Part shown: piece by piece, positions 1 through 64,000 of the stretch
Layout: each line of letters opens with the position of its first letter
Position numbering within the stretch: position 1 is the first letter of the stretch
NCBI GenBank assembly: GCA_052168235.1
Contig: JBQLZK010000002.1
Location: 224,001-288,000 of the forward strand
Direction: 5' to 3'
Source of the DNA: Thainema sp.
GTDB taxonomy: Bacteria; Cyanobacteriota; Cyanobacteriia; Phormidesmidales; Phormidesmidaceae
Length of the DNA stretch: 64,000 bases
Position numbers and translations under genes: made by a program
The notes under the pieces: generated by a model
Seen by the model: the letters and a program-made list of their open reading frames with translations, nothing else
Told to the model about the DNA's origin: nothing
The model's database searches: none

Positions 1-952
1 CACGGGTGCGGCCCAGATGGACGGTGCAATCCTGGTGGTTTCTGCAGCAGACGGTCCTATGCCTCAAACCCGTGAGCACATTCTGCTAGCAAAGCAGGTT
101 GGTGTACCAAATATCGTTGTTTTCTTGAATAAGCAAGATCAAGTTGATGACGAAGAACTGCTAGAGCTGGTTGAGCTGGAAGTTCGCGAACTGCTGAGTT
201 CTTACGATTTTCCTGGTGATGATATTCCCATCACTGCTGGTTCTGCGCTATTGGCTCTAGAAAAGCTGGCTGAGAATCCTAACACTGCCCGTGGTGAAAA
301 TGAGTGGGTTGACAAGATCTATGCTCTGATGGATTCCGTTGATGACTACATCCCAACTCCTGAGCGTGACGTGGATAAGCCTTTCTTGATGGCGGTTGAA
401 GACGTTTTCTCGATTACTGGTCGGGGTACCGTTGCAACTGGCCGGATTGAGCGGGGTAAAGTCAAGGTTGGTGAGGAAGTTGAGTTAGTTGGTATCCGCG
501 ATACCCGCAAGACTACCGTAACCGGTGTTGAAATGTTCCAGAAGATTCTTGAAGAAGGAATGGCTGGAGATAACGTTGGCGTTCTGCTGCGTGGTATCCA
601 GAAGGCTGACATTGAGCGTGGTATGGTGCTTGCCAAGCCTGGTTCCATCACGCCTCACACCAAATTTGAGTCTGAGGTTTACGTTCTGAAGAAGGAAGAG
701 GGTGGTCGTCATACTCCTTTCTTCCCAGGTTATCGTCCTCAGTTCTACGTTCGGACAACCGACGTAACTGGCACGATTGAAACTTTTACCGCAGACGACG
801 GCAGCGCAGCTGAAATGGTTATGCCTGGTGATCGCATCAAGATGACCGTTGAGTTGATTAACCCGATCGCAATTGAGCAGGGAATGCGTTTCGCCATCCG
901 TGAAGGTGGCCGTACGGTTGGTGCTGGAGTCGTTTCTAAGATTCTAAAGTAA
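1..952 (+). CDS. tuf: Elongation factor Tu (5'-truncated by window)
   Basis: Frame open from window start ([26 protein letters not shown]); NKQD G4 motif; C-terminal [10 protein letters not shown]. Confidence 0.99.
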
Positions 953-1111
953 CGCTTTAGTTTCCCAGATTGACTCAAAGCTAACATTTGTATGCGTATG
1001 AGGGGCACAGTCCAGTCTGTAGCCCCTCTTCGCTCCTCAATTGGGTCGGCTATTAATCAGCGAAATTGGCAAAAATAATCTCTGTACCTGGACAATTTAA
1101 GGTTTAACGTC

Positions 1112-1429
1112 ATGGCTACTGTACAACAGCAAAAGATCAGGATTCGTCTGAAGGCATTTGATCGTCGTTTGTTAGATACCTCTTGCGACAAAATTGTTGA
1201 TACGGCAAATCGCACCAACGCTACTGCAATTGGTCCTATTCCTTTACCTACAAAGCGCCGGATTTACTGCTTGCTTCGTTCTCCTCACGTAGATAAGGAT
1301 TCTCGGGAGCATTTTGAAACCAGAACTCATCGCCGCATCATTGATATCTACCAGCCATCCTCTAAGACGATTGATGCACTAATGAAGCTTGACTTGCCCG
1401 CTGGGGTCGACATTGAAGTTAAGCTCTAA
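1112..1429 (+). CDS. rpsJ: 30S ribosomal protein S10
   Basis: [10 protein letters not shown]...GPIPLPT...[13 protein letters not shown]; follows tuf. Confidence 0.99.
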
Positions 1430-1461
1430 GTTAATTTAAGGATTAGTTACTTTGGTATTTG

Positions 1462-1487
1462 AGAGCCGCTACACTAGTGCGGCTCTT
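1462..1487 (+). terminator. Probable intrinsic terminator after rpsJ
   Basis: agagccgcta-cac-tagtgcggctct hairpin followed by T-rich tract. Confidence 0.55.
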
Positions 1488-1756
1488 ATTGTTTATAAGG
1501 ATTATTGGTGAAGACTTCATATGGCTCTTCGTGAGATTATTTGTGCTGTTGATCAGCATCTGAGCAATGTAAAGCGCGATCGCACTTTCTATCATCAGGT
1601 CATGTAGCGGAATATAGCCCTAGATAAGCCTTATAAGCTAAGCTATATAACAAGTAACATTTCATAACAACGTATTAATCTAATTGGGGTCTGAATTGCA
1701 ACAACTGTTGTTGACCCAGCACGCATTGGCAGATTTTTAACTCAGCAATTAGGAGA

Positions 1757-2401
1757 ATGATGGCTTTTTCATCGTCTATTGCAGTGCGAGAGCTACCAAT
1801 CTTTCCTCTGCCTGAATTAGTTCTTTTTCCAGGACGGCGACTCCCACTTCATATTTTCGAGTTTCGTTATCGAATCATGATGAATACGATTCTCCAGGGA
1901 GACTGTCGGTTTGGGGTTGTCATGCTCGATCCGCAGACAGGACAGCCAGTTTCCGTGGGATGTTGTGCGGAGGTGATTCATTGCCATCGTTTACCCGACG
2001 ACCGGATGAAGATCTCAACGATTGGGCAACAGCGATTTCGCATTCTGAACTATGTCAGAGAAAAGCCCTATCGAGTTGGCCTAGTTGAGTGGATTGAAGA
2101 CCATCCAAGCTCTCAGAATTTACAGCCGCTTGCTGACGAAGTAGATCAGTTGCTGAGAGATGTGGTTCATCTCTCAGCCAAATTGACGGGTCAGGATATT
2201 GAACTACCCGACAATATTCCTGATTTACCGACTGAATTGTCCTATTGGGTAGCTGGTAATCTACATGGTGTTGCGAGTGAGCAACAATCACTGCTAGAGA
2301 TGCAGGATACATCCGCTCGTCTGGAGCGCGAGGCAGAAATTCTAAGTTCTACTCGTAATCATTTGGCGGCTCGAACTGCACTCAAGGATGCCTTTCATTA
2401 A
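1757..2401 (+). CDS. LON peptidase substrate-binding domain protein
   Basis: ELPIFPLPELVLFPG..LPLHIFEFRYRIM N-terminal LON-domain motif; no ATPase or protease domain. Confidence 0.9.
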   Translation: MMAFSSSIAVRELPIFPLPELVLFPGRRLPLHIFEFRYRIMMNTILQGDCRFGVVMLDPQTGQPVSVGCCAEVIHCHRLPDDRMKISTIGQQRFRILNYVREKPYRVGLVEWIEDHPSSQNLQPLADEVDQLLRDVVHLSAKLTGQDIELPDNIPDLPTELSYWVAGNLHGVASEQQSLLEMQDTSARLEREAEILSSTRNHLAARTALKDAFH

Positions 2402-2599
2402 TATGGCTACTTTGTAAGCTAAACCGTGTCCAACTTGGGAACCGGAGTTTTTTGGAGTGGATGCCAGAGCCACGTAAGCCTTGTCAATCAAGAATCTTGG
2501 GTGATTCTGCAAAACTACAGATTTCAACCTGGACGCGGTTTAATCTGTTTGGGTAGCCGGAGTTCTTGCTAGGGAAAATTAGCTGTCAAACGAGTTAGA

Positions 2600-3460
2600 T
2601 CATGTTGGGATAACGCTGTAGCTGCCGAAAATCTTAAGGGTTTCCGTATATTGCTCCAGAATATCAAGCGTTTCTTTTACTCTCGGTTCCGTCATGTCAG
2701 CTTCGAAGTCAATAAAGAATAGATACTCACCAAGCGAGCGCTTGGTTGGGCGGGACTCAATTCGACTGAGATTGATGTGATGCTGAGCAAACATCTGTAG
2801 AACGGTAACCAATGCACCGGGTTTGTTTGCAGGTAGCGTAAACGCAATAGACGTATAGCTACCGTGATGAAAATGGTCGCGACCAATAATCCAAAAGCGG
2901 GTGCAGTTATCAACGCGATCGTTGATTGGATGTGCCAAGATGGGTAGCTGATACAGCTCAGCGGCTCGTTGAGAAGAAATGGCTGCGGTTGTTGGTGCTC
3001 CAGCCAAGCGGCTCAATACTTCAGTCGTGGAATTGGCAGGGATTAATTTAGCCGATGGTAAATGCTGTTCTAGCCACTTTTGGCATTGCGCGAGCGCTTG
3101 GGGATGAGAATAGACGGTTTGGATAGCTTCAATCTGCTGAGCTTCAGAAACGAGCGCATGGGAAATGGGCAAAACCAAGGCGTGCTGAATTTTGAGATCG
3201 TCGAGTTCCCACAGTGTATCTAGCGTAAAGCTGACGCTGCCTTCAATGGAGTTTTCCACGGGGACGACCGCTAATTGAGTATCGTGTTTTGCGATCGCAG
3301 AAATAGATTGCGGAATACTAGGATACGCCTTAAGAACAAACTCTGTTTTCTCGCTAGATTGCTGTTTTAGCCAGTTAACGTACGTGATAGCTGCTGTTTC
3401 GGCATAGGTACCAGCAGGTCCCAAATGGGCAATCATAATGTGTTGATGCGAAGATGACAT
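2600..3460 (-). CDS. pheA: Prephenate dehydratase
   Basis: LGPAGTY, VPVENSIEGSV, SHPQALAQC, NCTRF, ACT domain LSRIESRP. Confidence 0.96.
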   Translation of the reverse strand: MSSSHQHIMIAHLGPAGTYAETAAITYVNWLKQQSSEKTEFVLKAYPSIPQSISAIAKHDTQLAVVPVENSIEGSVSFTLDTLWELDDLKIQHALVLPISHALVSEAQQIEAIQTVYSHPQALAQCQKWLEQHLPSAKLIPANSTTEVLSRLAGAPTTAAISSQRAAELYQLPILAHPINDRVDNCTRFWIIGRDHFHHGSYTSIAFTLPANKPGALVTVLQMFAQHHINLSRIESRPTKRSLGEYLFFIDFEADMTEPRVKETLDILEQYTETLKIFGSYSVIPT

Positions 3461-3897
3461 AGTTAGTTGGTGGTGGATTAATATTTTGTTTCAAATAATT
3501 GCCAATCTGGGTATTTCATTACGGCCTCTCATCATATTGGTTTAACGAATTGCCAGCTAATCCATGTCAAAAACCAGCTGTAGTTCAATTGCATGAGCTG
3601 CTCAAATTTTAATCAGTGGAATATGAATGATGCTTTGCACAATGCCATGCCTTTTCGTTAACAGCCTCTAGTAACGAAATCAGCTGGCTAAGCTCTATAA
3701 AGACAATAAAATGTTTGAATCGCTTCACTGTGCTTCACCGTATTAATGCGGAATAGCCATTCATGCATAAATTTGGATCTTTGGTTGGAAAAACAAATCA
3801 AAGCACAAAAAAGTTTTCAATCCCAAGAGCGTGCCTGTTTTCTGAGATAATTGTTAAATTTAGTTTAGCTGTCTGCGGTATTTTCACCTAATTTTCT

Positions 3898-4488
3898 ATG
3901 TCAATTCAATTTTTTGCCTCACAATCTGTGGAGATGGGTGTTGCCCAAGAGACTATCCCTATCCAGCATTATTTGCGTCAGCCCCAACGCCTGGTTAATG
4001 CGCTCGTTGACCCATCACGGACTGAAGTACTTGGTGCCAATCAGTTTCGGCTGAAGATGCGCCCCATTCAGTTCATGATGCTCAAAATTCAGCCTACGGT
4101 CGATATGGAAGTGCAGGTGGATGCCAATGGGGTTGTACACCTGCGCTCCATCGACTGTGAAATCAGAGGGGTTGAATATATCAACCAACGCTTTAGATTG
4201 GATTTAGCAGGTCGATTGGTGCCCCATGTTCGTTCCGATCAGCATGTGGCGTTAATTGGCAAAGCAGATTTACAAGTATCCGTGGACTTGCCTCCTGCTT
4301 TTCAGTTTACGCCGCGCCCAATTTTAGAAACTACAGGAAACGGATTGCTGCGCGGCGTTTTGATGACGATTAAGCAGCGCCTGATGAATAATTTAGTGAG
4401 TGATTATCGTCGCTGGGTGCGGGTTCAGCATGAAAATTCTGGCCAAGCGGTTACCACTGCTGCACTGCCATCTCGTGAAGCTGGCTAA
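3898..4488 (+). CDS. DUF1997 family protein
   Basis: IQHYLRQPQRLVNAL...LETTGNGLL..VL.TIKQRL, typical of this cyanobacterial family. Confidence 0.8.
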   Translation: MSIQFFASQSVEMGVAQETIPIQHYLRQPQRLVNALVDPSRTEVLGANQFRLKMRPIQFMMLKIQPTVDMEVQVDANGVVHLRSIDCEIRGVEYINQRFRLDLAGRLVPHVRSDQHVALIGKADLQVSVDLPPAFQFTPRPILETTGNGLLRGVLMTIKQRLMNNLVSDYRRWVRVQHENSGQAVTTAALPSREAG

Positions 4489-4555
4489 AGGATGCTTAGC
4501 GAGGTTTCTGGATGCTGATCTTCAATCAATAAATTGAATTCACTAAATAATTAAA

Positions 4556-5194
4556 TTATTGACAAGGCTTGAAAGAGCGGCGATGTTGCTTTGATGCGCC
4601 ATAGGCTAGTAGAGCCTGACGGTGAGCTGCGCTGCCATATCCCTTGTTCTGGGCAAGATGGTAGTGAGGATATCGAGTTGAAAGCCTGACAATTAAGCGA
4701 TCTCGCCACACTTTAGCCAGGATGCTGGCAGATGCGATCGCAATTGAGCGTTGATCACCTTTTATCCAAGCTTCCTGAGGAATCGCCAAATTTGGTACGA
4801 GCTGGTTACCATCAATTAGGCAAACATCAGGCGCTGGCTGTAATCGCGAAATTGCCCGCTTCATTGCTAATAAGGATGCCTGCAGGATATTTATGCGATC
4901 GATTTCCCAGACGGACGCCAGCCCGATCTGGCAATCAATGGCAGCCTGCTTAATTTCCTCCACTAATGCTTCTCGCTTAGCAGGAGTAAGTTTTTTGCTA
5001 TCCGTTACGCCCAAATCCATCAAACGCTGAGAATGGCAGGGCTGAAGAATAACAGCCGCTGCCACTACAGGCCCAAATAGTGCACCACGGCCAACCTCAT
5101 CAACGCCTGCGAGTAGGCTATTATCTCGCAGGCGATTTGTCTCATTCATCTGTTCCCGTTGCATCAGCCCTAGTAGTTCCAGTTGCTCTGGCAT
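4556..5194 (-). CDS. rnhB: Ribonuclease HII
   Basis: AGVDEVGRGALFGPV, DSKKL, KGD..S.AIASASILAKV.RD, NKGYG, HRRSF; downstream of rne as usual in cyanobacteria. Confidence 0.97.
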   Translation of the reverse strand: MPEQLELLGLMQREQMNETNRLRDNSLLAGVDEVGRGALFGPVVAAAVILQPCHSQRLMDLGVTDSKKLTPAKREALVEEIKQAAIDCQIGLASVWEIDRINILQASLLAMKRAISRLQPAPDVCLIDGNQLVPNLAIPQEAWIKGDQRSIAIASASILAKVWRDRLIVRLSTRYPHYHLAQNKGYGSAAHRQALLAYGASKQHRRSFKPCQ

Positions 5195-5230
5195 TGGCTA
5201 CATTTCTGCATAGTGCTCTGCAAGTTCAAC

Positions 5231-7336
5231 CTATCCTTCTCGGCTAGCTGCCGTTTCAGTCGCCGACGAACGCCGCCGCCGCCGCCGTGTTGTTCTAGAC
5301 GACGAACTGCTGCTTTCAGCTGCTTCCGGTGGCTCATCTTCACTACTGTCTAAACCGGATTCGTTTATCTCAGACGAATCTGCTGTCATGTCTGAGTCGG
5401 TTAGGTTTGGCAAATCCGGTTCTGGATTTGAGGCGGATGTTTCCTCCTCTCCGTCTGCTAGTCTCGATGACGTAACATCTTCTTTAGTTTCAGCAGCGTT
5501 TCTAGCAGGGGTGTTTTGTCCATTTGCCGCTGCTGGCCCATCGGTGGTGGGTGTTGCTTCACCGGGGAGTACGACGGAGACAATGGCTGACTTAGTATCA
5601 GTTGGTGTGCGCTCGCTCAAGACTAGGGGTGAAATGCCGAGCATTGCATAGACTTCCTGTTCCTCAGGCGTCATTTCAACCACAATGACTTCTGGCTCAA
5701 CTCCAGCATTGCGATCGCGGCGACCGTTGCGGGAGCGACCGTTGCGTTCCGAACGGGATCTGGAACTTTGAGAAGTCTCTCGTGGTTCACGTTCTTCAAC
5801 CGATTCTCTATCCCGGTCTTTTTCACGATTGGCAAACGATGGTGTAGCGCTGCTATCCTTTCCACCTCGTCCTGGTGGACTGGTCTCGCGACGGCGGCGG
5901 CGGCGGCTACTCCGATGTCCGCTGGTACTACGCTCTTGATAGCTAGGATGGTGTATTAGCTCCAATGCTTGTGGATCTTGCGTTGGATCCAATTCCAAAT
6001 CATCATTCGGCTGAGTAATGGTTTCACGCATTGATACCGGGCGAGGCTCTGCTGATGGTAGCTCACGCGGCACAGCTAGTGGATCGACCACCTGAGGTTC
6101 TTCGCCGGGTAAATGAGCGATATGGCCAAGCCCACCGCAGCTCGGACAGGTTTGACCAAACAATTCGTAAATATTTTGCCCTTGGCGCTTACGGGTGAGT
6201 TCAACTAAGCCCAATTCAGACAGCTGCGCAATTTGCGGTCTAGCTTTATCAGCGCGCAGTGCTTTGTTGAAGTGTTCGAGCACCTGGAGCTGATCGCGGC
6301 GGGAATCCATGTCGATGAAATCGACGATAATCACACCCGCGACGTTGCGTAAACGAAGCTGACGGGCAATTTCTGTGGCCGCTTCACAGTTTGTCCACAA
6401 CACGGTTTCACGGGCCGTAGCGGAGCGGGTAAACGAACCGGAGTTAACGTCAATTACCGTTAATGCTTCAGTTGGCTCAATAATGATGTAACCGCCGGAG
6501 GGCAGGTCAACCCGCGGCTTGAGTGCTTCTCGAATGGCCGCATTGACCCGGAAGTATTCGAGGATAGGAACCCGTTCGCGGTGCTGATCAATCAAAACAC
6601 CTTGAGGAGGGCGACCACCATTCCAGTTGGCCAGATGCTGCTTAATTCGCTTAACGCCAGTGTGGGAATCAACTACAATACGATTTACGCCAGCGCTGTA
6701 GACATCTCGTAACACTCGCTGAACAAAATCATCATCCCGGTTTAGCAGACTGGGTGGGCGAGTAGACAAGGCTTCCTGCTGAATGCTTTCCCACTGGCGC
6801 TGTAGAAATTCTAAATCTTCAATGATGGCTTCTTCGGCTACCCCTTCGGCTTCAGTGCGCACCAGCAGCCCCATGCCAGCAGGCTTAACCAAAACGGCCA
6901 ACGCACGTAAGCGACTACGTTCTGCTTCATTCCGGATCCGGCGGGATAGATTAACGCCTCGGCCAAACGGCATGAGTACCAGATAGCGTCCGGGCAAGGT
7001 AATGTTGCCAGTAAGCCGAGGGCCTTTGTTGCCCGTTGGCTCCTTCATGATCTGCACCAAAACTTTTTGTTGAGGTGCGAGCAATTCTGTGATGGATGCG
7101 GCTGAACGCTTGAGTCGTAATGGCCCTAAGTCGGTAACGTGGATAAAGCCATTGCGTTCACTATCGCCGATATTCACAAAAGCGGCATCAATGCCAGGAA
7201 GAACATTTTCTACGACACCGAGATAAATATCGCTGACTTGATGGCTTCCTTTGGCAACAATGAGTTCTTGTATTTGGTCTTCGGAGAATACAGCCGCAAT
7301 TCGATGCTGCTCCGCAATAATAATTTGCTTAGGCAT
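5231..7336 (-). CDS. rne: Ribonuclease E
   Basis: S1 domain, VIDVNSG, IVDFIDM, CPSCGG Zn-link, disordered C-terminus with RRRRRRSSA motifs. Confidence 0.97.
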   Translation of the reverse strand: MPKQIIIAEQHRIAAVFSEDQIQELIVAKGSHQVSDIYLGVVENVLPGIDAAFVNIGDSERNGFIHVTDLGPLRLKRSAASITELLAPQQKVLVQIMKEPTGNKGPRLTGNITLPGRYLVLMPFGRGVNLSRRIRNEAERSRLRALAVLVKPAGMGLLVRTEAEGVAEEAIIEDLEFLQRQWESIQQEALSTRPPSLLNRDDDFVQRVLRDVYSAGVNRIVVDSHTGVKRIKQHLANWNGGRPPQGVLIDQHRERVPILEYFRVNAAIREALKPRVDLPSGGYIIIEPTEALTVIDVNSGSFTRSATARETVLWTNCEAATEIARQLRLRNVAGVIIVDFIDMDSRRDQLQVLEHFNKALRADKARPQIAQLSELGLVELTRKRQGQNIYELFGQTCPSCGGLGHIAHLPGEEPQVVDPLAVPRELPSAEPRPVSMRETITQPNDDLELDPTQDPQALELIHHPSYQERSTSGHRSSRRRRRRETSPPGRGGKDSSATPSFANREKDRDRESVEEREPRETSQSSRSRSERNGRSRNGRRDRNAGVEPEVIVVEMTPEEQEVYAMLGISPLVLSERTPTDTKSAIVSVVLPGEATPTTDGPAAANGQNTPARNAAETKEDVTSSRLADGEEETSASNPEPDLPNLTDSDMTADSSEINESGLDSSEDEPPEAAESSSSSSRTTRRRRRRSSATETAASREG

Positions 7337-8008
7337 TCAATTTCCTCGAAATCTGATGATGAGCATCTGAACCGTGCTGCTCATGACTGCGTGTTAAGGG
7401 GGACATAATTCTTTGGCAGATAGGGGTTCAATCTAGGGGTTAAATCAATAGTGGTAAACACGCCCGATACGAATCGGAATGCACCAGTTGTGCATAGAAT
7501 TTAAGTTTTCCAGCGATTCGCTATCGAGGCATTAACCCGATACTGTAACAACCTCAATCACCCCTAGAGTTTGACAACTCAGCATTGTTTCAACGTTGTT
7601 TTAAAGCTGGCGATGCATATAACCTTTTTGCCGCGAGTCAATATACGGCAAAACCAGCCTGCACGATTACCGACTTGGCAATGCCAGACACTCGTGAATC
7701 AGTGCTGAAAGCAGAAAATGTTTGCGGTTGACAGCTTTTCGTCTACAAGCGTTGCCTTATAAATCCTTTGCATACCTCAAAGGATTAAAGGTATCTAAAA
7801 TAACTGGAAAGTCTGACAGAAGCTAATTTGATCCAGCACTCGCTGCGAACTGAATGTCTGACAACCTTATGACAGTTTTCGGCCTATTAGCAGCTTCTGT
7901 TTAGAGCATTATAGCGCTTGTTGTGCAACAAACAACCCTATTAATGGAATTTTCTATATTTGTTAAGCCCAGTTAGAGCGTGAGCAGAGGAGAGAGGAAG
8001 CTGGATTG

Positions 8009-8066
8009 AAATGTGTGCCTAAATTATTGCGTACAGCACTGTACGCAATAATTTAGGCACACATTT
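8009..8066. repeat. Perfect 28-bp-arm inverted repeat (terminator or palindromic element)
   Basis: aaatgtgtgcctaaattattgcgtacag-ca-ctgtacgcaataatttaggcacacattt. Confidence 0.9.
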
Positions 8067-8155
8067 AAGCTCTTGAACAATTTGCGAAAGCTGCGCCAAC
8101 TGGTACCCCAATGTGAGGAAATGCTCACAAAGAGGAATCAATAGAATTTTGGTGT

Positions 8156-10882
8156 CTATTCGAGAATTAAGCGATCGCGATGGATATGCAGAAGCTGTAG
8201 CTCAATGCTAGCGGCATTTTGCAGCATGTTAACTAGGGTTTCTGGTCGCAGCATCGTGCCGTCATTGCGGCAGCTACCGATGTAGCGAATCTTGACCGCA
8301 TTTCGCTGAGATGCATCGCTAGCAGATTCCGAACTGGGAGACTCTAGCTGCAGATCAAATAACAGTTCCCGCAGGTTGAGAATTTTGGTTTTACCGGACT
8401 TAGTCTTCTTCTCATGTGGGATGTCCTCTGCCGCCAGAATCGATGTGATCCAGTCTGGCCAGGGTAGCGTTTCAGCGGACACAGGTTCAGCATCTTCGGT
8501 CAGCACTGGCGCAACGGTCAGCACATACTCAGCGCGGTGGAGCTGTTTGGTGGCAGAGGGTTCGCTCAAGTCAATTGACTCGACTCGATAGATGGGGATT
8601 TCATGTGGTAGTTGAGCGGCTAACTGCGATCGCACTTCTTCTGGATCGCGGTATTCTATCAGTTCAAAATCCGCGATTTCGCCCGTACTGGTTGCGCCGA
8701 GCGGTAACGCATTAGCGGGAGAGATGCGGGGGCCAGGATGAAATCCGCCAGTAAAGGTAATTGGAATGCCAGCTCGCCGGACAGCGCGGTCGAAGAGGCG
8801 CATGAGGTCTAAGTGCCCAATGTAGGTCATGTCACCATGCTTGCCAAAGTAGACCCGTAGGCGTTGCGATCGCGTCTGGTTGGGGACAAAATGACCCTCA
8901 AATTTAGGAATCGGTAACGGTGGCACGACAATGTTGTGACCAAAATCCGGGCCACAGATACCGCAGTGGGAGCAGCCTTCAAAGGAGCAGTCGGGGACAG
9001 TTGCCGCCTCTAGTGCCCGTAGCAGATCATCTTTGAGCCATTGTTTGCTAATGCCCGTATCCAGGTGATCCCAAGGCAGAGGTGCATCAATCTGGGCAAG
9101 TTGGTTAGAACTTTCTGACACTGGATCAGCAGATGCCGATTCAGGGTTGAACTCGGTATTGGATCCAGTACTGGACTCGGTACCGACGGGTATCAAGTTC
9201 CATTCACCCGCCTCGACTTGGCGATATTTCCAGGTTAGCCCCGCCGCATCAATGGCCTGCGCCCAAGCATCAAAGGCGCGATCGAGGCTTTCCCACCAGG
9301 AATCCATGCCTGCACCGAGTTCCCAAGCGTGGCGGACAACGGCAGACAATCTGCGATCGCCCCGTCCGACGAAATCTTCCATTGCAGAAATGCGGACATC
9401 GGTGAAATTGGCCTTGACGCCCCGCATTTGGCGAAATTCTTCACGCAGTAGCGCTTGTTTCCGCAAAAACTCACTGGTGGAAACCGTATGCCACTGAAAC
9501 GGCGTGTGGGGTTTGGGGGTGAAGTTGGAAATTGTGATATTAAAATCCAGACGGCGGCGCTTAGGCAACTGACACTCCTGCCGCAGCCAGCGCACGGTTT
9601 CAGCAATGCCAATCACGTCCACATCGGTTTCACCGGGCAGACCAATCATGAAGTAGAGCTTGACCTTGCTCCAGCCCTGCTCATAGGCCGTTTTTACGCC
9701 GCGCAGCAGTTCTTCATTGGTCAATCCTTTATTAATGATGTCGCGCATCCGCTGGGTACCCGCTTCGGGTGCGAAGGTCAGACCCGTTTGTCGCGTACCG
9801 CCGACGACATTGGCGATATCTTCATCGAAGCGATCCACCCGCTGACTGGGTAGAGAAACAGAGATATTCTGGTGCTTCAGGCGGTTTTTGACTTCCATGC
9901 CGACGGCAGGCAGGGCAAGATAGTCTGAGCAACTGAGGGACAGCAGCGAAAACTCGTTGTATCCCGTTGCCCGCATACCCTGCTCAATCGTGTCTACAAC
10001 TTGTTCTGGATCAACATCGCGGGCGGGTCGCGTCAGCATTCCCGGCTGGCAGAAGCGGCAGCCACGGGTGCAGCCCCGGCGGATTTCGACCGTCAGGCGA
10101 TCGTGAACGGTTTGGACATAGGGCACTAATCCAATGGAGTAGGCAGGCATTGGATCGGAAACCCGTCGCAGAACACGCGCAGGCACATTGGGGCGATTGG
10201 GATGAACCGAGCCATCTTCGGCCATGTCGTAGAACTGAGGAACGTAAACACCGGGGACTTGAGCCAAGTCGAGCAGCAGCTCCTCGCGACTGAGACCTGC
10301 CGCTTTACCCTGCTCTAGAACGAGACCAATTTCCGGCAGCAGTTCTTCGCCGTCACCCAAGGCAATGAAGTCGAAAAAGTCGGCGTAGGGTTCTGGATTC
10401 GACGTTGCGGTCTGCCCCCCCGCAAAAATCAGCGGATAGCTGTCCGATTCTACCTGCCAGCGATCGCAACTTTGTCGCTCTTTCCATGTCAGTGGAATAC
10501 CAGCCAAATCCAGCATTTCTAAAATATTGGTCGCCCCTAGCTCATAGCTGAGACTAAAGCCCAGAATGTCAAACTCTTTGAGATCGCGGCGCGATTCAAC
10601 GGCGAACAGCGGCGTGTTGGTTTGCCGCAGTTTGGTAGCTAGATCCGGCGCGGGCAGATAAGCGCGATCGCACAATTGGCGCGGCTGAGCATTGAGGATG
10701 CTGTAGAGAATGATGTGACCGAGGTTGGATGCACCAACTTCATAAATTTCGGGATAGGTCAGCACCCAACGCACGGCGGCACTATCCCACGGACGATGCA
10801 CGGCTCCCAACTCGTTACCCAAGTAACGAGCGGGCTGCATAATCTCAGATGTCAACAGGTTCTCAACAGCAACTGTCACCAA
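8156..10882 (-). CDS. TIGR03960-type radical SAM protein fused to DUF2344 domain
   Basis: QPARYLGNE N-terminus, CTRGCRFC motif, C-terminal GHLDLMRLFDRAVRRAGIP...GGFHP. Confidence 0.9.
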   Translation of the reverse strand: MVTVAVENLLTSEIMQPARYLGNELGAVHRPWDSAAVRWVLTYPEIYEVGASNLGHIILYSILNAQPRQLCDRAYLPAPDLATKLRQTNTPLFAVESRRDLKEFDILGFSLSYELGATNILEMLDLAGIPLTWKERQSCDRWQVESDSYPLIFAGGQTATSNPEPYADFFDFIALGDGEELLPEIGLVLEQGKAAGLSREELLLDLAQVPGVYVPQFYDMAEDGSVHPNRPNVPARVLRRVSDPMPAYSIGLVPYVQTVHDRLTVEIRRGCTRGCRFCQPGMLTRPARDVDPEQVVDTIEQGMRATGYNEFSLLSLSCSDYLALPAVGMEVKNRLKHQNISVSLPSQRVDRFDEDIANVVGGTRQTGLTFAPEAGTQRMRDIINKGLTNEELLRGVKTAYEQGWSKVKLYFMIGLPGETDVDVIGIAETVRWLRQECQLPKRRRLDFNITISNFTPKPHTPFQWHTVSTSEFLRKQALLREEFRQMRGVKANFTDVRISAMEDFVGRGDRRLSAVVRHAWELGAGMDSWWESLDRAFDAWAQAIDAAGLTWKYRQVEAGEWNLIPVGTESSTGSNTEFNPESASADPVSESSNQLAQIDAPLPWDHLDTGISKQWLKDDLLRALEAATVPDCSFEGCSHCGICGPDFGHNIVVPPLPIPKFEGHFVPNQTRSQRLRVYFGKHGDMTYIGHLDLMRLFDRAVRRAGIPITFTGGFHPGPRISPANALPLGATSTGEIADFELIEYRDPEEVRSQLAAQLPHEIPIYRVESIDLSEPSATKQLHRAEYVLTVAPVLTEDAEPVSAETLPWPDWITSILAAEDIPHEKKTKSGKTKILNLRELLFDLQLESPSSESASDASQRNAVKIRYIGSCRNDGTMLRPETLVNMLQNAASIELQLLHIHRDRLILE

Positions 10883-11270
10883 ATACTCTCCTTCACTTAA
10901 CGCTCAATCAACAGACCAATCCCTATCTTAACGATTGGTTGCAGGTCTAGAAATGAGCGGTCTGAGTTTCCCGAATCGAATGATTGGCTTGGATTTGCTG
11001 GATAGAGTGATACGGAACAGAGAACGATGGCTGTCGTTAAGTTTACAGATCCTACGTAAAAACTCGGATGGAGCCCGATGTCGTTATTACTGCTTGAATT
11101 CACCTATGAATCAGGAATTTGAATTCCGGATGCTGTGTAGGCATTGGGGCAAATCCTTAATAAAGAGCGGTAATATATGTAACTTGTCTAAAGCCAAGGC
11201 GCTTTGTCGGGACATTCACGGTTTCGTTAGCCAGATTAGAAAGGTATATGATGCCAACTGGAGGTTAACT

Positions 11271-12002
11271 GTGGCTGTTTCAAAAGGTTTAGCAGTTGGA
11301 TTGGTGGCCTTGGCCACCGTGCTATCCGCACCCTCTGCCTTTGCCGCTGGATTTTCACCAATTGAACAAGAAGGTGAAATTGATGTCGGTTTGGGGTGTA
11401 TAGATAGCCAGCAATGCTTTTCGTCCAGTTCGCTCCCATTCATCGAAAGCATTATTTCGCTGACGGATGCTTCTACCGGATCTCGGAGTCGCCTGTTTAT
11501 TGATACGTTATCGACAAAGAATCAGTATGGATCGTCTGTGAAGCTACAAAAGAAGGATGCTGGCACCAATCATCAGGGTTTTTGGTTCCGACCCTCTGAA
11601 TACAACGAGGCAACGGGTCAGTCTGAAGAGAAAGGTCAGTTGGAAGTGGGTACGTTCACCTTCCTGTTTGAGGATCTGTTGTCAAACTTGACCATTGACT
11701 TTTTTGATACCGAATTCCTGAATTCGACGGGTGTTCTGGCGATTAACGGAGTCAACCTATCCACCCCCGATTGGATTGCGAAAGGGCCGAATGGCAACAT
11801 TGGAAGTCTGACTTACCAAAACGTTCAGTCAATTACCCTGAAATTGGGTAATGATACCGTCAAAGGGACAGGCGATGGAGTCAACTTCCGGTTTTCAAAT
11901 ATTGAAGTGGCGGATGTTCCAGAACCCGCTACGCTGATTGGTTTGATGGGAGTTGGTGCATTGGGAACTTTGGTGACCAAGCGCCGTACCAATGCGGCTT
12001 AA
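11271..12002 (+). CDS. LEVG-family PEP-CTERM exported protein
   Basis: GTG start after GGAGG; signal peptide; EEKGQLEVG motif; VPEP + TM helix + KRR tail. ORF-track start at 10935 looks too far upstream. Confidence 0.85.
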   Translation: MAVSKGLAVGLVALATVLSAPSAFAAGFSPIEQEGEIDVGLGCIDSQQCFSSSSLPFIESIISLTDASTGSRSRLFIDTLSTKNQYGSSVKLQKKDAGTNHQGFWFRPSEYNEATGQSEEKGQLEVGTFTFLFEDLLSNLTIDFFDTEFLNSTGVLAINGVNLSTPDWIAKGPNGNIGSLTYQNVQSITLKLGNDTVKGTGDGVNFRFSNIEVADVPEPATLIGLMGVGALGTLVTKRRTNAA

Positions 12003-12040
12003 ATTGCGATAAGGCAGTACAGCCCCAATTAAAGCCAACG

Positions 12041-12086
12041 CAAAACGAAAAAATCGGTGGACTTAACCCACCGATTTTTTCGTTTT
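12041..12086. terminator. Bidirectional terminator-like hairpin
   Basis: aaaacgaaaaaatcggtgg...ccaccgattttttcgtttt. Confidence 0.7.
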
Positions 12087-12198
12087 CTTAACAATTCAGC
12101 GATTTAATCGGGATGGACAATCAACGTTAGTGTAATTGACAGGTGTAATTGGTTGCGATCGCAGTTAGTCGGAACACGGATGCCGTTTTCTGCGTCGC

Positions 12199-14385
12199 TT
12201 GCCAAGATGTGCGGTAAAGATTTGTAAAGATGGATCTAGACCCCATCGCCTGCTGACTCAGCAAATAAGGAGGCTTATGCACGTTGTTCAACTTCTCCAA
12301 CGCGCCATCTGGCCTTACATTCAGCTATTAATGTCGTTTGGCTGTCCTGGCCAACTTAGCCAACTCAGTGGTGGACTATTCAAATGGTGGAAACGCCGAC
12401 TTGCGATCGCAAGTGGATTTCTACTGGGCGTTTATCTAATTTTGGGAGCCGTTTTTCCGGCACAAAGTCAAGCTTTCATCCATTATGGGCCGTCTCAACC
12501 CGTTATCGTCGCTCAAGCTGAGGGTATGCTTCCCGTTCCCAATGCGGATGAGTCGGACGATGAGGCTGATGCAACCTCAGCAGAATCGGCTGATGCGGAG
12601 GAAGTACCGGATACAATCAACAGCCCAATCGCAGATATCAGAGAAGAAATTGGCAACTTTTTGCCGCCGACGCCTCAGGTTAGTCAGGGTGTCATTCGCT
12701 TTGATGGTCATACAGACATTATTGTGGGCGTTTCCGCTGCCTCTGAAGGGCAAAACAGACTGGCGCTTCAGCAGCGAATTCGGGAAATTCGGCAGCGTCT
12801 GTATCAAATTGCCCGCACGAATTTTGATCCAGATCAGCTAGACGTTATCGTGGCAGGCGACTCGCAAACAGGCCGGAATCCAATTGTTTATGTGAACAGC
12901 CCGGTCTTTGACGGGCCACAGTATCTAATGACGGTGACCAGTGCCGATGCCAAAGTGCTGGGTGTGGATGATCCTTGGCAGCGGGCTGATGATATTCGAG
13001 CTGAAGTTGAGCGAGGGCTGATTCGCTTCAAACAAGAGCGGCAACCGGACATGGTGCTGCGCCAAAGTGCAATGGCCGGTGGATTGCTGTTGCTGCTGGC
13101 TTTTGGGAGTTGGGGCATTGTCCGGCTGCAGCGTCGAGTGATGCGAGAACGAGCGCGGCTGAAATCGGAGAGTAAGACCCAGTCATCTCCGACTGGCCCA
13201 CCCGATGTTGAAGTCGATGGCAATGGTGATGTTGCGATCGCAACTCCGAACCCATCAATAACTGGCAGCAGTAGCACCACAACTCCAGGTGAACCCCATC
13301 GGCTTACCACGGCCCTGCGGCAGCAGATGGCAACTCAGCAGCGGCGCACCGTGTTGGATATTCTGCGCCCCATTCTGCAGGTGATTCAGGTTGTACTTTG
13401 GGGGGCTGGACTCTATTTCGTTTTGGGCTTAATTCCCTACACGCGCTGGATTCAGCCGATTTTGGTTACGATTATGCCACTGCCGCTCCAGTTGCTGGCG
13501 CTGTTTTGGGGAACCAATGTGCTGATTCGTCTGAGTGCGGCCTTAGTGGATCGGTCACTTTTGGCGCTGCAAGACCGGATGGTGCTGTCCCCTGAAGCGA
13601 GTCAGCGGATGGCGCTGCGGTTTTCGACCTTTTCCCAGGTAATGCGCAGCGTAATTGCATTTTTCCTATGGGCGATCGCAACATTGATTGGCTTGTCGAT
13701 TGTCGGCATCCAGGTTGCGCCCCTGATTGCGGGTGCTGGACTTTTAGGTTTGGGAATTTCCTTTGCCTCTCAGAACTTAATTAAAGATGTGATCAACGGC
13801 TTCTTCATTCTGGTGGAAGACCAGTATGGGGTTGGCGACGTCGTGGTGATTGGCGATGTGGCTGGATTTGTCGAAAATATGAATCTGCGGATTACACAGC
13901 TACGGAATGAAGAGGGACGGCTGATTACCATTCCTAACAATACGATCACGGTGGTGCAAAACCTGTCGAAGGAATGGTCGCGAGTTGACTTGATGATTGA
14001 CGTGGCCCATTCTGCTGACATCGACCAAGCACTGCTGCTGATTAAAGAAACGGCTTATGACATGACTGAAGATCGGCAGTGGCGATCGCTGATTCTCGAA
14101 CCACCATCATTACTTGGCGTTGATCGGTTGGACTATCGCGGTGCAACGGTGCGGATTTGGATTAAAACCCAACCGCTGAAGCAGTGGGAAGTCGCCCGTG
14201 AATATCGCCGCCGCTTGAAAATTGCCTTTGACCAAGCCGGAATTGAAATCGCTGCACCACAGCAGTGGATTACATTCCAAAATATGCTGAATACTCACTC
14301 GCCTCGCTCAGATGATCAATCCCACACCAACGGCCATCATCAGTTGCCATCTGATGCCCAATCCGGTAGTCAAGTTCCAGACTAG
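12199..14385 (+). CDS. Mechanosensitive channel MscS family with long N-terminal extension (start uncertain; ATG 12277 plausible)
   Basis: GLGISFASQNLIKDVINGFFILVEDQYGVGDVV, NLRITQLR, IPN motifs. Confidence 0.88.
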   Translation: MPRCAVKICKDGSRPHRLLTQQIRRLMHVVQLLQRAIWPYIQLLMSFGCPGQLSQLSGGLFKWWKRRLAIASGFLLGVYLILGAVFPAQSQAFIHYGPSQPVIVAQAEGMLPVPNADESDDEADATSAESADAEEVPDTINSPIADIREEIGNFLPPTPQVSQGVIRFDGHTDIIVGVSAASEGQNRLALQQRIREIRQRLYQIARTNFDPDQLDVIVAGDSQTGRNPIVYVNSPVFDGPQYLMTVTSADAKVLGVDDPWQRADDIRAEVERGLIRFKQERQPDMVLRQSAMAGGLLLLLAFGSWGIVRLQRRVMRERARLKSESKTQSSPTGPPDVEVDGNGDVAIATPNPSITGSSSTTTPGEPHRLTTALRQQMATQQRRTVLDILRPILQVIQVVLWGAGLYFVLGLIPYTRWIQPILVTIMPLPLQLLALFWGTNVLIRLSAALVDRSLLALQDRMVLSPEASQRMALRFSTFSQVMRSVIAFFLWAIATLIGLSIVGIQVAPLIAGAGLLGLGISFASQNLIKDVINGFFILVEDQYGVGDVVVIGDVAGFVENMNLRITQLRNEEGRLITIPNNTITVVQNLSKEWSRVDLMIDVAHSADIDQALLLIKETAYDMTEDRQWRSLILEPPSLLGVDRLDYRGATVRIWIKTQPLKQWEVAREYRRRLKIAFDQAGIEIAAPQQWITFQNMLNTHSPRSDDQSHTNGHHQLPSDAQSGSQVPD

Positions 14386-14476
14386 TCGTCTGTCAAAGTA
14401 GAGATGAGGGTTGAATAACGCTAAATCGCTAAATACTGATGCCGAGGATGCTTGAATTTGCCCGATCCGTCAATCA

Positions 14477-15328
14477 ATGCGCTCAATCATTCCGGTAGAC
14501 GTTAGAGTAGACAGTAGAGAAATACGCAAATCCTCAAAAAGTGGAACCGTGGAACAAGAAGTTATCACCCTGCTATCCAGTCGTGAAATTGAAAAGATGC
14601 GGCAGGCCGGACGCTTGGCGGCTGAATTGCTCGATTATCTGGAACCTATGGTTAAACCTGGGGTCAGCACTCTTGAGCTAAATGATGCGGCTGAAGCCTG
14701 GACACAGGAACATGGTGCGATTAGCGCTCCACTTGGCTACCACGGTTTCCCGAAGTCAATTTGCACTAGCATTAACGAAGTGGTCTGCCACGGTATTCCC
14801 AGCGCCAAGGAAATCCTGCAAGATGGCGACATCATTAATATTGACGTGACGCCGATTGTCGATGGCTACCACGGGGATACGTCAAAGACCTTTTTCGTGG
14901 GCGAGCCGTCACCCGTGGCGAAAAAGCTAGTGCAGGTGACAGAGGAATGTTTGCGACGTGCAATTTCGGTGGTCAAACCGGGCGCTCGCGTCGGTGACAT
15001 TGGTGCTGCCATTCAGCAGTATGCCGAAGCACAGGGATTTTCGGTCGTGCGTGATTTTGTCGGTCATGGGGTGAATCGCACGTTCCACACTGCACCGCAG
15101 ATTCCCCACTATGGTAAGAAAGGCACGGGGCGTAAGCTTCGCAAGGGCATGGTATTTACCATTGAGCCGATGATTAACGAAGGCACCTACGAAGTTGAAG
15201 TCTTAGATGATGGCTGGACGGCTAAGACAAAAGACCGTAAGCTGTCGGCTCAGTTTGAACATACGATCGCAGTTACCAACGACGGAGTTGAGATTTTAAC
15301 CTTGGCTCCCGCTAGCGTTGTTGCCTAA
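14477..15328 (+). CDS. map: Methionine aminopeptidase type I (true start may be a downstream GTG)
   Basis: SICTSINEVVCHGIP, DGYHGDTS, GHGV, FTIEPMIN, SAQFEHTI. Confidence 0.96.
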   Translation: MRSIIPVDVRVDSREIRKSSKSGTVEQEVITLLSSREIEKMRQAGRLAAELLDYLEPMVKPGVSTLELNDAAEAWTQEHGAISAPLGYHGFPKSICTSINEVVCHGIPSAKEILQDGDIINIDVTPIVDGYHGDTSKTFFVGEPSPVAKKLVQVTEECLRRAISVVKPGARVGDIGAAIQQYAEAQGFSVVRDFVGHGVNRTFHTAPQIPHYGKKGTGRKLRKGMVFTIEPMINEGTYEVEVLDDGWTAKTKDRKLSAQFEHTIAVTNDGVEILTLAPASVVA

Positions 15329-15347
15329 CTGAATGCAACCTGAAAAC

Positions 15348-15382
15348 AGAAAAGTTCCACTGTTATGCGGTGGAACTTTTCT
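15348..15382. terminator. Bidirectional terminator between convergent genes
   Basis: agaaaagttccac...gtggaacttttct. Confidence 0.65.
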
Positions 15383-15387
15383 GGCTT

Positions 15388-16524
15388 TTAAAGCTTTTGC
15401 ACAATGAGCTGATGGGACTGATGCAGGATTTGGTACTGACCGTGAAAGCTTTGCAGGAAGGCATCAATTCCCAGCTTGGGGTTTAGGTGGTTTGCATCTG
15501 AAAAGACAAAATCATAGTCATCAAATACCAAAAGGCCGCCGGATTTCAGTAAGCGCCAGCTCAGAACGGCATCTTCCAAAACCTGATGGGTTTGATGCTC
15601 GCCGTCAACATAAATTAGGTTGTAGGACTCCCACGGTAGCTCGCGCAGGGCGTGCTCGGATTTGGCCTTGAGTTTGGTTACGGTAGCGGGTGAAGCTGAG
15701 CGGGCAATATTTTGATCAAAGCGCTGTTCGACCGTGGTCAGGATATCGGCGGGAAACGTTTGATGTTCGGTGCTGCCTAGGAATGGATCAATGCAGGTAA
15801 TACTGTCTTCCGGTTGAGTCAGCATATTGTCTAGAAACCAGCAGGTAGCGCGGCCTTCCCAAGCTCCGATTTCGAGGAAAGCCCAGGCTGACGTGCGGGG
15901 TAACTGCTGGATGAGCGGCTGTAGGTGGGCAATATTGGGGCTAAACCAGTCGGAGGTGAAGTGATAGCCCCGCTGGGCAACTTTGAGCTGATACTGAGCT
16001 TGTAAATGGTCGGGCTGATGCTGCAATACCTGCTGATACTGTTCAATTGCTGGATTGAACTGAGCCTGAAAGGCATACATTAGCCCGAGACGGTAGTGGC
16101 ACACGATTGGGTATTCCAGAGAAAGAGACGCGATCTCACCCGTTTCATCCTTATCTTTATCTTTATTCTCATCCTTATCTTTATCTTTATTCTTATCCTC
16201 CCCTTTCGCTTGTACCAGCCGAATGGCTGCTTGCAAATCCTCTGCCGCTTGAGCGTAGCGCCACTGGCGCGCTAGGGCCACGCTGCGGTTGTAATAGGCT
16301 TCTGAATAGTGAGGGCGGAGGCGAATCGCTTCAGCATAATCGTGTAGTGCAGCGTCTAGTTGCCCCAATTGAAAATAGAGAATGCCGCGATTACAGTAGG
16401 CTTCTGCCAAATTGGGATTGAGCTGAATCGCCTGGGTATAGGCGGTTAAGGCTGACGTGCGATCGCAAATTTGGGCATATTGATTGGCTAGGTTGTAATA
16501 GGCAATGGCGTTTGTGGCATCCAT
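15388..16524 (-). CDS. TPR repeat protein fused to class I SAM-dependent methyltransferase
   Basis: TPR repeats (AEAYCNRG, EAYYNRS); FLEIGAWEG, IYVDGEH, GGLLVFDDY; KD-rich hexamer repeat linker. Confidence 0.8.
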   Translation of the reverse strand: MDATNAIAYYNLANQYAQICDRTSALTAYTQAIQLNPNLAEAYCNRGILYFQLGQLDAALHDYAEAIRLRPHYSEAYYNRSVALARQWRYAQAAEDLQAAIRLVQAKGEDKNKDKDKDENKDKDKDETGEIASLSLEYPIVCHYRLGLMYAFQAQFNPAIEQYQQVLQHQPDHLQAQYQLKVAQRGYHFTSDWFSPNIAHLQPLIQQLPRTSAWAFLEIGAWEGRATCWFLDNMLTQPEDSITCIDPFLGSTEHQTFPADILTTVEQRFDQNIARSASPATVTKLKAKSEHALRELPWESYNLIYVDGEHQTHQVLEDAVLSWRLLKSGGLLVFDDYDFVFSDANHLNPKLGIDAFLQSFHGQYQILHQSHQLIVQKL

Positions 16525-16601
16525 TTTAGATTGATTTTGGATTTTGGGTTTTAGATTTTAGGTTTTAGATTTTAGGTTTTAGATTTTGGATTTTAGGTTT
16601 T
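16523..16601. repeat. Heptamer tandem repeat (STRR-like)
   Basis: About ten ttttaga/ttttagg/ttttgga units directly upstream of the TPR gene start. Confidence 0.85.
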
Positions 16602-16603
16602 AC

Positions 16604-16631
16604 GTAGGGGCGAATGGTCATTCGCCCTTAC
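16604..16631. repeat. GTAG-type REP-like palindrome
   Basis: gtaggggcgaatggtcattcgcccttac; near-identical copy at 34357-34384. Confidence 0.8.
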
Positions 16632-16729
16632 GCGATAGGTCAGGCTGCGTCAGGATTGTCGTTGAATCGGTGAAATGATCCTGCTTTTGGGGTGTATTGG
16701 GTACTGTTGGCTGATCGACTGGGTTTTGT

Positions 16730-17989
16730 TTAACTGACGCTGGGGACGACTTCGGGATTAGTGATTGGGAGATGGAGTCCCTGGACTTCGGCAGCATCGC
16801 AAACGGCGGCATCGCGAATTTGTTCACGCAGATCGGGCATGACAGCTAACGCTCTTGTCCAGTCGGGAATCTGAGCCCCGTAGGGATTGGAGAAATAGCG
16901 TTCTCCGGCGTCAACAATCACCTTTTCAAACAGTTCAATCGTTACCTCTTCTTGGTGACGGTCGTAGCGCAGGTGGTTGAAGGATGCGTCTACAAAGTAT
17001 TGCCGGGTAAAGTCTTGCGCCTCGCGGCGATACTTGACCCGCAGGGTGTGAATGTGATCCATTGACACCACCACCTGCTCGGTTTCCGTCAGGGTGCGTA
17101 GAATTGACTGGAAAATGTCGCGGCACATTTTCTGCAAGCCATCATCAGTGCTCTGGCCGAGGGACTGGTGCTTATGCTCAAAGAAGCCTAAATCGACTTG
17201 AGCAATCCGCTTCTGCGCCACGCCGCGATAGACTTCCGCCAAGAGGCCAATTTCGAGGCCCCAGTTGCCGGGAATACGGATATTCAGCGCCAAATCGCTG
17301 GTCATGGCAAACTCGCCCGACAGCGGATAGCGGAACGCACTCAGGTAGCGCAGATAGTTCCGATAGCCAAAGCTATCAATTAAAGCATCGAGGAGCGGAA
17401 TGACAAACAGCCGCACCACCCGACCATGCATACTGCGGGGTTGATCGTCACTAATGCGGGCGTAGTATGCCTTGTTGAAGGCAATACCAAATTCCTGCTC
17501 CAGCAGCGGAAACAGCAATTTTAAGGGATAAGAACGGTCATAGGTGACGATGTCCGCATCATGAAGTGCGATCGCATCTGCTTGTAACGACGCTACGCCT
17601 AAACCCAGCCAAACGGCGCGACCTTTGCCTTTGAATTTGAGCAGATCCAAACCGCGATCGCGCAGATTTTCCAAAATGTGAGTGATGCGCGGCCCATTCT
17701 CCCAAATTACCAGCACGGTCTGCGGCATCGAGTCGAAGAACTTGACCGCATGGGTATACTGCTCAACCGTTTGGGCATAGAGACAAATAACGACCGTATG
17801 CACAAACTGACACTGGCTTAGCTGATCCCGGATTTTTTGCAGAGCTGGACGCTCTAATTCCTCATATAGAGCCGGAATCAGTACAGCCGTTGGCGATCGC
17901 TCACTCAGCTTGGTGACTTGAGCCTCAAGCAAGTCCAAATCACAACCTAAATCATGAATCGTTGTAATTAATTCCTGTTTATAATCCAT
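16730..17989 (-). CDS. gpgS: Glucosyl-3-phosphoglycerate synthase-like glycosyltransferase
   Basis: MDYKQELITTIHD start, GKGRAVW, HDADI, GRVVRLFV.PL, YPLSGEF, WGLEIG, EHKHQ motifs; divergent from a GH13_18 phosphorylase. Confidence 0.75.
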   Translation of the reverse strand: MDYKQELITTIHDLGCDLDLLEAQVTKLSERSPTAVLIPALYEELERPALQKIRDQLSQCQFVHTVVICLYAQTVEQYTHAVKFFDSMPQTVLVIWENGPRITHILENLRDRGLDLLKFKGKGRAVWLGLGVASLQADAIALHDADIVTYDRSYPLKLLFPLLEQEFGIAFNKAYYARISDDQPRSMHGRVVRLFVIPLLDALIDSFGYRNYLRYLSAFRYPLSGEFAMTSDLALNIRIPGNWGLEIGLLAEVYRGVAQKRIAQVDLGFFEHKHQSLGQSTDDGLQKMCRDIFQSILRTLTETEQVVVSMDHIHTLRVKYRREAQDFTRQYFVDASFNHLRYDRHQEEVTIELFEKVIVDAGERYFSNPYGAQIPDWTRALAVMPDLREQIRDAAVCDAAEVQGLHLPITNPEVVPSVS

Positions 17990-18384
17990 CCACTCGCTCC
18001 GGTGCAGAACTGATAATGAATCCGCGTGTGAGAACGCGATTTTCGGCAAACTGCGATCGCTAGCCTTGCGTCAAAAGCCATATTGGGATTTTATTGCTCG
18101 ATCTCGCATGTCGTTGCCGAAAATCAACCATAAACCTACTTTTTAAGAAAATATAAAACCTTTGAAATTGAAAGCTCAAATGATACAGAAGCATAAAACT
18201 GCATCAGATTTAGCGCCATCCTCTTAGAAAAACTGATAGAACAGCCAACAATAAGGGGTTGCTAGGATCGAGTGAATGGCTACAAGCCTTACGTTGCAGA
18301 CTCAGCAGCTTATTTTCTGTATTTGTTTATCATTTGTTCACCATTTGTTGAACACCCTGTTAAAAGCTCCCAATTTGAGGTCTT

Positions 18385-20181
18385 ATGACAAAGTCTATCC
18401 AGCCACAAACTGAAACCGTCGAACGCTATAGCGCTTTTGCGATGAAGGTTCGCCCCTTTCTTGAACGGCTTTATGATGCCGCGATTGTCGATGATGTCAC
18501 CCATCGCCTGTATGTCCTATTTCAAGAACATGTTTCTGTTGCTGTTGAAGAAGACTTAAATAAATGGAGCAACAACAACATTTTGCTGATTACTTACGGT
18601 GACAGCATTACCCACCCTGGTGAACAACCGCTAAAGACACTGGGTACCTTTCTCAAGGAACATCTAGATGATGTTATTACAGGCGTTCATATCCTGCCGT
18701 TCTTCCCGTACAGTTCGGACGATGGATTTGCGGTGATTGACTATCTTCAGGTCAACCCAGAATTAGGCGATTGGTCAGACATCAAACAGATTTCGGAAGA
18801 TTTCAACCTGATGTTTGATCTGGTCATTAACCATGTTTCGAGTCAACACGCCTGGTTTCAGCAGTTTAAACGGGGTGAAAAACCAGGCTGTGATTATTTC
18901 ATCACCATTGATCCAACTGATCCAACGATTGATGTGTCGCAGGTGGTTCGCCCCCGCAGTTCACAACTGTTGGCTAAAGTCGATACGGTTAACGGTGAGA
19001 GGCATGTCTGGGCGACATTTAGCCCCGATCAGGTTGATGTCAATTTTGCTAATCCTGATGTCTTGGTTGAATTCTTCAAAATTATTCTGTTCTACGTCCA
19101 GGCGGGCGCACGCTACATTCGCCTGGACGCAGTGGGCTTTTTGTGGAAAAAACTGGGCACGCCCTGCATTCACCTGGTGGAAACCCACATGGCCATTCGG
19201 CTAATGCGGGAACTGCTGCAAATGATCGATCCGGGCATTGCGATCATTACCGAAACCAACGTGCCGAACCGAGAAAATCTCAGCTACTTCGGCAACCGCA
19301 ACGAAGCCCACATGATCTACAACTTCAGCCTGCCGCCGCTGGTGCTGAATGCGCTGATGCAGGGGCGCTCGGATCACCTGAAAACCTGGATGATGAGTAT
19401 GCCGCCTGCTCCAGTCGGCTGTGCCTATTTCAACTTCACGGCTTCTCATGATGGCATTGGGCTACGACCGACGGAAGGACTGCTCGACGAGAAGGAATAT
19501 GTTGAACTGCTGGCCACGATGAGAAAATTTGGTGGTCGGATCAGCATGCGGAGCAAACCGGACGGTAGCGAAAGCCCTTACGAAATCAATATTGCCCTAT
19601 TCGATGCCATGAAGGGCACGGTGAAGGGAGAAGACGAATGGCAAATTCAACGTTTTCTCTGTTCCCAAACGATCATGATGTCGGTCGAGGGGATTCCAGC
19701 CTTCTACATTCATAGCCTCTTAGCCACACCCAATTATGCAGAAGGGGTTGAACAAACAGGCATTAATCGCACGATTAATCGCTACAAGTGGAACTATGAA
19801 GACCTGGAGCAAAAGCTGAGCGACCCGACGACACCGCAGGCGATCGTGCTGAAGGAACTGAGCCGATTAATTAAAATTCGGCGTCAGCAAGGAGCCTTCC
19901 ATCCCAATGCGACGCAGTATACGCTGCATCCGGGTAATCCAGCGCTCTTTGCCTTTTGGCGGCAGAGCATGTCTCGCGATCAGAGCATTTTCTCGGTGCA
20001 TAACCTGTCGGATCAGGTGCAAGAACTTCGGCTGTCTGACCTGAATTTGGTTTGCATTGACCCGTGGTGCGATTTGATTAGCGGCGAGTGTTTTGATGAT
20101 ATTTATGCTGTGATTCACCTACAGCCCTATCAGTCGATGTGGATTACCAACAAGTTTGAACTATCCAGTGATTTGACCTAA
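18385..20181 (+). CDS. GH13_18 sucrose/glucosylglycerate phosphorylase family
   Basis: LITYGD, VHILPFFPYSSDDGF, DLVINH, RLDAVGF, ITETNVP, ASHDGIG. Confidence 0.85.
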   Translation: MTKSIQPQTETVERYSAFAMKVRPFLERLYDAAIVDDVTHRLYVLFQEHVSVAVEEDLNKWSNNNILLITYGDSITHPGEQPLKTLGTFLKEHLDDVITGVHILPFFPYSSDDGFAVIDYLQVNPELGDWSDIKQISEDFNLMFDLVINHVSSQHAWFQQFKRGEKPGCDYFITIDPTDPTIDVSQVVRPRSSQLLAKVDTVNGERHVWATFSPDQVDVNFANPDVLVEFFKIILFYVQAGARYIRLDAVGFLWKKLGTPCIHLVETHMAIRLMRELLQMIDPGIAIITETNVPNRENLSYFGNRNEAHMIYNFSLPPLVLNALMQGRSDHLKTWMMSMPPAPVGCAYFNFTASHDGIGLRPTEGLLDEKEYVELLATMRKFGGRISMRSKPDGSESPYEINIALFDAMKGTVKGEDEWQIQRFLCSQTIMMSVEGIPAFYIHSLLATPNYAEGVEQTGINRTINRYKWNYEDLEQKLSDPTTPQAIVLKELSRLIKIRRQQGAFHPNATQYTLHPGNPALFAFWRQSMSRDQSIFSVHNLSDQVQELRLSDLNLVCIDPWCDLISGECFDDIYAVIHLQPYQSMWITNKFELSSDLT

Positions 20182-20241
20182 TTCAAAACTTGGACTGGTG
20201 GGCGATGCCCATCCTACAGATTACTACCAGTTACTACCAGT

Positions 20242-20291
20242 AAAAAGAGGAGGATTTGTCGCTGCATGACAGCGACAAATCCTCCTCTTTT
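20242..20291. terminator. Long terminator-like hairpin
   Basis: aaaaagaggaggatttgtcgctg-catga-cagcgacaaatcctcctcttttt. Confidence 0.7.
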
Positions 20292-20432
20292 TGATTTATC
20301 AGTCAAAAAATCTGATTCTGCTAATTGGACTTCGTAGACAGTATCAATAGTTGACATATATCCCACGACCGGATGATCGTTTGGGGGACAGGTTATACTA
20401 CGTCACAGCATGATCACTTAGCAGGAGAGTGT

Positions 20433-22010
20433 ATGCGAGCACTGCTAGTTTATCCACAGTTTCCAAAGACCTTCTGGTCTTATGAGAAGATTCTCGAATT
20501 GGTAAATCGTAAGGTGCTTCTACCTCCCCTGGGTTTGATTACGGTGGCGGCGATTCTGCCCCAAACCTGGGAGTTCAAGCTGGTTGACCGCAATATTCGC
20601 GCCGTTACAGAGGACGAATGGCAGTGGGCCGATATTGTGATTATGTCCGGCATGATTGTCCAGAAAGCGGACATGATCGACCAAATTGCGATCGCAAAAC
20701 GCTACGGTAAGCGCGTGGCGGTTGGTGGCCCTTACCCCACCTCCATGCCCCAAGACATGGAAGCGGCTGGGGTTGATTATTTAATTTTGGACGAGGGTGA
20801 GATTACCCTGCCCATGTTCGTAGATGCGATCGCGCGCGGCGAAACCAGCGGACGCTTCACCTCTGGCGGCGAAAAACCAGATGTCACTAGCACCCCCATT
20901 CCCCGCTATGACCTGCTGGAGATGAGCGCGTATGATTCGATGTCCGTCCAGTTTTCGCGCGGCTGTCCCTTCCAGTGCGAATTCTGCGACATTATTGTCC
21001 TCTATGGACGCAAGCCGCGCACCAAAACTCCCGAACAGCTTCTGGCTGAACTGAACTATCTCTACGAACTCGGCTGGCGCGGCGGCGTGTTCATGGTGGA
21101 CGACAACTTTATTGGCAACAAGCGCAACGTCAAGCAGCTTTTAGCCCAATTGAAAGATTGGCAGGCTGAGCGTCAGTATCCCTTCCGATTTGATACCGAA
21201 GCCTCGCTGGATCTGGCCGAAGATGACGAGATGATTGATCTGATGCTGGAGTGTAACTTTGCTGCCGTGTTTATGGGCATTGAAACGCCTGACACCGACA
21301 GCCTCCAGTTGACCAAGAAATTTCAAAATATGCGATCGCCCCTGCTGGAGTCCATCGACAAGGTGACACATGCTGGTTTACGAGTGATTGCCGGATTCAT
21401 TATCGGCTTTGATGGCGAAAAGCCTGGTGCCGGACAGCGGATTGTCGAATTTGCCGAGATTACGGGCATTCCCACAACTACCTTTGCCATGCTGCAAGCC
21501 CTGCCGAATACAGCGCTGTGGTATCGGCTGGAGCTAGAAGGTCGGCTGCGCGCTCAAGATGGCAACATCAATCAGACTACGCTGATGAACTTTGTGCCAA
21601 CTCGTCCGGTGGAAGACATTGCTCGCGAGTACGTCAGCGCCTTCCGCCAGCTTTATGAACCAACTCAGTATCTCAACCGGGTCTATCGCTATTTCCTGAA
21701 GCTGGGTGCGCCTAGAGTTCGTCCCGCGTTTAGCTGGCCTGAATGGGTTGTTGTGCGAGCATTAACTCTCGTTTGCTGGCGACAGGGCGTTGTTCGTTCC
21801 ACCCGCTGGCTATTTTGGCACCACCTTTTCCACATTTTGATTAAGAACCCCGGTGTAGCTGAGCAGTACATCACCGTCTGCGCTCACAACGAGCATTTCC
21901 TGGAATACCGCGACATTGTGCAGCAGCAAATTGAAAGCCAACTGGCTGAGTTTGCGGCCCAAGGCGGCGATCAGCAGCCAGCGGAGCGGGATGAGTTGGT
22001 ATCTGCTTAG
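20433..22010 (+). CDS. B12-binding domain radical SAM protein (DUF4070 type)
   Basis: PPLGLITVAA, GGPY, SRGCPFQCEFC, VDDNFIGN; ATG after AGGAGA. Confidence 0.9.
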   Translation: MRALLVYPQFPKTFWSYEKILELVNRKVLLPPLGLITVAAILPQTWEFKLVDRNIRAVTEDEWQWADIVIMSGMIVQKADMIDQIAIAKRYGKRVAVGGPYPTSMPQDMEAAGVDYLILDEGEITLPMFVDAIARGETSGRFTSGGEKPDVTSTPIPRYDLLEMSAYDSMSVQFSRGCPFQCEFCDIIVLYGRKPRTKTPEQLLAELNYLYELGWRGGVFMVDDNFIGNKRNVKQLLAQLKDWQAERQYPFRFDTEASLDLAEDDEMIDLMLECNFAAVFMGIETPDTDSLQLTKKFQNMRSPLLESIDKVTHAGLRVIAGFIIGFDGEKPGAGQRIVEFAEITGIPTTTFAMLQALPNTALWYRLELEGRLRAQDGNINQTTLMNFVPTRPVEDIAREYVSAFRQLYEPTQYLNRVYRYFLKLGAPRVRPAFSWPEWVVVRALTLVCWRQGVVRSTRWLFWHHLFHILIKNPGVAEQYITVCAHNEHFLEYRDIVQQQIESQLAEFAAQGGDQQPAERDELVSA

Positions 22011-22031
22011 AGGTTTGGCTGTTCGTAGTTT

Positions 22032-22336
22032 GGGGTCTATTGCGAAAACCCCGTTTGTGGGGGCGGCTTGCCCCCACGTCCCCGCTGGGAGGCGGTTGCG
22101 TCCCCCAGACCCCCTCCAAAAAAGCTAACGTGTTGAGTGCCAACAGATGCCTGTTGGGGGTAATAGGTTTGGCGGAACGCCAAACCAAAGATAGTCTTCA
22201 CAAGTAACGCCCGATCCACCCCGGCAAAGCGAAGCGATTTAGTCTCACTCACCGATCACTTCGTCCGGGGGGGGCCTGGGGCGTCGGAACGCACCAGTGG
22301 GTGGTTCTGAGGGGGCTAGTCCCCTCAGAACCACCC
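22032..22336. repeat. GC-rich multi-hairpin intergenic element
   Basis: Hairpins gtgggggc-ggctt-gcccccac (22057-22077) and gggtggttctgagggg...cccctcagaaccaccc (22299-22336), plus cccccagaccccc motif. Confidence 0.55.
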
Positions 22337-22473
22337 TTTCCAACCAACAACCCCAAAACCACCTCACCGCTCACCCTTCAAAACCATCTAACAATCTATC
22401 AAAACCATTCAGAAAATAATCCAAAACCATTACTCTGGTTACAGAGTACACAACCGCCCATGCCATCTAAACC

Positions 22474-23595
22474 ATGACCCAAACCACCACAAAATCCATC
22501 ATTACCGTCGAACTTCCCCAAAACCCCTACGACGTAGTGATTGCCAATGACAGCGTTCAACAGCTGGGTCACTGGTTATCCCAACCCCAACTGCGCCTGG
22601 GCAAAAAGATCCTGCTTGTCTCCAACCCCATGATCTTTAAGCACTATGGAGAAACTGCGATCGCATCTCTCAAACAAGCTGGCTTTGACGTCATTCATCA
22701 CCTCATTCCCCCTGGCGAGCGCTACAAAACCGTCAGCTCTATCCAAAAAATTTACGATATTGCGCTGGAACATCGGCTGGAGCGCTCCTCAGCAATGGTT
22801 GCCCTCGGTGGTGGTGTCGTTGGTGATATGACCGGATTCGCTGCCGCTACCTGGATGCGGGGCCTCGCCGTCGTCCAAGTTCCTACTTCCCTGCTGGCAA
22901 TGGTTGATGCCTCCATTGGCGGCAAGACAGGTGTTAACCACCCTCGCGGCAAAAACCTGATCGGAGCCTTTCACCAGCCGCGACTGGTGCTGATTGACCC
23001 GCACGTTCTCACCACACTCCCTGCACGAGAATTTCGGGCTGGCATGGCCGAGGTGATTAAGTACGGCATTATCTGGGATGCTGACCTGTTTGAGCAAATG
23101 GAGCAGACGAAGCGATTAGATCAGCGACGCTATGTTCCCGATGGCCTGATTCAGGAAATCCTCACTCGCTCCTGCCAAGCTAAGGCTGATGTGGTGGCTC
23201 AGGATGAAAAAGAAGGCGGTCTGCGCGCCATTTTGAACTACGGTCACACCATCGGTCACGCCGTTGAAAGTTTGACGGGCTACCGCGTGGTGAATCACGG
23301 CGAAGCCGTCGCCATAGGGATGGTTGCGGCGGGTCAAATTGCTGTCGAACTCAATATGTGGCAGCAGGCCGACGCTGATCGCCAGTATGAGCTGATTAAA
23401 AAAACGGGCTTACCGACCGAAGTGCCCGCCATGCTCGATATTGACGACATTCTAGACAGCCTCAAATCCGACAAAAAAGTCAAAGATGGCCGCGTTCGCT
23501 TTGTCCTACCCACCCAGATTGGCGCAGTTACCATTACCGATGAAGTCCCGGAGACGGTGATTCGGGACGTTTTGAAAGTGATCCAAACCCAGTAA
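22474..23595 (+). CDS. aroB: 3-dehydroquinate synthase
   Basis: [43 protein letters not shown]. Confidence 0.97.
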
Positions 23596-23740
23596 TATTT
23601 CGTCAGCGTCCAGAAGCGTCAGCGTCCAAAAAATGGATTTTTATTTGTGAAAGTCTTGCTATGGGGGCTTTTACAAAAACTGATGGATTTTTAATTTAAC
23701 GTGATAGAACTCCACTCATTTTTAGACAGGAGCAAGCGCC

Positions 23741-24124
23741 ATGAGTGAGCGCGTCATTATTACCAACGATGAACTGTTGAAGTTTCAGGCTCAGGTCGCG
23801 GAGCTGCCAGGTGCGATCGCAGTTTTTGAAACTCTCGCCGATTGCGAAGGCGACCTGGAAGATGCCGCTATTTCCGTAGCGCTCCAGGTTGGCCAAGAAC
23901 CCGATCATTCCGATGGCTGGCTGAACGATACCGCCAAGAGTTGGCGACATGTTCTGTGTCAGCCTGATGTGCGATCGCACTTGGCTCAAAACGAAATTAA
24001 GCTGCCCGTGGAGACTCTGATTGAACAGTCTACGCTGCCTGCTCGTTTGGCGATGCTGGTGGCTGTCCATGCGGTCAAGCTGGACTTACCTGACTTTTGC
24101 CAAGCCTTTGAGCAAGCGGAGTGA
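23741..24124 (+). CDS. Hypothetical protein
   Basis: 127-aa ORF with AGGAG RBS; DCEGDLEDAA motif reminiscent of conserved cyanobacterial hypotheticals. Confidence 0.7.
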   Translation: MSERVIITNDELLKFQAQVAELPGAIAVFETLADCEGDLEDAAISVALQVGQEPDHSDGWLNDTAKSWRHVLCQPDVRSHLAQNEIKLPVETLIEQSTLPARLAMLVAVHAVKLDLPDFCQAFEQAE

Positions 24125-24300
24125 TAGAGACGGGGTGGGGCGATGGCGGCATCTATCAGGAGCGGGGGAGAACGGGCGCTAGGGCGAACGGGCGTGGAGG
24201 AGCGAGAGAACGGCGAAGTAATGTGAATTTATGTAAACTATAGGCGGAAACGGCTCCATCGCCTGTTTTCTCAGTTGCTATTACATTGATTCATTAATCT

Positions 24301-24849
24301 ATGGTTTCTCGTCGCCGTTTGCTTCAGGCTGTTTTAGCCCTTTGCTTTAGTGTTCTCAGTTTTGGGATGGCATCACCCGCCTATGCGCTGGGTGGTGAGC
24401 AGCTTCCCCTCGGTTCTCCTGCACCGGATTTTACGCTGCCGACTAGTACGGGAGATGGCACGGAGAGCCTGTCTGACTATCGGGGAAAGTGGGTGGTGCT
24501 GTACTTCTACCCCAAGGATTTTACGTCCGGCTGCACCCTAGAAGCCCAGCGCTTCCAGCGAGATTTGCCGAAGTATATGGAGCGAAATGCTCAAATCCTG
24601 GGCGTCAGCGCTGATGATGTGGATTCTCACAAAGAATTCTGCGATGCCGAGGGACTACGCTTTCCGCTGCTGGCCGATACCGATGGAGCCGTCAGCAAAG
24701 CCTATCGCTCCTGGATGGGCTATGTGTCGCTGCGTCATACCTATATCATTGACCCTGAGGGCAATCTGCAAGCCCGCTTTTTGGGTGTACGGCCTGCCAT
24801 TCATAGCACTGAAGTTCTGGCCAAGCTAGACGAATTGCAGTCTGCTTAA
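24301..24849 (+). CDS. Peroxiredoxin Q/BCP family
   Basis: VVLYFYPKDFTSGCTLEA; N-terminal RR signal-like peptide. Confidence 0.92.
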   Translation: MVSRRRLLQAVLALCFSVLSFGMASPAYALGGEQLPLGSPAPDFTLPTSTGDGTESLSDYRGKWVVLYFYPKDFTSGCTLEAQRFQRDLPKYMERNAQILGVSADDVDSHKEFCDAEGLRFPLLADTDGAVSKAYRSWMGYVSLRHTYIIDPEGNLQARFLGVRPAIHSTEVLAKLDELQSA

Positions 24850-24877
24850 CGGAAACAGCGCCAAAGTAACACGAATA

Positions 24878-24921
24878 AAAAGAGAACGTCCCGCTCACCG
24901 ATTGAGCGGGACGTTCTCTTT
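24878..24921. terminator. Bidirectional terminator
   Basis: aaagagaacgtcccgctca...tgagcgggacgttctcttt between convergent ORFs. Confidence 0.75.
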
Positions 24922-24941
24922 CTAAGGATTAACAACGGTTT

Positions 24942-25049
24942 TTACTGAAAACCTGCCAGCACCAAAAATCCACCACAAACCAGCGCCAGGATGGAGAGTA
25001 CTAAACCTGCATTCCAGCTTCCTTTCCAAGAATAATTTTTCTCTGGCAT
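24942..25049 (-). CDS. Putative 35-aa single-pass membrane protein (not in ORF track)
   Basis: MPEKNYSWKGSWNAGLVLSILALVCGGFLVLAGFQ*; AGGTGA upstream; terminator downstream. Confidence 0.55.
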   Translation of the reverse strand: MPEKNYSWKGSWNAGLVLSILALVCGGFLVLAGFQ

Positions 25050-25159
25050 ACGTATCACCTGGTTACATCTATGTGACGCATTGTTACATATGGCATTAGT
25101 TTGTGCATTATCCGTAAGTCAGAGGTCAAAGATGCTAGGTCTTCGTGCTCATGGAAAAG

Positions 25160-25573
25160 TTTTCCACAGGCTGATTGGGGAAACGATACTCGAACCTGCA
25201 TAAAAAGGTGCATACAAAGTTTTCCACAGGCTGGCTGTATTTTTCCGTGCTGAATCGAGCGCGACATGAAACAGCGCTCAATGTTGCGTTTTGATGTTTT
25301 CTACTCCAAACGGCCAGCAACCAGCACCAGAAAAGTGGCCCCTACTCAAGCAGTTTGCTTGGGGACAAAGTAGGGAAAATGCATGGCAGGCAGGCGATTG
25401 ACTCTGCTCAACCTAAAAATTAGCAGATGCAAATACACACAAGATTTAACAAAACCCATAGGTTTTCGCAAAATTTGCAATTCTTATCTTTTGCCAGGTT
25501 TTTCCCCACGAATTCCACATCTTTTCCACAGTACTCCCCAAAGTTTTCCACAGTTTCCCACAGGTTTTCCACA
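25160..25573 (+). promoter_or_regulatory. DnaA-box cluster
   Basis: TTTTCCACA at 25160, 25220, 25522, 25544, 25565; degenerate boxes at 25511 and 25554. Confidence 0.8.
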
Positions 25574-26237
25574 GGCGAGAACGGAGTGATGCCTACTTGC
25601 TCAATTCCTGGGGATTACTAGATTACATTCCAAGTCATCTGAAAAAACGCTGATTTTGTTAAGTAGTGTAACAAAATAAAGGCTGAAACCCTTGATTTCT
25701 CGTTAGGGTCTTTTCGAATAGAACAGCTTCTTAAAATTTTGCAATATTGACATTTGCCTGAGAGATTCCGAGAATGATGCGACCTGCTTTGTTAGGCAGG
25801 CATCCAAATTGGCAACTCAACCTGTGCATTTTGTCTCGGGGTCACGTTGGATTTTCTGGTCAATTGAGCACCTTGTGTGTGAATGGGGCCGGTTGAATGC
25901 AACGCAATGGCCTGCGACGGCAGACAAACCGTACTGGGTCGAGTCAGTTTGGTGTGTATTGGGCTGCAAATTTGCAGATTGAGGCAAATCGAAATTGCTC
26001 GAAAACTGCTGAAAATCATGTGATCATTTGCGCCCAGATGGTCTAACCTGTGTCCATCATCTTGTCAATCGAGGCGTTTCTTCCTACAAACCTATGAAAT
26101 TTCTGCATTATCCAAACTTAGGTAGGCCCATCAAACGCACTTGGCGCATCTGACGCGTTTGGCACTGGGCCACAATCCGTAAAGTCTTGTAAATTCCACG
26201 TTCAACTCAGCAATTGATTTAAGCAAGAGGTGTCCTA

Positions 26238-26438
26238 ATGAACGCAACCGTGAGCATTTTGGCTGAAATTCCTGAAGAACTACATGATTCCCTGCGCAGC
26301 TTTTTGGAGAGTCATCCCACTTGGGATCAAGACCGCGTTTTCTCGGCTGCTCTGTCTCTGTTCCTGCTGCAAAATGGCGAATGCGATCGCAGGGCGTCGC
26401 GCGTCTACCTAGACAGCTTGTTTAAGCATGCGGTTTAA
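26238..26438 (+). CDS. DUF2811 family protein
   Basis: VSILAEIPEELH..L..FLESHP.WDQDRVFSAALSLFLLQNG. Confidence 0.85.
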   Translation: MNATVSILAEIPEELHDSLRSFLESHPTWDQDRVFSAALSLFLLQNGECDRRASRVYLDSLFKHAV

Positions 26439-26770
26439 CGGGTAAGCCCGTAAATCCAGGTTTTGGTACGGTAAGTGGAACATTACTGCTTCCGGCCAGA
26501 ATCTGGGTTCTGTGAAGGCTGTAGAGGTCTGTGAGGGTTATAAGGGCTGTAAAGGGCTATAGAGGATTTTGAAGGGGACTGATTTTGCGATTGCGCTTGT
26601 CTGTCATCAGCATGATCAACTTATACAGGCGTACACATTTCCTCAGCCTTATTTTGAGCAATATGCGGATTGCGCTGATATTGTGCGATCGCAACAAGCG
26701 TAAACAACAAAAAAAGGGACAATCATCGATTGCCCCTAGAGAACCAGTTTTACCCGGACGGAAAAGCTAC

Positions 26771-27382
26771 TTATGCGGCTTGCTTCGCCGCTTCGAGCTG
26801 TTCAGATACGAATGACCAGTTGACGAGATTATTCAAAAACGTGTCAGCATAGTTAGCCCGACCGTTTTGGTAATCAAGATAATAAGCGTGCTCCCAGACA
26901 TCCATTGTTAGTAACGGCGTTTGACCGTCCACGATGGGGTTCACGGCGTTGGGCGTGTTGACCACCTTCAGCTTGCCGCCGTCTAGCACCAGCCAGGCGT
27001 AACCGCTGCCGAATTGGCCCGTGCCAGCAGATTTGAACGCTTCTTTGAACTGATCGAAGCTGCCAAAGTCGGACTTGATTTTATCGGCTAGTTCACCTGA
27101 AGGCGTGCCGCCGCCGTTGGGACTCATGCAGTTCCAGTAAAACGTGTGGTTCCAGGCTTGCGCGGCGTTATTGTGCAGCCCCGTCATTTTGGGATTGTTG
27201 TAAGCGGCTTTGATCACCTCTTCTATGGATCTATCCGCCATGCCTGCGTCCTGAACCATGCTGTTGTAGTTGTTGACATACTTGGCATGGTGCTTATCGT
27301 GGTGAAATTCCAGCGTTCTGGATGAAATATGCGGCTCTAGCGCATCGTAGCCATAGGGCAAATCGGGAAGTTGGTAAGCCAT
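26771..27382 (-). CDS. sodB: Fe-type superoxide dismutase
   Basis: LPDLPYGYDALEPH, HHDKHH, NNAAQAWNH (Fe-type), DVWEHAYY. Confidence 0.92.
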   Translation of the reverse strand: MAYQLPDLPYGYDALEPHISSRTLEFHHDKHHAKYVNNYNSMVQDAGMADRSIEEVIKAAYNNPKMTGLHNNAAQAWNHTFYWNCMSPNGGGTPSGELADKIKSDFGSFDQFKEAFKSAGTGQFGSGYAWLVLDGGKLKVVNTPNAVNPIVDGQTPLLTMDVWEHAYYLDYQNGRANYADTFLNNLVNWSFVSEQLEAAKQAA

Positions 27383-27671
27383 AATTGCTGTCCTCTTTTG
27401 ATCTAATGTCTCTTGCACATATGCCTTTTGCAGGTGTGAATTGTTGTGCGGCTAGGTTGCACAGTAATTCACACAAGAGTTCTTACTCATAGGGTGAGAG
27501 ATTTGGGCTGTTCATCCCCCCTTCAGAAGAAGGAGATTGGCAGTTCTTTGTTCAAGTCTATTGATGGATGGAAGAACCGCGATTGGCTATCAAGCGCATT
27601 TAGCGTGGCTTGATGAAATGTGCCAGGCGCTGAATTCGGCAACTAATATTTCAACTTAATCCGCTTAAATC

Positions 27672-27685
27672 GTAGCTTTTACTAC
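27672..27685. promoter_or_regulatory. Candidate NtcA box
   Basis: GTA-gcttttac-TAC upstream of the desaturase-hydrolase-glnT cluster. Confidence 0.5.
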
Positions 27686-27847
27686 AACGGACAGCAAAAC
27701 CGGAGCAGTATACCAGAACGAAACAGAGTAGTGGTATGTAGGCCATGTTCTGGTAAATCCACGCTTTGCGTGTCATCTACCAAAGGTCAGAATTGGTCTT
27801 CATGAACCGATTCTGGAGCGATACGCACCAGATCGGTTCTGTTGAGT

Positions 27848-27950
27848 TATATCAAGTCCGTGTATAGGAACCCTATTTACTTTGTGAAATACTTGCCAAG
27901 CAAGCATTTTACAAAATAGACAGTGGGTTTTTACACCGGATTTCATATTA
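27848..27950. repeat. ~100-bp imperfect palindromic dispersed element, copy 1
   Basis: tatatcaagtccgtgtataggaaccc...gggtttttacaccggatttcatatta; homologous to 37630-37736. Confidence 0.75.
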
Positions 27951-27978
27951 GACGCCATTGAGCAAGGTTGAACGAAGT

Positions 27979-28968
27979 ATGTCTACGCCAGATCCGGTTA
28001 TGTCTGCGGTTGAGCCAGAAATATCTGAAAACGCTGAAGGTTGGCACGTGAAGCCGAGTGCCGTGTTTTCCGTTGAAGAACTGGCCGAGCTGAATGCGAA
28101 GTGCGATCGCAAAGGCTGGCAGCAGTTGATCACTCATCTCAGCGTGATGGCGATTAGCGGTGTCGCTTGGGGCTGGAGTTTGGGCCACGGGTTCTGGTGG
28201 CTGGCAGTTCCGGCTGTGGTGGTTTATGGCTTTAGCTTAGCCTCCATGTTTGCCCCGGTGCATGAGTGCGTGCATCGGACGGCGTTTGCCAATCAGCGGC
28301 TGAACGATGTTGTGGCCTGGTTGGCGGGGATTCTGTCGCTATACAACAGCACGTTTTATCGCCGCTATCACAAGTGGCATCACCGCTACACCCGCGTGTT
28401 GGGTAAAGATCCTGAATACGAAGATTTGCCGCCGACCAGTTGGGTGTCTTACCTCTGGATTCTGAGCGGCATTCCCTGGTGGATCGGCAAGGTGCAGGGA
28501 CACTGGCGGATGGCGACGGGCAACTTTGAGGGCTGTCCGTATATCTCTGAGGCAGCAAAGGGTGAAGTGATCCGTTCGACTCGCTGGCAGTTGGCCGTGT
28601 ATGGAGTTGCGATCGCACTTTCTCTGGTTTTCCAGCAGCCCTGGTTTATTCTCTACTGGCTGTTGCCGCTGGCGGTGGGTCAGCCCATTCTGCGGTTCAT
28701 TCTGCTGGCGGAGCATACGGGCTGCACTCAGGATAATAATCCCTTGACCAACACCCGCACAACGCTGACGCTGTGGCCACTGCGACTGCTGATGTGGAAC
28801 ATGCCCTTTCATGCTGAGCATCATCTCTATGCGTCGATTCCGTTCCATGCCTTACCCCAGGCGCACACAAAGCTGGCCGGAAAGCTGACCCATGTGGCAC
28901 CGGGCTACGTGGCCGTGAATCTTCAGATCGCCAGTCAGTTCGGCAACTCGCTGGGTACGGCGGCATGA
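27979..28968 (+). CDS. Fatty-acid-desaturase superfamily membrane di-iron enzyme
   Basis: His boxes HECVH, HKWHH, HAEHH; TM segments. Confidence 0.85.
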   Translation: MSTPDPVMSAVEPEISENAEGWHVKPSAVFSVEELAELNAKCDRKGWQQLITHLSVMAISGVAWGWSLGHGFWWLAVPAVVVYGFSLASMFAPVHECVHRTAFANQRLNDVVAWLAGILSLYNSTFYRRYHKWHHRYTRVLGKDPEYEDLPPTSWVSYLWILSGIPWWIGKVQGHWRMATGNFEGCPYISEAAKGEVIRSTRWQLAVYGVAIALSLVFQQPWFILYWLLPLAVGQPILRFILLAEHTGCTQDNNPLTNTRTTLTLWPLRLLMWNMPFHAEHHLYASIPFHALPQAHTKLAGKLTHVAPGYVAVNLQIASQFGNSLGTAA

Positions 28969-29981
28969 GCCGTTCCGCAGGCGTTTGGACAGCGCCAGAT
29001 TTTCCGCTCCAGTGCGGCGTGACGCTGCCGCAGGTGCGCGTGGTGTATCAAACCTACGGCGAATTGAACTGCGATCGCACTAATGTCATCCTCTACCCCA
29101 CCTCCTATGGGGCGCAGCATACCGACATTGACTGGCTGATTCAGCCGGACGGCATTCTCGACCCAACTCAGTGGTTTATCATCATCCCCAATATGTTGGG
29201 CAATGGCCTCTCCAGTTCGCCCAGCAACGGTGATGTCGATGGCGTCGCCGAGCAGGGCATTTACTTCATGCACTGGGATAACGTCACTGCCCAGAAGCGA
29301 CTGCTGCGGGAGGTGTTTGGCATTGAGCAACTGGCGCTGGTCTACGGCTGGTCAATGGGAGCACAGCAAGCCTATCACTGGGGTGCGCTCTACCCGGAAC
29401 GGGTGCAGCGGATCGCGGCTCTCTGCGGCACGGCGCGAACAACAGATCATAATCGGATTTTCCTGGACAGTTTGCGATCGGCGTTGACTGCTGATCCCAC
29501 CTGGAACGGACAGTCCTTCGACGGTGTGCCCGAACGGGGCCTCCGCACGTTTGCCCGCATCTACGCGAGCTGGGCGGCCTCGCAAGCCTACTACCGGGAG
29601 GGCATCTATTACCAACTGGGCTACGAGTCGCTGGACGACTACCTCTGGCGAGCCTGGGAAATGAACTACCGCAAGCGCGATCCGCGCAACCTAATCGCCA
29701 TGCTCGATACCTGGCTGCGCTGCGATGTCGGCAATAATCCGGTTTATCAGGGGGATTATGAACGAGCGATGCAATCCATTCAGGCCAAAACGCTGGTCAT
29801 GCCCGCCACCACCGATCTGTATTTCACCCCCGAAGACTGTGCGGCAGAAGCAAAACTAATCCCCAATGCCACCTACCGCCCGATTTCCTCCATCTGGGGA
29901 CATCGCGCAGGCAATCCCTACCAAAATCCAGAGGATGCCACCTTTATTCGGCAGGCTGTACAAGAGCTATTTGAAGATTAA
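28965..29981 (+). CDS. Alpha/beta hydrolase (homoserine acetyltransferase-like fold)
   Basis: YQTYGELN, GNGLSSSPSN, GWSMG nucleophile elbow, DLYF, WGH; ATGA overlap with upstream gene. Confidence 0.85.
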   Translation: MSRSAGVWTAPDFPLQCGVTLPQVRVVYQTYGELNCDRTNVILYPTSYGAQHTDIDWLIQPDGILDPTQWFIIIPNMLGNGLSSSPSNGDVDGVAEQGIYFMHWDNVTAQKRLLREVFGIEQLALVYGWSMGAQQAYHWGALYPERVQRIAALCGTARTTDHNRIFLDSLRSALTADPTWNGQSFDGVPERGLRTFARIYASWAASQAYYREGIYYQLGYESLDDYLWRAWEMNYRKRDPRNLIAMLDTWLRCDVGNNPVYQGDYERAMQSIQAKTLVMPATTDLYFTPEDCAAEAKLIPNATYRPISSIWGHRAGNPYQNPEDATFIRQAVQELFED

Positions 29982-29998
29982 GAACTGAATTATACAGC

Positions 29999-30460
29999 TT
30001 ACTGAAAATCTGGATAGTTGCGACTGCCTTCAAACATTGATTCCAATTCCTCAACAGTTGCCAGAATTGCCTCTGTGTCTCCATCTGTAACCAATTCTTT
30101 AATCTCTTTGAGCCGTTCTAGCACTCCTGTTTGTCCATCCGGCAACAATGCCTGGAACTGATACCAATTGTAGAGGTGATATAGCAAATGATATGTCATG
30201 CCAATATCCGGTTCACGGTTGGGTTCACATAGAAACAGCTCTAAATCGACTAACCAGTCTATGGCGGCTCCAACTCCGTCCACGTAAGTATGAAAAACAG
30301 CCGTTTTCAACATTTCGCTTGGTGTATTGGGAAAGACTTGGCGAAATGCCCGTTCTGCTTCGCTACTTAGGTCACTTCGCTGTAGCAAGGTTCGTACTAT
30401 TTCCCAACGCTGCTCTCGATTCAGTGGTTTTGGTGTATGTGGATCTTTTGACGGTTGCAT
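29999..30460 (-). CDS. Hypothetical protein
   Basis: 153-aa ORF with AGGTG upstream, opposite to the surrounding operon. Confidence 0.7.
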   Translation of the reverse strand: MQPSKDPHTPKPLNREQRWEIVRTLLQRSDLSSEAERAFRQVFPNTPSEMLKTAVFHTYVDGVGAAIDWLVDLELFLCEPNREPDIGMTYHLLYHLYNWYQFQALLPDGQTGVLERLKEIKELVTDGDTEAILATVEELESMFEGSRNYPDFQ

Positions 30461-30546
30461 CTAATCACACCTAGTAAAACTAATCACCCGCTCTAATCAA
30501 GCGATTTTGGCATATATCTCTATTCGTTATCTCCCAAAAACATCTA

Positions 30547-30681
30547 ATGACACGACTCTCCAATCTTGCTCGCAAAAAGAACATCCATTACTTCCTAATC
30601 TACTTCACTGACCTGTTCGGTACTCAGCGCGCCAAGCTTGTCCCTGCGGCTGCAATTGACGAGATGGCCGCTAGTGGTGCA
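30547..30681 (+). pseudogene. Truncated duplicate of the glnT 5' end (~45 codons)
   Basis: ...YFLIYFTDLFGTQRAKLVPAAAIDEMAASGA matches the 35660 gene start; similarity ends just before the HIP1 site at 30685. Confidence 0.9.
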
Positions 30682-30841
30682 GATGCGATCGCGCTTCTCA
30701 GAATCTGCATGCTCCAAATCCAACGAATTTTCAGGATTGATTGTTGCAAGATTGAAGATGTAAGCGGGAATACTGAGAAGTGGATCTGCTTAACCGCTGC
30801 TTCATTCTTCTCTGCACTAGCTCTCCGAAGTTTTACTGATT

Positions 30842-32572
30842 ATGTCGCGCCTCCTCGTCACGCAGTATCAATCTGAAGTTGATAGCCTCATCCGCTATGG
30901 TGGGTCGCGCAATGAAGCCAGCATTCGGCGGGCGTTTGAAAATTTGCTGAACCAGTACTGCAAGCCGCGCAACTACATGCTGGTGCCAGAGCTGGACTAC
31001 AAGACCAAGTTCAATACGACGGTTAGGCCCGATGGCACAGTGAAGGATGCTATTCGCCTAGAGCATGGCTGGTGGGAGAGCAAAGACGAATACGACGTGC
31101 TCGATGAGGAAATTGAGAAGAAGTTTGCTAAGGGCTATCCCGACGAAAATATTTTGTTTGAAGACTCCCAGACGGCGGTGCTGTATCAGCATGGGCGGGA
31201 GCAGTTGCGGGTGTCGATGCGCGATGCCGATGAGCTGGACGGGCTGATCGCCACGTTTGTCGATTACGAACGGCCTGAAGTGCGGGACTTTCGGACGGCG
31301 ATCAAAGCCTTTCGCGATGATATTCCTCACATTCTGGAAGCGCTGCGAGATCAAATTCATCAGGCCGAGCGAGAAAATGAGCGGTTCCGGGAACGCCGCA
31401 ACACGTTTCTGGAAGTCTGCCGCCAGTCCATCAACCCGGAAATTGAGATCTTCGACATCCATGAGATGTTGATTCAGCACATTCTCACGGAGGATATTTT
31501 CACCAATATTTTCCATGAGTCGCAGTTTCACCGCGAAAACAACATCGCGCGGGAAATCTCAGAAATTCTCGCCACGTTTTTTACGGGAGCGACGCGCAAG
31601 AATACGCTGAAAAGCATTGAGCACTACTACGCGGTGATCCGCCGCAAGTCGGAAAACATCGCCAATCACCACGAAAAGCAGAAGTTTCTCAAGGCGGTGT
31701 ATGAGAACTTTTACAAGGCGTACAACCCCAAAGCTGCGGATCGGCTGGGCATTGTCTACACGCCGAATGAAATTGTGCGCTTCATGATTGAGAGTGCCGA
31801 TTATTTGACCCACAAGCATTTTGGCAAGCTGCTGAGTGATCCGGGGGTGGAGATTTTAGACCCCTGCACGGGTACGGGCACCTATGTGACGGAGCTGATT
31901 GAGTATTTGCCAACCGATAAGCTGGAGCACAAATATAAGCATGAGATTCACTGCAATGAAGTGGCGATTTTGCCCTATTACATTGCGAACTTGAATATTG
32001 AGTTTACCTATCAGCAAAAGATGGGTAAGTACGAGGAGTTTAAGAATATTTGTCTGGTGGATACACTGGATCACTGCAGTGCAGCAGGCCACCAGTTTGA
32101 CCTGTTTGCTATGAGTGTGCAGAACACGTCGCGGATTCAGCAGCAGAACGATCGCACCATCTCTGTCATCATCGGCAATCCGCCCTACAACGCCCACCAG
32201 GAAAACTTCAATCAGCGCAACGCTAACCGCCCCTACCAAAGTATCGATAAGGCCATCAAAGACAGCTATATCAAGGAAGGCACTGCCCAGAACCAAATCG
32301 TTGTCTACGATATGTATACCCGCTTCTTTCGCTGGGCAACGGATCGATTAGGCAAGAACGGAATCATCGCGTTTATTACTAATCGCTCTTTCATCGACTC
32401 GAAAACCTTTGATGGCTTTCGTAAATGTATTGAGCGAGACTTTGACCATATCTACATTGTGGATACTCAATCAGATGTGAGAAACAATCCCAAAATCTCT
32501 GGCACCAAGAACAACGTTTTTGGCATTCAAACCGGAATCGCTGTGATGTTTTTAGTAAAAGCGCAGGGCTAG
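30842..32572 (+). CDS. Type IIG/ISP-like RM enzyme, nuclease + N6-adenine methyltransferase part
   Basis: RPDG...WWESKD PD-(D/E)xK-like motif; GIVYTP; ILDPCTGTG (motif I); IGNPPY (motif IV); no helicase motifs. Confidence 0.88.
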   Translation: MSRLLVTQYQSEVDSLIRYGGSRNEASIRRAFENLLNQYCKPRNYMLVPELDYKTKFNTTVRPDGTVKDAIRLEHGWWESKDEYDVLDEEIEKKFAKGYPDENILFEDSQTAVLYQHGREQLRVSMRDADELDGLIATFVDYERPEVRDFRTAIKAFRDDIPHILEALRDQIHQAERENERFRERRNTFLEVCRQSINPEIEIFDIHEMLIQHILTEDIFTNIFHESQFHRENNIAREISEILATFFTGATRKNTLKSIEHYYAVIRRKSENIANHHEKQKFLKAVYENFYKAYNPKAADRLGIVYTPNEIVRFMIESADYLTHKHFGKLLSDPGVEILDPCTGTGTYVTELIEYLPTDKLEHKYKHEIHCNEVAILPYYIANLNIEFTYQQKMGKYEEFKNICLVDTLDHCSAAGHQFDLFAMSVQNTSRIQQQNDRTISVIIGNPPYNAHQENFNQRNANRPYQSIDKAIKDSYIKEGTAQNQIVVYDMYTRFFRWATDRLGKNGIIAFITNRSFIDSKTFDGFRKCIERDFDHIYIVDTQSDVRNNPKISGTKNNVFGIQTGIAVMFLVKAQG

Positions 32573-32586
32573 ACAAGGGGCACAGA

Positions 32587-34116
32587 CAAGGGGCTTAAGC
32601 CCCTTGTTCATAAGGGAGGGGGAGAAGCATGAGCAAGGCGAAAATCTATTACTTTACGCTGCAAGATGAGCAGACCAAGGAAGAAAAGCTGGAGTGGTTT
32701 GAGCAAACCCGTCTAGAGCAAATCCTGTTTGAGCATATCACCCCAGACCGCAAGCACAACTGGGTGAATTTGACCGACAACGATTTTGATGACTTCTTGC
32801 CGCTGATTGATAAGCAGGTAAAGGCAAGTAAGTCACAAGAAGCTGTTTTTCAGCTTTTTTCAGCGGGGGTTAAGACTCAGCGCGATGAGTGGGTTTATGA
32901 CTTCTCAAAAGAAGCGCTAATTGAGCGCATGAAGTATTTCGTCGAGGTATATCAAGAGCGTCTAAGAGATGGATCGCGACGAAATTTAGACATCAAGTGG
33001 GATCGTGAGCTTGAAAAATATTTGACTAGTAACGTCAAGAAGAGTTTTCATACATCTAATATAGTTCAAAGTATTTACCGACCGTATACAAAACAGTATC
33101 TCTATTTTGATAAGCATTTCAATGGAATGACTTATCAACTTCCAAGTATTTTTCCATCAGCAAAGAAACCTAATAAGGCTATTTGGATTAAATCGGGTAT
33201 AGATGCTCCGTATTTTCATTGGGTTGTAGAGCACATCCCTGATGTGCTTACAAACGGTGGCTCTCAATGCCTCCCCCTCTATCGCTATGACGAAAACGGA
33301 ACCCGCATCGACAACATCACCGACTGGGCATTAGAGCAGTTTCGGCAACATTACAAAGCAGAGTTAGACCAAGCAGCGTCTAAGGCAGCGTCAGGCAAGG
33401 GGCTTAAGCCCCTTGTTCCCCACACAGATGTAGAAAAGCGCAGCGCAGAACAAAACGATCGCTCAGGCGAACCGGGCAAGGGGCTTAAGCCCCTTGTCTC
33501 AGCGGAGCCCCTTGTTCCCCATACATGGTGGTTTGTAACTTTCGTGACTCATAACGCTCGCGTATCCGAACGCATGGTTACTTACGGCGTCAAAAAAGGG
33601 GAACCGCTTATCTTTTCAGCCGAAGATCAAATCTTTATTGCTGAGCAGATTGCTGAAGCTGTCAAACGGTACGAAATTGCGATCGCCGCCTTCAATGTTC
33701 TACCCGATCACGTCCACATGGTGGTTGCCGCATCAACCGAAGCAGAACTGAACGAAAAGATCCGCAAAATCAAAGGTTTTAGTTCTCACCAATATCAGCG
33801 ATCGCGAGACTGGGATAAAGGTCAGCATGTTTGGGCGCAAAAATTTAACCGACAGGCGATCGAAAATGAAATTGCCCTCACTGAGATTTTGGAATATGTG
33901 CTGAATAACCACACTAAACATGCTGAACGCTGGGGCAATGAACTCATTACGATATGGAATGAGGGTGTTACTCCTGGGAACAAGGGGCTTAAGCCCCTTG
34001 TCTTAGAGGGGCCCCTTGCCTCTAGTCGGCCTCTTGCCGAAATTGTGCGAGAAGTCTGCGTTCCGCTTGAAGAGCTTTTCAGCTCTGGAGGGGGAACAAG
34101 GGGCTTAAGCCCCTTG
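32587..34116. repeat. Five copies of 20-bp perfect palindrome CAAGGGGCTTAAGCCCCTTG
   Basis: Copies at 32587, 33396, 33477, 33981, 34097; half copies near 32573, 33506, 34011. Confidence 0.95.
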
Positions 34117-34749
34117 TCTGACCAAGTTGACCAGGCAGAAATCACCAAACTCGACATCTTCCACTACACCTACGCCGTCCTCCACCATCCCGCCTACCGC
34201 ACCAAATACGAACTCAACCTCAAACGCGAATTTCCTCGCCTGCCCTACTACCCCAACTTCCAACAGTGGGCCACCTGGGGCAAAACCCTCATGGATCTGC
34301 ACCTCACCTACGAAACCGCCGCACCCTACGGCCTCGAACGCATTGATCAATCCGGCGTAGGGGCGAATGGCCATTCGCCCCTACAGGCATCGTTAATTCC
34401 CGAAGAAGACACCCCCGCCAAACCCAAGAAAACCCCCAAACCCAAACTCAAAGCCGACAAAACCCAAGGCCATATCATCCTCGATACCGATACCACCCTT
34501 ACCGGAGTGCCCGCCGTTGCCTGGGACTACAAACTCGGCAACCGCTCCGCCCTGGAGTGGATACTCGATCAATACAAAGAAAAGAAACCCAAAGATCCTA
34601 CGATCCGAGAACTCTTCAACACCTACCGCTTCGCCGATTACAAAGAGCACGTCATCGACCTACTCCAGCGCGTCTGCACCGTCAGCGTCGAGACGATGAA
34701 AATCATCCACCAAATGCCCGACACTGTAGAACATGAAGGCGAGGCATGA
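32629..34749 (+). CDS. Type ISP-like C-terminal specificity subunit with in-frame RAYT insertion
   Basis: GVKTQRDEWVY, YRPY, NITDWAL..F..HY, ITKLDIFHY.YAVLHHPAYR.KY..NLKREFPRLP, LGNRSALEW; own purine-rich RBS. Confidence 0.85.
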   Translation: MSKAKIYYFTLQDEQTKEEKLEWFEQTRLEQILFEHITPDRKHNWVNLTDNDFDDFLPLIDKQVKASKSQEAVFQLFSAGVKTQRDEWVYDFSKEALIERMKYFVEVYQERLRDGSRRNLDIKWDRELEKYLTSNVKKSFHTSNIVQSIYRPYTKQYLYFDKHFNGMTYQLPSIFPSAKKPNKAIWIKSGIDAPYFHWVVEHIPDVLTNGGSQCLPLYRYDENGTRIDNITDWALEQFRQHYKAELDQAASKAASGKGLKPLVPHTDVEKRSAEQNDRSGEPGKGLKPLVSAEPLVPHTWWFVTFVTHNARVSERMVTYGVKKGEPLIFSAEDQIFIAEQIAEAVKRYEIAIAAFNVLPDHVHMVVAASTEAELNEKIRKIKGFSSHQYQRSRDWDKGQHVWAQKFNRQAIENEIALTEILEYVLNNHTKHAERWGNELITIWNEGVTPGNKGLKPLVLEGPLASSRPLAEIVREVCVPLEELFSSGGGTRGLSPLSDQVDQAEITKLDIFHYTYAVLHHPAYRTKYELNLKREFPRLPYYPNFQQWATWGKTLMDLHLTYETAAPYGLERIDQSGVGANGHSPLQASLIPEEDTPAKPKKTPKPKLKADKTQGHIILDTDTTLTGVPAVAWDYKLGNRSALEWILDQYKEKKPKDPTIRELFNTYRFADYKEHVIDLLQRVCTVSVETMKIIHQMPDTVEHEGEA
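33355..34140 (+). mobile_element. REP-associated tyrosine transposase (Y1 HUH) domain with flanking palindromes, in frame in the RM subunit
   Basis: WFVTFVT, VLPDHVH (HUH, 33709-33717), KIKGFSS, VWAQKF, EYVLNN (Tyr codon at 33895). Confidence 0.82.
34357..34384. repeat. GTAG-type REP-like palindrome inside the coding frame
   Basis: gtaggggcgaatggccattcgcccctac, translated VGANGHSPL. Confidence 0.85.
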
Positions 34750-34753
34750 TGGT

Positions 34754-34840
34754 GCTGTGAGCAACCATTTCAAACTCTCCGATACCAAGAACAACGTCTT
34801 TGGCATTCAAACCAGAACCGCTGTCATGTTTTTAGTAAAA
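34754..34840 (+). repeat. Diverged duplicate of the MTase gene 3' end
   Basis: Aligns ungapped with 32474-32560 (accaagaacaacgt.tttggcattcaaacc.gaa.cgctgt.atgtttttagtaaaa). Confidence 0.9.
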
Positions 34841-34860
34841 ACTGCTGAGGAGAAAAAGCC

Positions 34861-35130
34861 ATGATTCAACCTACTTTGTTAGAGAAACTAGAGGTATTAC
34901 CAGAATCACTACAAACGGAAGTGCTGCATTATGTTGAATTTCTGTTAGAGAAACACCTCAAAAATAAACCACCTAGCCTTTTAGAATTACGGGAAGAATT
35001 ACAGCAGGAATTAGCGCAACTCACGCCGGAAGAAGCGGAAAAGCGTTATGGATATGGTAGCCTGAAAGGCCAGATTATCATGTCTGATGATTTTGACGAG
35101 CCGCTAGAAGATTTAGCAGAGTATATGTAA
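34861..35130 (+). CDS. DUF2281-type antitoxin
   Basis: LPESLQTEVLHYVEFLL...GSLKGQI.MSDDFDEPLED. Confidence 0.85.
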   Translation: MIQPTLLEKLEVLPESLQTEVLHYVEFLLEKHLKNKPPSLLELREELQQELAQLTPEEAEKRYGYGSLKGQIIMSDDFDEPLEDLAEYM

Positions 35131-35131
35131 C

Positions 35132-35521
35132 ATGCCGATCCTTTTAGATACTCATGCTGTCCTTTGGTATGTTGAGTCAGATCCTAGCCTTAGTGCTAAA
35201 GCTAAGGCTATTTTAGATGCCAAAAAGAATCTGTTTTTTAGTACTGCTAGCCTGTGGGAAACTGCCATCAAGCTCAATGTCGGTAAACTCCAAATCACTT
35301 CGTCATTTAATCAGCTTCTGATTCGGCTTGAGTTCCTGAATATGGAAATTTTGCCGATCAATACAGAAGATCTCAATACTTATATTGGTCTACCTTTATC
35401 GAAGAATCACCGTGATCCCTTTGACCGTATTTTGGTGGCTCAATCCATTAACCATTCAATGCCTATCTTGAGTGGTGACGAGAAATTTGATTTGTATCCA
35501 GTTCAGCGGGTGTGGGAATGA
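35132..35521 (+). CDS. vapC: PIN-domain VapC toxin
   Basis: ILLDTHAVLW, SLWE.AIK, HRDPFDRILVAQ. Confidence 0.9.
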   Translation: MPILLDTHAVLWYVESDPSLSAKAKAILDAKKNLFFSTASLWETAIKLNVGKLQITSSFNQLLIRLEFLNMEILPINTEDLNTYIGLPLSKNHRDPFDRILVAQSINHSMPILSGDEKFDLYPVQRVWE

Positions 35522-35544
35522 GCAAGGCAAAAATCTATTACTTT
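35518..35544 (+). repeat. Duplicate of the specificity-subunit 5' end
   Basis: atgagcaaggcaaaaatctattacttt, 26/27 identical to 32629-32655; ATG overlaps the vapC TGA. Confidence 0.9.
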
Positions 35545-35659
35545 GCTGCGAGATCTGAGGCGGAGATTACGGACAGAAAACCCAGAATCGTGATAATCCA
35601 AGATTGGACTGTAGCGCGATCGCGCTGATTCCCTATACAGCCTTCTTACTCCCCAACCC

Positions 35660-36970
35660 ATGACCCAACCCCTCTCTGACCTCGCCCGCGAAAAAAATAT
35701 CTGCTACTTCCTGATCTCCTTCACCGATTTATTCGGCACCCAACGCGCCAAGCTTGTTCCTGCTGCTGCAATTGACGAGATGGCCGCTAGCGGAGCGGGA
35801 TTTGCCGGATTTGCCACCTGGCTCGACATGACGCCTGCCGATGCCGACATGTTTGCAGTTCCCGACACTGATAGTCTATTCCAGCTACCTTGGAAACCCG
35901 ATGTCGCCTGGATGCCAGCGGATTTGTTTACGCCGAGGATGGATGCGATCGCACAAACGCCGCGCATGGTGCTTCAGCGAGTCCTCCAGCAGGCGCGAGA
36001 CATGGGCTACAGCGTCAAAACGGGGGTGGAATGCGAGTATTTTCTGCTGTCACCGGATGGCGAGGCGCTGTCTGATCCCTACGATCGCCAGGTGAAACCC
36101 TGCTATGACCAGCAGGCACTGATGCGGCGGTTTGATGTGATTGCGGAAATCTGCGATGCCATGCTGGCGCTGGGTTGGGGAGCCTACCAGAACGATCACG
36201 AAGACGCCAACGGTCAGTTTGAGATGAACTGGATGTATGCCGATGCGCTGATCACGGCGGATCGGCATGCGTTCTTTAAGTACATGGTCAAGTCCATTGC
36301 CGAAAAGCATGGTCTGCGAGCCACGTTCATGCCCAAGCCGTTCGCGCACCTGACCGGGAATGGCTGCCACACTCACCTCTCAGTGTGGGACACCAGCGGC
36401 ACAACGAATCTATTTCACGATCCAGAAGGCGAACTAGGTCTGTCGTCACTGGCCTACAACTTCATTGGCGGCGTAATGCATTCAGCATCAGCGCTTTGCG
36501 CCTTTACCAATCCAACCATTAACTCCTACAAGCGGATTAATGCGCCCACCACCCTGTCCGGCGCAACTTGGTCGCCCAATACCGCCAGCTACAGCGGCAA
36601 CAATCGCACCCATGCCATCCGAATTCCTGACTCTGGACGGTTTGAGCTGCGGTTGGCCGATGGTGCAGCTAATCCCTATTTACTCGCAGCGGCAATGGTT
36701 GCGGCAGGACTGGACGGCATTGCCCAGAAGCGTGACCCTGGCCCCCGCTGTGACAACAACAACTACACCGAGCCGCTGCCACAAGGTTCAGCGAAGCCTC
36801 TGCCTGCCAATCTATTAGATGCCTTGCGGCAGTTGGAGCAAAATACCGTCTTCCAGGATGCGATGGGAGCAGAGTTTGTACAGTCTTATCTCAAGCTCAA
36901 GCATCAGGAATGGAACAGCTACCACGCTCAAATTACGCCGTGGGAACGGGAAACGACGCTGGATTGTTAG
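35660..36970 (+). CDS. glnT: GlnT-type glutamate-ammonia ligase / gamma-glutamylmethylamide synthetase-like
   Basis: FTDLFG.QRAKLVPA, GAGFAGFATWLD, NDHEDANGQFEMNW, TFMPKPF..LTGNGCH, NNRTH. Confidence 0.88.
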   Translation: MTQPLSDLAREKNICYFLISFTDLFGTQRAKLVPAAAIDEMAASGAGFAGFATWLDMTPADADMFAVPDTDSLFQLPWKPDVAWMPADLFTPRMDAIAQTPRMVLQRVLQQARDMGYSVKTGVECEYFLLSPDGEALSDPYDRQVKPCYDQQALMRRFDVIAEICDAMLALGWGAYQNDHEDANGQFEMNWMYADALITADRHAFFKYMVKSIAEKHGLRATFMPKPFAHLTGNGCHTHLSVWDTSGTTNLFHDPEGELGLSSLAYNFIGGVMHSASALCAFTNPTINSYKRINAPTTLSGATWSPNTASYSGNNRTHAIRIPDSGRFELRLADGAANPYLLAAAMVAAGLDGIAQKRDPGPRCDNNNYTEPLPQGSAKPLPANLLDALRQLEQNTVFQDAMGAEFVQSYLKLKHQEWNSYHAQITPWERETTLDC

Positions 36971-36987
36971 GGTTGCCTCCTAAAGAT

Positions 36988-37566
36988 TCAGCGTTTTACG
37001 CTGTAATAAAGCAGCAGTACACCGTTGGGATAAATTTTGCTGTCGGTCAGATCTAACGCCATTTGTGGAATCACGTTAGCGAATAGCGGGATGCCTGCAC
37101 CCATCAGAAAGGGATTCAGTTTGAGAATGAGCTGATCGATGAGCTGGTTAGCAAACAGGGTGCTGGCCAGATTTGCGCCACCGCAGAGCCAAATGTCCTT
37201 GCCATCTTCCGCTTTTAGCTGTTGCACCACCTCAATGGCCTGATCTGAAACCAGTTTAACGTTGGCGTCTGGGCTTTCCGAGATGCTGCGAGAAAAGAGG
37301 TACTGCCTCAGATGCGTATAGGGACTGGTGACGCCTTCCTTGAGGCCAACTTCATAGGTTTTGCGCCCCATCAGCACCGTATCAAACCGCTGATTGTCGC
37401 CGTCAACGCCCATCACCTCACGCAGATGGGAGGGAACCGTTTCAGGAAAAGTGGCAAATAAATCAGCAAAATAGTCCTGATCCTGCGAAAATCCATCATG
37501 GGAGCCGTTGGTATGAGCAATAAAGCCATCTACGCTGCAAGCGACGTAATAAATTAGGTTTCGCAT
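36988..37566 (-). CDS. Dihydrofolate reductase / RibD C-terminal family
   Basis: YYVACSVDGFIA, LMGRKTY, IWLCGGA.LA, G.GIPLF. Confidence 0.85.
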   Translation of the reverse strand: MRNLIYYVACSVDGFIAHTNGSHDGFSQDQDYFADLFATFPETVPSHLREVMGVDGDNQRFDTVLMGRKTYEVGLKEGVTSPYTHLRQYLFSRSISESPDANVKLVSDQAIEVVQQLKAEDGKDIWLCGGANLASTLFANQLIDQLILKLNPFLMGAGIPLFANVIPQMALDLTDSKIYPNGVLLLYYSVKR

Positions 37567-37629
37567 TTGGCCCTCCCTCACTACACAAGCTTGAGCAGCC
37601 ACTTGATATTACTGCTTGTCGTGGTGTTG

Positions 37630-37736
37630 AATATCAAATCTGTGTATAGGAACCCAATTTATTTTTTGTGAAACGTTTGTGGAGCAAACGTTTCACAAAA
37701 AATAAATCATGGGTTTTCAACCCGACTTGGATATAA
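37630..37736. repeat. ~100-bp imperfect palindromic dispersed element, copy 2
   Basis: aatatcaaatctgtgtataggaaccc...gggttttcaacccgacttggatataa. Confidence 0.75.
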
Positions 37737-37761
37737 GCCATGATTTTGGATGGACTACCGA

Positions 37762-38514
37762 CTATTTTTGAACGGCTGTGAAACCACCATCTACGACTAA
37801 ATTGTGGCCCGTCACGAAGGCTGCGCCATCGGAGCAGAGCCAAACGACGGCCTCGGCGATGTCTTCGGGTGCGCCAATTCGCTGGAGCGGGATGCCAGCA
37901 GCCACCTGATCCAGCATTTCAGGGGGTGCGCCTGCCCACAAGTCTGTTTTCACTGCGCCAGGGCTGACCGTGTTGATCCGAATTCGATCAGCCGAGTACT
38001 CAGCGGCGGCGGCACGGGAAAGGGCAATCACGCCAGCTTTGGCGGCTCCGTAGGCTCCATATCCGGCAACTCCCAACAGTGCGCCTTGCGAAGACGTGTT
38101 GACGATCGCACCTCCGCCTGACTGCTGCATGACCGGAATCTCGTACTTCATGGACAGCCAAACCGACTTGAGATTCACGTTCATCTCAAAATCCCAGTCG
38201 GCTTCCGATAGCTCTGTGATGTTGCCAGAGGTGCCAGAACCCGCATTATTAAAGGCATAGTCCAGCCGACCATAAGCGGCAACGGTCTGCTGAATCATCT
38301 TCTCCACATCTGCTGCTTGGGTAACATCGGCTTGCACAAACATGGCATTGCCACCCGCTGCCTGCACCAGTTGAACCGTTTCTTCTCCCTGGTTCACGCG
38401 GCGGGCGACGACGACAACGCTTGCGCCTGCTTGGCCAAATGCGATCGCAGTTGCCCGACCAATTCCCGAACTTGCCCCAGTCACAATTGCAACTTTGTCA
38501 GCCATTGAAGTCAT
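37762..38514 (-). CDS. SDR family oxidoreductase
   Basis: TGASSGIG, NNAG, YGAAK, VDGG. Confidence 0.93.
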   Translation of the reverse strand: MTSMADKVAIVTGASSGIGRATAIAFGQAGASVVVVARRVNQGEETVQLVQAAGGNAMFVQADVTQAADVEKMIQQTVAAYGRLDYAFNNAGSGTSGNITELSEADWDFEMNVNLKSVWLSMKYEIPVMQQSGGGAIVNTSSQGALLGVAGYGAYGAAKAGVIALSRAAAAEYSADRIRINTVSPGAVKTDLWAGAPPEMLDQVAAGIPLQRIGAPEDIAEAVVWLCSDGAAFVTGHNLVVDGGFTAVQK

Positions 38515-38831
38515 ACTGTTTGTCCTTAACCCACAGATGATTGCAGAGATAATTCGGTAAGAGTATTACTAAAAGCTGAATAGTGATTGTTGTATTTCAT
38601 ACGAAATAAGTATGAATAAAATTAGAGTATGAATAAAATCAAAGCCCAATAAAATTGGAAAGAACTACAATTTTTAGATTTAGTTCATTTGATTAATATT
38701 CTTACACCCACCTATAGCAGCATGCGATCGCAAAAAGGACTCTGTCTTATGCAGGTGTAAATACGAAAATATTCTTCATAGCCTTAGTAAAGCATCTATC
38801 AATATGAGCGTCGAATTACTAAGGATTAGAT

Positions 38832-39485
38832 ATGAATAACATTCACCCAATAAAACTCAAACAAGCTGGGCTTCTAGGTATTATGGGCGGCAGCTTATTA
38901 GCTGGATTTTCTGTTTTTGCTCCTCAAGCCTCGGCTCAAATTAACCCCTGTCCGGGCATCTATTACGAAGAGCCTTACAGCTTATATGTAGCTAGCCCAG
39001 AAGGATGTCCACCCAATGCGCGGGCCGAAATGCTTCAGGCTCAACCAGGTCAAGGCGGTACCTATCCGTCTCAGGACGATACGATGTTGGGAACCGGCTC
39101 TAATCCGATGATTCGCCAGCCCAACATGCAGAACTATCCTTATGAGCAGGACTGGACCACTACTGCATCTCCAATTGCTCGCGTAGAGCCAACGAACGGT
39201 ACGGTTAATATTCAGTTGATGAATTCAACTAATATTCCCATTTATTACGAGGTGACTGGAGAAACTGGGCGTCGCATCATTGCCGCTCAAGATGAAGCCT
39301 ATCTGCAAAATATTTCTTTGCCAGCAACTATCACGGCTGTCCGAACTGATGATGGTCTATTACAAGTCATTCCAGAACGGAATGATGAGGGTATCTTAGA
39401 GCTTTCACTAGAGGAAGATCCCACGTTTGATGACACCCAAGGCGTGATTCGCATCCAATCGGATGGACAAGTATTTGTGAACTAA
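38832..39485 (+). CDS. Secreted hypothetical protein
   Basis: Signal peptide (APQASA), NPCPGIYYEEP..GCPPN motif; AAGGA RBS. Confidence 0.75.
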   Translation: MNNIHPIKLKQAGLLGIMGGSLLAGFSVFAPQASAQINPCPGIYYEEPYSLYVASPEGCPPNARAEMLQAQPGQGGTYPSQDDTMLGTGSNPMIRQPNMQNYPYEQDWTTTASPIARVEPTNGTVNIQLMNSTNIPIYYEVTGETGRRIIAAQDEAYLQNISLPATITAVRTDDGLLQVIPERNDEGILELSLEEDPTFDDTQGVIRIQSDGQVFVN

Positions 39486-39534
39486 GCCGTTTTTTCGTTT
39501 GAAGCTTAGGACGATCTGAAGCCTACAGCCATCT

Positions 39535-39589
39535 TAAATTGATGATGAACAGGCCGCCCCAACGGGGCGGCCTGTTCATCATCAATTTA
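39535..39589. terminator. Perfect 26-bp-arm hairpin
   Basis: taaattgatgatgaacaggccgcccc-aac-ggggcggcctgttcatcatcaattta. Confidence 0.75.
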
Positions 39590-39758
39590 GTTCATCAGCT
39601 ATTTCAACTTGATATCACCTAGAAGATAGATTTAATTTATATTCTGTCTGACTACAATCCCTTCGGTCATCGCAGTTGAGTTATGACGTGTGATTGTGAC
39701 TTGAGAATTGCGATCGCATCATGCCATCGATGTCACTTAATGAGGTGAAATAGGCTTT

Positions 39759-41006
39759 ATGCGGGATATGCCAAGCGATCGAAGCATAGACAGCACGTTA
39801 GCATTAGCATCGGAGGGATACTGTTTCATCTCTAATCGCTGCGATCGCTACCAGTCTGAGATTTTTCAAACGCGGCTGCTGTTGCAAAAAGCGATTTGCT
39901 TTCGGGGAGAAGAAGCGGCCAAAGTTTTTTACGATACCAGTAAATTTTCACGCCAGAATGCCGCGCCCAAGCGAATTCAGAAAACGCTGCTGGGTGAGGG
40001 TGGTGTTCAGGGTTTAGACGGTGAAACCCATCGACAGCGCAAGCAGATCTTCATGTCGCTGATGACGCCGGAGCACATGGCTGAACTGACGGAACTGACG
40101 CAGCAACAGTGGCAGGCTGCGGCTCAAGCCTGGGAAACCTGCGATCGCATTGTGCTGTTTTATGAAGCCCATAAAGTTCTCTGCCGTGCGGTTTGTGCTT
40201 GGTCAGGTGTGCCGCTGCCTGAAGCAGACGTTGAGCAACGATCAGCCGATGTGGCGGCTATGATCGACGGATCGGCTGGTTTTGGGCTGCGCCACTGGCG
40301 AGCTAGGCAGGGGCGTAAAAAGTCCGAACAGTGGATTAAAAAGCTGCTGGAGCAGATCCGCGCCCGTGAACTAGACGTGCCGGAAAACAGCGCCGCCTAC
40401 GCGTTTGCTTGGCATCGTGACACCAACGGCAATTTGCTCGATAAACATGTGGCAGCCGTTGATTTATTAAATGTTTTGCGCCCCGTTGTTGCGATTTCGC
40501 GCTACGTTGTCTTCGCGGCTCTGGCACTCCATCAACATCCAGAATGCAACACTAAACTGCAAACTGAGGACGATTACATAGAGCTATTTACGCAAGAAGT
40601 TCGCCGCTATTATCCATTTTTTCCATTCGCCAGGGCTTATACTCGCCACGCTTTTGACTGGCATGATTATCATTTCCCCGCAGGAACACAGGTTTTACTG
40701 GATTTATACGGCACCAATCATGACCCCACTATATGGGAAGATCCAGAAAAATTTCAGCCAGAACGCTTTCGACACTGGAATGGCAGCGCCTTTAATTTCA
40801 TCCCGCAAGGTGGTGGTGATCACTACGTCAATCATCGCTGTGCTGGCGAGTGGATCACGATTCAAATTATGAAAATGACCCTAGATTTTCTGGTTAATTC
40901 CATCACTTACGACGTACCAGACCAGAATTTAGATACCCCTTTATCACGGCTACCCGCTTTGCCTAAGAGCCGATTTATAGTCAACAACATTGTTAGCTTA
41001 TCTTAA
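39759..41006 (+). CDS. Cytochrome P450, CYP152 fatty-acid peroxygenase family
   Basis: NVLRP (Arg-Pro), QEVRRYYPFFP, IPQGGG...HRCAGEW heme motif. Confidence 0.9.
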   Translation: MRDMPSDRSIDSTLALASEGYCFISNRCDRYQSEIFQTRLLLQKAICFRGEEAAKVFYDTSKFSRQNAAPKRIQKTLLGEGGVQGLDGETHRQRKQIFMSLMTPEHMAELTELTQQQWQAAAQAWETCDRIVLFYEAHKVLCRAVCAWSGVPLPEADVEQRSADVAAMIDGSAGFGLRHWRARQGRKKSEQWIKKLLEQIRARELDVPENSAAYAFAWHRDTNGNLLDKHVAAVDLLNVLRPVVAISRYVVFAALALHQHPECNTKLQTEDDYIELFTQEVRRYYPFFPFARAYTRHAFDWHDYHFPAGTQVLLDLYGTNHDPTIWEDPEKFQPERFRHWNGSAFNFIPQGGGDHYVNHRCAGEWITIQIMKMTLDFLVNSITYDVPDQNLDTPLSRLPALPKSRFIVNNIVSLS

Positions 41007-41067
41007 AGAGTTTGCCTAACGTTAGGAAAATGTGGTGTCCGTTATTAGTTTAATTTGAGCCAATCTG

Positions 41068-41375
41068 CTAATCTATCTTATCTGAGGGTTCAGACGGTAA
41101 TATTCCATCTGCTAACCTGCCAATCATAAGCGGTGCAGAGGCACCAATATTAACTGCAACTATAGCGTTAAGTTCTACATCGCTTCGTAAATAAATACAA
41201 ACAAGACCGCCACCAGAAAAAATCATTAGAATTGTTATTATCCAATAACTTCTAGATTTCAACCAATCTGGCAGCTTTTTGAAACGACGAAATTTATAGA
41301 TCCCAACAAGTTCGCTGACAACACCTCCAAAAAATCCATAAAAAAAAACTCAGCCATCTCTTGCCATTCGGACAT
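41068..41375 (-). pseudogene. Small multi-TM membrane protein with a frameshift in a T9 run
   Basis: ATG 1 nt after the upstream stop; MSEWQEMAEFF then YGFFGGVVSELVG...NIGASAPL continues in another frame across 41340-41348. Confidence 0.7.
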
Positions 41376-41376
41376 T

Positions 41377-42813
41377 TTATAATGCACCTCGCTTATTAGC
41401 AAAACTATTATATATAGTCTTTGAAATAAAGACTCTGAGCAAAGACATTTTCTCTCTATGAGTAACTGGTTTTGAGAAAGAAGTATATAATACGTTTCCC
41501 TCACTATTAGGAACCATAGAGGCTCTAACATAGCGATTTGTATATCTCTCTAAAACAGACTGGACAAGTGATTCGTCTAGATTTGTTTCTGATGCTATCC
41601 CTTTTACAGTTCTAAAATCCCAATCCGGATTATTTACCGCGGCCAAAATTTTACTCTCCACAGCGGTTATATTCTCTACAATCTTACCTTGCCACTCAAA
41701 TATCGGGAATTTTGCATCAGAGGCTCGCTTGATACCAACAATGTATGCAGCTAATAAATACGAAATATTTTCGAGAAATTCAAGATCATTTTCTGTGAAC
41801 TTATGAATATAGCCTGTAAATAAAGATATAGTTCCTACCGATTCACCTTGGATAGCTAAAGGAAAGCATATAAAAGACTTTAACTTTTGTGCATGTATCC
41901 AATCTAGACTATGAAAACGCTTAATCTCTTTATCTATATCATTAATAATGATTGGTTCTTTTTTCTGATACGCCTCTCCAACCAAGTAGCCCTCTATCGA
42001 CCTTGGCTCAAGACCTTTTCCATTAAAAGATATATCCGAAGTGCATGAACGCTCAATGACAAAAAGTTTGTCCCCATGCCCCTCTCTTAAAATGCAGGCT
42101 TTATAGGGTGTTAGTGAACCAACAAATTGATCGGTTATCGATTTATATACTTCGCTCTGAGGAAATTTTCTATTATCAGGATCAGCTAATTTGCGGCTTA
42201 TATTTGCGTATATTCTGCTTTCTTGCTTTTTTCGAATTCGAGAAATTGCTGCTGAGACGTGTGCTCCTAAGACTGTTAACCAGCAGACTTCAGATTCTCT
42301 ATAAATTCCGTTGTTGTTGACGCTGGTACTGTTATAGCTGTATCTCTTGTTCAAAGTTTCTAAGGTTCCAAAAGTTCTATGAGTACCGTTTAGTGGAACT
42401 GAAACACCGCTTTTAAGAACTCCTAATTTTTCTAAATATGCAGAGCCGTATAAAAAATTTTCAATTTCATCTTCGAAGTTATTGATGTAATAAGTCTCTC
42501 CATAAGGAGAGCTAGAGTTAGAACTCCTTGGACGAGCAGCTTTACCCGAAAAGCTTTCTCCTGGCTTATATTCTTCACCCGAAAGCCAGTCGTTATCTAT
42601 AACTTGACCCTCAAAATCATAACCTTTTATTCGAATTCGCTTAAGAGTGTCATCTTTGGAGAACAAGAAAATAGAAATAACCTGAGGGTATAAATCTTTT
42701 TCTATTTTTTCGAATGTTATATCAATAACTTCTTCTAAGGAATCACATCTCAGGAGCCTATTCCCAAATTCTCGAAGCTCATAAACTTCTTCTAACCTTA
42801 TTTCAGCGTGCAT
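41377..42813 (-). CDS. Tandem GAF-domain protein with C-terminal HTH-like segment, AT-rich
   Basis: GESFSGK..SVPL....FGTL...NK and SFICFPL..QGESVGTISLF...FTENDLEFL; C-terminal WDFRTVKGIASETNL. Confidence 0.75.
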   Translation of the reverse strand: MHAEIRLEEVYELREFGNRLLRCDSLEEVIDITFEKIEKDLYPQVISIFLFSKDDTLKRIRIKGYDFEGQVIDNDWLSGEEYKPGESFSGKAARPRSSNSSSPYGETYYINNFEDEIENFLYGSAYLEKLGVLKSGVSVPLNGTHRTFGTLETLNKRYSYNSTSVNNNGIYRESEVCWLTVLGAHVSAAISRIRKKQESRIYANISRKLADPDNRKFPQSEVYKSITDQFVGSLTPYKACILREGHGDKLFVIERSCTSDISFNGKGLEPRSIEGYLVGEAYQKKEPIIINDIDKEIKRFHSLDWIHAQKLKSFICFPLAIQGESVGTISLFTGYIHKFTENDLEFLENISYLLAAYIVGIKRASDAKFPIFEWQGKIVENITAVESKILAAVNNPDWDFRTVKGIASETNLDESLVQSVLERYTNRYVRASMVPNSEGNVLYTSFSKPVTHREKMSLLRVFISKTIYNSFANKRGAL

Positions 42814-43235
42814 AGTTCAAGTTGCTTTATTGCCTAAAGTTTTCTATTACTCTCGATCAAGCCGCTACTTATGCTTGCCCTTACATGCTGCTCAATTATT
42901 TAGAACCAAAATACAACTATAGCATTGAGCAAATATTTGAATTTTGGCTTCGTTCGCATTAAATCATATGGAGGCTTTTGTTTTAAATTTTGTTTTGAAT
43001 TCTTCATGTTTTCTTCTATGCAAAGATTATTGATTGTAGTTGAAAAGGTGTTTGTCACTTCGAAGGCTTTTGCTCCCACAGGTTAAGATGAAATTTTGCT
43101 TTGCCCAAATATTTAGGTTTAGATTACCAATGATCGCATAAAAAGTTTAAGCCCCTCTGGGAAGATCAGAGAGGCTTAGTCGGTGCATTCGAAGTTGTTT
43201 TGAAATGCGTGGGTGAAAGGTTGTAAACGAGAGAG

Positions 43236-43829
43236 TTAAGCGCCTGCGGGAGCAGTAGGAGCGTCGAGTTGGGCCAGAGCATAACGTGCGATCGCAAGGC
43301 TGAGTTGAGCCTTTTCCACGCCAGAGAGTTCTGTCCAAGCCGCGAACCGAACGGAGCGCAGCGCCACTTCCATCTTGGCTTCAGACTCTTGACTCCGCAT
43401 GGCAAATGCCATCGGACGAGCCATAATCTGTAGGTCATCCAGATCCCACTGAGGCAGAATTGACTGTACGCAATGCGCCAGTTGTTCTTCCAGTGGACGA
43501 GCCGATTCAACCAGATCGTGAACCCGCTGGGCAATAGTTTGCAGAAGCGTCTGCGGCATCCGCTCAGCAAATTGTTTTTGGAGCGCTTCTTCCAGCCATG
43601 ATGCCTCGATTTTGGCTGAGAGAGCATGCCACTGCTGAGACAATTCTGTTGCAGATAATTCTTCGCAGAGATAATCTAACTCTGCATCTAAATCTGCAAA
43701 ATAATTATCAGCTTCTGGTGCATTCGGCAACCAAGGATAAGAGCGATCGGCTGTAAATAGACGTTCAATTAGCGCCTTTTCAGCTTCAGTTTGGACGTTG
43801 TTGGAATCAGAGGTGTAGTTGTAAGTCAT
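43236..43829 (-). CDS. Conserved cyanobacterial hypothetical protein (possibly PatU3-like)
   Basis: YPW..., DLQIMARPMAFAMR, W.ELS.VEKAQLSLAIARYAL; AGGAG RBS. Confidence 0.7.
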   Translation of the reverse strand: MTYNYTSDSNNVQTEAEKALIERLFTADRSYPWLPNAPEADNYFADLDAELDYLCEELSATELSQQWHALSAKIEASWLEEALQKQFAERMPQTLLQTIAQRVHDLVESARPLEEQLAHCVQSILPQWDLDDLQIMARPMAFAMRSQESEAKMEVALRSVRFAAWTELSGVEKAQLSLAIARYALAQLDAPTAPAGA

Positions 43830-44141
43830 GTTGCTTCTCCTGAATGCACCGACTAGATCTAACTGTTAATTAATGACCAAGTGACAAAAATAAAAAGAGC
43901 GAGATCTGATCAGAAACCCAATACGTATTTGTTAGTGAAAGGTTCCGGTTGGAACTTAACCGTGTGTTGTATGTCTGTAACTACATCTAGGTTAAGCAGC
44001 GTTCCGTAAATAATCAGCTAAGAAACCCCGATTTTTGTTTATGGCCTAATTTGAGCCATAGCATAGCGTGTCCGAGCCAGTTGGTAAATCGTCTACTCAG
44101 ACGAGTCTATGTTGATCCTGAAGAGGATATTGTTCCCAACC

Positions 44142-45794
44142 TTACTCTTCCTCAACGACGAATTCCCAGACTTTGCCTTGGGAACTACCGAATTTGAGCT
44201 GAGAGCCGGAGGGCAACACCACTTCCTGCCGATGGATACGCTGCCATCCTTTGGCGCTACGGATATAGGTACCGTAGTTGGAAAAGTCGCGGATGAAGTA
44301 GGTGGCCTGACCCTGCGCATTGGTGTTGTTATGGCGGTAAAAGATTTCAGCATGCTGGCGTGACACCCACTGCTCATCGTCAATCACCAGATCGTTTTCC
44401 GGACGCCGCCCGATTTGCATTTGGCCACCGTGAACCGTCCAGACTTTATTGCGATTACCCACCAAGCGCACCCAGGCGCGGCTTGGGCGATGGTTAATCG
44501 AGGTCGGCGAATCGATCGGAATACGGGTGGGCTCGTCCGCTCGTGTAGCTGGCACAACGAGCTGCCCATCAAATTCTGGATGCATGTAAAGAACGGGCAG
44601 CGTCCAGGCAGGGTGATTAAAGCGGTATAAGGTTAACAAATGCTGACGGGCAATCGCCATTGCCTGATCGACGGTGTGTCGTTTGGCCAGCGATTGGGCA
44701 AACACCTGAATAAAGCTGAGTGCTTCTTGATCTGCGATCGCATCTCGCATGCCAACAACCGCTGGCACGCCCTGATGGATTAGCACCTCGGCCAAGCTAC
44801 TGCGCGGAATAGCCTGCTGATTCTCATGACTGCGATCGGGAATCGCTCCCCAGCAGGCGTTAAACACTGCCAGCTTTACCTGACAGCGGGTGAGTACCTG
44901 CGCCAGTTCTGTGCCGTTCAGCGTGGAATTAGCCTGGAGAAACAGCAAGCCGCCATCCGCAGCGGGCATGCCGTGTCCAGCGTAGAAAAAGATGTTGTAT
45001 CGGCCCCGCTCCAGGTATTCCGTTAGCTTAGCCGCTGAGGGTTCAACCAGCGTATCGACCTGGCAGGGCACGGCATTGGTGAAGAACGACTCGCCGGGAA
45101 TTTGGGTGTGATGTTCCAGCAGTTGCTTCAGCATGGAAGCCTCTTGATCCAGGCTGAGCACTGCCGACTGCTGCGCCGTTACGTCTTGATCATGCCCTAG
45201 CACGAGCAGAATCCGCAGTTCTCGGTCAAGCGGACGCGTTTGCAGCGGATCAACGGCACTGGTCAAGCGGCTAAACAGGGTGTTCTGGCTGAGAGAAACG
45301 GCTTGCACACCCGCTTGCGCCTGCATAATCTCCCAGGGCAGAGCGGTCAAATGCGGATCGCGAATATCCAGCCGCAGCCGCATGGGCATTGACTGGCCAA
45401 AAGCAATACCCTGGCTCTTGGCTAAACTATTTTGAATTTCGCCGCTGAAAATCCACTTCCACAGATGAATGCCCAGATTTTGCATCAGCCGCCCTGTGTA
45501 GTTGAGCTGCGGCCCTTCTGCGGCCTCGCTATTGGGCGTTGTTGCCATCACCACCTGCGGCACAAAGGAGGATGGAATGTGAGGCACCTTGGGCAACTCA
45601 CGGGTCGTGAAGATTTCTTGCCATGCTTGTACGGCCTGCATGAGCTCATCGGTCAGGGTGCAGTCGCGCAGCGCATAGCAGTCGCTAAAAGGTGCTTGAG
45701 TGACCCAAATGGCGTAGCGATTTGGCTCACCATCGGTTTGGTGGGAGAGGCAGTCAATGGCTAATTCCAACGTAGGAAAGTCAGTTGGAGACAT
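44142..45794 (-). CDS. CHAT (caspase-fold) domain + FHA domain protein
   Basis: LPWEIM, YAGHG, VFNACWG (His/Cys dyad), GVPAVVGM; FHA IGR..VSRQHA..D.S.YGT. Confidence 0.87.
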   Translation of the reverse strand: MSPTDFPTLELAIDCLSHQTDGEPNRYAIWVTQAPFSDCYALRDCTLTDELMQAVQAWQEIFTTRELPKVPHIPSSFVPQVVMATTPNSEAAEGPQLNYTGRLMQNLGIHLWKWIFSGEIQNSLAKSQGIAFGQSMPMRLRLDIRDPHLTALPWEIMQAQAGVQAVSLSQNTLFSRLTSAVDPLQTRPLDRELRILLVLGHDQDVTAQQSAVLSLDQEASMLKQLLEHHTQIPGESFFTNAVPCQVDTLVEPSAAKLTEYLERGRYNIFFYAGHGMPAADGGLLFLQANSTLNGTELAQVLTRCQVKLAVFNACWGAIPDRSHENQQAIPRSSLAEVLIHQGVPAVVGMRDAIADQEALSFIQVFAQSLAKRHTVDQAMAIARQHLLTLYRFNHPAWTLPVLYMHPEFDGQLVVPATRADEPTRIPIDSPTSINHRPSRAWVRLVGNRNKVWTVHGGQMQIGRRPENDLVIDDEQWVSRQHAEIFYRHNNTNAQGQATYFIRDFSNYGTYIRSAKGWQRIHRQEVVLPSGSQLKFGSSQGKVWEFVVEEE

Positions 45795-45982
45795 TTGGGC
45801 GAATAGCTAATATGAGAATACTGGGCTGATGAGATGGTAGATGATAGTGCTCTATGACAATGCTTTATCAGTGTATCGGGTTCAGTTGTGGGTTGAACGC
45901 GCGATCGCAGAATTACACTGCTCAGATTGCCCAAATTCCCAAATTTATCTACATCTATGCTGTGTGTCAAACAGGAGTTGAA

Positions 45983-46708
45983 TCACGCTTCAGACACAGT
46001 CGCAACTTGGCCAATATCCTCCGGATGTAAATCTGCATGAACCACTTGCCCGTCGCGGAACCAGACAATGCGCTGGGTAAGCCGTGCCACTTCTGGTTCG
46101 TGGGTCACCATCACCACCGTCATGCCGCTGTGGTTGAGTTCGGCAAAGATATCCATCACTTCCTGGGTGGTCTGGGTATCCAGCGCACCCGTCGGTTCAT
46201 CGGCCAATAAGAGAACGGGGCGGTTGACAATGGCACGTGCGATCGCAACTCGCTGCTGCTGTCCACCGGAAAGCTGGCTCGGTTTGTTATCGAGGCGATT
46301 GCCGAGGCCAACTCGGGTGAGCGCTTCAGCGGCGCGTTCTTGCCGTTCGGAGCGAGGCACCCCGGCATAAACCATTGGCAGCATCACGTTTTCGATGGCC
46401 GTGAGCTGGGGCAGCAGGTGAAACTGCTGGAAGACGAAGCCAATTTTTTGATTGCGAATATGCGCCAGTTCCTGGTCGTCCAACTGCGCCACGTCAACGC
46501 CGTCCAGGAAGTAGCGTCCCGCACTGGGTCGATCCAGGCAACCGATTACGTTCATGGCCGTGGACTTACCGGAACCGGACGGCCCCATGATTGAGCAGTA
46601 TTCGCCCGCCGAAACCACTAAGTTGACGTGGAAGAGGGCGCGCACTTCGGTGTTGCCAGAGCCGTAGATCTTTGAGATATCTTCGAGAGAGATGATGGTT
46701 TGAGGCAT
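45983..46708 (-). CDS. ABC exporter ATP-binding subunit (MacB/LolD type)
   Basis: [33 protein letters not shown]. Confidence 0.93.
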   Translation of the reverse strand: MPQTIISLEDISKIYGSGNTEVRALFHVNLVVSAGEYCSIMGPSGSGKSTAMNVIGCLDRPSAGRYFLDGVDVAQLDDQELAHIRNQKIGFVFQQFHLLPQLTAIENVMLPMVYAGVPRSERQERAAEALTRVGLGNRLDNKPSQLSGGQQQRVAIARAIVNRPVLLLADEPTGALDTQTTQEVMDIFAELNHSGMTVVMVTHEPEVARLTQRIVWFRDGQVVHADLHPEDIGQVATVSEA

Positions 46709-47041
46709 GGGAACGTGAAACGCTATATTTTGCAGGTGGTGTTGCTGTTGGCAACGATTATTCCAGGCACGGTCGGTGTGGTTATCTTTGGCTACTATGC
46801 CCTGGTGGATTGGGATGCGTTGCAGGCAGCTTATGTCAACTTCAGAGCTGCGGTGCAGAGTTCCTCACCGTTTGAGACGATTTTTGCAGCCGAGGCTCAG
46901 CAAAATATTCATCGCATTAATCTATTTGCCGATGGCGTATGGACGCTGCTGAGTGCCATTCTAGCCGCCATTGGCTGGCTGGGGCTTTACCTGGGTAGTT
47001 TCGTTGCGGTGCGAAAACGCGATCGCAGATCAATCCATTAA
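46700..47041 (+). CDS. Small 2-TM hypothetical protein on the opposite strand within the exporter cluster
   Basis: Two hydrophobic segments, QNIHRINLFADGVW; start uncertain. Confidence 0.6.
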   Translation: MRHGNVKRYILQVVLLLATIIPGTVGVVIFGYYALVDWDALQAAYVNFRAAVQSSSPFETIFAAEAQQNIHRINLFADGVWTLLSAILAAIGWLGLYLGSFVAVRKRDRRSIH

Positions 47042-47059
47042 TCGATGGGTGCGAGATCT

Positions 47060-47126
47060 GTAGGGGCGGGTTTAGCCGTCAAGTGATGGGTCTCAATCGA
47101 AATGGATCAACAAAACCCGCCCTTAC
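47060..47126. repeat. 67-bp GTAG-type palindromic element
   Basis: gtaggggcgggtttagcc...caaaacccgcccttac; homolog at 54171-54237. Confidence 0.8.
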
Positions 47127-47177
47127 GGGGTGTGAATCACAGAATCGGGATGTGAATCACGGGATATCGACCACCAA

Positions 47178-48398
47178 TTATGCACTTCTCAGCGCCACAA
47201 TCGGGTCGAGCTTAGCGGCCTGTTGCGCTGGGACAACACCAAAGAAGAGGCCGATGCCGCCAGAGACAACAACCGCAACCACGATCGCATTGGTGGAAAC
47301 TCCGGGATTGAACGGTGTCGCCACGCCAATTGCCAAACTGCCGCCCACGCCGATGAAGGTACCCATCAGGCCACCCACGGCAGAGAGAATCACTGCCTCG
47401 ATCAGAAACTGCACCAAAATATCCTGGCTGGATGCCCCAATTGCTTTGCGGAGGCCAATTTCCTGAGTCCGTTCCCGCACGGAAACTAGCATAATGTTCA
47501 TGATGCCGATGCCGCCGACCAGCAGCGAGATACCTGCGATCGCAGCTAGCATAGCGGTCAATGCACCCGTAATCGTCCCCGTAAACTCCAGGAGGTCTTT
47601 CTGGCTGCGGACAGAAAAATCATCTTCATCGGTGATGTTGTGGCGCAGGCGCAGCAGGTTCGTAATCTGAAATTCAGCAGCGCCCATCTTGCTTTCTTCG
47701 GCGACGGAAACGGCCAGATAGGTCAGCTCAACACCATAGGGCGACGTGCGGCCCACAATCCGCTCCGAGAGCGTGGTCAGCGGCACCAACACGGTATCGT
47801 CATAGTTGACGCCGCCCAGAGATGAGCCTTTTTCTTCTAGAACGCCGATTACTTCAAAGCTGACGTTTTTCACGCGAATTCGCTGGCCAACAGCTTCCTG
47901 TTCCTGGAATAGGCGTTCTGCGAGGGAGGAACCCAGAACGGCAACGGGCGCACTGCGGCGCATATCGTCTTCGGTGATAAACTGGCCTCGCTCAACGACA
48001 GTGTTGCGGACGACCGGAAAGCCAGGGGTGGTGCCGACAATCGTTTCGGTGGCGCTGCGGTTACGGTAGGTGATTAGCCCCCGGTCGTTATACTCGGGCG
48101 CAACGCCGCGTATGGAAGCGACCTGGTCTTTAATTGCGATCGCATCTGCTAGCACCAGGGTTTTCGGCACGTTGAACGTGGCCCGCTGGGTTTCCTGATT
48201 ACCGGGCACGACAAAGAGTACATTCGGGCCAAGGCTTTCAATTTCCTGTGCAACGAAATCCTGCGCCCCTTTACCAATGCCGACCATCGCAATCACGGAT
48301 GCGTTGCCGATGATGATACCCAGCATGGTCAGGGTGCTGCGGAGCTTATTGGCGGTGAGGGTCTTAACCGCCATGTTGAGACTTTCGCGGAGATCCAT
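47178..48398 (-). CDS. ABC exporter permease (MacB/FtsX type)
   Basis: NKLRSTLTMLGIIIG, GGIGIMNIMLVSVRERTQEIGLRKAIGA, LDPIVALR. Confidence 0.93.
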   Translation of the reverse strand: MDLRESLNMAVKTLTANKLRSTLTMLGIIIGNASVIAMVGIGKGAQDFVAQEIESLGPNVLFVVPGNQETQRATFNVPKTLVLADAIAIKDQVASIRGVAPEYNDRGLITYRNRSATETIVGTTPGFPVVRNTVVERGQFITEDDMRRSAPVAVLGSSLAERLFQEQEAVGQRIRVKNVSFEVIGVLEEKGSSLGGVNYDDTVLVPLTTLSERIVGRTSPYGVELTYLAVSVAEESKMGAAEFQITNLLRLRHNITDEDDFSVRSQKDLLEFTGTITGALTAMLAAIAGISLLVGGIGIMNIMLVSVRERTQEIGLRKAIGASSQDILVQFLIEAVILSAVGGLMGTFIGVGGSLAIGVATPFNPGVSTNAIVVAVVVSGGIGLFFGVVPAQQAAKLDPIVALRSA

Positions 48399-48484
48399 AG
48401 TTGGGGGAGAGTGAGTGACTTGAACAGTTGGTGAGAGATATGGGTAGAATACTGTAGCGTTAGCGTCATGCACCGCCGCCCAGC

Positions 48485-49870
48485 TTATTCCTCTGCTGCA
48501 TCGTCAGCCGGACGGGTACCAAATTTAAGGTTTTCCAAATCCTGGCCGGGGGGCAAATCGATTAAAACGCGATCGCCTGCTGACACACCTTCAAGAATCT
48601 GGGTTTGCCCATCTACTGTTTGTCCGGTCACAATCGGCTGGAAGCGAATATCTGTCTCATCTTCATTTGGCACCAGTACGCCTTTCTCTCCGTCAATCGT
48701 GACGATGGCAACCGAGGGCACCAGCAGCGCTTCATCCACCGGATCGCCTAAGAAAGTCACGTCCACGTTCATGCCGGAGCGGAGCTGATCTTGGCCTGTT
48801 AGTAAGTCCACCCGCACCTGAAACAGCGTCACGGTTTGCCGCACAATCGCTTCCGGAGCCACGAGGTGAACTTCACCCGTGAACACTGCATCGGGAAAGG
48901 CATCGGCAATAATTTCTACTTTCTGCCCCGGCTGAATCTGGCCGATATCTTCTTCGGGCACTTCGGCAATAATTTCTAGGCCTTGCGCGATCGCAACTAC
49001 AGCGGTCGAAGTGGCAGAACTTGCCTCCGATGCAGAGGTGGTGGGCGTTACAAATGCCCCTTCAGTGGCGTATTTCTGAGTGATAATGCCGTCAAAGGGA
49101 GCGCGAATGTAGGAATCTTCAAGCTGTACTTCTACGGCCTGCTGGCGGGCTTGGGCCTCGGCCAGTTGAGCTTCATTACGGCGAATCGTTTCTTCCCGAC
49201 TGCCGCTTTGGACTAAATTCAGCCGCTCTTGGGCATCTTGCAGCGTCGCCTGTGCCTGAGCGAGACTGGCGCGGGCGCTGTCCGCTTCGTTACGAGCCGC
49301 GTCCAGATCATCTTGTGCGATCGCACCTTCATTCACCAGATACTGACTGCGATTCAGCCGCGATTCAGCTAATTGCACACGGGATTGGGCCGATTCTACC
49401 TGCCCTTGCGCCTGACGCACCCCTGCTTCGGCCTGCGCTACTTCTTGAGGACGGCTACCGGATCGGGCTTCGTCTAACTGGGCCTGGGCTTGGGCCACAG
49501 ATGCTTCCGCTTGTCGCAACTGGGCTTGAATATCCTCGCTTTCCATGCGGGCAACCACTTGGCCTTGGCTGACGCGATCGCCCTGTTCAACGTAGAGTTC
49601 AGCCACTCGACCAGCGGTTTTGGGGCTAATATTGACACTCTGCACGGGCTGCACTGTGCCGCTGGCGGTAATTCTCAGCGTAATCGATTCCGCTTCAACA
49701 GGCACCGTGAGTTCAGTCACATCTAGCGGCTGAGCCTGATTGCGCATGATGGCAATGGTGCCAGCAGTCGTCCCAATTAGGCCAACGGCGACGAGGCCGA
49801 TTATCCAGGGAAGCGGGCGTTTAACTTTGCCAATAAGGGGGAGCTGCATAGTGGAGGACATAAATTGCAA
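48485..49870 (-). CDS. Efflux periplasmic adaptor (MacA/HlyD type)
   Basis: N-terminal TM, ASGTVQP, coiled coil, IRAPFDG. Confidence 0.9.
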   Translation of the reverse strand: MQFMSSTMQLPLIGKVKRPLPWIIGLVAVGLIGTTAGTIAIMRNQAQPLDVTELTVPVEAESITLRITASGTVQPVQSVNISPKTAGRVAELYVEQGDRVSQGQVVARMESEDIQAQLRQAEASVAQAQAQLDEARSGSRPQEVAQAEAGVRQAQGQVESAQSRVQLAESRLNRSQYLVNEGAIAQDDLDAARNEADSARASLAQAQATLQDAQERLNLVQSGSREETIRRNEAQLAEAQARQQAVEVQLEDSYIRAPFDGIITQKYATEGAFVTPTTSASEASSATSTAVVAIAQGLEIIAEVPEEDIGQIQPGQKVEIIADAFPDAVFTGEVHLVAPEAIVRQTVTLFQVRVDLLTGQDQLRSGMNVDVTFLGDPVDEALLVPSVAIVTIDGEKGVLVPNEDETDIRFQPIVTGQTVDGQTQILEGVSAGDRVLIDLPPGQDLENLKFGTRPADDAAEE

Positions 49871-50077
49871 TGGGAAAGATGCACGATCTCGATACGTTTA
49901 TACGGTAACGAGATTTCGCGGTGAAATGGAGCTGAGCAGTACAAATTCCAAACTGACTGGTATGTTAATTATAAAATTTGCGCCCGCTGAAAATCCTGAA
50001 TTGCAGGTAGGGGTTTCATCCCACTGCTAGAAAATTTGAGAGGTTAGGAGTGATGAGGAATGATGGCGCTTTGAGAC

Positions 50078-50710
50078 TTAGAAATCTAAGCCGGAGCGCA
50101 CCTGTTTAACTCGCAACCAGAGGCCAATGGTAATCTGCTTAGCAATCCAGTAGGCCACCGTGATGATCACAAACGTGATAAAGATGACCAGAATGGGTCG
50201 TTTGCTGGTCAGAGTATCCAGTGTGCCCAGTAGGACAGTATCGGGACTGGTCACTAAATCCCAGCTATTGAACCGCAGAAAGCGACCCAGATAAATCCCC
50301 ACAGCGACCAGCGCATGAATCAACAGTTCTGAAACGGTGACGTACTGCTTGGCTCCTTCCTTCACTAAGTAGTGGCTTTGATTCATCACCGATACGACAT
50401 AGGCCTCAAAGCCCGCCAGCATGGCAAAGGCATGTAGCGGCACAAAGATAATTGTCAGCACCCACACCGAATAGCCATCGCGGATCGCGTCCATCAGGTG
50501 AATAATGTCCGTCAGCATGTAGGGCGCGTTGGGCAGAAAGGCGACAAATACGACGTAAGCAATCCACCATAACAGCGATCTCACAATTCGCTTGCGGCGA
50601 AACAGCCAAAAACTGAGTACAAAGGGAATGTAGGCCAAGAACAGATTCCAAAGAATCCAGCCGCTGTGACGATCAAAAATTTCGAGTGAATCCTTCAGAA
50701 TATAATCCAT
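50078..50710 (-). CDS. DUF1361 membrane protein
   Basis: WNLFLAYIP, FLPNAPY.LTD.IHL, GIYLGRFLRFNSWD. Confidence 0.85.
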   Translation of the reverse strand: MDYILKDSLEIFDRHSGWILWNLFLAYIPFVLSFWLFRRKRIVRSLLWWIAYVVFVAFLPNAPYMLTDIIHLMDAIRDGYSVWVLTIIFVPLHAFAMLAGFEAYVVSVMNQSHYLVKEGAKQYVTVSELLIHALVAVGIYLGRFLRFNSWDLVTSPDTVLLGTLDTLTSKRPILVIFITFVIITVAYWIAKQITIGLWLRVKQVRSGLDF

Positions 50711-50952
50711 GCTGTCCTAACCTTTTGTTAAAGTCCTCCTGATCTGTTATGGCACATGGATCTCGTTGACTGCGAGATTTAGTGATTGAAGAATTCAATA
50801 ATTTTTAGAGTCAGGACTGGTAGTGCGGTGGCGTCGCACCATCAGTCCTGACTCCACCTGACTCTAAAAATTGTTCCCGTTTGAGAACTACACAACCTGT
50901 TTTGGGCATGTTGAAGATAGTTCAGCGATAATTCAGCGGAAGGAAAAGTACC

Positions 50953-51759
50953 ATGCTTGTGATTAGCTGTGGAATGATGCGGTCGGGATCGACGCTGCAA
51001 TATCAGCTGGCGGTGGAGCTGTTGCAGCGGGCCGGACGAGGCGAAGGAATTGGTGAGGTACGCAACACGACCTGCCAGGATCTAGAGGCGCAAACCCACG
51101 GTCATGTGCATGTGGTCAAGGTTCACAAGCGACAGTTGCTGGCTGGGGTGTCAGATGCGATCGCAGATGGCTATGCCACGGGTCTTTACATTTCGCGGGA
51201 TATTCGCGATGTGGCGGTGTCGCTGATGAATATGCGCCAGATTAGCTTTGAGCGGTTAATGTTTCGCAGTGGTGAAGTGGAGCAGGCGCTGCGGGACTAT
51301 GAGGCATGGACAGCACTACCTGGAATTTTGATTTCCCAGTACGAGGTGATGATGGCCGATCTCGATCAGGAAGTGCAGCGGATTGCGCGTCATCTCAATA
51401 TCGACATTTCACCGGAAACGGCGGCGGAAATCGCTGACAAGTACGACCTGAAGCGGCAGCAAAAGCGGATTCAAGCCTGGAAAGCTGACCCCAACTACGA
51501 CGCCAGTCAGCACGACCCCAATACGCTGCTGCATCACAATCACATTCGCTCTGGTGAAACCCAGCAGTGGCGGACGGTGCTGACGCCGATCCAGATTGCC
51601 TATTTGGAATACATGGCCGGAGACTGGTTGCGATCGCAGGGCTATGAACTCAGCCAACCCCAGTGGCGTCAACAGCTTAGCCGCGCTGTCTTCCTAAAAG
51701 AAAAGGTGCGGCGCAAGTGGAATGCTCTATCCCGTCGCTGGTCTGCTCGAACAGCTTGA
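50953..51759 (+). CDS. Sulfotransferase-fold protein
   Basis: GMMRSGST 5'-PSB-like loop, RDIRDVAVS 3'-PB motif. Confidence 0.75.
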   Translation: MLVISCGMMRSGSTLQYQLAVELLQRAGRGEGIGEVRNTTCQDLEAQTHGHVHVVKVHKRQLLAGVSDAIADGYATGLYISRDIRDVAVSLMNMRQISFERLMFRSGEVEQALRDYEAWTALPGILISQYEVMMADLDQEVQRIARHLNIDISPETAAEIADKYDLKRQQKRIQAWKADPNYDASQHDPNTLLHHNHIRSGETQQWRTVLTPIQIAYLEYMAGDWLRSQGYELSQPQWRQQLSRAVFLKEKVRRKWNALSRRWSARTA

Positions 51760-51773
51760 GGTGGCGATGGCTG

Positions 51774-52550
51774 CTATAAAATCTGAGACAGGAATTTTTG
51801 CGATCGCTCTTCTTTGGGATTGTTGAAAAACTCTTCTGGCGTGGCTTCTTCAACCAGAACGCCGCTATCCATCAGCACCACCCGGTCGGCCACTTCTCGG
51901 GCAAAGCCGACTTCGTGGGTGACGCACACCATTGTCATGCCGGAGGAGGCTAGTGTCCGCATTACGTCTAATACTTCTCGCACCATCTCGGGGTCAAGCG
52001 CCGAGGTCGGTTCGTCGAACAGCATGATTTTCGGTTCCATCGCTAGAGCCCGTGCGATCGCAACCCGCTGCTGCTGACCACCGGATAGCTGGCCCGGATA
52101 TTTCTGCGCCTGTTCCAGGATGCCAACCCTTTCCAGGAGCTGCATGGCTTTTTCTTCGGCCCGCTTTTTCGGCCAGCGGCGCACCCAAATGGGTGCCAGA
52201 GTGACATTTTTCAGCACGGTCAGGTGGGGAAACAGATTAAATTGCTGAAACACCATGCCCACTTCGCGCCTTACCGTGTCGATGTTTTTCAAATCACGGG
52301 ATAGATGAATTCCGTCGATCACGATGCTGCCTTTTTGATAAGTTTCCAAGGCATTGAATGTGCGAATGAAGGTGGATTTTCCAGAACCGGATGGTCCCAT
52401 AACGACGACGACTTCGCCTTTGGTGACGGTTAGGCTAACTCCTCGCAGCACGTGAAAATTATTGTCGTACCACTTCTCCACGTCCGTCGCAACGATGATT
52501 GGTTCGCCCATACCTCCAGTCGTTTCAGATTGAGCTTGAACTTGTGTCAT
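51774..52550 (-). CDS. Amino-acid ABC transporter ATP-binding protein
   Basis: [33 protein letters not shown]. Confidence 0.93.
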
Positions 52551-52691
52551 GGTGTTTTTCCTACCCGTATGAATACGTTGAATCAAAATGATGCAGTTTT
52601 AAATAGCTGCGAGATCGCTGGATTGGTTATATCAACTCATGTTGACCGCATTTTAGCCTGATGACTGTCGGCCAAAGCGCAAGTGTGAAGT

Positions 52692-52723
52692 TATATGCAG
52701 TCCGGTTACGCGGACTTGATATT
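52692..52723. repeat. Short member of the TATATCAAGTCCG palindrome family
   Basis: tatatgcagtccg-gttacg-cggacttgatatt. Confidence 0.55.
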
Positions 52724-52896
52724 ACGTTTGCCTCCAGTTCTGCTGACACCTTAGAGCAGGTTAGCCGAGGCCATTGTTATATAGATGACAAACCCTTGGC
52801 CGAACAAGGTTTCAGCTAACTTTAGCCGCTCTAGTTGAGTTGCAGCTTATAGCCATTAGGTCGAGTGCTAACTTTTTTGATTTGCCGCCTATTTCC

Positions 52897-54126
52897 CTAG
52901 CGCTGTCCGGTATTCAACTGCTTCTCGATTTGACGACTGCCGAGCGCCATTGCATAGCAGCAGACCCAGTAAATCAGCGCCACGAAGGTATACACCTCGG
53001 CGTAGCGACCCAAAAATTGCGGGTTAGCCAGGATCGACTGCGAGATGCCTAAGAGTTCGACCAGACCGACAATCGCTAGCAGCGATGTGTCTTTGAACAA
53101 GCTGATAAACTGGCCCACAATTGTGGGAATTACGGCTTTCAGTGCCTGCGGCAGGACGATCAGCAGCGTGACCAGTGCGCCATTGAGACCCAAGGCACGA
53201 GCCGCTTCTGACTGTCCGCGTGGAATGGCCTGTAAACCACCGCGCACGTTTTCCGCCAGATAAACTGCCGCAAAGATGGTCAAACCTGCGATCGCACGTA
53301 GCACCCGATCGGGTGGTTGCGATCCGGGAGCCAGCACCAGCGGCAGCATCACCTGGGCCATAAACAAAATCGTGATCAGCGGCAGTCCGCGAATGATTTC
53401 AATAAACGCAATACAGACCCAGCGCACGATCACGAGATCACTTTGCCGCCCCAGCGCCAGCAAGACCCCGAACGGAAAGCACAGCACGATACTGGTGACG
53501 GCGGTCAGAAGGGTCAGCACAAAGCCGCTTAGATCCTGCAATCGCACCGTCCTCATACCGGGCAGCAGACCCTGGAGCAGAATCAGGCCAACGATATATG
53601 CAACCAGCCACACCAGCGTCAGCCAGCCGCCAATCCCTTCAACTCGCTGTGCGATCGCATATCCGCCATAGGCCGTTGCGGCTAGCAGGACTACCATGCC
53701 CAGCAGGATCAGGCCACCGGGTACGCTGAAGCCTAGAATTACGCCAATGCTAAGGGCGGCCAAGACGACCAGCACGGCTAAGCTGGTGGTGTTAAACAAG
53801 CGAATATTGCGGCTCAGTACGCCCCAGGTCAGCCCACCCGCTACGGTAAATGCGCCGACGGTAGCCCACAGCCGCCAGGTCAAATCGGCAGGATAGCGTC
53901 CGGCCAGCATCAGTCGAATATTGCGCTGAATCACTTCCCACTGCGCCACGCCAAACACCCACTGCACAATGCCGATGGCTAGCCAAGCCAGCACCACCAC
54001 CGAAACGATGGTCAGGACGGTGTTGAATGGCGAGTTAAATAGGTTGCGTCGCGCCCACTTCACCGGAGCAACCTGACTTTTGGGTGGTGCGGCGACTGTT
54101 CCCGGTTCTGGCTGAGAAAAGGTCAT
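52897..54126 (-). CDS. natH: Amino-acid ABC transporter permease (AapM/NatH type)
   Basis: FIEIIRGLPLI, AENVRGGLQAIPRGQ.EAA.ALG, FKDTSL. Confidence 0.8.
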   Translation of the reverse strand: MTFSQPEPGTVAAPPKSQVAPVKWARRNLFNSPFNTVLTIVSVVVLAWLAIGIVQWVFGVAQWEVIQRNIRLMLAGRYPADLTWRLWATVGAFTVAGGLTWGVLSRNIRLFNTTSLAVLVVLAALSIGVILGFSVPGGLILLGMVVLLAATAYGGYAIAQRVEGIGGWLTLVWLVAYIVGLILLQGLLPGMRTVRLQDLSGFVLTLLTAVTSIVLCFPFGVLLALGRQSDLVIVRWVCIAFIEIIRGLPLITILFMAQVMLPLVLAPGSQPPDRVLRAIAGLTIFAAVYLAENVRGGLQAIPRGQSEAARALGLNGALVTLLIVLPQALKAVIPTIVGQFISLFKDTSLLAIVGLVELLGISQSILANPQFLGRYAEVYTFVALIYWVCCYAMALGSRQIEKQLNTGQR

Positions 54127-54170
54127 GATCTATAACGAGTTCAAAATCAATCAATTTATCGGAGCGGATT

Positions 54171-54237
54171 GTAGGGGCGGGTTTAGCCATCAAATTGTGG
54201 CTTTAAATCAAAATTGGACAGCAAAAACCGCCCCTAC
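54171..54237. repeat. 67-bp GTAG-type palindromic element
   Basis: gtaggggcgggtttagcc...caaaaaccgcccctac. Confidence 0.8.
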
Positions 54238-54272
54238 GCAATGTTGGTTTGAATTTAGAGACCTGTATTCAG

Positions 54273-55442
54273 CTAGCGCTCTTTGAGCTGTACTGACTGA
54301 TTAAATACATTCATCAGTAGCGCAATGATCAGGTTGATGATCAGATAGGTGGACATCACAATCAGGATCATTTCTACCGAGCGCCCGGTTTGGTTCGCGG
54401 TGGTATTGGATACCGAAAAGATGTCGTTGTAGCCAATTGCGATCGCAAGACTGGAGTTCTTAGCCAGGTTTAAATACTCACTGGTCAGCGGTGGGATCAT
54501 CACCCGCAGCGCCTGAGGAAAAATCACCAACTGCATGACGCGATTGGACTGTAAGCCCAGTGCCCGTGCGGCTTCCCACTGTCCTTTTGAAACCGACTGA
54601 ATGCCAGCTCGCACCACCTCTGCGATAAAGGCAGCGGTGTAAAGTACCAGTCCGGTCAGCAAAGCCGCAAATTCTGGTGATAGATTGAGTCCTCCGGTCA
54701 GGGATGTTCCTTCCAGCACCGGAACTTCCCACTGTAGGCCAAAGATCAGGCAGACCACTAAAACCGCCAGCGCAATATACTGGGCGATGTTCAACGACTG
54801 CGGTGACGTGCCCGTTTGCTCCATCAGCTTCATCCGTCGTCGCCAAATGACGACCAGTGCGATCGCACTAGCAACCAGCAGCAGTAGCGCTAAGCCTGTT
54901 CGCAGCGTATAGAGCGGCCACAGTAGATCGACCCCACGCTGGGTCAGGTAGAAACCTGGCACGCTAATGGGGGTTTCAATTGCTGGCAGATTCAGAAAAA
55001 CGGCAAAGTACCAAAAGAAAAGCTGAAGCAGCAGCGGCGTATTGCGAAAAATTTGCACGTAGATGCTCGAAATTTGCTGCACAAGCCAGTTATCGGACAG
55101 TCGCGCAATCCCGGAAACAACGCCAACCACGGTGGCTAAGATGATGCCCAAAATCATCACGCGCAGTGAGTTGAGCAAACCCACCAGCAGCGCTCTGCGA
55201 TAAGGATCGGTGGGCGAATAGGGGATGGCCGTATCGCCAATGCCAAAGGATGCGGCTCGGTCTAGAAACTCGAAGCCAAAGGGAATATTGAGCCGCTGAT
55301 AGTTAATGGCGAAATTGGTCGCCAAAATCGCAAAAATGACGGCAATGATGGCCAAGATAATCACTTGAATGGCAATCTTGACGATCCGTTCGTCTCGCCA
55401 AAGGGGAATTTTTTCCTCGGTAATCATCGGATCATGGGTCAT
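54273..55442 (-). CDS. natG: Amino-acid ABC transporter permease (AapQ/NatG type)
   Basis: RNTPLLLQLFFWY, AEVVRAGIQSV.KGQWEAA, KNSSLAIAIGY. Confidence 0.8.
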   Translation of the reverse strand: MTHDPMITEEKIPLWRDERIVKIAIQVIILAIIAVIFAILATNFAINYQRLNIPFGFEFLDRAASFGIGDTAIPYSPTDPYRRALLVGLLNSLRVMILGIILATVVGVVSGIARLSDNWLVQQISSIYVQIFRNTPLLLQLFFWYFAVFLNLPAIETPISVPGFYLTQRGVDLLWPLYTLRTGLALLLLVASAIALVVIWRRRMKLMEQTGTSPQSLNIAQYIALAVLVVCLIFGLQWEVPVLEGTSLTGGLNLSPEFAALLTGLVLYTAAFIAEVVRAGIQSVSKGQWEAARALGLQSNRVMQLVIFPQALRVMIPPLTSEYLNLAKNSSLAIAIGYNDIFSVSNTTANQTGRSVEMILIVMSTYLIINLIIALLMNVFNQSVQLKER

Positions 55443-55504
55443 GGGTCATCGTTGGTGCACAAAAGCAAACAGGGCAGACCGAGTGGTCTACCCTGTTAGA
55501 AGTT

Positions 55505-56560
55505 TTAGCGGAACGGTGGAGAATACATCAGTCCTCCCTCGGTCCATAGCTCATTGGGGCCACGCTCTAAATCGAACGGTTCACCAATGTTGCGCTCGTA
55601 AATTTCGCCATAGTTGCCTACGGCCCGAATTGCCCGCGCCGCAAAGTCGTTGGGCAGACCCATGTCTTCACCCAAGTTCCCTTCCAGACCCAGGAAGCGC
55701 TGAATATTGGGATCTTCGGTGTTCTGGAACGTATCAATATTTTCTGAGGTAATGCCAAATTCTTCAGCCTGAATCAAAGAATAGACAACCCACTTGACGG
55801 CGTCAGACCAGTTGGTATCACCGTTGACCACCGCAGGGGCCAGCGGTTCCTTAGACAGGACGACATCCATCACCACATGGTCATCAGGATTGGGCAGCGT
55901 GGTGCGGCGAGCCGTAAGTTGGGAACGGTCAGAGGTGGCTCCCTGGCAGCGACCGCTGGCATAGGCCGCATAGAGGGCATCCTCATCGTCAAAGACAACG
56001 GGCGTATATTCAACGCCGCGCTTGCGCATTTGGTCGGCCAAGTTCAGCTCGGTGGTAGTGCCAGCCTGCACGCAGATCGAAGCGCCTTCTAAATCTTCTA
56101 AAGTCGTGAAGCCAGAGGCTCTGGATACCAACATGCCCTGACCGTCATAGAAGACTGTGGGCGCAAACTCTAAACCAACGGACGTATCGCGGCTAATGGT
56201 GTCGGTGGTGTTGCGGCTAAGGATATCGACTTCACCCGTTTGCACCGCTGTGAAACGTTCTTGAGCACTCAGGTTGCGATATTCAACCGCATTGGGATCG
56301 TCAAACAGGGCTGCCGCGATCGCACGGCAAACGTCAACATCTAGACCCGAATATTCACCGCTTTCGTTCACGAAGCTAAATCCGGGTAGCTGTCCATTAA
56401 CGCCGCAGACGAGAGTGCCACGAGATTGAACCGAGTTGAGGAGGCTGCTACCACTACCTCCTTCTTCACCTTCGGTTGAGGTTGTACCACCACCGCCACA
56501 AGCGGTCAGGGCAGCCATCAAGCCAAGGGTGAATAAAAAACGTAAGCTCCGGTTTTGCAT
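55505..56560 (-). CDS. natF: Amino-acid ABC transporter substrate-binding lipoprotein (AapJ/NatF type)
   Basis: Lipobox LTAC, RGTLVCGV, SKEPLAP, VGNYGEIYERN, GGLMYSPPFR. Confidence 0.85.
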   Translation of the reverse strand: MQNRSLRFLFTLGLMAALTACGGGGTTSTEGEEGGSGSSLLNSVQSRGTLVCGVNGQLPGFSFVNESGEYSGLDVDVCRAIAAALFDDPNAVEYRNLSAQERFTAVQTGEVDILSRNTTDTISRDTSVGLEFAPTVFYDGQGMLVSRASGFTTLEDLEGASICVQAGTTTELNLADQMRKRGVEYTPVVFDDEDALYAAYASGRCQGATSDRSQLTARRTTLPNPDDHVVMDVVLSKEPLAPAVVNGDTNWSDAVKWVVYSLIQAEEFGITSENIDTFQNTEDPNIQRFLGLEGNLGEDMGLPNDFAARAIRAVGNYGEIYERNIGEPFDLERGPNELWTEGGLMYSPPFR

Positions 56561-56797
56561 AGGTATTTAGTAAGCTTTTAAGACAAGAACAAATGTAGTA
56601 CAGCTAGTGTAGTACACCTGAGTTAGTGCTATTCACAATACGAAACACTATAAGGCTGCGATCGCACGGCCACAGCACAACTTATAGAAAATTCGCTCTT
56701 ATCTTAGTCGCAACACGTGGTTTGAAGTGTAGTCTCACGAGCAGACAAAACCGATGTGAATCGAGTAGACAGTTCGAGTAAACAGTGCCAGTGAGGG

Positions 56798-57016
56798 CTA
56801 AGCCGCCAGCCGCTGGTCGGCGATGTCCCGAATCAGTGAGAGCTTGGAGTAGAGATAAGCTGCTAAAGTCCCTTTTTCGTCTGCACTTAGGGGATAGCTG
56901 ACTTGGGTCTCTTGGATAAGCCACTGTACTAAGCCTGTGTCATCCAAATTCAACAGTGTATGAGTATGAGCTGATTCAATCTGCATCCACAGCTTTCTCA
57001 AGATTAAAGGATCCAT
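56798..57016 (-). CDS. Small conserved cyanobacterial hypothetical protein
   Basis: MDPLILRKLW..IE...LL.LDD..LVQWL...KLSLIRDIA; GAGG RBS. Confidence 0.7.
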   Translation of the reverse strand: MDPLILRKLWMQIESAHTHTLLNLDDTGLVQWLIQETQVSYPLSADEKGTLAAYLYSKLSLIRDIADQRLAA

Positions 57017-57568
57017 TGTTTTACCTCTTCTGCGTTCTTCTACGTATTGAGCAAGCAGGTCAGTAGTATTGAGCGAGCAGTTCCTATTTCTCACCATACA
57101 CACTGAAGAAGAGAATGGTCTGAAATGTCAAATAGTATGAAACAAGAGTTACTAAAACCTCAAATTATTGACGTACAACTTGATTAAGAATTGCTCTACT
57201 TTTCTGAAACTTCAAATGTCAGTGTTATTAAGATATCTTCAAGAAATATTAAAGCTGCTAGGCAGCAGCAGTTTATAACAAGTAGCAGCCTTATCCTGTT
57301 GATACTGTATCGATGCTCCCATGACAGGAGGTACTGAAATCTCCTGTTCGCGATGGTTTCGGCGCTTTCTTGATCTCAGCGACACTATGAAAGCCGCCAA
57401 TGTAAAGAACGAGTTTGGAAGATAGCGAGACGAGAGAAATTAGCGTTGCAACGTTTTATTGATCAGGCTATTTACAAAGGCCTCTGCTGAAAGATAGATT
57501 TATGGCAATTACTTGCTGCCAGGTAAATTAATTCCTGTTGAAGAGTATCTGATCAAGCGCGGAAAACT

Positions 57569-57582
57569 GTATCTATTGCTAC
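57569..57582. promoter_or_regulatory. Candidate NtcA box
   Basis: tGTA-tctattgc-TACa; TAN3T hexamers on both sides (TAGATT on + strand, TACTCT on - strand). Confidence 0.55.
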
Positions 57583-57869
57583 AAATAGTTTTCTATAGTT
57601 CTATATAGATTCCTGATCGGTTTTGAAGCCGATTTCTGCATTAATGTGTGAAGTCATTGGATTGCTGCTAAATGCGCGATCGCACGTTATCTGCTCCAGC
57701 TTTCTTGTCGCAAAATAAACTTTTTGATCATTGGTTTACAATCCGTTTTGATTAGTTATGCCGATTATGATTTCAGGTCAAGTTGCGATCGCAGCCACCA
57801 ATCCATCCATCAGCTCCCTTGCTCTACTCCCACTCTCCTCCCGCTCCCCTACTCAACACCTCACAGCTT

Positions 57870-57912
57870 TAAAAGAGAACAGGCACGGCTCAGCCGTGCC
57901 TGTTCTCTTTTA
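57870..57912. terminator. Bidirectional terminator after kaiC
   Basis: taaaagagaacaggcacggct-c-agccgtgcctgttctctttta. Confidence 0.75.
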
Positions 57913-57932
57913 GCTATGTGTAACCGGGCGAT

Positions 57933-59480
57933 CTACTCCACGTTATCCTTCACACCTTTGACAATCCGGGACAACTCTGACTTCTCATCAACGCTGACCC
58001 GGCTCGGTGAACCGCTGATAATCCGCTCAAAGTTGCGGAACGAGTCTTTGATTTCTGGCCCCTGCTCGGTAATCGTATACTCGCGAATGCCCTTGTCGTG
58101 CCACGATCCCCGCATCTTGAACACATTGATCGCCCGTGACATCTCACCCCGGATCTCAACGTACTGCAACATCAAAATCGTGTCGGTAATCGTTGAGATA
58201 TGGGAATCTGTGATTGAGTGGGCACCCATGAACTGGTCAGTGGTATTGGTGAAGAAGCCCGTAATTTCTTCCTGCTTGGCAAAGCCCGTCACGCCGATGA
58301 TGAACTGCCGAAAGGCGTTGTTGCTGACCCCTCGTGCCAGCGCTGATAAGGAATCAATGGCAATGCAATTGGGTTTAAAGTGATCAATCTCTGACTTGAT
58401 CATCTGTAAGTGATCTTCTAGTCCTGCCGACTCCGGATAGGCGCAGAGAATTTTCAGCAAGCCCTTGCGCTCCAGCTCCTCAAATTCGATCCCCCAGGAA
58501 TAGGCGTTGCGAGAAAGCTGTGCCCGCGACTCTTCGTAGGCGAACAGAATGGCCCGCTCACCTCGATTGCAGGCATCTTGAATGAACTTACTAACCAGCA
58601 GGGTTTTGCCCGTACCCGTTGCGCCCGTGGCCAGAATGATGGAGTCCTTGAAGAAGCCACCGCCACACATTTGATCCAGCGTTTTGACGCCAGAAGAGAC
58701 GCGCACATTGGACGATCGCTGCGTAAGCCGCATGGCACCCAATGGAAAAATACTGATCCCTTGATTCGTAATCGTGAACGGGTATTCCCCTTTCATGTGG
58801 GTTGTGCCCCGCAGCTTGAGAATCTCAGCCGTCCGTCGCCGCCGCTCTCCTTCAAGGACGTTGCGCAAGATCACGACATTGTCGGAGACAAATTCTTCAA
58901 CCCCAAAGCGGGCAATTGGGCCATATTCCTCGACCCGCTCTGTGGTCATGATTGTGGTGGCACCCACCTGCTTCATGCGGGCAACTAGGCGAAAAATCTC
59001 GCGCCGAACGACCGATGCCGCATCGTACTGCTGAAAGACTGCTGTGACTGAATCGATAGACACTCGCCGCGCCTTGTACTTCCGAATGGCGTAGTGAATC
59101 CGCTCAATCAGCGCCGACAGGTCAAAACTGCCGACCACATCCTGTCCTTCTGGATCGGGTGATGCATCCAGAATAAACAGCTTGCCGTCATCGATCAGTT
59201 TTTGCAGATCCCAGCCAAAACTGTAGGCGTTCTTGATAATATCGGCTGGAGACTCCTCAAAAGTGACAAATATGCCGGGTTCATCGAATTGGGAAATGCC
59301 ATTGTAGAGAAACTGAACGGCAATCAGTGTTTTGCCCGTGCCCGAGGTGCCGCTAACTAGGGTTGTACGACCCGTTGGGAGTCCACCATGACTAATGTCA
59401 TCGAACCCCTCGATCATCGTGCGGATCTTCTGCACTCCTTTTGCTTCTAGCTGGCTACCATTCGAATTAGGCTGACTCAT
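57933..59480 (-). CDS. kaiC: Circadian clock protein KaiC
   Basis: Two RecA-like domains (GTSGTGKT, GATGTGKT), DSHISTITDT phosphosite region. Confidence 0.99.
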   Translation of the reverse strand: MSQPNSNGSQLEAKGVQKIRTMIEGFDDISHGGLPTGRTTLVSGTSGTGKTLIAVQFLYNGISQFDEPGIFVTFEESPADIIKNAYSFGWDLQKLIDDGKLFILDASPDPEGQDVVGSFDLSALIERIHYAIRKYKARRVSIDSVTAVFQQYDAASVVRREIFRLVARMKQVGATTIMTTERVEEYGPIARFGVEEFVSDNVVILRNVLEGERRRRTAEILKLRGTTHMKGEYPFTITNQGISIFPLGAMRLTQRSSNVRVSSGVKTLDQMCGGGFFKDSIILATGATGTGKTLLVSKFIQDACNRGERAILFAYEESRAQLSRNAYSWGIEFEELERKGLLKILCAYPESAGLEDHLQMIKSEIDHFKPNCIAIDSLSALARGVSNNAFRQFIIGVTGFAKQEEITGFFTNTTDQFMGAHSITDSHISTITDTILMLQYVEIRGEMSRAINVFKMRGSWHDKGIREYTITEQGPEIKDSFRNFERIISGSPSRVSVDEKSELSRIVKGVKDNVE

Positions 59481-59840
59481 GGCTGGATGGACTCAATACA
59501 ATCAATCAAATCTAGAGCGAACGAGCAATCAGAGGCTCTAATGATCCTGTTTATGGACATGCTTGTGGACATCGACCAACCATTTGAAAACCTTTTGTAC
59601 AAGTAATCAAGGCAAATCATGCCCATGTTTTGGATGTCTCGTCAACAAATGTTAAGTGAGCGCAAACACTGGTGCAACAATCTATTGATCTAGCAAATAG
59701 TTAAGCAGATTGGCAGAATTCATCTTGGCCGAATCTCATGATAGGTCAAAGGCCATGCCAATACCCATTGGAACACGATTTGGTGCGAATCTGGATCGAT
59801 AACCGAGTTTTTAGCAACTGAATAATTTTCATCTAGACTG

Positions 59841-60158
59841 CTATAGCTCGTTTGCTTCATCGTCACGCAGTTCTTCATAGAGCAGGTCGAGGCCGATGAG
59901 GACTCGTTCGCGGTCAGACAGGTCGCCAATAATTTTGCGGACGGGTGGCGGCAGAATTTTGGATAGGGTCGGTGTCGCGAGGATTTTGTCTTCTTCTGCA
60001 AGCTGGGGATTTTTCAACACATCAATTACTTTCAACGCATAGACACCCTGAAACTCCTGTTCCAGAATGTTGTTGAGTGTTTTGAGTGCCCGAATCGAGT
60101 TGGGCGTATTGCCTGCCACATAGAGCTTCAGCACGTAGGTTTTTTTCAGAGTATTCAT
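59841..60158 (-). CDS. kaiB: Circadian clock protein KaiB
   Basis: [39 protein letters not shown]. Confidence 0.99.
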
Positions 60159-60450
60159 AGTTTGGCAGCACGGATAATCGATGTGACTAGTTAGAAATCG
60201 TGACAGAATATCATTCACTCAATTTATTCACTCAATGTAGACGCTTTCCACGAGTAATCTCGCGAAGCGTTAGGGTCTTTTACGGATTGCTCTAAAAACT
60301 TGATTGATGAGCTTGACTTCCGATGATGATGAGTGATGACGAAAGGTTGCGATCGCAGATTATCCTAATCCGCAGATCATCCTAATCCATCAGGCTTGCA
60401 TGCGGGTTCATTGTTACCGCCGTTATCGCCAGGTTATCACCAGCTCGTGA

Positions 60451-61398
60451 TCAGGACTCGCGCGGAATTGACCGTCGGTACATCTCACAGAGGTGGGCAA
60501 TCACATCAATCAGCGTTAGCCGATAATCCATCAAAATTTCCTCGCTGCGGCCCTCTAGCTGGAGCTGTTTCGAGAATTCGTCCATCAGCTCCATATGAAT
60601 TTCGACGATCTGAGAAACTGACACATCTGCAAAGAAGGCCGTGTTGATATACTCATCGATGTGCTGATTCGTCTTTTCGCTGTCAGAAAAATAGGTCAAC
60701 ACGATCTCACGATAACGCCGACTGAGATCTGACAAGAACTCTTGGCGTTCATCGGGACTCATATGTCGCAGGAAATACTGGGGATTTCGTTTGTAGTACA
60801 CACCAAGATAACCAAGCCGCTCCTTCAATTTAGAAGCTAGACGTCGTTGTTGTAGAACCAGGGACGTTTGCTGTGTTGCGCCTAAGCTAGCGCTGAGATG
60901 AGGCAACAGTTGGCTAGAGGGCAAATCTAGAAACTGGTCGATTGCCCGATGGATGCCCGCCTCCAGTGATTGCGGTTCTAATTGCTGAATCAGCAGCAAA
61001 CCATCGTGATAGTGGGTGCGTAATGTCTCAACGGTCGGATTTGTGGTCTGCGAACTGGGGCGAGCGTGGGTACTGACATCGGTGCTGGAGCTTTGATTGG
61101 ATCGGGCATTTTCATAGTCAGATGTTTGAGCTATTCGGGCATCTGCTTGAACGTTCAACACCACGATCGGCAAGAGTACGTGACGTGCCTTGAGGTCGCT
61201 CAACAACGCCAACAAATCAGGAGAGTTCTCTAGTACTAAGCAGTCAATATGATGTAAGTTGTCCTCCGTTAGACCCATCAGTTCCGACTGAGACCCTATG
61301 AAGTCCAACGTATGTCGCTGATGGTCAAGATGCTCAATTAACAACTGAGAGAGCGCATCAGAGTAAATAAAAATGCATAGTGAGAGCTTAGATGACAA
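60451..61398 (-). CDS. kaiA: Circadian clock protein KaiA (TTG start)
   Basis: KLKERLGYLGVYYKR, IHMELMDEF, DYRLTLIDVIAHLCEMYRRSIPRE. Confidence 0.97.
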   Translation of the reverse strand: MSSKLSLCIFIYSDALSQLLIEHLDHQRHTLDFIGSQSELMGLTEDNLHHIDCLVLENSPDLLALLSDLKARHVLLPIVVLNVQADARIAQTSDYENARSNQSSSTDVSTHARPSSQTTNPTVETLRTHYHDGLLLIQQLEPQSLEAGIHRAIDQFLDLPSSQLLPHLSASLGATQQTSLVLQQRRLASKLKERLGYLGVYYKRNPQYFLRHMSPDERQEFLSDLSRRYREIVLTYFSDSEKTNQHIDEYINTAFFADVSVSQIVEIHMELMDEFSKQLQLEGRSEEILMDYRLTLIDVIAHLCEMYRRSIPRES

Positions 61399-62258
61399 AA
61401 TCTTACAAAACCTAACGTAGACAGATTCCGCGATCGCGGCACATCTAGTCTAGATGAAACGATCTTGGAGTAAATACAGAATTATTTAATATTCATTGTA
61501 GTCGGAAAACTCTGCCAATCTGGCTCGCGAGTCAGATTGAATCCTGATTTAAAGGTGGAGAGGTGCCCACATGCTACGCTGCACCCGAGATGCGCCGTTG
61601 TGTCTGCTGCGGCAACGGCAAAATCGATGGGAGTCCTCACGGGAGGCTGGATTCTTAAATGTTCTAATGTTTCTGGGCGATTTAGTTATCTAGGTGTTTC
61701 CATAGGGTAGGTAGCAAAGCTCAAGCCAGTTTTCTAACGCTCCGCTGGGAATATGTTATCTACGGATGCTTAAACAACCTATCGGGATTTGAATAAGGTT
61801 TAAGTCTATCTGGCAAATATCTGACAAGGATGACAAGCAGGATTAGGATAAACGGGTAGTAATAGTTTTCATGGGCTTGTCTGTGAGCAGCGGAAGTATA
61901 TATCGGCTAGAGCTAGGCTAGATCTGCTTAATCTAACTTAATCTGCTTAATCTGATCGATATTTAACTGCGCTTAATCAGATGAATCGATAGTGTTAGAT
62001 GACGAGTCTTAGATAACAAGTCGGGTCTAGATCGCGCTGCTCGAAGTGGTTCTCTAGGTCGTGAAATCTCTAGGTGGTGAGCTGAAGTAAACTGACAAGT
62101 CGCAGTGAGGGGATCCTGCGATCGCAACTCTATCTGATGCGCTGCCTAATGCACGTCAATGATTCGCCTAATCTAAGCTGCTTATCTAAATCTAATTTCT
62201 AATTCACTGGCGGAATTAATAACCGTCTGGATGTTCTGGGGCTAGATTGACAACTGCT

Positions 62259-64000
62259 ATGACATTGCCCAACCTACGGCAATTTATTGAACCCGTTCCA
62301 AGCTGCTATCGGCATGACTGTTTGGAGCAGGTTTTTCAATGGCTGCAATCCGACGGAGTGCAAAACTCCGCCTTTAATACGGTTGTCATTCTAGATGCTG
62401 ATCATTACCCGATTGGCACCATCCGCCCCCTGTCCTTGGTCACATGGCTGATCAATCACCTGCCGTCGTTCAGCGATTGGCATATTACTCTTGAGCAGTT
62501 TATCGCCACTCAGGCTCAACCAAACTTGATTCAGCCAGTTACGGTGGTTTCGGTGGCCTTACCGATTAGCCAACTGCCGATTCACGACCTGCCGCCTGAT
62601 ACGGCCCATTTGGCCGTGGTGGATCAGAATGATCACTATTTGGGGCTGGTAAATCTCACGCGGTTGATCCAATCAACCCGCGCTGAACTCAATCAGCCGT
62701 CCTGGTTGCCGCCCAAGCGTTCGTCTGGACAAGTCAAAGCACGGCAGGCTTCGCAGCCGCTACCGATTGGCTATGAGTCAATCTCGTTACAAACTGAGGC
62801 GCTCGAAGCCCTCAGCGACCACGAGCCGTGGGTACAGATCTTTGACCGTGTCCCCATTCCGCTCATGCTGCAAACTGAGCATGGGCAGGTACTCAAGCGG
62901 AATCGAGTTTGGCGATCGCAAGTTGGCGATGTCACCTATGCGGCAGCAATTCATCCAGAGGCCATTCCGTCGCCCCAGTTTTCTAACTCACCCGAGCATC
63001 GTCCCTCAACGCGATCTGATCAGCGAGCGGACGATTCATCCGGCATCCACTTATCCCAACCTGTCCAGCCGTCATCGACCGCTAAACCAACTCGTTCTAC
63101 ATCGATGCCGGAGCCGGAGCGGACATTTCTGACCACTAGCAGTACCACTAGCAGCACGACTAGCATGACCGCAGGGTCTGCTACTGCCCGCCAGATCCCT
63201 GACGGCTTGCCCGTGGGCTATTGCCAGTTGGAAGCCGAAACTAATACTCACCTGTGCGCCTGCCTTAATCAAGATGGCGAGGTGCATGTTTGGCGATTCG
63301 TGCGGATCGATTTGGGCTTTTCGGCGCAGCAGCTCCTGACAGTAGCGGATCAGATGCCGCTGATATCAGCTGCTTTGGCGTCCTCTACTGTGTTGCCTCC
63401 CCCCTTAGCTACTCAAATCGGCGATTCCCAGGTGCAACAGCACCATCAGATCGTAAATGAGACAGAATTGCTGCCGCTTTCGAACGCACTTCTATCGGAG
63501 CGGGTCTGGCTCGTGGTGGCGCAGGATACGACGACTCAGCGGCAGTTGAGCCAAGAACTTGCGGCCAAGAATGCTGATTTGGTACAGCTCAATCGGTTTA
63601 AGGACGAGTTTTTGGCCTGCATTAGCCATGAGCTGAAAACGCCGTTGACGGCTGTGCTGGGTCTGTCGCATCTGTTGAAGAATCAGGCTTTGGGGCAGTT
63701 GAACCAGCGACAGGCTCGCTATACCCATTTGATTCATGAAAGCAGTCGTCATCTGATGGCGATTGTGAATGACATTCTCGATTTGACGCGGATTGAGACA
63801 GGACAGCTTGACTTAAATTTTGTGCCGATTACGCTGCGAACGGTTTGTGACAAGGCAATTCGGCAAGCTTACAGTATGGTGCAGCTTGTCGCTCCCCAAA
63901 GTTCAACATCGGCATCCTCCGCGCCTCCTGTGGGCCAATCTGATCCAGCGGCTGCTACGTCCTTAGAGGCAGAAACCGGCAGTGCGCGATCGCAACAGAT
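62259..64000 (+). CDS. Sensor histidine kinase with CBS-like and PAS-like N-terminal region (3'-truncated; absent from ORF track)
   Basis: ATG 62259 MTLPNLRQFIEPVP...AVVDQNDHYLGLV; in frame with FKDEFLACISHELKTPL (HisKA) near 63600. Confidence 0.85.
   Translation, partial: MTLPNLRQFIEPVPSCYRHDCLEQVFQWLQSDGVQNSAFNTVVILDADHYPIGTIRPLSLVTWLINHLPSFSDWHITLEQFIATQAQPNLIQPVTVVSVALPISQLPIHDLPPDTAHLAVVDQNDHYLGLVNLTRLIQSTRAELNQPSWLPPKRSSGQVKARQASQPLPIGYESISLQTEALEALSDHEPWVQIFDRVPIPLMLQTEHGQVLKRNRVWRSQVGDVTYAAAIHPEAIPSPQFSNSPEHRPSTRSDQRADDSSGIHLSQPVQPSSTAKPTRSTSMPEPERTFLTTSSTTSSTTSMTAGSATARQIPDGLPVGYCQLEAETNTHLCACLNQDGEVHVWRFVRIDLGFSAQQLLTVADQMPLISAALASSTVLPPPLATQIGDSQVQQHHQIVNETELLPLSNALLSERVWLVVAQDTTTQRQLSQELAAKNADLVQLNRFKDEFLACISHELKTPLTAVLGLSHLLKNQALGQLNQRQARYTHLIHESSRHLMAIVNDILDLTRIETGQLDLNFVPITLRTVCDKAIRQAYSMVQLVAPQSSTSASSAPPVGQSDPAAATSLEAETGSARSQQ

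Follow-up and report, generated by a model that had tools for sequence, protein, structure and literature searches.

Two genes flanking a REP-like palindrome encode the halves of a DrdV-like type IIL restriction-modification enzyme in the cyanobacterium Thainema sp.

In BcgI-type systems, which combine a nuclease-methylase with a specificity subunit, and in the type I HsdM/HsdS pair, catalysis and specificity are found on separate polypeptides that assemble with one another. A published split member of the DrdV/MmeI family of type IIL restriction-modification (RM) enzymes was not found in the literature searched. According to the DrdV preprint (10.1101/2021.01.06.425610), that protein comprises an N-terminal nuclease, a helical connector, a methyltransferase domain at residues 295–635 and a target-recognition domain (TRD) at residues 636–1029. 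In the stretch of Thainema sp. DNA analysed here (64,000 nucleotides, hereafter the window), two consecutive genes share this domain order with DrdV (7LO5/7LVV) and the MmeI family, with strong full-length similarity and, as in that family, no translocase domain. The two genes and the elements lying between them are as follows.

30842–32572, + strand: ORF1, 576 aa, with a TAG stop at 32570–32572; nuclease, helical connector and N6-adenine methyltransferase core (DrdV-like type IIL)
32572–32580, unstranded: half copy of the palindrome arm, gacaagggg, read directly; it aligns with the last unit of the 15-nt half-site array of L140, a metagenomic relative
32586–32607, unstranded: perfect 22-bp palindrome (REP copy) in the ORF1–ORF2 spacer, read directly
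32614–32624, + strand: purine-rich Shine-Dalgarno-like run, GGGAGGGGGAG, read directly
32629–34749, + strand: ORF2, 706 aa, roughly 79 kDa; last methyltransferase-fold strand(s), target-recognition domain and a 260-aa in-frame insert

Homology identifies ORF1 and ORF2 as the two parts of a DrdV/MmeI-like type IIL enzyme. Residues 1–574 of ORF1 align with residues 1–578 of DrdV (PDB 7LO5; E 6e-202), and ORF2 aa 4–243 and 504–698 align with DrdV 588–839 and 842–1026, respectively (E 7e-114). Pfam searches identified ISP_coupler, N6_Mtase and Eco57I in ORF1, the latter two above cut-off, as well as Type_ISP_C (PF18135) in two stretches of ORF2 (308.9 bits, E 6e-92), while the PADLOC model REase_MTase_IIG (PDLC03621, 1024 positions) was matched by both halves, ORF1 covering positions 6–585. 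The features of a type IIL enzyme are present by sequence, namely an N-terminal nuclease region, a gamma-type N6-adenine methyltransferase (SAM-binding and NPPY motifs) and a Type_ISP_C domain. An enzyme of this type would be expected to methylate a single strand of an asymmetric site and to cleave at a fixed distance. In 13 aligned sequences, D64, E79, K81, D340–G346 and N446–Y449 (N446-P-P-Y449) of ORF1 are invariant, the first three being presumably the catalytic residues of the nuclease. No helicase or translocase domain was detected by Pfam in the ORFs, which distinguishes the pair from type ISP enzymes; the match of ORF1 to LlaBIII begins only at LlaBIII residue 751, whereas that to DrdV begins at residue 1.

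The locus differs from DrdV and MmeI in two respects: the chain is cut at the equivalent of DrdV 578–588, giving rise to two genes, and the TRD holds the 260-aa insert between the equivalents of DrdV 839 and 842. The position of the break corresponds to a surface linker, rich in Lys, of the single-chain form. It does not coincide with the domain border of the DrdV authors (635/636) but lies inside their methyltransferase domain, and the halves must therefore complement each other within one fold. ORF1 would provide the nuclease, the connector and the methyltransferase core, and ORF2 the last methyltransferase-fold strand together with the TRD. As proposed for this pair, catalysis and specificity would lie on separate chains, a likeness to BcgI-type and HsdM/HsdS systems; nonetheless, the latter belong to other sequence families, and here the specificity gene also bears part of the methyltransferase fold.

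The single polypeptide that characterizes type IIL enzymes is interrupted by the stop at 32570–32572, followed by a 56-nt spacer and by ORF2 in the +2 frame relative to ORF1. A first-pass annotation of the window had described the end of ORF1 at 32572, the 56-nt gap, the half and full palindromes and a ribosome-binding site, all of which are present as placed. Past the TAG, the ORF1 frame is open across the spacer up to a TGA at 32630–32632 that overlaps the ORF2 ATG and lies 20 codons further on; the early TAG could be a recent nonsense change. The GGAGG of the Shine-Dalgarno-like run is located 9 nt 5' of the ATG at 32629, and ORF2 would be translated from this signal of its own on a shared transcript. 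Fusion of the two products by read-through or frameshifting was considered and rejected, as it needs both suppression of the TAG and a change of frame, and two relatives (G037 and L016) differ in stop and frame. Promoter and terminator scans revealed no promoter-like or terminator-like site at the junction, nor a terminator-like T run, and an Rfam search over 30000–36000 at E values up to 1 returned a chance miRNA match and nothing else.

A survey of relatives bears on the age of this arrangement. Among 76 classifiable homologous loci (82 sources), 50 are fused and 26 are split (25 distinct), with nearly all of the split loci within one cyanobacterial clade; in the ORF1 tree, a starred clade of 18 rows contains 15 of the 18 split rows. 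Methyltransferase domains occur in 8 of the best 120 ORF2 homologs, the remainder being specificity-only ORFs. Across 401 genomes sampled evenly from the class, where stop-free matches of at least 200 aa were counted by hand, 38 open frames were shorter than 860 aa, 14 measured 989–1290 aa and 5 measured at least 1560 aa; a second split group, with open frames of about 449 aa and 36–41% identity, also appeared in this sample. The close homologs are mostly split, contrary to the uniformly fused set that would have pointed to simple decay, and by this comparison the split is not private decay but dates far back and has been inherited within a single cyanobacterial clade. With regard to what occupies the junction, toxin-antitoxin (TA) pairs prevail among the 25 distinct split loci: a DUF2281 and PIN pair is found in 11, a degraded remnant of such a pair in 1, a DUF4258 and zinc-finger pair in 5, both pairs in 1 and a GIY-YIG element in 1. 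The palindrome stands alone in 3 others, and the remaining 3 have a short plain gap. Most split relatives use ATGA translational coupling at the junction, which is gone in the window, and the gap of this clade would ordinarily house a translationally coupled TA pair. The EcoprrI type I RM operon, with its embedded PrrC anticodon nuclease, likewise houses a toxin gene within an RM gene cluster. In contrast to PrrC, a complete TA pair is here found between the two halves of a gene that is single elsewhere and, in the window, is displaced to a position after ORF2.

A second set of features lies within ORF2, comprising the insert and its palindromes.

33358–34137, + strand: RAYT-like HUH/Tyr transposase domain, ORF2 aa 244–503, in frame and stop-free, 260 aa, with two palindromes on each side
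33395–33416, unstranded: left outer palindrome, 1 mismatch, with the in-frame reading GKGLKPLV
33476–33497, unstranded: left inner palindrome, 1 mismatch, followed by an extra half site
33980–34001, unstranded: right inner palindrome, followed by an extra half site
34096–34117, unstranded: right outer palindrome, translated as TRGLSPL in the other open frame

The downstream gene had been thought to encode a RAYT; a RAYT-like domain is indeed present there, not as a separate gene but as an in-frame insert. It matches Pfam Y1_Tnp with 50.8 bits (cut-off 23) and NCBIfam REP_Tyr_transpos (NF047646) with 59.3 bits, under the cut-off of 80, and the DHVH motif and the Tyr column are retained in 9 of the 9 RAYT-bearing proteins aligned. 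By tblastn, there is one copy of the domain in the 7.54 Mb genome. No in-frame ATG, GTG or TTG was found ahead of its conserved N-terminal strand, and the same holds for its relatives. The insert also occurs, in frame and with 0 stops, in L016, L018, L024 and L033, so that all five RAYT-bearing alleles carry it stop-free at identities down to 59%, with dN/dS values of 0.10–0.24 against relatives (NG86). When ORF2 was modelled alone with AlphaFold2 (35-row alignment), a mean pLDDT of 53.6 and a pTM of 0.34 were obtained, values too low to base a fold search on. [quoted passage not shown]

Palindrome matches with up to 3 mismatches number 5 in the window, all within the locus, compared to 0 in 100 shuffles, and 12 in the genome; the palindrome is not a chance occurrence. 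Of the genomic copies, 7 are dispersed singles and another 4 lie within ORF2, where only the two stop-free frames are used. On the opposite strand, the junction copy reads as a palindrome with a short spacer and an extra half site, like the two copies nearest the RAYT-like domain. This repeat structure marks the junction palindrome as a probable REP of the RAYT-like domain that ORF2 carries. REPs are short, GC-rich palindromes that are dispersed and largely extragenic. A total of 12 genomic copies is low for a classical REP and agrees with the figure given by Bertels et al. (2017; PMC5581495) for the RAYT group common in Cyanobacteria, namely 14 occurrences of flanking 16-mers. The same study describes REP/REPIN-RAYT systems to which the locus is alike in having a single-copy HUH/Tyr transposase-like protein and flanking palindromes that are also dispersed in the genome. 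Differences lie in the start-less, in-frame position within a host protein, in the placement of 4 of the 12 repeats in coding frame and in the NCBIfam score below cut-off. Outside this genome, at least 119 metagenomic stretches contain the palindrome, and at 12 of 80 such loci a copy falls within an open frame of at least 150 aa.

Further features, which point to the insertion of a second module, are found at the end of ORF1 and downstream of ORF2.

32475–32560, + strand: 3' end of ORF1, left copy of an 85-nt direct repeat; local alignment to 34755–34840 with ~84% identity
34755–34840, + strand: tail', a further and diverged copy of the 3' end of ORF1 that starts 6 nt past the ORF2 stop; 72% over 29 aa by tblastn
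34861–35130, + strand: DUF2281/VapB-family antitoxin; Pfam DUF2281, NCBIfam TA_VapB 86.3 bits (cut-off 60)
35132–35521, + strand: PIN-domain (VapC-type) toxin; Pfam PIN, E 3e-16
35518–35547, + strand: start remnant of a further specificity gene, with an ATG that overlaps the stop of the PIN gene and first 9 codons that match ORF2

Tail' is part of a 43-codon small ORF (34733–34864) whose stop overlaps the antitoxin ATG, and the small antitoxin gene followed by a PIN toxin gene has the layout of a type II VapBC pair. When compared to the stretch of L030 running from the end of ORF1 through the TA pair to the start of ORF2, this region is 84.5% identical over 792 nt. A like layout of tail', TA pair and specificity remnant is found in L082, with 108 codons kept, and in L033, with 6. 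A simple tandem-duplication history of these features would take 3 events; if a new module was instead inserted ahead of the old one, anchored by homology, a single event would do. With the ORF1 3'-end repeat bounding the scar, module exchange does seem, from this arrangement, to occur by a route other than the palindrome.

The history of the junction can be approached through L140, in which ORF1, DUF2281 and PIN genes are followed by 6.9 repetitions of the 15-nt unit, the palindrome and ORF2. Its ORF1 tail is 96.6% and its ORF2 N-terminal part 86.8% identical to the window, and both the half copy and the 19 nt that separate the palindrome flank from the ATG, Shine-Dalgarno-like run included, align to it. 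Homology of this pre-ATG stretch to the junction of L034, a short split, had been considered at first; the L140 alignment fits better, with neither proven. The window looks like an L140-type arrangement after loss of the TA pair, and in another relative, L029, a TA deletion scar is accompanied by ORF1 and ORF2 that are still intact. In the presence of the TA pair, an arrangement still seen in L140, the REP would have inserted into the non-coding DNA that separates the PIN stop from the ORF2 ATG, being tolerated because this spacer is non-coding; the TA pair and most of the half-site array would have been deleted later, leaving the REP in place. Both this order of events and a placement of the REP driven by the RAYT are inferred. 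Taken as a whole, the account in which type IIL halves act non-covalently, after an old clade-wide split whose gap houses TA pairs, and in which the REP of a nested RAYT was left behind after TA loss, is considered reasonably probable.

Evidence on whether the halves still work together comes from selection and from modelling. NG86 dN/dS values against split relatives are 0.04–0.13 for ORF1, 0.09–0.28 for the N-terminal and 0.05–0.23 for the C-terminal part of ORF2, at dS 0.6–2; the ratio is an average over both lineages, and function may therefore have been lost recently in this genome, after the TA deletion. A model of the ORF1 and ORF2 complex scored 0.77 compared to 0.02 for the best control, the mark applied being reached by 116 of 157 solved complexes and by 2 of 215 mismatched pairs. 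Contact agreement between runs was at least 87% and partner pLDDT at least 76, with ORF1 534–544 pairing with ORF2 aa 2–13. The structure of single-chain DrdV has been solved, and resemblance to it may be all that this pass reflects. The halves would most likely assemble non-covalently to form an enzyme of RM plus S type. The functional two-subunit form suggested earlier thus gains indirect support, from the mostly split close homologs, purifying selection, kept motifs, ORF2 start signals and the complex model, and both assembly and activity of the two halves are predictions from sequence and model. Sequencing runs contained at most 0.33 of the sampled words in any run. Four of the runs yielded contigs, and one DNA contig is identical over 32457–32609. 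Loose ends correspond to the TA-type junctions of relatives, and RNA-library contigs carry the PIN-to-ORF2 joints of relatives and do not demonstrate transcription.

A different explanation would be that mobile DNA (TA, REP and RAYT) broke the gene and left an inactive relic, with frames that are open for lack of time. Such decay would account for the presence at one locus of inserted elements of four kinds together with a truncated second specificity gene, and for an ORF1 TAG lying ahead of the older ATGA overlap, as well as for the sporadic distribution of the gene, of which no homolog was found in a genome of the same genus (G001) and which is present in 1 of 39 other genomes of the family. 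Visibly broken homologs with in-frame stops also occur in the 401-genome sample (G269, G107 and G283). Nonetheless, the same split is seen in 25 distinct loci with both halves intact under the low dN/dS values given above, the insert is kept open in every RAYT-bearing allele, the catalytic motifs are invariant and the ORF2 ATG is preceded at a suitable distance by a strong Shine-Dalgarno, which together make decay unlikely.

REPs in some E. coli operons protect messages or tune the ratio of gene products, and the junction hairpin could have been co-opted in this manner, protecting the ORF1 message or setting the ORF1:ORF2 ratio. The palindrome is predicted to fold into a 10-pair hairpin, 6 nt upstream of the Shine-Dalgarno-like run and unpaired with it, and the lack of a T run is compatible with such a role. 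However, the 91-nt stretch has an MFE of -23.1 kcal/mol with a z of only -1.8, folds as stable were obtained in 13 of 200 shuffles, and most split alleles are devoid of the palindrome. An intercistronic RNA element is accordingly regarded as a doubtful explanation, with a rather small chance of being correct.

The proposal that the junction palindrome is a RAYT target is loosely supported, since it belongs to the same repeat family as the RAYT flanks and occurs in 2 of the 5 RAYT-bearing alleles compared to one allele without a RAYT; on the other side, the split predates the palindrome, most split alleles hold TA genes at that position, and G037 keeps the junction copy along with 12 dispersed copies (control 0) in a 99% complete genome where no RAYT was found with the query from the window. 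The two alleles with a junction palindrome do not group as sisters in the ORF1 tree, and the REP therefore arrived twice or moved by recombination. The further proposal, that the palindrome is a working target through which the specificity gene is excised and swapped as a cassette, is very unlikely: although segments of the locus differ in history (against L013, dS is 1.66 for ORF1 and 0.65 for the C-terminal part of ORF2) and a module-insertion scar follows ORF2, the scar is bounded by the ORF1 3'-end repeat and not by palindromes, the junction palindrome is missing in 22 of 25 distinct split loci, the ORF2 3' end has no palindrome and the supposed cassette is therefore not flanked, 78 of 80 metagenomic palindrome loci lack RM or RAYT similarity within 900 nt, and no evidence for REP-mediated exchange was obtained.

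Returning to the preferred account of a non-covalent enzyme split early in the clade, several consequences may be considered. Type IIL enzymes have been treated as the model of all functions in one chain, and here a natural and widespread two-gene form is described. It shows where the chain tolerates being split, which would be useful for engineering specificity by swapping a small gene, and it provides a test of methyltransferase-fold completion in trans. The RM gene also acts as a host to selfish modules of three kinds, namely TA pairs at the linker, RAYT or DUF559 nucleases inserted in frame into the TRD, and REPs. On a wider and quite speculative view, which is improbable as a whole, this RAYT lineage would have given up independent expression to become an in-frame, repeat-linked domain in at least two unrelated RM or methyltransferase host families (the type IIL TRD and the Eco57I-type methylase of L137), with RM and RAYT co-evolving as a single unit. 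Within it, the HUH domain would reach DNA through the RM protein, the RAYT/REP would in return seed REPs and half-site arrays at the junction, remove TA pairs and promote turnover of specificity modules, and the nested TA pair would act as a backup that fires when the halves are uncoupled. A RAYT that lacks a start and persists in the frame of its host bears on the question of why single-copy RAYTs are kept at all.

The restriction-modification (RM) enzyme of the window is a conserved variant of the type IIL kind, encoded by two genes, ORF1 (nuclease and methyltransferase) and ORF2 (specificity). The features of the locus are as follows.

30842-32572, forward strand: ORF1 (576 aa; stop TAG at 32570-32572)
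32572-32580: half copy of the palindrome, gacaagggg, read in the sequence
32586-32607: perfect 22-bp palindrome in the ORF1-ORF2 spacer
32614-32624: GGGAGGGGGAG, purine-rich run ahead of ORF2, read in the sequence
32629-34749, forward strand: ORF2 (706 aa; ATG at 32629)
33358-34137: RAYT-like (REP-associated tyrosine transposase) HUH/Tyr domain, ORF2 residues 244-503, absent from DrdV, in frame and stop-free
34755-34840: 85-nt diverged repeat of the ORF1 3' end (~84% identical), 6 nt past the ORF2 stop
35518-35547: beginning of a second specificity gene (first 9 codons)

The domains of ORF1 are ISP_coupler, N6_Mtase and Eco57I; ORF2 has Type_ISP_C as two stretches with Y1_Tnp in between, both genes matching one PADLOC type IIG model of 1024 positions. 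The top match among solved structures is the 1029-residue chain 7LO5/7LVV, which is DrdV, presented in its preprint as a single-chain type IIL enzyme with a nuclease, a connector, a methyltransferase (MTase, residues 295-635) and a target-recognition domain (TRD, 636-1029) (10.1101/2021.01.06.425610). ORF1 residues 1-574 align with residues 1-578 of this chain, ORF2 residues 4-243 with 588-839 and 504-698 with 842-1026, which puts the break about 50 residues ahead of the MTase/TRD border drawn in the preprint, at a position that is a Lys-rich linker in fused relatives. All 13 aligned ORF1 sequences share the nuclease, SAM-binding and NPPY residues without change. The split enzyme is probably functional.

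A survey of fused and split homologs and of their junction contents, as proposed in the first-pass annotation, covered 82 sources (the window, L013, which is the locus of genome G037, and 80 loci), six of them unclassifiable (L023, L027, L036, L083, L090 and L089). The enzyme is fused at the junction in 50 of the 76 classifiable sources and split in 26, or 25 distinct loci when L026 and L013, one and the same stretch, are counted once. Among the best 120 ORF2 homologs, specificity-only ORFs of 392-479 aa from many cyanobacteria predominate, and only eight homologs have methyltransferase domains. Matches were detected in 59 of 401 genomes spread evenly over the class, and a tally by hand of the open frames holding them (200 or more matched residues, stop-free) gave 38 below 860 aa, 14 of 989-1290 aa and five of at least 1560 aa. 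A second, remoter group of specificity-only frames (~447-453 aa, 36-41% identical) is frequent in one genus of the class (e.g., genomes G334, G370, G384, G125 and G391). In an ORF1 tree of 62 rows, from which 20 of the 82 sources were omitted as duplicates or for having fewer than 400 residues matched, an 18-row clade with SH-aLRT 100 includes 15 of the 18 split rows and three fused rows. Two loci in the tree, L020 and L017, share a near-identical ORF1 along most of the gene (path 0.035), but the former is fused, with another tail and TRD, and the latter is split around a DUF4258 toxin-antitoxin (TA) pair, a contrast which points to recombination within ORF1. L020 is labeled Bacteroidota, yet is placed among cyanobacterial sequences.

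In comparisons of the window with split relatives (NG86, dS from about 0.6 to >2), dN/dS ranged over 0.04-0.13 in ORF1, 0.09-0.28 in the N part of ORF2 and 0.05-0.23 in its C part. Between the window and L013, dS was 1.66 in ORF1 and 0.65 in ORF2 C, indicating that parts of the locus differ in history. ORF1 modeled in complex with ORF2 residues 1-243 scored 0.77 (best control 0.02). Of 157 solved complexes, 116 attain that mark, as do 2 of the 215 mismatched pairs; contact agreement between runs was at least 87%, partner pLDDT was at least 76, and strand pairing was predicted between ORF2 residues 2-13 and ORF1 residues 534-544. This pass may reflect mere likeness to DrdV, since DrdV is a solved single chain.

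The RAYT-like domain within ORF2 exceeds the Pfam cut-off and falls below the NCBIfam RAYT equivalog cut-off, lacks its own start codon and occurs once in the genome. It is flanked by two palindromes per side, all in frame, and the peptides they encode (GKGLKPLV/TRGLSPL) join it to both sides of the TRD. Among the 75 sources showing both TRD parts, five carry the insert in frame with no stops (the window, L016, L018, L024 and the fused L033), with identities as low as 59% and dN/dS of 0.10-0.24; it is also present in 12 of the best 120 ORF2 homologs, one of them a fused 1233-aa protein, and the HUH and Tyr residues are retained in all nine aligned RAYT-bearing sequences. The domain, conserved in several cyanobacteria, is apparently under purifying selection. 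A RAYT of this family (56% identical) also lies in frame inside another host gene, an Eco57I-type methylase (L137:1-1470, minus strand), immediately ahead of the NPPY motif and with another in-frame palindrome downstream. At the site taken by the RAYT in the window, the specificity gene of G037 has an in-frame DUF559 (Vsr-like) endonuclease domain (L013:5838-6545) bounded by 132-nt direct repeats encoding PSPAGEGQGERGN-type peptides, and 16 of the best 120 ORF2 homologs likewise carry PF04480 (DUF559). The ShiLan element in a phage methylase (PMC11855218) is the nearest published analogue of such an in-frame nuclease insert; searches on RAYTs with RM and cyanobacteria and on in-frame or domain insertion returned no description of an in-frame RAYT.

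The ORF1 stop, half copy, 22-bp palindrome and purine-rich ribosome-binding site noted in the first-pass annotation are all present at the junction. ORF2 is in the +2 frame relative to ORF1, whose own frame, past the TAG, stays open up to a TGA overlapping the ORF2 ATG. Five palindrome copies at three mismatches or fewer occur in the window (0 in 100 shuffles), all within the RM locus, and 12 in the whole genome (7.54 Mb). Two reading frames of the palindrome are open and the third contains TAA; copies within ORF2 are read in open frames only, and the third frame supplies the ORF1 stop in G037 and L016. The junction copy is a composite of palindrome, spacer and half site, like both RAYT-proximal copies. 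It is probably a short palindromic repeat (REP) belonging to the nested RAYT and carried in the intercistronic spacer as a passenger. This REP is not specific to the RM gene: G037 holds 12 dispersed copies (control 0), with no RAYT found there using the window RAYT as query, and a 25-nt form occurs in at least 119 metagenomic stretches, 78 of the 80 fetched lacking any similarity to RM or RAYT sequences within 900 nt. A RAYT group common in Cyanobacteria with few associated repeats is described by Bertels et al. (2017; PMC5581495), and the low copy number here fits that account.

The closest relative at the junction, metagenomic contig L140 (ORF1 tail 96.6% and ORF2 N part 86.8% identical), reads ORF1, DUF2281 antitoxin, PIN toxin, a 15-nt half-site unit repeated 6.9 times, palindrome and ORF2. 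The unit, one palindrome arm plus spacer, is arrayed head to tail and adjoins the palindrome (L140:915-1019). The window's half copy aligns with the end of this array, and the 19 nt ahead of the ORF2 ATG align with the equivalent L140 stretch. In the simplest reading of these alignments, the REP would have entered the stretch that separates the PIN stop from the ORF2 ATG, and the TA pair, with most of the array, would have been deleted later. In the ORF1 tree, the two alleles with a palindrome junction do not group together; each lies amid TA-bearing alleles, which implies two events or recombination.

The proposal that the palindrome turns the specificity gene into an exchangeable cassette is unsupported, with no sign of palindromes bounding an exchangeable unit and none at the 3' end of ORF2. 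The ORF1-tail copy after ORF2 forms a 43-codon ORF whose stop overlaps the antitoxin ATG (block 34733-35547), followed by DUF2281/VapB, PIN and the 9-codon stump of the second specificity gene. Over 792 nt the block shares 84.5% identity with the ORF1 end, TA pair and ORF2 start of L030, and equivalent layouts occur in L082 (108 codons of the second gene) and L033 (6 codons). It is a scar of module turnover rather than a palindrome-bounded cassette; a new module of ORF1 tail, junction and TRD looks to have been placed ahead of an older one of tail, TA and TRD.

Of the 25 distinct split loci, 11 have a DUF2281 antitoxin and PIN toxin at the junction and one a degraded remnant of this pair, five a DUF4258 protein with an MqsA-like zinc-finger protein, one both pairs, one a GIY-YIG nuclease, three a short plain gap, and three the palindrome alone (the window, G037 and L016). 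An independently split homolog from a Methylococcales genome has a GIY-YIG nuclease gene in the equivalent junction (L044:2929-3261). Literature searches on split MmeI/type IIL enzymes with TA and on VapBC with RM in cyanobacteria, like those on RAYTs, turned up no account of a type IIL enzyme in split form or of a TA pair between its halves. At the junctions, overlaps between stop and start codons couple translation of the TA genes to that of both halves, and in L029 the scar of a TA deletion is visible, with the two halves intact. The occupancy of split junctions by TA genes was the unexpected outcome of the survey.

Follow-up and report, generated by a model that had tools for sequence, protein, structure and literature searches.

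A split DrdV-like enzyme carries a RAYT-type domain in frame

The window, i.e. the whole 64-kb stretch of DNA that was analysed, contains two neighbouring genes on the forward strand, ORF1 and ORF2, the second of which holds a palindrome-flanked domain of the RAYT type. The locus comprises the following features, with the strand given where one applies.

30842..32572, + strand: ORF1, 576 aa; one half of a split DrdV-like Type IIL R-M enzyme (predicted), with PD-ExK nuclease, helical connector and N6-adenine methyltransferase
32587..32606: fifth palindrome copy, in the ORF1-ORF2 spacer, exact 20 nt
32629..34749, + strand: ORF2, 706 aa; recognition-domain half of the enzyme (predicted), with the RAYT insert in frame
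32629..33354, + strand: host part N, aa 1–242; variable recognition region
33355..34140, + strand: insert, REP doublet-RAYT-REP doublet, 786 nt or 262 codons
33390..33428: left arm of a 39-nt inverted repeat, containing the outer left palindrome (33396–33415)
33477..33496: inner left palindrome
33505..33960, + strand: RAYT-type Y1/HUH core, aa 293–444 (Pfam Y1_Tnp, NCBIfam, AF2 fold)
33981..34000: inner right palindrome, in the conserved RAYT C-terminal tail (KGLKPLV...EIVR)
34084..34122: right arm of the 39-nt inverted repeat, containing the outer right palindrome (34097–34116, read RGLSPL); z -6.6
34141..34749, + strand: host part C, aa 505–706; conserved C-terminal recognition-domain part

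As judged by alignment, ORF1 and ORF2 together are a two-gene homologue of DrdV, a Type IIL enzyme whose structure has been solved. ORF1 matches residues 1–578 of PDB 7LO5 end to end (phmmer, E 6.4e-202) and displays the Pfam families ISP_coupler, N6_Mtase and Eco57I, while ORF2 matches residues 588–839 and 842–1026 of the same structure (E 6.8e-114) and contains Type_ISP_C in two stretches (Pfam, E 5.6e-92). The ORF1 translation has D64, E79 and K81 as well as NPPY; the accessible part of the DrdV preprint names the positions of these residues and of NPPY, along with the DrdV domain limits, and the ORF1 residues coincide with them. ORF1 stops at 32570–32572 and ORF2 starts at 32629, which makes two ORFs with a 56-nt spacer; an AGGGAGG precedes the ORF2 ATG, and ORF2 is open throughout its 706 codons. 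Most of the cyanobacterial homologues among the matches listed are split in this way, the ORF1 part being absent from 111 of 120. Within host part N the GC content drops to 0.32–0.37 at 32900–33200.

A reading of the letters that preceded this work (the sequence-only reading) had taken the host for an RM specificity subunit. The two DrdV matches indicate instead a single-chain type of enzyme, Type IIL, that is split here, the host of the insert being the half with the recognition domain. A Type I HsdS-like specificity subunit was ruled out, both ORFs aligning to DrdV; a helicase-bearing Type ISP enzyme (LlaGI/LlaBIII) was also rejected, the ORF1-LlaBIII alignment starting only at residue 751, and Pfam detected in the host ORFs no helicase family of the RecA-like kind that a Type ISP enzyme would need.

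The host segment NITDWALEQFRQHY has its last base at 33354 and the segment ITKLDIFHY its first at 34141, so that the 262-codon separation of two RM-type segments within one open frame, as originally described, is correct. The 786 nt between them are a multiple of three, and the insertion point lies between DrdV residues 839 and 842, within the recognition domain. That the insert flanks are open is not a trivial matter: their alternative frames hold stops (2 and 3 on the left, 2 and 5 on the right), and just 246 of 20000 flank shuffles were stop-free in frame. No ATG, GTG or TTG that could serve as the insert's own start codon was found in frame from 33355 to the first strand at about 33520, and the first methionine of the RAYT domain, M312, comes after that strand. 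An intron or ribozyme inside the insert was dropped as a candidate, the Rfam scan of 30400–35700 at E <= 1 giving a chance-level miRNA as its sole match. An intein was likewise rejected: Pfam found no Hint/intein family at E <= 0.01, and the junction residues vary among homologues. As the boundaries shift with the number of palindromes and neither a Hint domain nor splice-junction residues were seen, the insert is most likely retained after translation, as part of the mature protein.

The Y1/HUH domain keeps its catalytic residues

The HMM scan placed Y1_Tnp at aa 328–426 (Pfam, E 2.2e-13), with the HUH histidines H361 and H363 at 33709–33717 and the catalytic tyrosine Y423 at 33895–33897. The AF2 model of the core has a pLDDT above 90, and its top Foldseek match is 4ER8, the E. 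coli TnpA-REP (E 4.9e-7). Profile and predicted fold thus bear out the Y1/HUH assignment of the sequence-only reading, as well as its view that the HUH and tyrosine codons are intact; the three residues are also retained in 14/14 embedded copies (see below). Among NCBIfam models REP_Tyr_transpos scores highest (59.2 bits on the insert, 54.8 on ORF2), although the insert does not reach the equivalog cut-off of 80 bits; the IS200 model gives 38 bits, under its cut-off of 55. The tyrosine motif of the window copy reads YVLNNH. In the accessible part of PMC6006769 the class 2 RAYT motif is tabulated as Y-x-x-x-N-P, and the embedded copies have Y-x-x-N-N-H/R; the motif given there for IS200/IS605 TnpA, Y-x-x-x-Q, does not fit the window copy.

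Exact palindromes bracket the domain

The 20-mer palindrome CAAGGGGCTTAAGCCCCTTG occurs in five exact copies in the window, at 32587, 33396, 33477, 33981 and 34097, all five inside the ORF1-ORF2 gene pair; the expected number is 0, and none of 100 shuffles had any copy. An in-frame RAYT-type Y1/HUH insertion with palindromes on both sides, as first proposed, is borne out by the Pfam hits and the exact 20-mers. Two palindromes per side and their translation as KGLKPL or RGLSPL were also right, while the original list of four copies had missed the fifth, in the spacer. The arms 33390–33428 and 34084–34122 are 90% complementary, and for 33396–33415 together with 33477–33496 a REPIN-like long hairpin is predicted to be possible in single-stranded DNA (z -4.8).

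In a contig scan the palindrome was found elsewhere at no fewer than 124 loci, mostly cyanobacterial, and in at least 136 distinct contexts; flanks were taken for 80 of these (at least 124) loci. Among the matches listed, just one locus has a RAYT nearby, and of the 89 copies in loci of 3 kb or more, 83 are not within a long open frame. Tetranucleotide tags beside the hairpin are rare among the matches listed (GTAG in 10/136 contexts, CGTC in 10/136), and CGTC is near just one of the five window palindromes. On either strand, two of the three frames run open through the palindromes; solo palindromes sit in frame inside HypF, E2 and TilS genes elsewhere, and the accessible part of PMC3733652 already reports in-frame intragenic REPs.

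The insertion recurs at one site in DrdV-like hosts

Fourteen protein clusters combine PF18135 and PF01797, the RAYT being at the identical point; thirteen of them are other than the window's and come from NCBI, JGI, ENA and other sources. In 85 of 115 host homologues the site is empty, with the host segments 3–4 residues apart, and since they are adjacent in DrdV as well (839/842), the empty state is regarded as ancestral. The sequence-only reading had the two host segments nearly adjacent in Type ISP/IIG C-terminal domains, which agrees with these alleles, and the alignment of homologues that it proposed revealed other inserts too: a DUF559 nuclease occupies the same loop in 16 homologues, and the site also accepts repeat-only and low-complexity inserts. 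The nearest relatives of the window host are P0055, with a 16-aa insert and 92% identity over the aligned host part, and P0056, with a DUF559 insert. In the 14 DrdV-embedded copies both HUH histidines and the tyrosine are retained throughout (14/14); the palindromes number 0–3 on the left and 0–4 on the right, and the frame is always kept.

On the tree of the 115 host homologues, nine changes are required for the nine RAYT carriers whose host part is nearly full; with only the N part the number is 9, with only the C part 8, and the mean after shuffling is 8.8. A single clade for seven carriers was rejected (cost 715 lnL, p-AU 7.5e-5) in an AU test on a 43-row subset of the host tree from which the long rows P0077 and P0087 were left out. 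The scatter is consistent with the original suggestion of an element hitchhiking on a defence gene; the host gene is itself a mosaic with shuffled N parts, and such mosaicism alone would scatter any trait on the host tree. On the RAYT tree all 14 embedded copies cluster with nine short ORFs (support 86), and this grouping argues for a single colonisation of the DrdV-like host family. RAYT identity exceeds host N-part identity in 36/36 pairs; between P0052 and P0054 the RAYT domains are 100% identical and the N parts merely 69%.

At the protein level, the flank signature W-A-L-x-x-F-R is present in 25/25 nuclease-insert alleles and in 0/85 empty ones. The best tblastn match, the Geminocystis plasmid pGM04, also shows the flank, as WALEQFR, next to an insert of low complexity; the signature may thus be the mark of a lineage of alleles that tolerate inserts, or of an adaptation in structure, and not of co-conversion. 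No RAYT-bearing allele on a plasmid was found in the best 25 of 224 records matching in tblastn.

Related domains lie in Eco57I-type methyltransferases

Of 48 long relatives, 45 have a related RAYT domain in frame within an Eco57I-type methyltransferase, at a single fixed site, and the locus L032 is a DNA-level example of the lineage inside such a host. The 52 other long proteins all retain both HUH histidines, and 47 of them the tyrosine. Of the best 120 Eco57I-type homologues of L032, 115 are empty, and six Eco57I-type carriers need just two changes on a 121-row host tree; this looks more like vertical inheritance, with a tree that may be biased by the selection of rows. The sequence-only reading was right about the insertion and described too narrow a phenomenon, with DUF559 at the same loop and the RAYT lineage also in a second type of host.

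A mobile element that may live as a protein domain

A RAYT inside an R-M enzyme, with relatives similarly placed in many R-M enzymes, looks like a mobile element living as a domain. We put the probability at roughly 0.6 that it is a mobile and essentially selfish REP-RAYT unit, which persists in frame, is translated within its host and spreads between alleles. According to this reading, a REP-RAYT-REP unit of about 0.78 kb would have settled in the recognition-domain linker at DrdV 839/842, where extra protein would be tolerated and, with the frame kept, the host enzyme would not be destroyed. The unit would have lost its own start codon and be translated solely as part of the host protein, inside which the RAYT domain would fold independently between disordered linkers encoded by the palindromes. 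We infer expression as an RM fusion, nuclease activity of the embedded domain and the route of spread, for which two candidates may be considered, alone or together: recombination among alleles that would carry short host flanks along, as in homing-like gene conversion, and an HUH-mediated single-strand cut-and-join at the hairpins. Points against this reading are the confinement of the window's palindromes to one gene pair (5 of 5), the mosaic nature of the host gene and the few changes that the Eco57I-type carriers need.

A broader version of this proposal, which we offer tentatively, is that a RAYT-type HUH lineage has become a 'domain parasite' of R-M enzymes, inserted in frame only, at two fixed permissive sites, and homing between alleles. 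One site would be the linker in the recognition domain of DrdV-like enzymes, the other the loop that precedes NPPY in Eco57I-type methyltransferases. Such a parasite would use the transcription, the translation and perhaps the DNA binding of its host, the chimeric enzyme might gain a single-strand DNA activity, and the whole would in effect parallel inteins at the level of DNA, without splicing and with defence genes as its special hosts.

That a domain lacking a start codon of its own is strongly conserved would be compatible with a host function, too. The HUH domain would then be domesticated and a working part of the restriction enzyme, be it as a second single-strand-specific nuclease, as a covalent DNA-attachment module acting via the recognition domain, or as a RAYT maintaining the cell's REPs from an RM gene. 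Besides the missing start codon, the catalytic residues are in favour (14/14 DrdV-embedded copies; HUH 52/52 and Tyr 47/52 in the other long proteins), and so are the fixed insertion site in two host families, the two host-tree changes for six Eco57I-type carriers and the fact that DUF559, the other occupant of the DrdV-type loop, is a nuclease as well. We nevertheless consider domestication unlikely: the RAYT is present in just 9 of the 115 close host homologues, each alone among empty alleles, 115 of the best 120 Eco57I-type homologues of L032 are empty, the host already has an intact PD-ExK nuclease, and the flanking palindromes are exact, recent-looking and variable in number. The earlier idea of an element domesticated to shuffle specificity modules found no direct support, the variable N part of ORF2 being shuffled in empty alleles too.

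Less probable again is a neutral relic, that is an old chance insertion of a REP-RAYT in frame, tolerated in the linker and inactive, with vertical descent and host-gene recombination accounting for its recurrence. A relic should decay, yet HUH and tyrosine are retained in 14/14 copies, the AF2 core keeps a pLDDT above 90, RAYT identity is above host N-part identity in 36/36 pairs, and frame and openness are maintained despite differing palindrome numbers (246/20000 shuffled flanks open). What speaks for a relic is the permissiveness of the linker, where repeat-only and low-complexity inserts are also present, together with the solo in-frame palindromes in HypF, E2 and TilS genes and the intragenic REPs known from the accessible part of PMC3733652. 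Finally, a misassembly or a sequencing frame error could have fused a RAYT gene that stands on its own to a disrupted RM gene, and the window's own protein cluster does consist of one contig, apparently the sole source; the identical in-frame architecture in 13 other clusters (NCBI, JGI, ENA and others) and the L032 DNA make such an artefact very improbable.

According to published descriptions, RAYTs are genes that stand on their own next to their repeats, usually in a single copy. In the literature searched, we found no description of a RAYT embedded in an R-M enzyme, of TnpA-REP fusions, of this palindrome or of the Pfam pair; a large survey of Y1 transposases (PMC6006769) states, in its accessible part, that unusually long proteins were set aside as fusions or annotation errors. 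If shown active, a RAYT translated inside a defence enzyme would represent a new mode of persistence for a mobile element, a view that draws on two enzyme families with fixed sites, retained catalytic residues and a sporadic presence among alleles. It would tie REP biology to the rapid turnover of R-M genes, provide a natural case of a Type IIL recognition domain tolerating large domain insertions, which is relevant to enzyme engineering, and offer a testable system for the action of a RAYT on its own hairpins.

Comparison with known systems

The host aligns with DrdV (Type IIL, PDB 7LO5/7LVV) over residues 1–578 and 588–1026 and retains D64, E79, K81 and NPPY. DrdV is a single polypeptide without an insert, whereas the window host is divided into two genes near DrdV residue 580 and carries 262 residues at position 839/842. 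With the RAYT/TnpA-REP systems ('REPtrons') the insert shares the Y1/HUH fold, REP_Tyr_transpos as best model and flanking inverted hairpin repeats able to pair as doublets. It differs from them in that it is not free-standing, lacks a start codon of its own and is read within another protein, and in scoring below the curated RAYT family cut-off (59 versus 80 bits). The cognate REPs of RAYTs have a GTAG or CGTC tag, whereas the repeat here is a perfect palindrome of 20–24 nt without either; like REPs, it is dispersed and mostly extragenic in other genomes, among the matches listed.

IS200/IS605 elements move by 'peel and paste', with a seamless excision that would restore the host gene. Their TnpA shares the HUH fold (ISDra2 and IS608 matches) and hairpins close to both ends, but their ends are co-oriented and those of the window element inverted; no TnpB accompanies the latter, and identical elements in several copies were not seen. 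Inteins and in-frame homing-endonuclease genes are likewise nuclease-coding selfish inserts at a fixed host point, sporadic among homologues, with empty ancestral alleles and insert-associated flank changes in both cases; inteins have a Hint domain and conserved splice-junction residues, and the window insert has neither. The Rickettsia RPEs and the intragenic REPs of Di Nocera et al. 2013 (PMC3733652) are palindromes similarly tolerated in protein linkers. These are repeats alone, whereas the insert in the window carries the gene of an enzyme as well, in frame and at a fixed site of a gene family.

A RAYT embedded in the recognition half of a putative DrdV-like enzyme

ORF1 aligns end to end with residues 1–578 of PDB 7LO5 (E 6.4e-202), and ORF2 aligns with its residues 588–839 and 842–1026 (E 6.8e-114). 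We take 7LO5 to be the Type IIL enzyme DrdV. Its 1029 residues and residue numbering agree with DrdV as described in bioRxiv 10.1101/2021.01.06.425610, where the methyltransferase covers residues 295–635 and the recognition domain 636–1029, the nuclease residues are D64, E79 and K81, and K807 is the last base-contacting residue named. ORF1 displays D, E and K at exactly positions 64, 79 and 81 as well as NPPY which, together with the alignments, indicates that the host is a DrdV-like nuclease-methyltransferase-recognition enzyme split over two genes. The sequence-only reading had proposed an RM specificity subunit; the recognition domain of an RM enzyme is upheld by the 7LO5 alignment, while a Type I specificity subunit is rejected, ORF1 and ORF2 being a split DrdV-like enzyme. 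A helicase-bearing Type ISP enzyme was also ruled out because the helicase part is absent. Since the ORF1 part is absent in 111 of the 120 best ORF2 homologues (whole or partial in 9), most of those listed may be split likewise.

Features of the split gene and its insert
30842..32572, + strand: ORF1, 576 aa, nuclease-methyltransferase half
32587: fifth copy of the palindrome CAAGGGGCTTAAGCCCCTTG
32629..34749, + strand: ORF2, 706 open codons, recognition half
33355..34140: insert, a RAYT (REP-associated Y1/HUH transposase) between two REP doublets
33396 and 33477: exact palindromes CAAGGGGCTTAAGCCCCTTG, left of the Y1 core
33981 and 34097: exact palindromes CAAGGGGCTTAAGCCCCTTG, right of the Y1 core

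A profile scan, suggested in the sequence-only reading, splits the Pfam match to Type_ISP_C in ORF2 into two stretches (E 5.6e-92) and places Y1_Tnp at residues 328–426 (E 2.2e-13). As that reading had described, two host segments are separated by 786 nt, or 262 codons, between the end of NITDWALEQFRQHY at 33354 and the start of ITKLDIFHY at 34141, with two palindromes on each side of the Y1 core. The insert lies within the recognition domain, 33 residues past DrdV K807. No copy of the palindrome is expected by chance in the 64-kb window, and none was found in its remainder beyond the five. Each outer palindrome is centred in one of two 39-nt inverted arms (33390–33428 versus 34084–34122, 90% complementary), and on single-stranded DNA either palindrome pair can form a single long hairpin (z -4.8 and -6.6). 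Around the Y1 core, the flanks are free of stops in the host frame only, with 2–5 stops in each other frame, and 246/20000 flank shuffles remained open. Between the host part and the first Y1 strand, no in-frame start codon occurs; AGGGAGG lies upstream of the ATG at 32629. GC content is mosaic in ORF2: 0.32–0.37 at 32900–33200, within its variable recognition part, and 0.55–0.57 with a GC skew of about -0.4 at 34100–34600, within its C-terminal part. This agrees with the shuffling of N parts among homologues.

The insert scores best with the NCBIfam model REP_Tyr_transpos (59 bits, under the curated cut-off of 80), while an IS200 model gives 38 bits, under its cut-off of 55. Structure prediction, likewise suggested beforehand, yielded an AlphaFold model of the 262 insert residues with pLDDT >90 in the core (insert residues 55–205); its top structural match is 4ER8, the hairpin-bound E. 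coli REP-associated transposase (E 4.9e-7), and the transposases of ISDra2 and IS608 rank next. Best model and best fold thus bear out the RAYT-type Y1/HUH domain first recognised from sequence. When the whole of ORF2 is modelled, the Y1 domain (residues 299–445) is confident and residues 258–293, 453–460 and 488–500 score <50, so that Y1 is predicted to be a folded domain on disordered linkers, themselves partly translated palindromes.

The insertion site in DrdV-like homologues

Searches with the insert and ORF2 as queries identified 13 protein clusters in addition to the window protein that combine PF18135 and PF01797 (P0001, P0008, P0051–54, P0057, P0058, P0069, P0075, P0077, P0087 and P0100), all with the Y1 domain between FRxHY and ITK(L/E)DIF. 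RGLSPL or KGLKPL peptides, which are the translated palindrome, adjoin the domain in 12/14 proteins, with 0–3 copies on the left and 0–4 on the right; because their number varies among the 14, the reading frame has been retained across many repeat-number changes. The HUH histidines and the tyrosine, previously judged intact, are kept in 14/14 embedded copies, including that of the window.

State of the insertion site in 115 homologues with a near-full host part
Empty, 3–4 residues between the segments as in DrdV: 85/115
RAYT: 9/115
DUF559 / Vsr-like nuclease: 16/115
Short repeat-only insert: 5/115

The homologue alignment, proposed earlier as a way to find empty alleles and other inserts, thus revealed both, and the segment is not a normal part of all homologues. 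DUF559 was called from precomputed PF04480, and the NCBIfam DUF559 model also matched two of these proteins. The carriers, which include P0056, P0063, P0071, P0073, P0124 and P0161, have DUF559 at exactly the same point as the RAYT insert; other translated repeats lie on its flanks, e.g. SPAGEGQGER and PLGKGDSS...PLDKGGSRGD units, and the five repeat-only alleles hold such repeats alone. As a landing site, the loop corresponding to 33355–34140 has received inserts of at least two types, each coding for a nuclease.

Probable spread of the insert between alleles

When the insert is left out, a tree of the host parts requires 9 changes for the 9 RAYT carriers against a shuffled mean of 8.8, so the carriers are not clustered at all; well-supported branches by themselves still force 9, and separate trees require 9 changes for the N part and 8 for the C part. 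In a 43-row subset that excludes the long rows P0077 and P0087, a constraint placing 7 RAYT carriers together lowers the log-likelihood by 715 units (p-AU 7.5e-5). The closest host relatives of the window are P0055, with 92% identity over the aligned host part and a 16-aa insert, and P0056, with its DUF559 insert. On the Y1-domain tree, by contrast, one group (support 86) unites all 14 embedded copies with 9 short ORFs, apparently fragments or free copies. RAYT identity exceeds host N-part identity in 36/36 pairs, and the RAYT domains of P0052 and P0054 are identical, whereas their N parts share only 69% identity. Because DrdV and most homologues share the empty spacing, the empty site is ancestral and the insert spread secondarily.

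W-A-L-x-x-F-R directly precedes the insert in 25/25 nuclease-insert alleles (9 RAYT and 16 DUF559) and is found in 0/85 empty alleles, where W-A-L occurs in 3 and F-R in 1, most having W-G-L-T-Q-F-Q. We read this signature as host sequence that probably travels with the insert, i.e. as recombination or homing-like conversion. Alternatively, the insert may depend on alleles of this type, or the residues could be an adaptation to an insert. An unsplit homologue on the Geminocystis sp. NIES-3708 plasmid pGM04 (L125, 947–4315), followed by a Fic-family gene, displays WALEQFR before a ~115-residue Asn/Asp-rich tract at the insertion site, a finding compatible either with an allele lineage that tolerates inserts or with an occupant that has been replaced repeatedly.

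RAYTs in Eco57I-type methyltransferases

The RAYT core gave 409 matches at E <= 0.001 among 1.84 billion representatives. From the best 150, the 48 non-DrdV-type proteins of at least 394 residues were scanned with Pfam, and 45/48 are Eco57I/N6_Mtase enzymes with an embedded Y1 domain, the other three being a CobQ fusion and two proteins that the Eco57I profile does not match. In rows giving both match halves, that profile is interrupted near position 69. An NPPY-like motif follows the Y1 domain in 43/52 long proteins; in these 43, the domain comes after F-x-W-x-x-E-F-P-x-V/I and 23–164 residues before the motif (23–95 in 42). KGLQPLV-like or KGLKPLV-like peptides occur in many of the long proteins.

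In an Anaerolineae locus (L032), the RAYT lies in frame in such a methyltransferase, directly before GGFDVVIGNPPY and with KGLKPLV on both sides. The enzyme (5033–8574) reads as two ORFs, 5033–6454 and 6514–8574, perhaps because the gene is frameshifted or split before the insert is reached. Among the best 120 homologues of this host, the Y1 domain is present in 5 and absent in 115, and the tree of their C-terminal part needs 2 changes for 6 carriers (shuffled mean 5.9). Carriers group more closely here than among DrdV-like hosts, in a sample biased by a search score that favoured carriers.

The palindrome in other genomes

The 18-mer core, searched in one genome per species, was found at 124 loci or more, and flanks were taken for 80. 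The loci listed are mostly cyanobacterial, with a few from Anaerolineae and others; Limnothrix sp. BL-A-16, for instance, contributes many of them and Leptolyngbya sp. PCC 6406 six. Among the matches listed, the full 20-mer is present in 132/136 distinct contexts, and L032 alone has a RAYT within the fetched flanks. In the listed loci that span 3 kb or more, 83/89 copies are outside long open frames, so that the palindrome behaves as a REP in these genomes. Two of the other six flank the L032 RAYT and four are in frame in long open frames: one in an ORF without Pfam match and three, read as KGLKPL, in genes for HypF (L008, ~5001), 2-oxoacid dehydrogenase E2 acyltransferase (L027, ~3865; in the linker that follows the E3-binding domain) and TilS (L045, ~2540). 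In Leptolyngbya sp. PCC 6406 (L025, L057, L095, L096, L124), the palindrome is centred in a MITE-like repeat of ~100 nt with shared flanks; the DrdV-like gene of this strain (P0068) has an empty site.

Surroundings of the restriction-modification island

Pieces directly after the ORF2 stop (34756–35544)
First: copy of the ORF1 3' end, 85 nt, 86% to 32476–32560
Second, 34861–35130 and 35132–35521: DUF2281 antitoxin / PIN toxin pair
Third, 35518–35544: copy of the ORF2 start, 27 nt, 96%

These pieces look like the remnant of a second ORF1/ORF2 junction with a toxin-antitoxin module in the spacer, where the intact junction has a solo palindrome. The 5' end of a glutamine-synthetase-like gene (35660–36970) is duplicated upstream of ORF1 (30556–30680 versus 35672–35796, 81%). 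As the two copies flank the entire 5-kb RM and toxin-antitoxin island, they suggest its arrival by insertion or recombination at the start of this gene. HIP1 (GCGATCGC), whose abundance marks a cyanobacterial genome, has 69 copies in 64 kb against 1.4 expected. Within 30693–35615 there are two, both in the RAYT core (33679 and 33798), while the parts of the host enzyme lack it, a hint that the enzyme gene arrived more recently than the RAYT sequence.

Origin of the fusion and comparison with known systems

The most likely reading, with a probability of about 0.6, is that a REP-RAYT unit colonised the DrdV-like gene family once, would survive solely in frame within permissive linkers, would be translated as part of the host protein, and may have passed from allele to allele through recombination that includes short flanks, through HUH-mediated cutting and joining at the hairpins, or through both. 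That the fusion is expressed, that it has nuclease activity and how it spread are inferences. The RAYT could instead be a domesticated working module of the enzyme, a reading that we hold to be rather unlikely. A neutral relic has a smaller chance still, and an assembly artefact, with the arrangement recurring in 13 further clusters, is highly improbable. On the preferred reading, this would be a RAYT/REP system that lives embedded and in frame, is translated with its host and has specialised on RM genes.

Literature searches of incomplete coverage, including RAYT with RM and HUH with Type IIG, found no description of the arrangement, and a term search of the main text of Bertels et al. 2017 (PMC5581495) found no mention of methyltransferases or fusions. 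According to Quentin et al. 2018 (PMC6006769), unexpectedly long proteins were dropped from that survey as fusions or annotation errors. Intragenic REPs in frame are already known (PMC3733652). The tyrosine motif of the insert, Y-V-L-N-N-H, is similar but not identical to the class 2 motifs tabulated in PMC6006769, and the palindrome differs from classified REPs in having no GTAG/CGTC tag, each tag occurring in 10/136 contexts listed. A more distant free-standing relative (P0021, 237 aa) has KGLPPL and KGLLPL units before its Y1 domain and a KGLQPLV unit inserted within it, the latter agreeing with the "REP insertions within tnpA-REP genes" of subclass 2.4 in that survey.

Follow-up and report, generated by a model that had tools for sequence, protein, structure and literature searches.

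Results

A Y1 HUH domain is read in frame within a restriction-modification enzyme

The window, that is, the whole stretch of 64,000 nucleotides analysed here from the cyanobacterium Thainema sp., carries two restriction-modification (RM) open reading frames on its forward strand, at 30842 to 32572 and at 32629 to 34749. The second is a single open frame of 706 amino acids in the list of open reading frames of the window. An earlier note on this DNA had described two RM-type segments of this frame as being set apart by 262 codons with Y1 motifs, and all of these features were recovered. The host segment NITDWALEQFRQHY spans 33313 to 33354, the host motif ITKLDIFHY begins at 34141, and between the two lies an in-frame insert of 262 codons (33355 to 34140, forward strand), in which the motifs FVTFVT, PDHVH, KGFSS, VWAQKF and EYVLNN start at 33532, 33703, 33772, 33829 and 33892, respectively. 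The profile scan that the same note had proposed placed Y1_Tnp (PF01797; amino acids 328 to 426, E 2e-13) at 50.8 bits, above its cut-off of 23 bits, and flanked by Type_ISP_C, which matched the frame as two stretches (E 5.6e-92). No intein-type splicing domain was found in this frame by Pfam, and PADLOC holds no model for the Y1 domain.

The Y1 HUH core (33526 to 33963, forward strand) was delimited by PF01797, by an AF2 model and by structural matches to Y1 transposases. Its residues include H361 (33709), H363 (33715), W402, the predicted catalytic Y423 (33895), N427, H428 and H431, with a HuH-to-Y distance of 62. The AF2 model of the isolated domain (pLDDT 84) had its best structural matches among IS200-type TnpA proteins (Z 13.5 and 13.4; for 2EC2, Z 13.5 over 99 residues with an rmsd of 2.8), and it matched TnpA-REP with Z 9.4 over 116 residues (rmsd 3.5). 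The AlphaFold model of the full-length frame (pLDDT 46.7, pTM 0.30) was of too low quality for placing the insert. Five RNA runs contained 5 to 6% of the sampled words. A profile score above the cut-off, a HuH motif with its tyrosine and a TnpA fold make the domain a member of the Y1 HUH superfamily. The Pfam, motif and palindrome matches thus confirm that the frame carries, within an RM enzyme, an intact Y1 HUH domain together with its cognate palindromes, as the note had proposed.

The host frame belongs to a DrdV-like Type IIL enzyme encoded in two genes

The upstream frame (30842 to 32572) corresponds to residues 1 to 578 of DrdV (PDB 7LO5; phmmer, E 6e-202) and, with Pfam matches to ISP_coupler, N6_Mtase and Eco57I, represents the N-terminal part of the enzyme, comprising a PD-ExK nuclease, a coupler and an N6-adenine methyltransferase (MTase). 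In the downstream frame, the segment at 32629 to 33354 corresponds to DrdV residues 588 to 839 and holds the end of the MTase fold and the variable target-recognition region; the segment at 34141 to 34749 is the conserved second part and corresponds to residues 842 to 1026 (both on the forward strand). Since both frames align colinearly with DrdV, we conclude that a Type IIL enzyme is split here into two genes and that the insert lies between DrdV residues 839 and 842. The predicted nuclease residues E25, D64, E79, K81 and K94, whose roles in DrdV are described in bioRxiv 10.1101/2021.01.06.425610, are kept, as is the NPPY motif. The order of nuclease, coupler, MTase and target-recognition domain without a helicase, with catalytic residues kept, is that of DrdV-like Type IIL enzymes. 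Judged by this alignment, the insert-bearing frame encodes the C-terminal half of a Type IIL RM enzyme of the DrdV kind that is split in two, so that the earlier note was right to call it an RM protein but not to call it a separate specificity subunit.

The split with the same new start recurs in loci L009, L010, L089 and L130, and the insert is also carried by single-chain hosts (L006, L008 and L211). Downstream of the host gene, an apparent relic of a second junction (34756 to 35544, forward strand) consists of a repeat of the MTase gene end (34756 to 34840, 86%), a DUF2281 and PIN toxin-antitoxin pair (34861 to 35521) and a repeat of the subunit start (35518 to 35544). This layout is found in L008 and L088 as well.

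Palindromes at the locus and in the genome

Perfect copies of CAAGGGGCTTAAGCCCCTTG start within the frame at 33396, 33477, 33981 and 34097; 100 shuffles of the sequence gave no match to the 20-nt palindrome. Two copies lie in the left linker (33396 to 33415 and 33477 to 33496, the latter followed by a half copy at 33506 to 33525), one lies within the Y1 tail where free relatives read LKPLVE (33981 to 34000), and one forms the right border of the module (34097 to 34116). The first three are translated as KGLKPL and the last as RGLSPL. A fifth copy (32587 to 32606) falls within the 56 nt that separate the two RM frames. All four in-gene palindromes of the earlier note are therefore perfect, but its picture of two on each side of the domain has to be revised, given the fifth copy and given that the copy at 33981 is inside the conserved tail of the Y1 domain itself. 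In alignments with free copies of the module (L004 and L011), similarity begins and stops at palindromes, on the right just past the copy at 34097; in L004, the module is fused in frame to a DUF2281 gene. L010, L089 and L130 also have the palindrome at the site equivalent to 32587; in further loci, different small genes occupy this site, such as the DUF2281 and PIN pair of L009. In Logan contigs of two runs that may be related to the source sample, the site at 33981 carries in-frame 18-nt duplications of a palindrome half.

A GTAG/GTGG consensus at the hairpin foot was absent from the 5 window copies and from 89 copies in related loci. No target-site duplication, guide tetranucleotide or conserved border signature was found at the module. 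At 34357 to 34384, another loop of the host contains an unrelated 28-nt double-foot GTAG REP, translated in frame as VGANGHSPL. This REP has 44 exact copies in the genome and belongs to other RAYTs, of the YxxNP type; since it is these RAYTs of the same genome that carry it, we rejected the possibility that the fused enzyme serves this abundant repeat.

The genome-wide count of the 20-mer, another proposal of the note, yielded 8 exact copies and 11 copies within 2 mismatches in the source genome. Five of the exact copies are those of the locus, and only 6 further copies (with up to 2 mismatches) lie elsewhere. Across related loci, a CA-N16-TG palindrome was present within 700 bp of 58 of 69, compared to 1 of 1380 shuffles. 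Palindrome variants differ in both arms between lineages; a base-pair covariation count of 6 of 8 pairs is inflated, the 18 rows having been picked as palindromes, and shows only these both-arm differences. A survey of 401 genomes from the phylum found the exact 20-mer in 22 of them, with up to 73 copies. Members of the Y1 clade of the window occurred in 2 of the 21 other 20-mer-positive genomes, compared to 0 of 47 negative genomes, and one further match was of another RAYT type. In the genome with 73 copies, the RM-fused copy is the sole member of the clade; the genomes with 54 and 28 copies have no member, and the one with 28 has no PF01797 match of any kind. Since 19 of the 21 other genomes with the exact 20-mer lack the clade, the link between enzyme and repeat is weaker at the genome scale than at the locus scale, and the repeats may outlast the enzyme or spread by other means.

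The loop is empty in some alleles and filled with Y1 or DUF559 in others

The loop between the NITDW and ITK motifs has the same length, 18 residues, in all 117 empty homologs of the cyanobacterial type and reaches 225 to 297 residues in 16 Y1 carriers; one protein without the upstream motif was left out, and since an empty allele served as the query, these numbers are no estimate of frequency. The window loop has 276 residues. Empty alleles retain 4 residues at the insert site, which gives a net insert of 258 codons in the window. The empty alleles that the earlier note had proposed to look for thus exist, and the Y1 segment is not a normal part of the subunit in all homologs. Among 80 metagenome loci selected by the upstream motif, 61 had a loop of 18 residues, 1 had 17, 13 had 4 to 44 extra residues, 2 carried Y1, 1 carried DUF559 and 2 were unreadable; repeat-only inserts are also present in this loop among metagenome alleles. 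DUF559 nucleases with their own, different repeats occupy the same loop in at least three alleles (L089, P0323 and L130) and, with the short extra residues of the 13 metagenome alleles, are other inserts of the kind that the note had suggested looking for. L130 is 85.6% identical to the window in DNA over 32571 to 33353 and then continues with DUF559 cargo instead of Y1.

The C part of the window host is 96% identical in sampled segments to the empty alleles P0245 and P0263 and 68 to 84% identical to carriers. Carriers are scattered on the host tree, with 9 changes, at least 2 of which are forced. The insert is placed at the end of the variable recognition region, as reflected by an identity of 44% for the N part versus 79% for the C part. 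Identity of the N part was below 60% in 86% of 90 close pairs of empty alleles and in 16 of 16 carrier pairs; since empty alleles shuffle the recognition region nearly as often, the insert is not required for specificity shuffling. A candidate sign of flank co-conversion, an upstream WAL..FR stretch seen in 16/16 Y1 and 2/2 DUF559 carriers versus 0/117 empty alleles, was dropped: the query of that search had been a different haplotype, and when 80 alleles were scanned by pattern, 61 empty ones proved to have this flank too, so that the flank is no evidence.

Logan contigs from runs that may be related to the source sample bridge the two junctions, one contig the left (33004 to 33403, 0 differences) and another the right (33994 to 34369, 3 differences). 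The same fusion was also found elsewhere, at 7 further loci in genomes and at 2 in metagenomes. The misassembly that the note had raised as a concern is thus not supported.

An old and constrained family embedded mostly in RM genes

All of the 46 relatives with a length of 388 to 1236 amino acids were RM fusions, 12 at the Type IIL loop and 34 in Type IIG enzymes; a further 51 relatives were short. In Type IIG enzymes, the insertion site is fixed in a methylase loop directly upstream of the GGFDxxIGNPPY motif, and hosts with the insert at this same site occur in many phyla. When 51 longer profile matches were scanned, 47 were RM fusions, 1 was fused to a cobalamin-pathway protein (CbiA/GATase_3) and 3 had no other domain. 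At the level of genome loci, 49 of 69 lie inside RM genes (in 32 a single frame covers both junctions, 9 run open to a contig end and 8 are broken) and 20 are free genes (5 beside an RM gene and 15 without an RM match). The source genome contains one member of the family of the window. No near-identical copies of the module were found within genomes, and none was found on plasmids in 72,556 records at E 1e-8.

Of 117 long fusion rows, which are partly redundant, 114 have intact HuH and Tyr motifs, and N[HR]xKH of the family motif YxxxN[HR]xKH is likewise kept. For the Y1 core, dN/dS was 0.04 to 0.13 in the 8 of 21 fused pairs in which it could be estimated; in the remaining 13, synonymous sites were saturated and pN was 0.09 to 0.13. 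These values show purifying selection on the fused copies, and the low dN/dS with synonymous sites near saturation indicates a module that is old and constrained. In a decayed case, P0105, motifs were lost in host and insert together.

We took state counts from a 61-row tree, since the 'free' labels of a 238-row tree include fragments without context. Free and fused states are intermixed in the 61-row tree, with at least 5 to 6 forced changes; a single Type IIG-fused clade was rejected (p-AU 7e-58), and Type IIL copies nest among other rows. Many free copies could be explained by host loss. Since the Y1 domain occurs in two host classes, Type IIL and Type IIG, the module must at least once have truly moved to a site without homology to the first. 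In Type IIG hosts, identity of the Y1 domain correlated little with that of the flanks (rho 0.22 and 0.15), and upstream and downstream flanks were uncorrelated with each other (rho -0.04); hosts about 70% identical carry Y1 domains only 30 to 40% identical, and the reverse is also seen. As the host segments are themselves shuffled against each other, recombination explains this incongruence. In Type IIL carriers, Y1 identity tracks the host C part (rho 0.79) and not the recognition region (rho 0.13). The value of 0.79 equally fits inheritance of one old insertion, and the pattern appears compatible with exchange by recombination at conserved blocks, which would not require homing. The element that inserts without breaking the frame, as the earlier note had it, is therefore borne out as an in-frame module, but the data show no recent insertion by autonomous means: this is an old module, which also spreads by allele exchange.

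Position relative to RAYTs and IS200 transposases

Quentin et al. 2018 (PMC6006769) give Y---NP as the signature of class 2 and Y---Q as that of class 1. The window reads YVLNNHTKH at the tyrosine, and Y---NP was present in 1 of 238 family rows, so that the canonical RAYT signature is lacking. The NCBIfam RAYT model NF047646 scored 54.8 to 61.3 bits versus a cut-off of 80, which is a weak test given that the YxxNP-type RAYTs of the genome also fall below it, and NF033573 scored 36 to 40 bits versus 55. In a 48-row tree, 10 class-2-type references, which come from few cyanobacterial genomes, formed a 99/96 clade that excluded the 31 family rows, and 7 class-1-type references formed a 99/98 clade that also excluded them; the monophyly of the family itself was weak (62/85). 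Cognate palindromes that flank the gene and are dispersed, as expected of a RAYT, were observed (58/69 loci; 22/401 genomes), and a GT[AG]G foot was not, either at the window or at related loci.

Subclass 2.4, which equals RAYT group 4, is described as having a long and variable HuH-Y distance with a median of 88 and the motif YIxNNP (Quentin 2018, PMC6006769). The distance is 62 here, with a median of 62.5 in 114 fusion rows, and it is 90 to 105 in L231, L248 and L250; we rejected this subclass as the closest family, since motif, spacing and tree all disagree. An N at Y+4, a single copy and a position outside the class 1 clade set the domain apart from IS200/IS605 class 1. Class 3 is characterized in the same survey by the motifs NHVH and YV[VI]xEQ and by CnGA-footed hairpins; the family differs from it by motif, a separation that rests on description, the tree holding no class 3 sequence. 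A text search of two supplements of that survey revealed no copy of the window palindrome. Thus, the RAYT identity given in the earlier note stands for a Y1 HUH domain with cognate palindromes and REP-associated behaviour but not for Y---NP, the GTAG foot, the NCBIfam cut-off or the RAYT clade. On these sequence comparisons, the domain is best described as REPtron-like in behaviour and not a canonical RAYT, falling outside both the RAYT and the IS200 clades.

Discussion

By sequence, a module of palindrome, linker, Y1 domain and palindrome stands in frame with its catalytic residues kept under purifying selection. It is found as a free gene and at two RM sites that are not homologous, and DUF559 nucleases that bring other repeats compete with it for the Type IIL loop. 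We lean towards the reading that this distinct REP-associated Y1 HUH lineage is an active, translated passenger that hitchhikes in a permissive surface loop of RM enzymes. To judge from the family, the Y1 domain would fold independently on flexible linkers and be expressed from host gene signals; it would bind the palindrome as a single-stranded hairpin, nick beside it via a phosphotyrosine and then rejoin the strands. Such nicking and rejoining would seed new palindrome copies in the module's own linkers, at the gene junction and elsewhere in the genome, and the enzyme would occasionally move or free the palindrome-bounded module. Routine spread would be by hitchhiking: RM genes would be transferred often and recombine at the conserved blocks on both sides of the loop, and the module would thereby pass between alleles. 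The host enzyme would stay functional, and the frame would be kept for this reason. Hitchhiking alone would not preserve catalytic residues, and we infer a selector for catalysis.

The earlier note had left open whether the element hitchhikes on a defence gene or is domesticated to shuffle specificity. A passenger in a permissive loop fits better, because an allele nearly identical to that of the window has, at the same codon, a DUF559 nuclease unrelated to Y1 and with other repeats, and because empty alleles shuffle too, nearly as often; the shuffling role thus finds no support. A wider form of domestication, in which the RM enzyme gains a second nuclease that nicks single-stranded invader DNA or promotes specificity-swapping recombination, and in which host selection keeps the catalytic site, appears rather unlikely to us. 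It would account for the single copy per genome, the strong purifying selection, the fusion partners that are almost only RM enzymes, the five free copies that adjoin RM genes, the site at the end of the variable recognition region (44% versus 79%) and the unrelated DUF559 nuclease in the same loop of at least three alleles. Against it stand the shuffling of empty alleles (86% of 90 pairs versus 16/16), the empty state of most homologs, the 15 of 69 loci that are free without an RM match, and the repeat-only inserts in the loop.

We consider it improbable that the module is an autonomous site-specific element, excised by Y1 as single-stranded DNA in an IS200-like manner and reinserted repeatedly at the same codons of empty RM alleles, that is, homing without splicing. 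The same Type IIG site in many phyla, the mismatch between hosts about 70% identical and Y1 domains 30 to 40% identical (and the reverse), the scattering of carriers (9 changes, at least 2 forced), a window C part that is nearest to empty alleles and a fold nearer to IS200 TnpA than to TnpA-REP would all suit such an element. However, the host segments are shuffled against each other too (rho -0.04), and near-identical copies within genomes, copies on plasmids and a conserved border tetranucleotide were not found in our searches. That the domain is an inert relic, inactive and kept only since it must fold without harming the host protein, is highly unlikely: scores below both NCBIfam cut-offs, the 8 broken loci among 49 embedded ones and the joint decay in P0105 are outweighed in our view by catalytic motifs kept in 114 of 117 fusion rows, by fresh palindrome duplications that preserve the frame and by the genome with the most palindromes (73), whose sole family member is RM fused. 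An assembly artefact caused by repeats, suggested by five identical 20-mers within 1.5 kb, is practically out of the question, being already refuted by the independent loci (7 genome and 2 metagenome) with the same fusion, alongside run contigs that bridge both junctions.

The passenger reading can be extended, with more doubt than belief on our part, to a third Y1 HUH lineage between IS200 transposases and RAYTs that behaves as a non-splicing mobile protein domain: its own palindromes would serve as ends, it would insert in frame into fixed RM loops across many phyla, be active in the fusion, compete with DUF559 and possibly add a defence function.

The spread of RAYT-like enzymes, and the reason why they stay intact as a single copy per genome, have been put forward as an open question (Bertels 2017, PMC5581495). 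In-frame recurrence shows that enzymes of this type are able to pass from one host gene to another and to reside within defence proteins, a way of life for a REP-associated HUH nuclease that is recurrent and apparently undescribed. A search of the open-access literature revealed no description of Y1 or DUF559 domains nested in RM enzymes. A published Y1 survey would miss RM-nested copies, as long fusion proteins were discarded (Quentin 2018, PMC6006769). This analysis adds the Type IIL host, the DUF559 cargo that competes with Y1, and the separateness of the lineage. Nucleases nested with their own palindromes in RM loops thus represent an overlooked niche, and the loops mark positions of Type IIL and IIG enzymes that tolerate 200 to 280 extra residues. 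Since empty, Y1-filled and DUF559-filled alleles coexist and the module relocated at least once between non-homologous hosts, mobility and host benefit are testable with isogenic alleles.

Inteins and homing endonucleases offer a parallel: there, too, a nuclease occupies a set position within the reading frame of a host gene, and alleles with and without it exist. HUH chemistry differs in targeting single-stranded hairpins, and no such hairpin is present in the empty allele. Compared to DrdV (PDB 7LO5; bioRxiv 10.1101/2021.01.06.425610), the host is colinear over residues 1 to 1026 and keeps the nuclease and MTase motifs, but it consists of two genes split at about residue 580, 258 residues are inserted between 839 and 842, and another loop contains a REP. 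With REPtrons, as described by Quentin 2018 (PMC6006769), Corneloup 2021 (PMC8266576) and Messing 2012 (PMC3479197), the lineage shares the Y1 HUH fold, the single copy per genome and cognate palindromes that are also dispersed in some genomes; with subclass 2.4, it shares palindromes that lie inside coding frames. It differs from REPtrons in being mostly embedded in RM proteins, in reading YxxxN[HR]xKH instead of Y---NP, in its perfect CA...TG palindromes without a GTAG foot, in a HuH-Y distance of 62 versus 80 to 105 in most subclass-2.4-like copies here, and in the evidence that the gene itself relocated; for tnpA-REP, Corneloup et al. 2021 (PMC8266576) state that there is no evidence of mobility. 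The lineage has the DHVH motif in common with IS200/IS605 TnpA, which also gave the best structural matches (Z 13.5 and 13.4), and it shares a terminal His at Y+8 with subclass 1.2 of Quentin et al.; unlike TnpA, the lineage has N and not Q at Y+4 and forms no multicopy identical elements. Class 3 of the same authors is similar in being described as intermediate and as flanked by atypical hairpins. Finally, REPs within genes (Di Nocera 2013, PMC3733652) and the palindromic elements of Rickettsia (Delihas 2011, PMC3184786) are also palindromic DNA read in frame in loops of host proteins, but these are short repeats of a non-coding type, whereas here a whole enzyme accompanies the repeats.

The Y1 family and its palindromes outside RM fusions

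In addition to the in-frame module of the window, free relatives of its Y1 domain, accompanied by palindromes, were found adjoining empty Type IIG genes (those without an insert) or within a Type I RM operon (L030, L057, L058, L065, L052). Thus, the association of the Y1 family with RM loci holds independently of fusion. Fusions to other partners were also observed. At L004:5626-6519, distant from any RM gene, about nine tandem 15-nt half-palindromes, translated as ETRGL, connect a Y1 module in frame with a DUF2281 antitoxin gene, whose 3' end is the point of fusion. Another family member forms the C-terminus of a CbiA/GATase_3 protein of the cobalamin pathway (P0109), which carries several in-frame palindrome-coded peptides.

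In G249 (L232-L246), the perfect 20-nt palindrome of the module lies mostly within longer composite intergenic repeats with common flanks, and all 16 distinct copies that were inspected lay outside any frame of at least 120 codons. No PF01797 (Y1_Tnp) match was found in the 99% complete genome G057, despite its 28 exact copies of the 20-mer.

Borders, loops and junctions of the RM island

The 5' end of a glutamine-synthetase-like gene occurs as a degenerate duplicate on both sides of the RM island (30556-30674 and 35672-35790), the two copies being 81.5% identical over 119 bp. Both borders are adjoined by GCGATCGC octamers (at 30685 and 35616), known as HIP1. Since this octamer is common, with 8963 copies in the genome, its presence at both borders may reflect chance placement.

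The host loop that holds the Y1 module is filled in frame by DUF559 nucleases in other alleles (L089:4109-6160, L130 and P0323). The repeats that accompany these inserts fall into two families, one read as PSPxGEG and the other as PLGKGxSRGD, and a Y1-type palindrome is also present at the gene junction of two carriers, L089 and L130. A second host loop contains, in frame, a GTAG double-foot REP belonging to another RAYT family (34357-34384); in homologs, decayed versions of this REP and other repeats were observed there.

The junction between the MTase and the recognition domain acts as a cargo site. Its contents in the window, L008, L009, L088 and L003 are a DUF2281 and PIN gene pair, other small genes or a palindrome. 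Moreover, a relic second junction was detected 3' of the subunit gene in three loci (34756-35544 in the window). These second junctions look as if new specificity halves had been integrated through a single crossover located at the end of the MTase.

Follow-up and report, generated by a model that had tools for sequence, protein, structure and literature searches.

How does a toxin-antitoxin (TA) pair come to lie between a second copy of the end of a DNA methyltransferase gene and a second copy of the start of the accompanying specificity gene, behind the restriction-modification (RM) system that contains both? This question is raised by a 64,000-nt stretch of the genome of a cyanobacterium, Thainema sp., which we call the window and in which the locus comprises the following features:

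30547–30690, + strand: 5′ stub of glnT (type III glutamine synthetase), the left edge of a variable island
30842–32572, + strand: gene A (576 aa), with nuclease, helical connector and most of an N6-adenine methyltransferase; DrdV-like Type IIL
32573–32628, + strand: first junction (fission point), with a REP-like palindrome in place of TA genes
32629–34749, + strand: gene B (706 aa), with the last strand(s) of the methyltransferase domain, the target recognition domain and an in-frame RAYT insert
33390–34122, + strand: RAYT (REP-associated tyrosine transposase-like) domain, in frame inside B and flanked by REP doublets
34756–34864, + strand: A′, the decayed 3′ end of gene A of an old allele, with its core repeat at 34756–34840; 86% to the A of the window
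34861–35130, + strand: vapB, a DUF2281 antitoxin of 89 aa
35132–35521, + strand: vapC, a putative PIN-domain (PF01850) toxin of 129 aa
35518–35544, + strand: B′, a 9-codon stub of the specificity gene of the old allele, fused to the native glnT upstream region
35660–36970, + strand: intact glnT, a host gene on the right flank

The original prediction had described both repeats, and both are present. The first (34756–34840) is an ungapped copy of the end of gene A (32476–32560) at an offset of 2280, with 73 of 85 nt identical (86%); its start had been placed 2 nt further left, which is trivial. The second (35518–35544) repeats the start of gene B (32629–32655) at an offset of 2889, where the first 27 nt had been said to recur and 26 of the 27 do so, and a short and gapped resemblance to B continues up to 35554. 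By a rough binomial estimate, 2e-20 chance matches are expected in the 64-kb window for the first repeat and 7e-5 for the second, and neither has a further occurrence elsewhere in the genome. As also predicted, the ATG of B′ at 35518 overlaps the vapC stop (TGA, 35519–35521). At the other end, A′ contains a likely ribosome-binding site and a tail in the frame of A that ends in a TGA overlapping the vapB ATG at 34861. The end of B′ at 35544 is the point where homology to a genome of the same genus, G171, resumes. Read on, the B′ stub would give a 36-aa peptide (35518–35628), whose first 9 residues include the strand predicted by modelling to dock onto A; if made, it could compete with B, which is pure speculation.

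The RM system that precedes the relic resembles DrdV of Deinococcus (PDB 7LO5/7LVV), a single-chain Type IIL enzyme of 1029 aa with its methyltransferase at residues 295–635 (bioRxiv 10.1101/2021.01.06.425610). Gene A aligns with DrdV residues 1–578 (7LO5, E 6e-202) and with positions 6–585 of 1024 of the PADLOC IIG model, and gene B aligns with DrdV residues 588–839 and 842–1026, with Pfam matches to Type_ISP_C and Y1_Tnp. The PD-ExK nuclease residues E25, D64, E79, K81 and K94 of DrdV are all present in gene A with identical numbering, as are the methyltransferase motifs DPCTGTG at 340 and NPPY at 446, while F304 of DrdV is aligned to Val; as in DrdV, there is no helicase motor. Unlike DrdV, the system of the window consists of two genes cut near residue 580, carries a RAYT domain between residues 839 and 842 and, in relatives, holds TA cassettes in the cut. 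Since the methyltransferase domain of DrdV is bounded by residues 295 and 635, the cut lies inside it. Hence, A and B together make up a DrdV-like Type IIL enzyme whose methyltransferase domain is divided at one fixed point. Being encoded by two ORFs, with a stop codon at 32570–32572, it is not the single polypeptide by which Type IIL is defined; from its sequence it is nevertheless predicted to work like DrdV. Both genes are single-copy, and a search for a second A or B elsewhere in the genome found none.

Two other identities were considered for this enzyme and rejected. Despite the Pfam names it is not a Type ISP enzyme (LlaGI/LlaBIII), because gene A lacks the helicase-like ATPase motor, has Pfam matches to coupler and methylase only and aligns to LlaBIII only from residue 751 on. 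Type IIB enzymes (BcgI, BsaXI) consist of a nuclease-methyltransferase chain and a separate specificity chain, an arrangement that the window shares. Unlike in Type IIB, however, B is one Type_ISP_C-type recognition domain, interrupted by RAYT, plus a strand of the methyltransferase fold, not a separate S subunit with two target recognition domains (TRDs), and its sequence family is that of DrdV/LlaGI.

A structural model of the two chains (A 286–576 with B 1–243) reaches an ipSAE of 0.85, compared with 0.00 for the best control; the mark applied is reached by 116 of 157 solved complexes and by 2 of 215 mismatched pairs. The model runs agree in at least 96% of contacts with a partner pLDDT of at least 78, and B residues 5–11 are predicted to pair with A residues 535–541. 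Because the structure of DrdV has been solved, this pass may reflect memory of it; the model speaks for likeness, not for binding.

The repetitive elements in and between A and B deserve a remark of their own. The first-junction palindrome occurs 5 times in the locus and 8 times in the genome. The RAYT domain matches Y1_Tnp (E 2e-13) and, at 54.8 bits, stays below the cut-off of 80 of NF047646; its flanking hairpins have z-scores of −4.4 and −6.5. RAYT also occurs at this site of B, between the equivalents of DrdV residues 839 and 842, in relatives L020, L061, L145 and L256, and in L019 the same site holds a DUF559 nuclease with other repeats, so that it is a further slot, within the reading frame. 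A second palindrome family, with dozens of copies genome-wide, is found in frame in the 3′ part of B at 34355–34387.

The origin of the A′-vapBC-B′ stretch becomes apparent from the relatives of gene A. We examined the best 80 of 355, adding separately L110, which is fused; as this sample is ranked by likeness to a split allele, its proportions are not population frequencies. Among the best 80, 38 are fused, 37 are split at the same point inside the methylase domain and 5 are unresolved. The break holds TA ORFs in 30 of the 37 split relatives, decayed TA scars in 2 and nothing in 5, in keeping with the prediction that the junction is a cassette slot. The suggested search for the order methyltransferase-TA-specificity in related genomes was likewise successful, since 22 of the 37 carry a DUF2281-PIN cassette as A-vapB-vapC-B; 9 carry a DUF4258-YgiT/MqsA-like pair and one allele has both. 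Of the 30 TA-bearing split alleles, 19 have the stop of A overlapping the start of the first TA gene, and 19 have the stop of the last TA gene overlapping the start of B, which agrees with the proposed translational coupling, as far as this can be read from sequence. In the relatives, TA pairs belonging to several unrelated kinds thus occupy the fixed cut, mostly linked to A and B through stop-start overlaps. Two further junctions hold candidate undescribed TA-like pairs, namely an unknown 80-aa protein with an HNH nuclease (L138:1578-2287, also L261) and an unknown 93-aa protein with a MazF-like gene (L067:9753-10269). As in the window, the slot of L019 contains a REP palindrome, and in L025 and L058 there is vapB without vapC.

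The split seems to be old and functional. A tree built from the junction flanks (75 rows, omitting L088 and L092 because of frameshifts) unites 36 split relatives and the window in one clade, which includes a single fused row (SH-aLRT 99; 2 changes), whereas on the tree of the A core the fused or split state changes 17 times, as is expected from block swapping. Together, the clade and the state flips indicate that there was likely a single fission event, which has since been passed on as a recombining block. Within the clade, TA-less split rows branch at the base (L083) as well as in deep positions. Both ORFs are intact in 22 of 32 complete split alleles, compared with 29 of 34 intact fused alleles, and pN/pS at the start of B is 0.10–0.24 in 9 pairs; with ORFs mostly intact and pN/pS low, the split alleles look alive. 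TA ORFs are retained in 10 of 10 broken split RM alleles and in 17 of 22 intact ones, a difference that is not significant (p 0.15). Around the RM genes, 14 of 62 loci have TA genes no more than 1 kb past the end of B; upstream of A the count is 0 of 71, and in distant bins 1 of 440. The stop of B is another slot (3′ end of B, L019–L098), where a remnant of an older B follows the TA genes in 5 of the 14 loci (L038, L045, L054, L056 and L092).

One relative, L059, has a full-length A with this very vapBC pair in its junction and is collinear with the relic of the window (84% over 792 nt). The A′-vapBC-B′ stretch is thus a decayed junction of the TA-filled split-gene kind known from relatives, and the predicted relic of a methyltransferase-TA-specificity allele is supported. 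vapB lies directly upstream of vapC with a gap of 1 nt, both genes are intact, and VapB scores 86.3 bits against the NCBIfam model TA_VapB NF050009 (cut-off 60). The vapC residues D6, E43, D95, D98 and D116, which we take to be catalytic, do not vary among 10 aligned rows. A published table of TA loci in Synechocystis includes DUF2281-PIN pairs (PMC4963859). Compared with the L059 pair, vapB is at 91% and vapC at 78%, with pN/pS of 0.08 and 0.27, values that show purifying selection on both genes. Against the same allele, A′ has 9 non-synonymous and 5 synonymous changes, compared with 1 and 5 between intact alleles (p 0.14), and its pN/pS is ~0.5 versus 0.08–0.27 for the adjoining TA genes; a pooled Fisher test on relic substitutions was set aside because it counted the relic twice. 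Cross-protection by another DUF2281 antitoxin was considered and rejected, as the genome has a single copy above the cut-off. A promoter in the 3′ end of A is not supported as the reason for retention of A′: there is no plus-strand sigma-70 consensus in A′ (5 hits in the region, 6.2 expected), and an extended −10 element was not upheld, the third position of Ala being equally variable in relics and intact alleles. In L045, the TA pair follows B after 8 nt without an A′.

The relic is not peculiar to the window. A complete RM system followed by A′-vapBC is also present in L039, L110 and L256, with a B′ stub in L110 and L256, and in L111 A′-vapBC is preceded by only the last bases of the RM system. 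Furthermore, a biofilm strain ~92% identical to the window (runs X5/X6, counted as one source) has the relic order, with one contig running from the end of B through A′ and vapB to the start of vapC (34139–35176) and another from vapC through B′ to glnT (35192–36000). At its first junction, where the window has the palindrome, this strain has 589 other letters, a DUF4258-YgiT pair. This shows that the first slot changes its content while the relic persists. The B of this strain has a different central recognition segment (32961–33256 in the window), and its contigs break inside vapC with loose ends (35176–35192), possibly through an insertion into the toxin gene. X1 and X2, two runs nearly identical to the window, have patchy cover that usefully bridges neither junction. 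RNA-library contigs X6 and X7 cover the locus, and this coverage was not taken as transcription.

In a vapC tree of 58 of 72 rows (leaving out 10 near-duplicates and 4 long branches), a single clade is rejected for the genes of the five genome relics (AU p 2e-37) and also for those of the three relics with a common junction sequence (p 1e-50). A single origin of all RM-A′-vapBC relics was therefore discarded for vapC, and two junction sequences exist. L039 and L111 have this common junction and the same 3-nt deletion, together with different TA pairs, which points to a putative exchange of TA genes through the short A′ arm. In a class sample of 401 genomes, the A end was matched in 22 other genomes, some of which repeat alleles of the 355-relative set, and 11 of the 22 have A trimmed to its last 20–200 codons with the TA kept, a count that rests on the A end as query and thus favours A-end retention. 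With vapC as query, the A end is found upstream in 9 of 26 genomes by profile search, with one more by eye, and a significant B-start tail in 11 of 26. Altogether, the RM-A′-vapBC order and A-trimmed, TA-keeping orphans recur in other genomes. A phylum-wide DNA search with the B-end/A′ junction revealed no further junction (3 of 401 genomes matched, i.e. the window's own and two B ends only). L138 was dropped as a relic since its A is interrupted and not trimmed, and carriage by phages was rejected, the viral contigs giving one distant match (29%) with no TA match in that locus. In L147, L150–L152, L156, L157, L240 and L243, apparently free vapBC loci have a degenerate B start (17–20 of 26 nt) exactly at the vapC stop; they often end at a GCGATCGC octamer, and most have a TATAAT-like promoter of their own. 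Judged by these tails, such loci may descend from RM junctions.

The flanks of the locus carry traces of their own. The left glnT stub is 81% to 35672–35796 over 125 nt and ends at a GCGATCGC octamer at 30685, presumably a HIP1-like element, and another such octamer lies just right of B′, at 35616. The intact glnT (TIGR03105, 685 bits against a cut-off of 470) is 95% to that of G171. The hydrolase-glnT gap is a hot spot that holds two unrelated genes (312 and 224 aa) in G171 and is almost absent in several genomes. For an ORF of 153 aa inside the island (29999–30460, − strand), neither a convincing family match nor a hit among the 80 loci was obtained.

On balance, we think that the stretch is probably the trimmed leftover of an older split RM copy, ahead of which a newer copy recombined, and that the TA pair likely stayed because its loss would poison the cell. 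We propose that one ancient fission created the slot and that, as predicted by the A-B model, the halves reassemble as the first β-strand of B joins the sheet of A. Alleles with their TA pairs would be exchanged between genomes by homologous recombination, with the conserved A end and B start as arms, and such replacement would change specificity. A replacement that removes the resident TA pair would leave a stable toxin without antitoxin and be counter-selected, and in the survivors the new A-B would precede the old A-end-TA-B, of which the redundant A and B would then erode up to the ribosome-binding site and the stop codon of the TA pair. We thus infer that the repeats are both a scar and a landing pad when genomes exchange alleles, rather than a programmed switch. 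The proposed logic is that of TA cassettes in super-integrons, where a TA pair works against loss of the surrounding DNA and cassettes of several types gather in one place (PMC2654758); in the window, unlike there, no integrase is found among the 10 scanned proteins, RM coding ends appear as homology arms, and the TA pair survives, not its neighbours. Some observations stand against this explanation. The first junction of the window is TA-less where the ~92% relative has a pair, scars or nothing are found in 7 of 37 split relatives, and the order of events, with the new allele in front, is assigned without root or dating. Moreover, in the account cited here no addiction was seen for tvrAT, the pair of a pneumococcal RM locus (PMC6265443), and some chromosomal TA pairs are described as failing to stabilise DNA or prevent deletions (PMC2654758).

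A bolder version, which we hold to be possible but rather doubtful, is that the TA operon itself caused the fission by entering the single-chain gene within its methyltransferase domain, where the donated stop and start codons would have kept the host gene alive. The enzyme would then consist of two subunits, with the specificity subunit translated only through an addictive, exchangeable cassette, which would constrain replacement of specificity and seed free TA loci across cyanobacteria as RM copies erode. If true, the cassette would be like a protein-coding intron that is never spliced.

Alternatively, the TA pair could be built into the RM operon as an additional layer of phage defence, as a guard or for abortive infection, and be kept for host benefit: once a phage shuts off the operon, VapB would run out and VapC be released, with the repeats having the same relic origin as in our explanation. 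TA or toxin genes in RM operons are already known, and coupled immunity and toxin genes are a published hypothesis with PrrC as precedent (PMC3506569). The locus resembles the PIN-type TA genes in Type I RM operons and PrrC, where RNase toxin genes are apparently co-transcribed with RM genes (PMC5499597, PMC3506569). The tight overlaps in 19 of 30 alleles per side put the TA genes on the RM message, the slot holds only nuclease-type or predicted toxin modules (PIN, DUF4258, MazF, HNH pair), and vapB and vapC are under purifying selection. In contrast, a specific protein contact is made less likely by the at least four unrelated cassette types in the slot, fused alleles that lack the slot account for 38 of the best 80 of 355 relatives, and persistence of the pair after loss of the RM genes (11 genomes) implies that the enzyme is not needed, so that we regard a guard function as unlikely. 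In the portion of the PIN survey cited here, PIN-RM arrangements were not conserved between close species and none was observed with putative Type II systems (PMC5499597); unlike those cases, the position here is fixed to the codon across dozens of cyanobacteria and lies in a Type IIL gene.

An improbable reading, of about the same standing, is that the pair is a neutral passenger, abundant TA modules landing in any transcribed, recombining intergenic spot and the relic being caught part-way through random decay with no barrier to TA loss. It would account for the 7 of 37 split relatives with TA-less or scarred junctions, for REP palindromes in the slot of the window and L019 and for vapB without vapC in L025 and L058, and ascertainment favours relics with an A end. 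However, A-trimmed loci have lost hundreds of A codons and most of B, with deletions that stop short of the TA pair on both sides; pN/pS is 0.08–0.27 in the TA genes versus ~0.5 in the adjoining A′; and TA genes lie upstream of A in 0 of 71 loci.

The original prediction also held that the repeats could recombine within the genome and excise or swap genes. In such an active switch, repeat pairs would excise B or B with the TA pair as circles and vary specificity, as in the pneumococcal tvr locus (SpnIV Type I RM, tvrAT), which like the window has a TA-like pair inside an RM locus, among specificity sequences and bracketed by direct repeats. Here, direct repeats bracket both B and B with the TA pair, a 2280-bp deletion would yield an intact A-vapBC junction, and B contains a RAYT HUH domain with hairpins. 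The tvr locus, as described in the cited account, encodes a tyrosine recombinase of its own and contains several complete TRD sequences; its circles have been demonstrated, and its TA homologues act as repressors of shuffling and show no addiction (PMC6265443). In the window, unlike in tvr, there is one specificity gene, the arms have decayed to 85 nt at 86% and 27 nt, the TA pair lies inside a former single gene, and no recombinase was found among the 10 proteins scanned with Pfam (27.9–37.6 kb). Furthermore, the 2280-bp product would discard the sole specificity gene, with no second complete B in the genome, the 27-nt stub B′ cannot supply another specificity, and the relic is kept in a strain ~8% diverged. 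Deletion joints or mixed arrangements were absent from four runs, examined as contigs of related strains with partial cover, and contigs hide rare variants; a full-length A-TA-stub product was absent from the 80 loci (best 80 of 355). This claim is hence not borne out, and we consider such a switch very improbable. Finally, an assembly error or unrelated local duplication, the alternative named alongside the original prediction, is virtually excluded because the ~92% strain in the unrelated biofilm data set has the relic order, and, although the genome is a 205-contig draft and no run contains half or more of the words of the stretch, the copies are 86% alike and not identical, the relic is collinear with the L059 junction (84% over 792 nt) and the same order occurs in three other genomes besides this one independent data set.

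In summary, all parts of this locus come from known families, and their architecture appears to be undescribed. The literature searched, with most subscription papers and supplements outside that search, yielded no account of TA genes placed where a Type IIG/IIL gene is split, a novelty on which Supplementary Figure S7 of PMC5499597 may have a bearing. Defence-system finders would miss these alleles or miscall them as broken genes. The natural split point inside a Type IIL methyltransferase fold leads to a separate, swappable specificity subunit, and is useful for understanding the origin of multi-subunit RM systems and for specificity engineering. As fused, split and TA-bearing, split and TA-less, and eroded alleles of one gene coexist in a group that includes transformable laboratory strains, this locus amounts to a natural experiment, replicated many times, on the question whether chromosomal TA pairs act as addictive parasites, guard defence operons or travel along as passengers.
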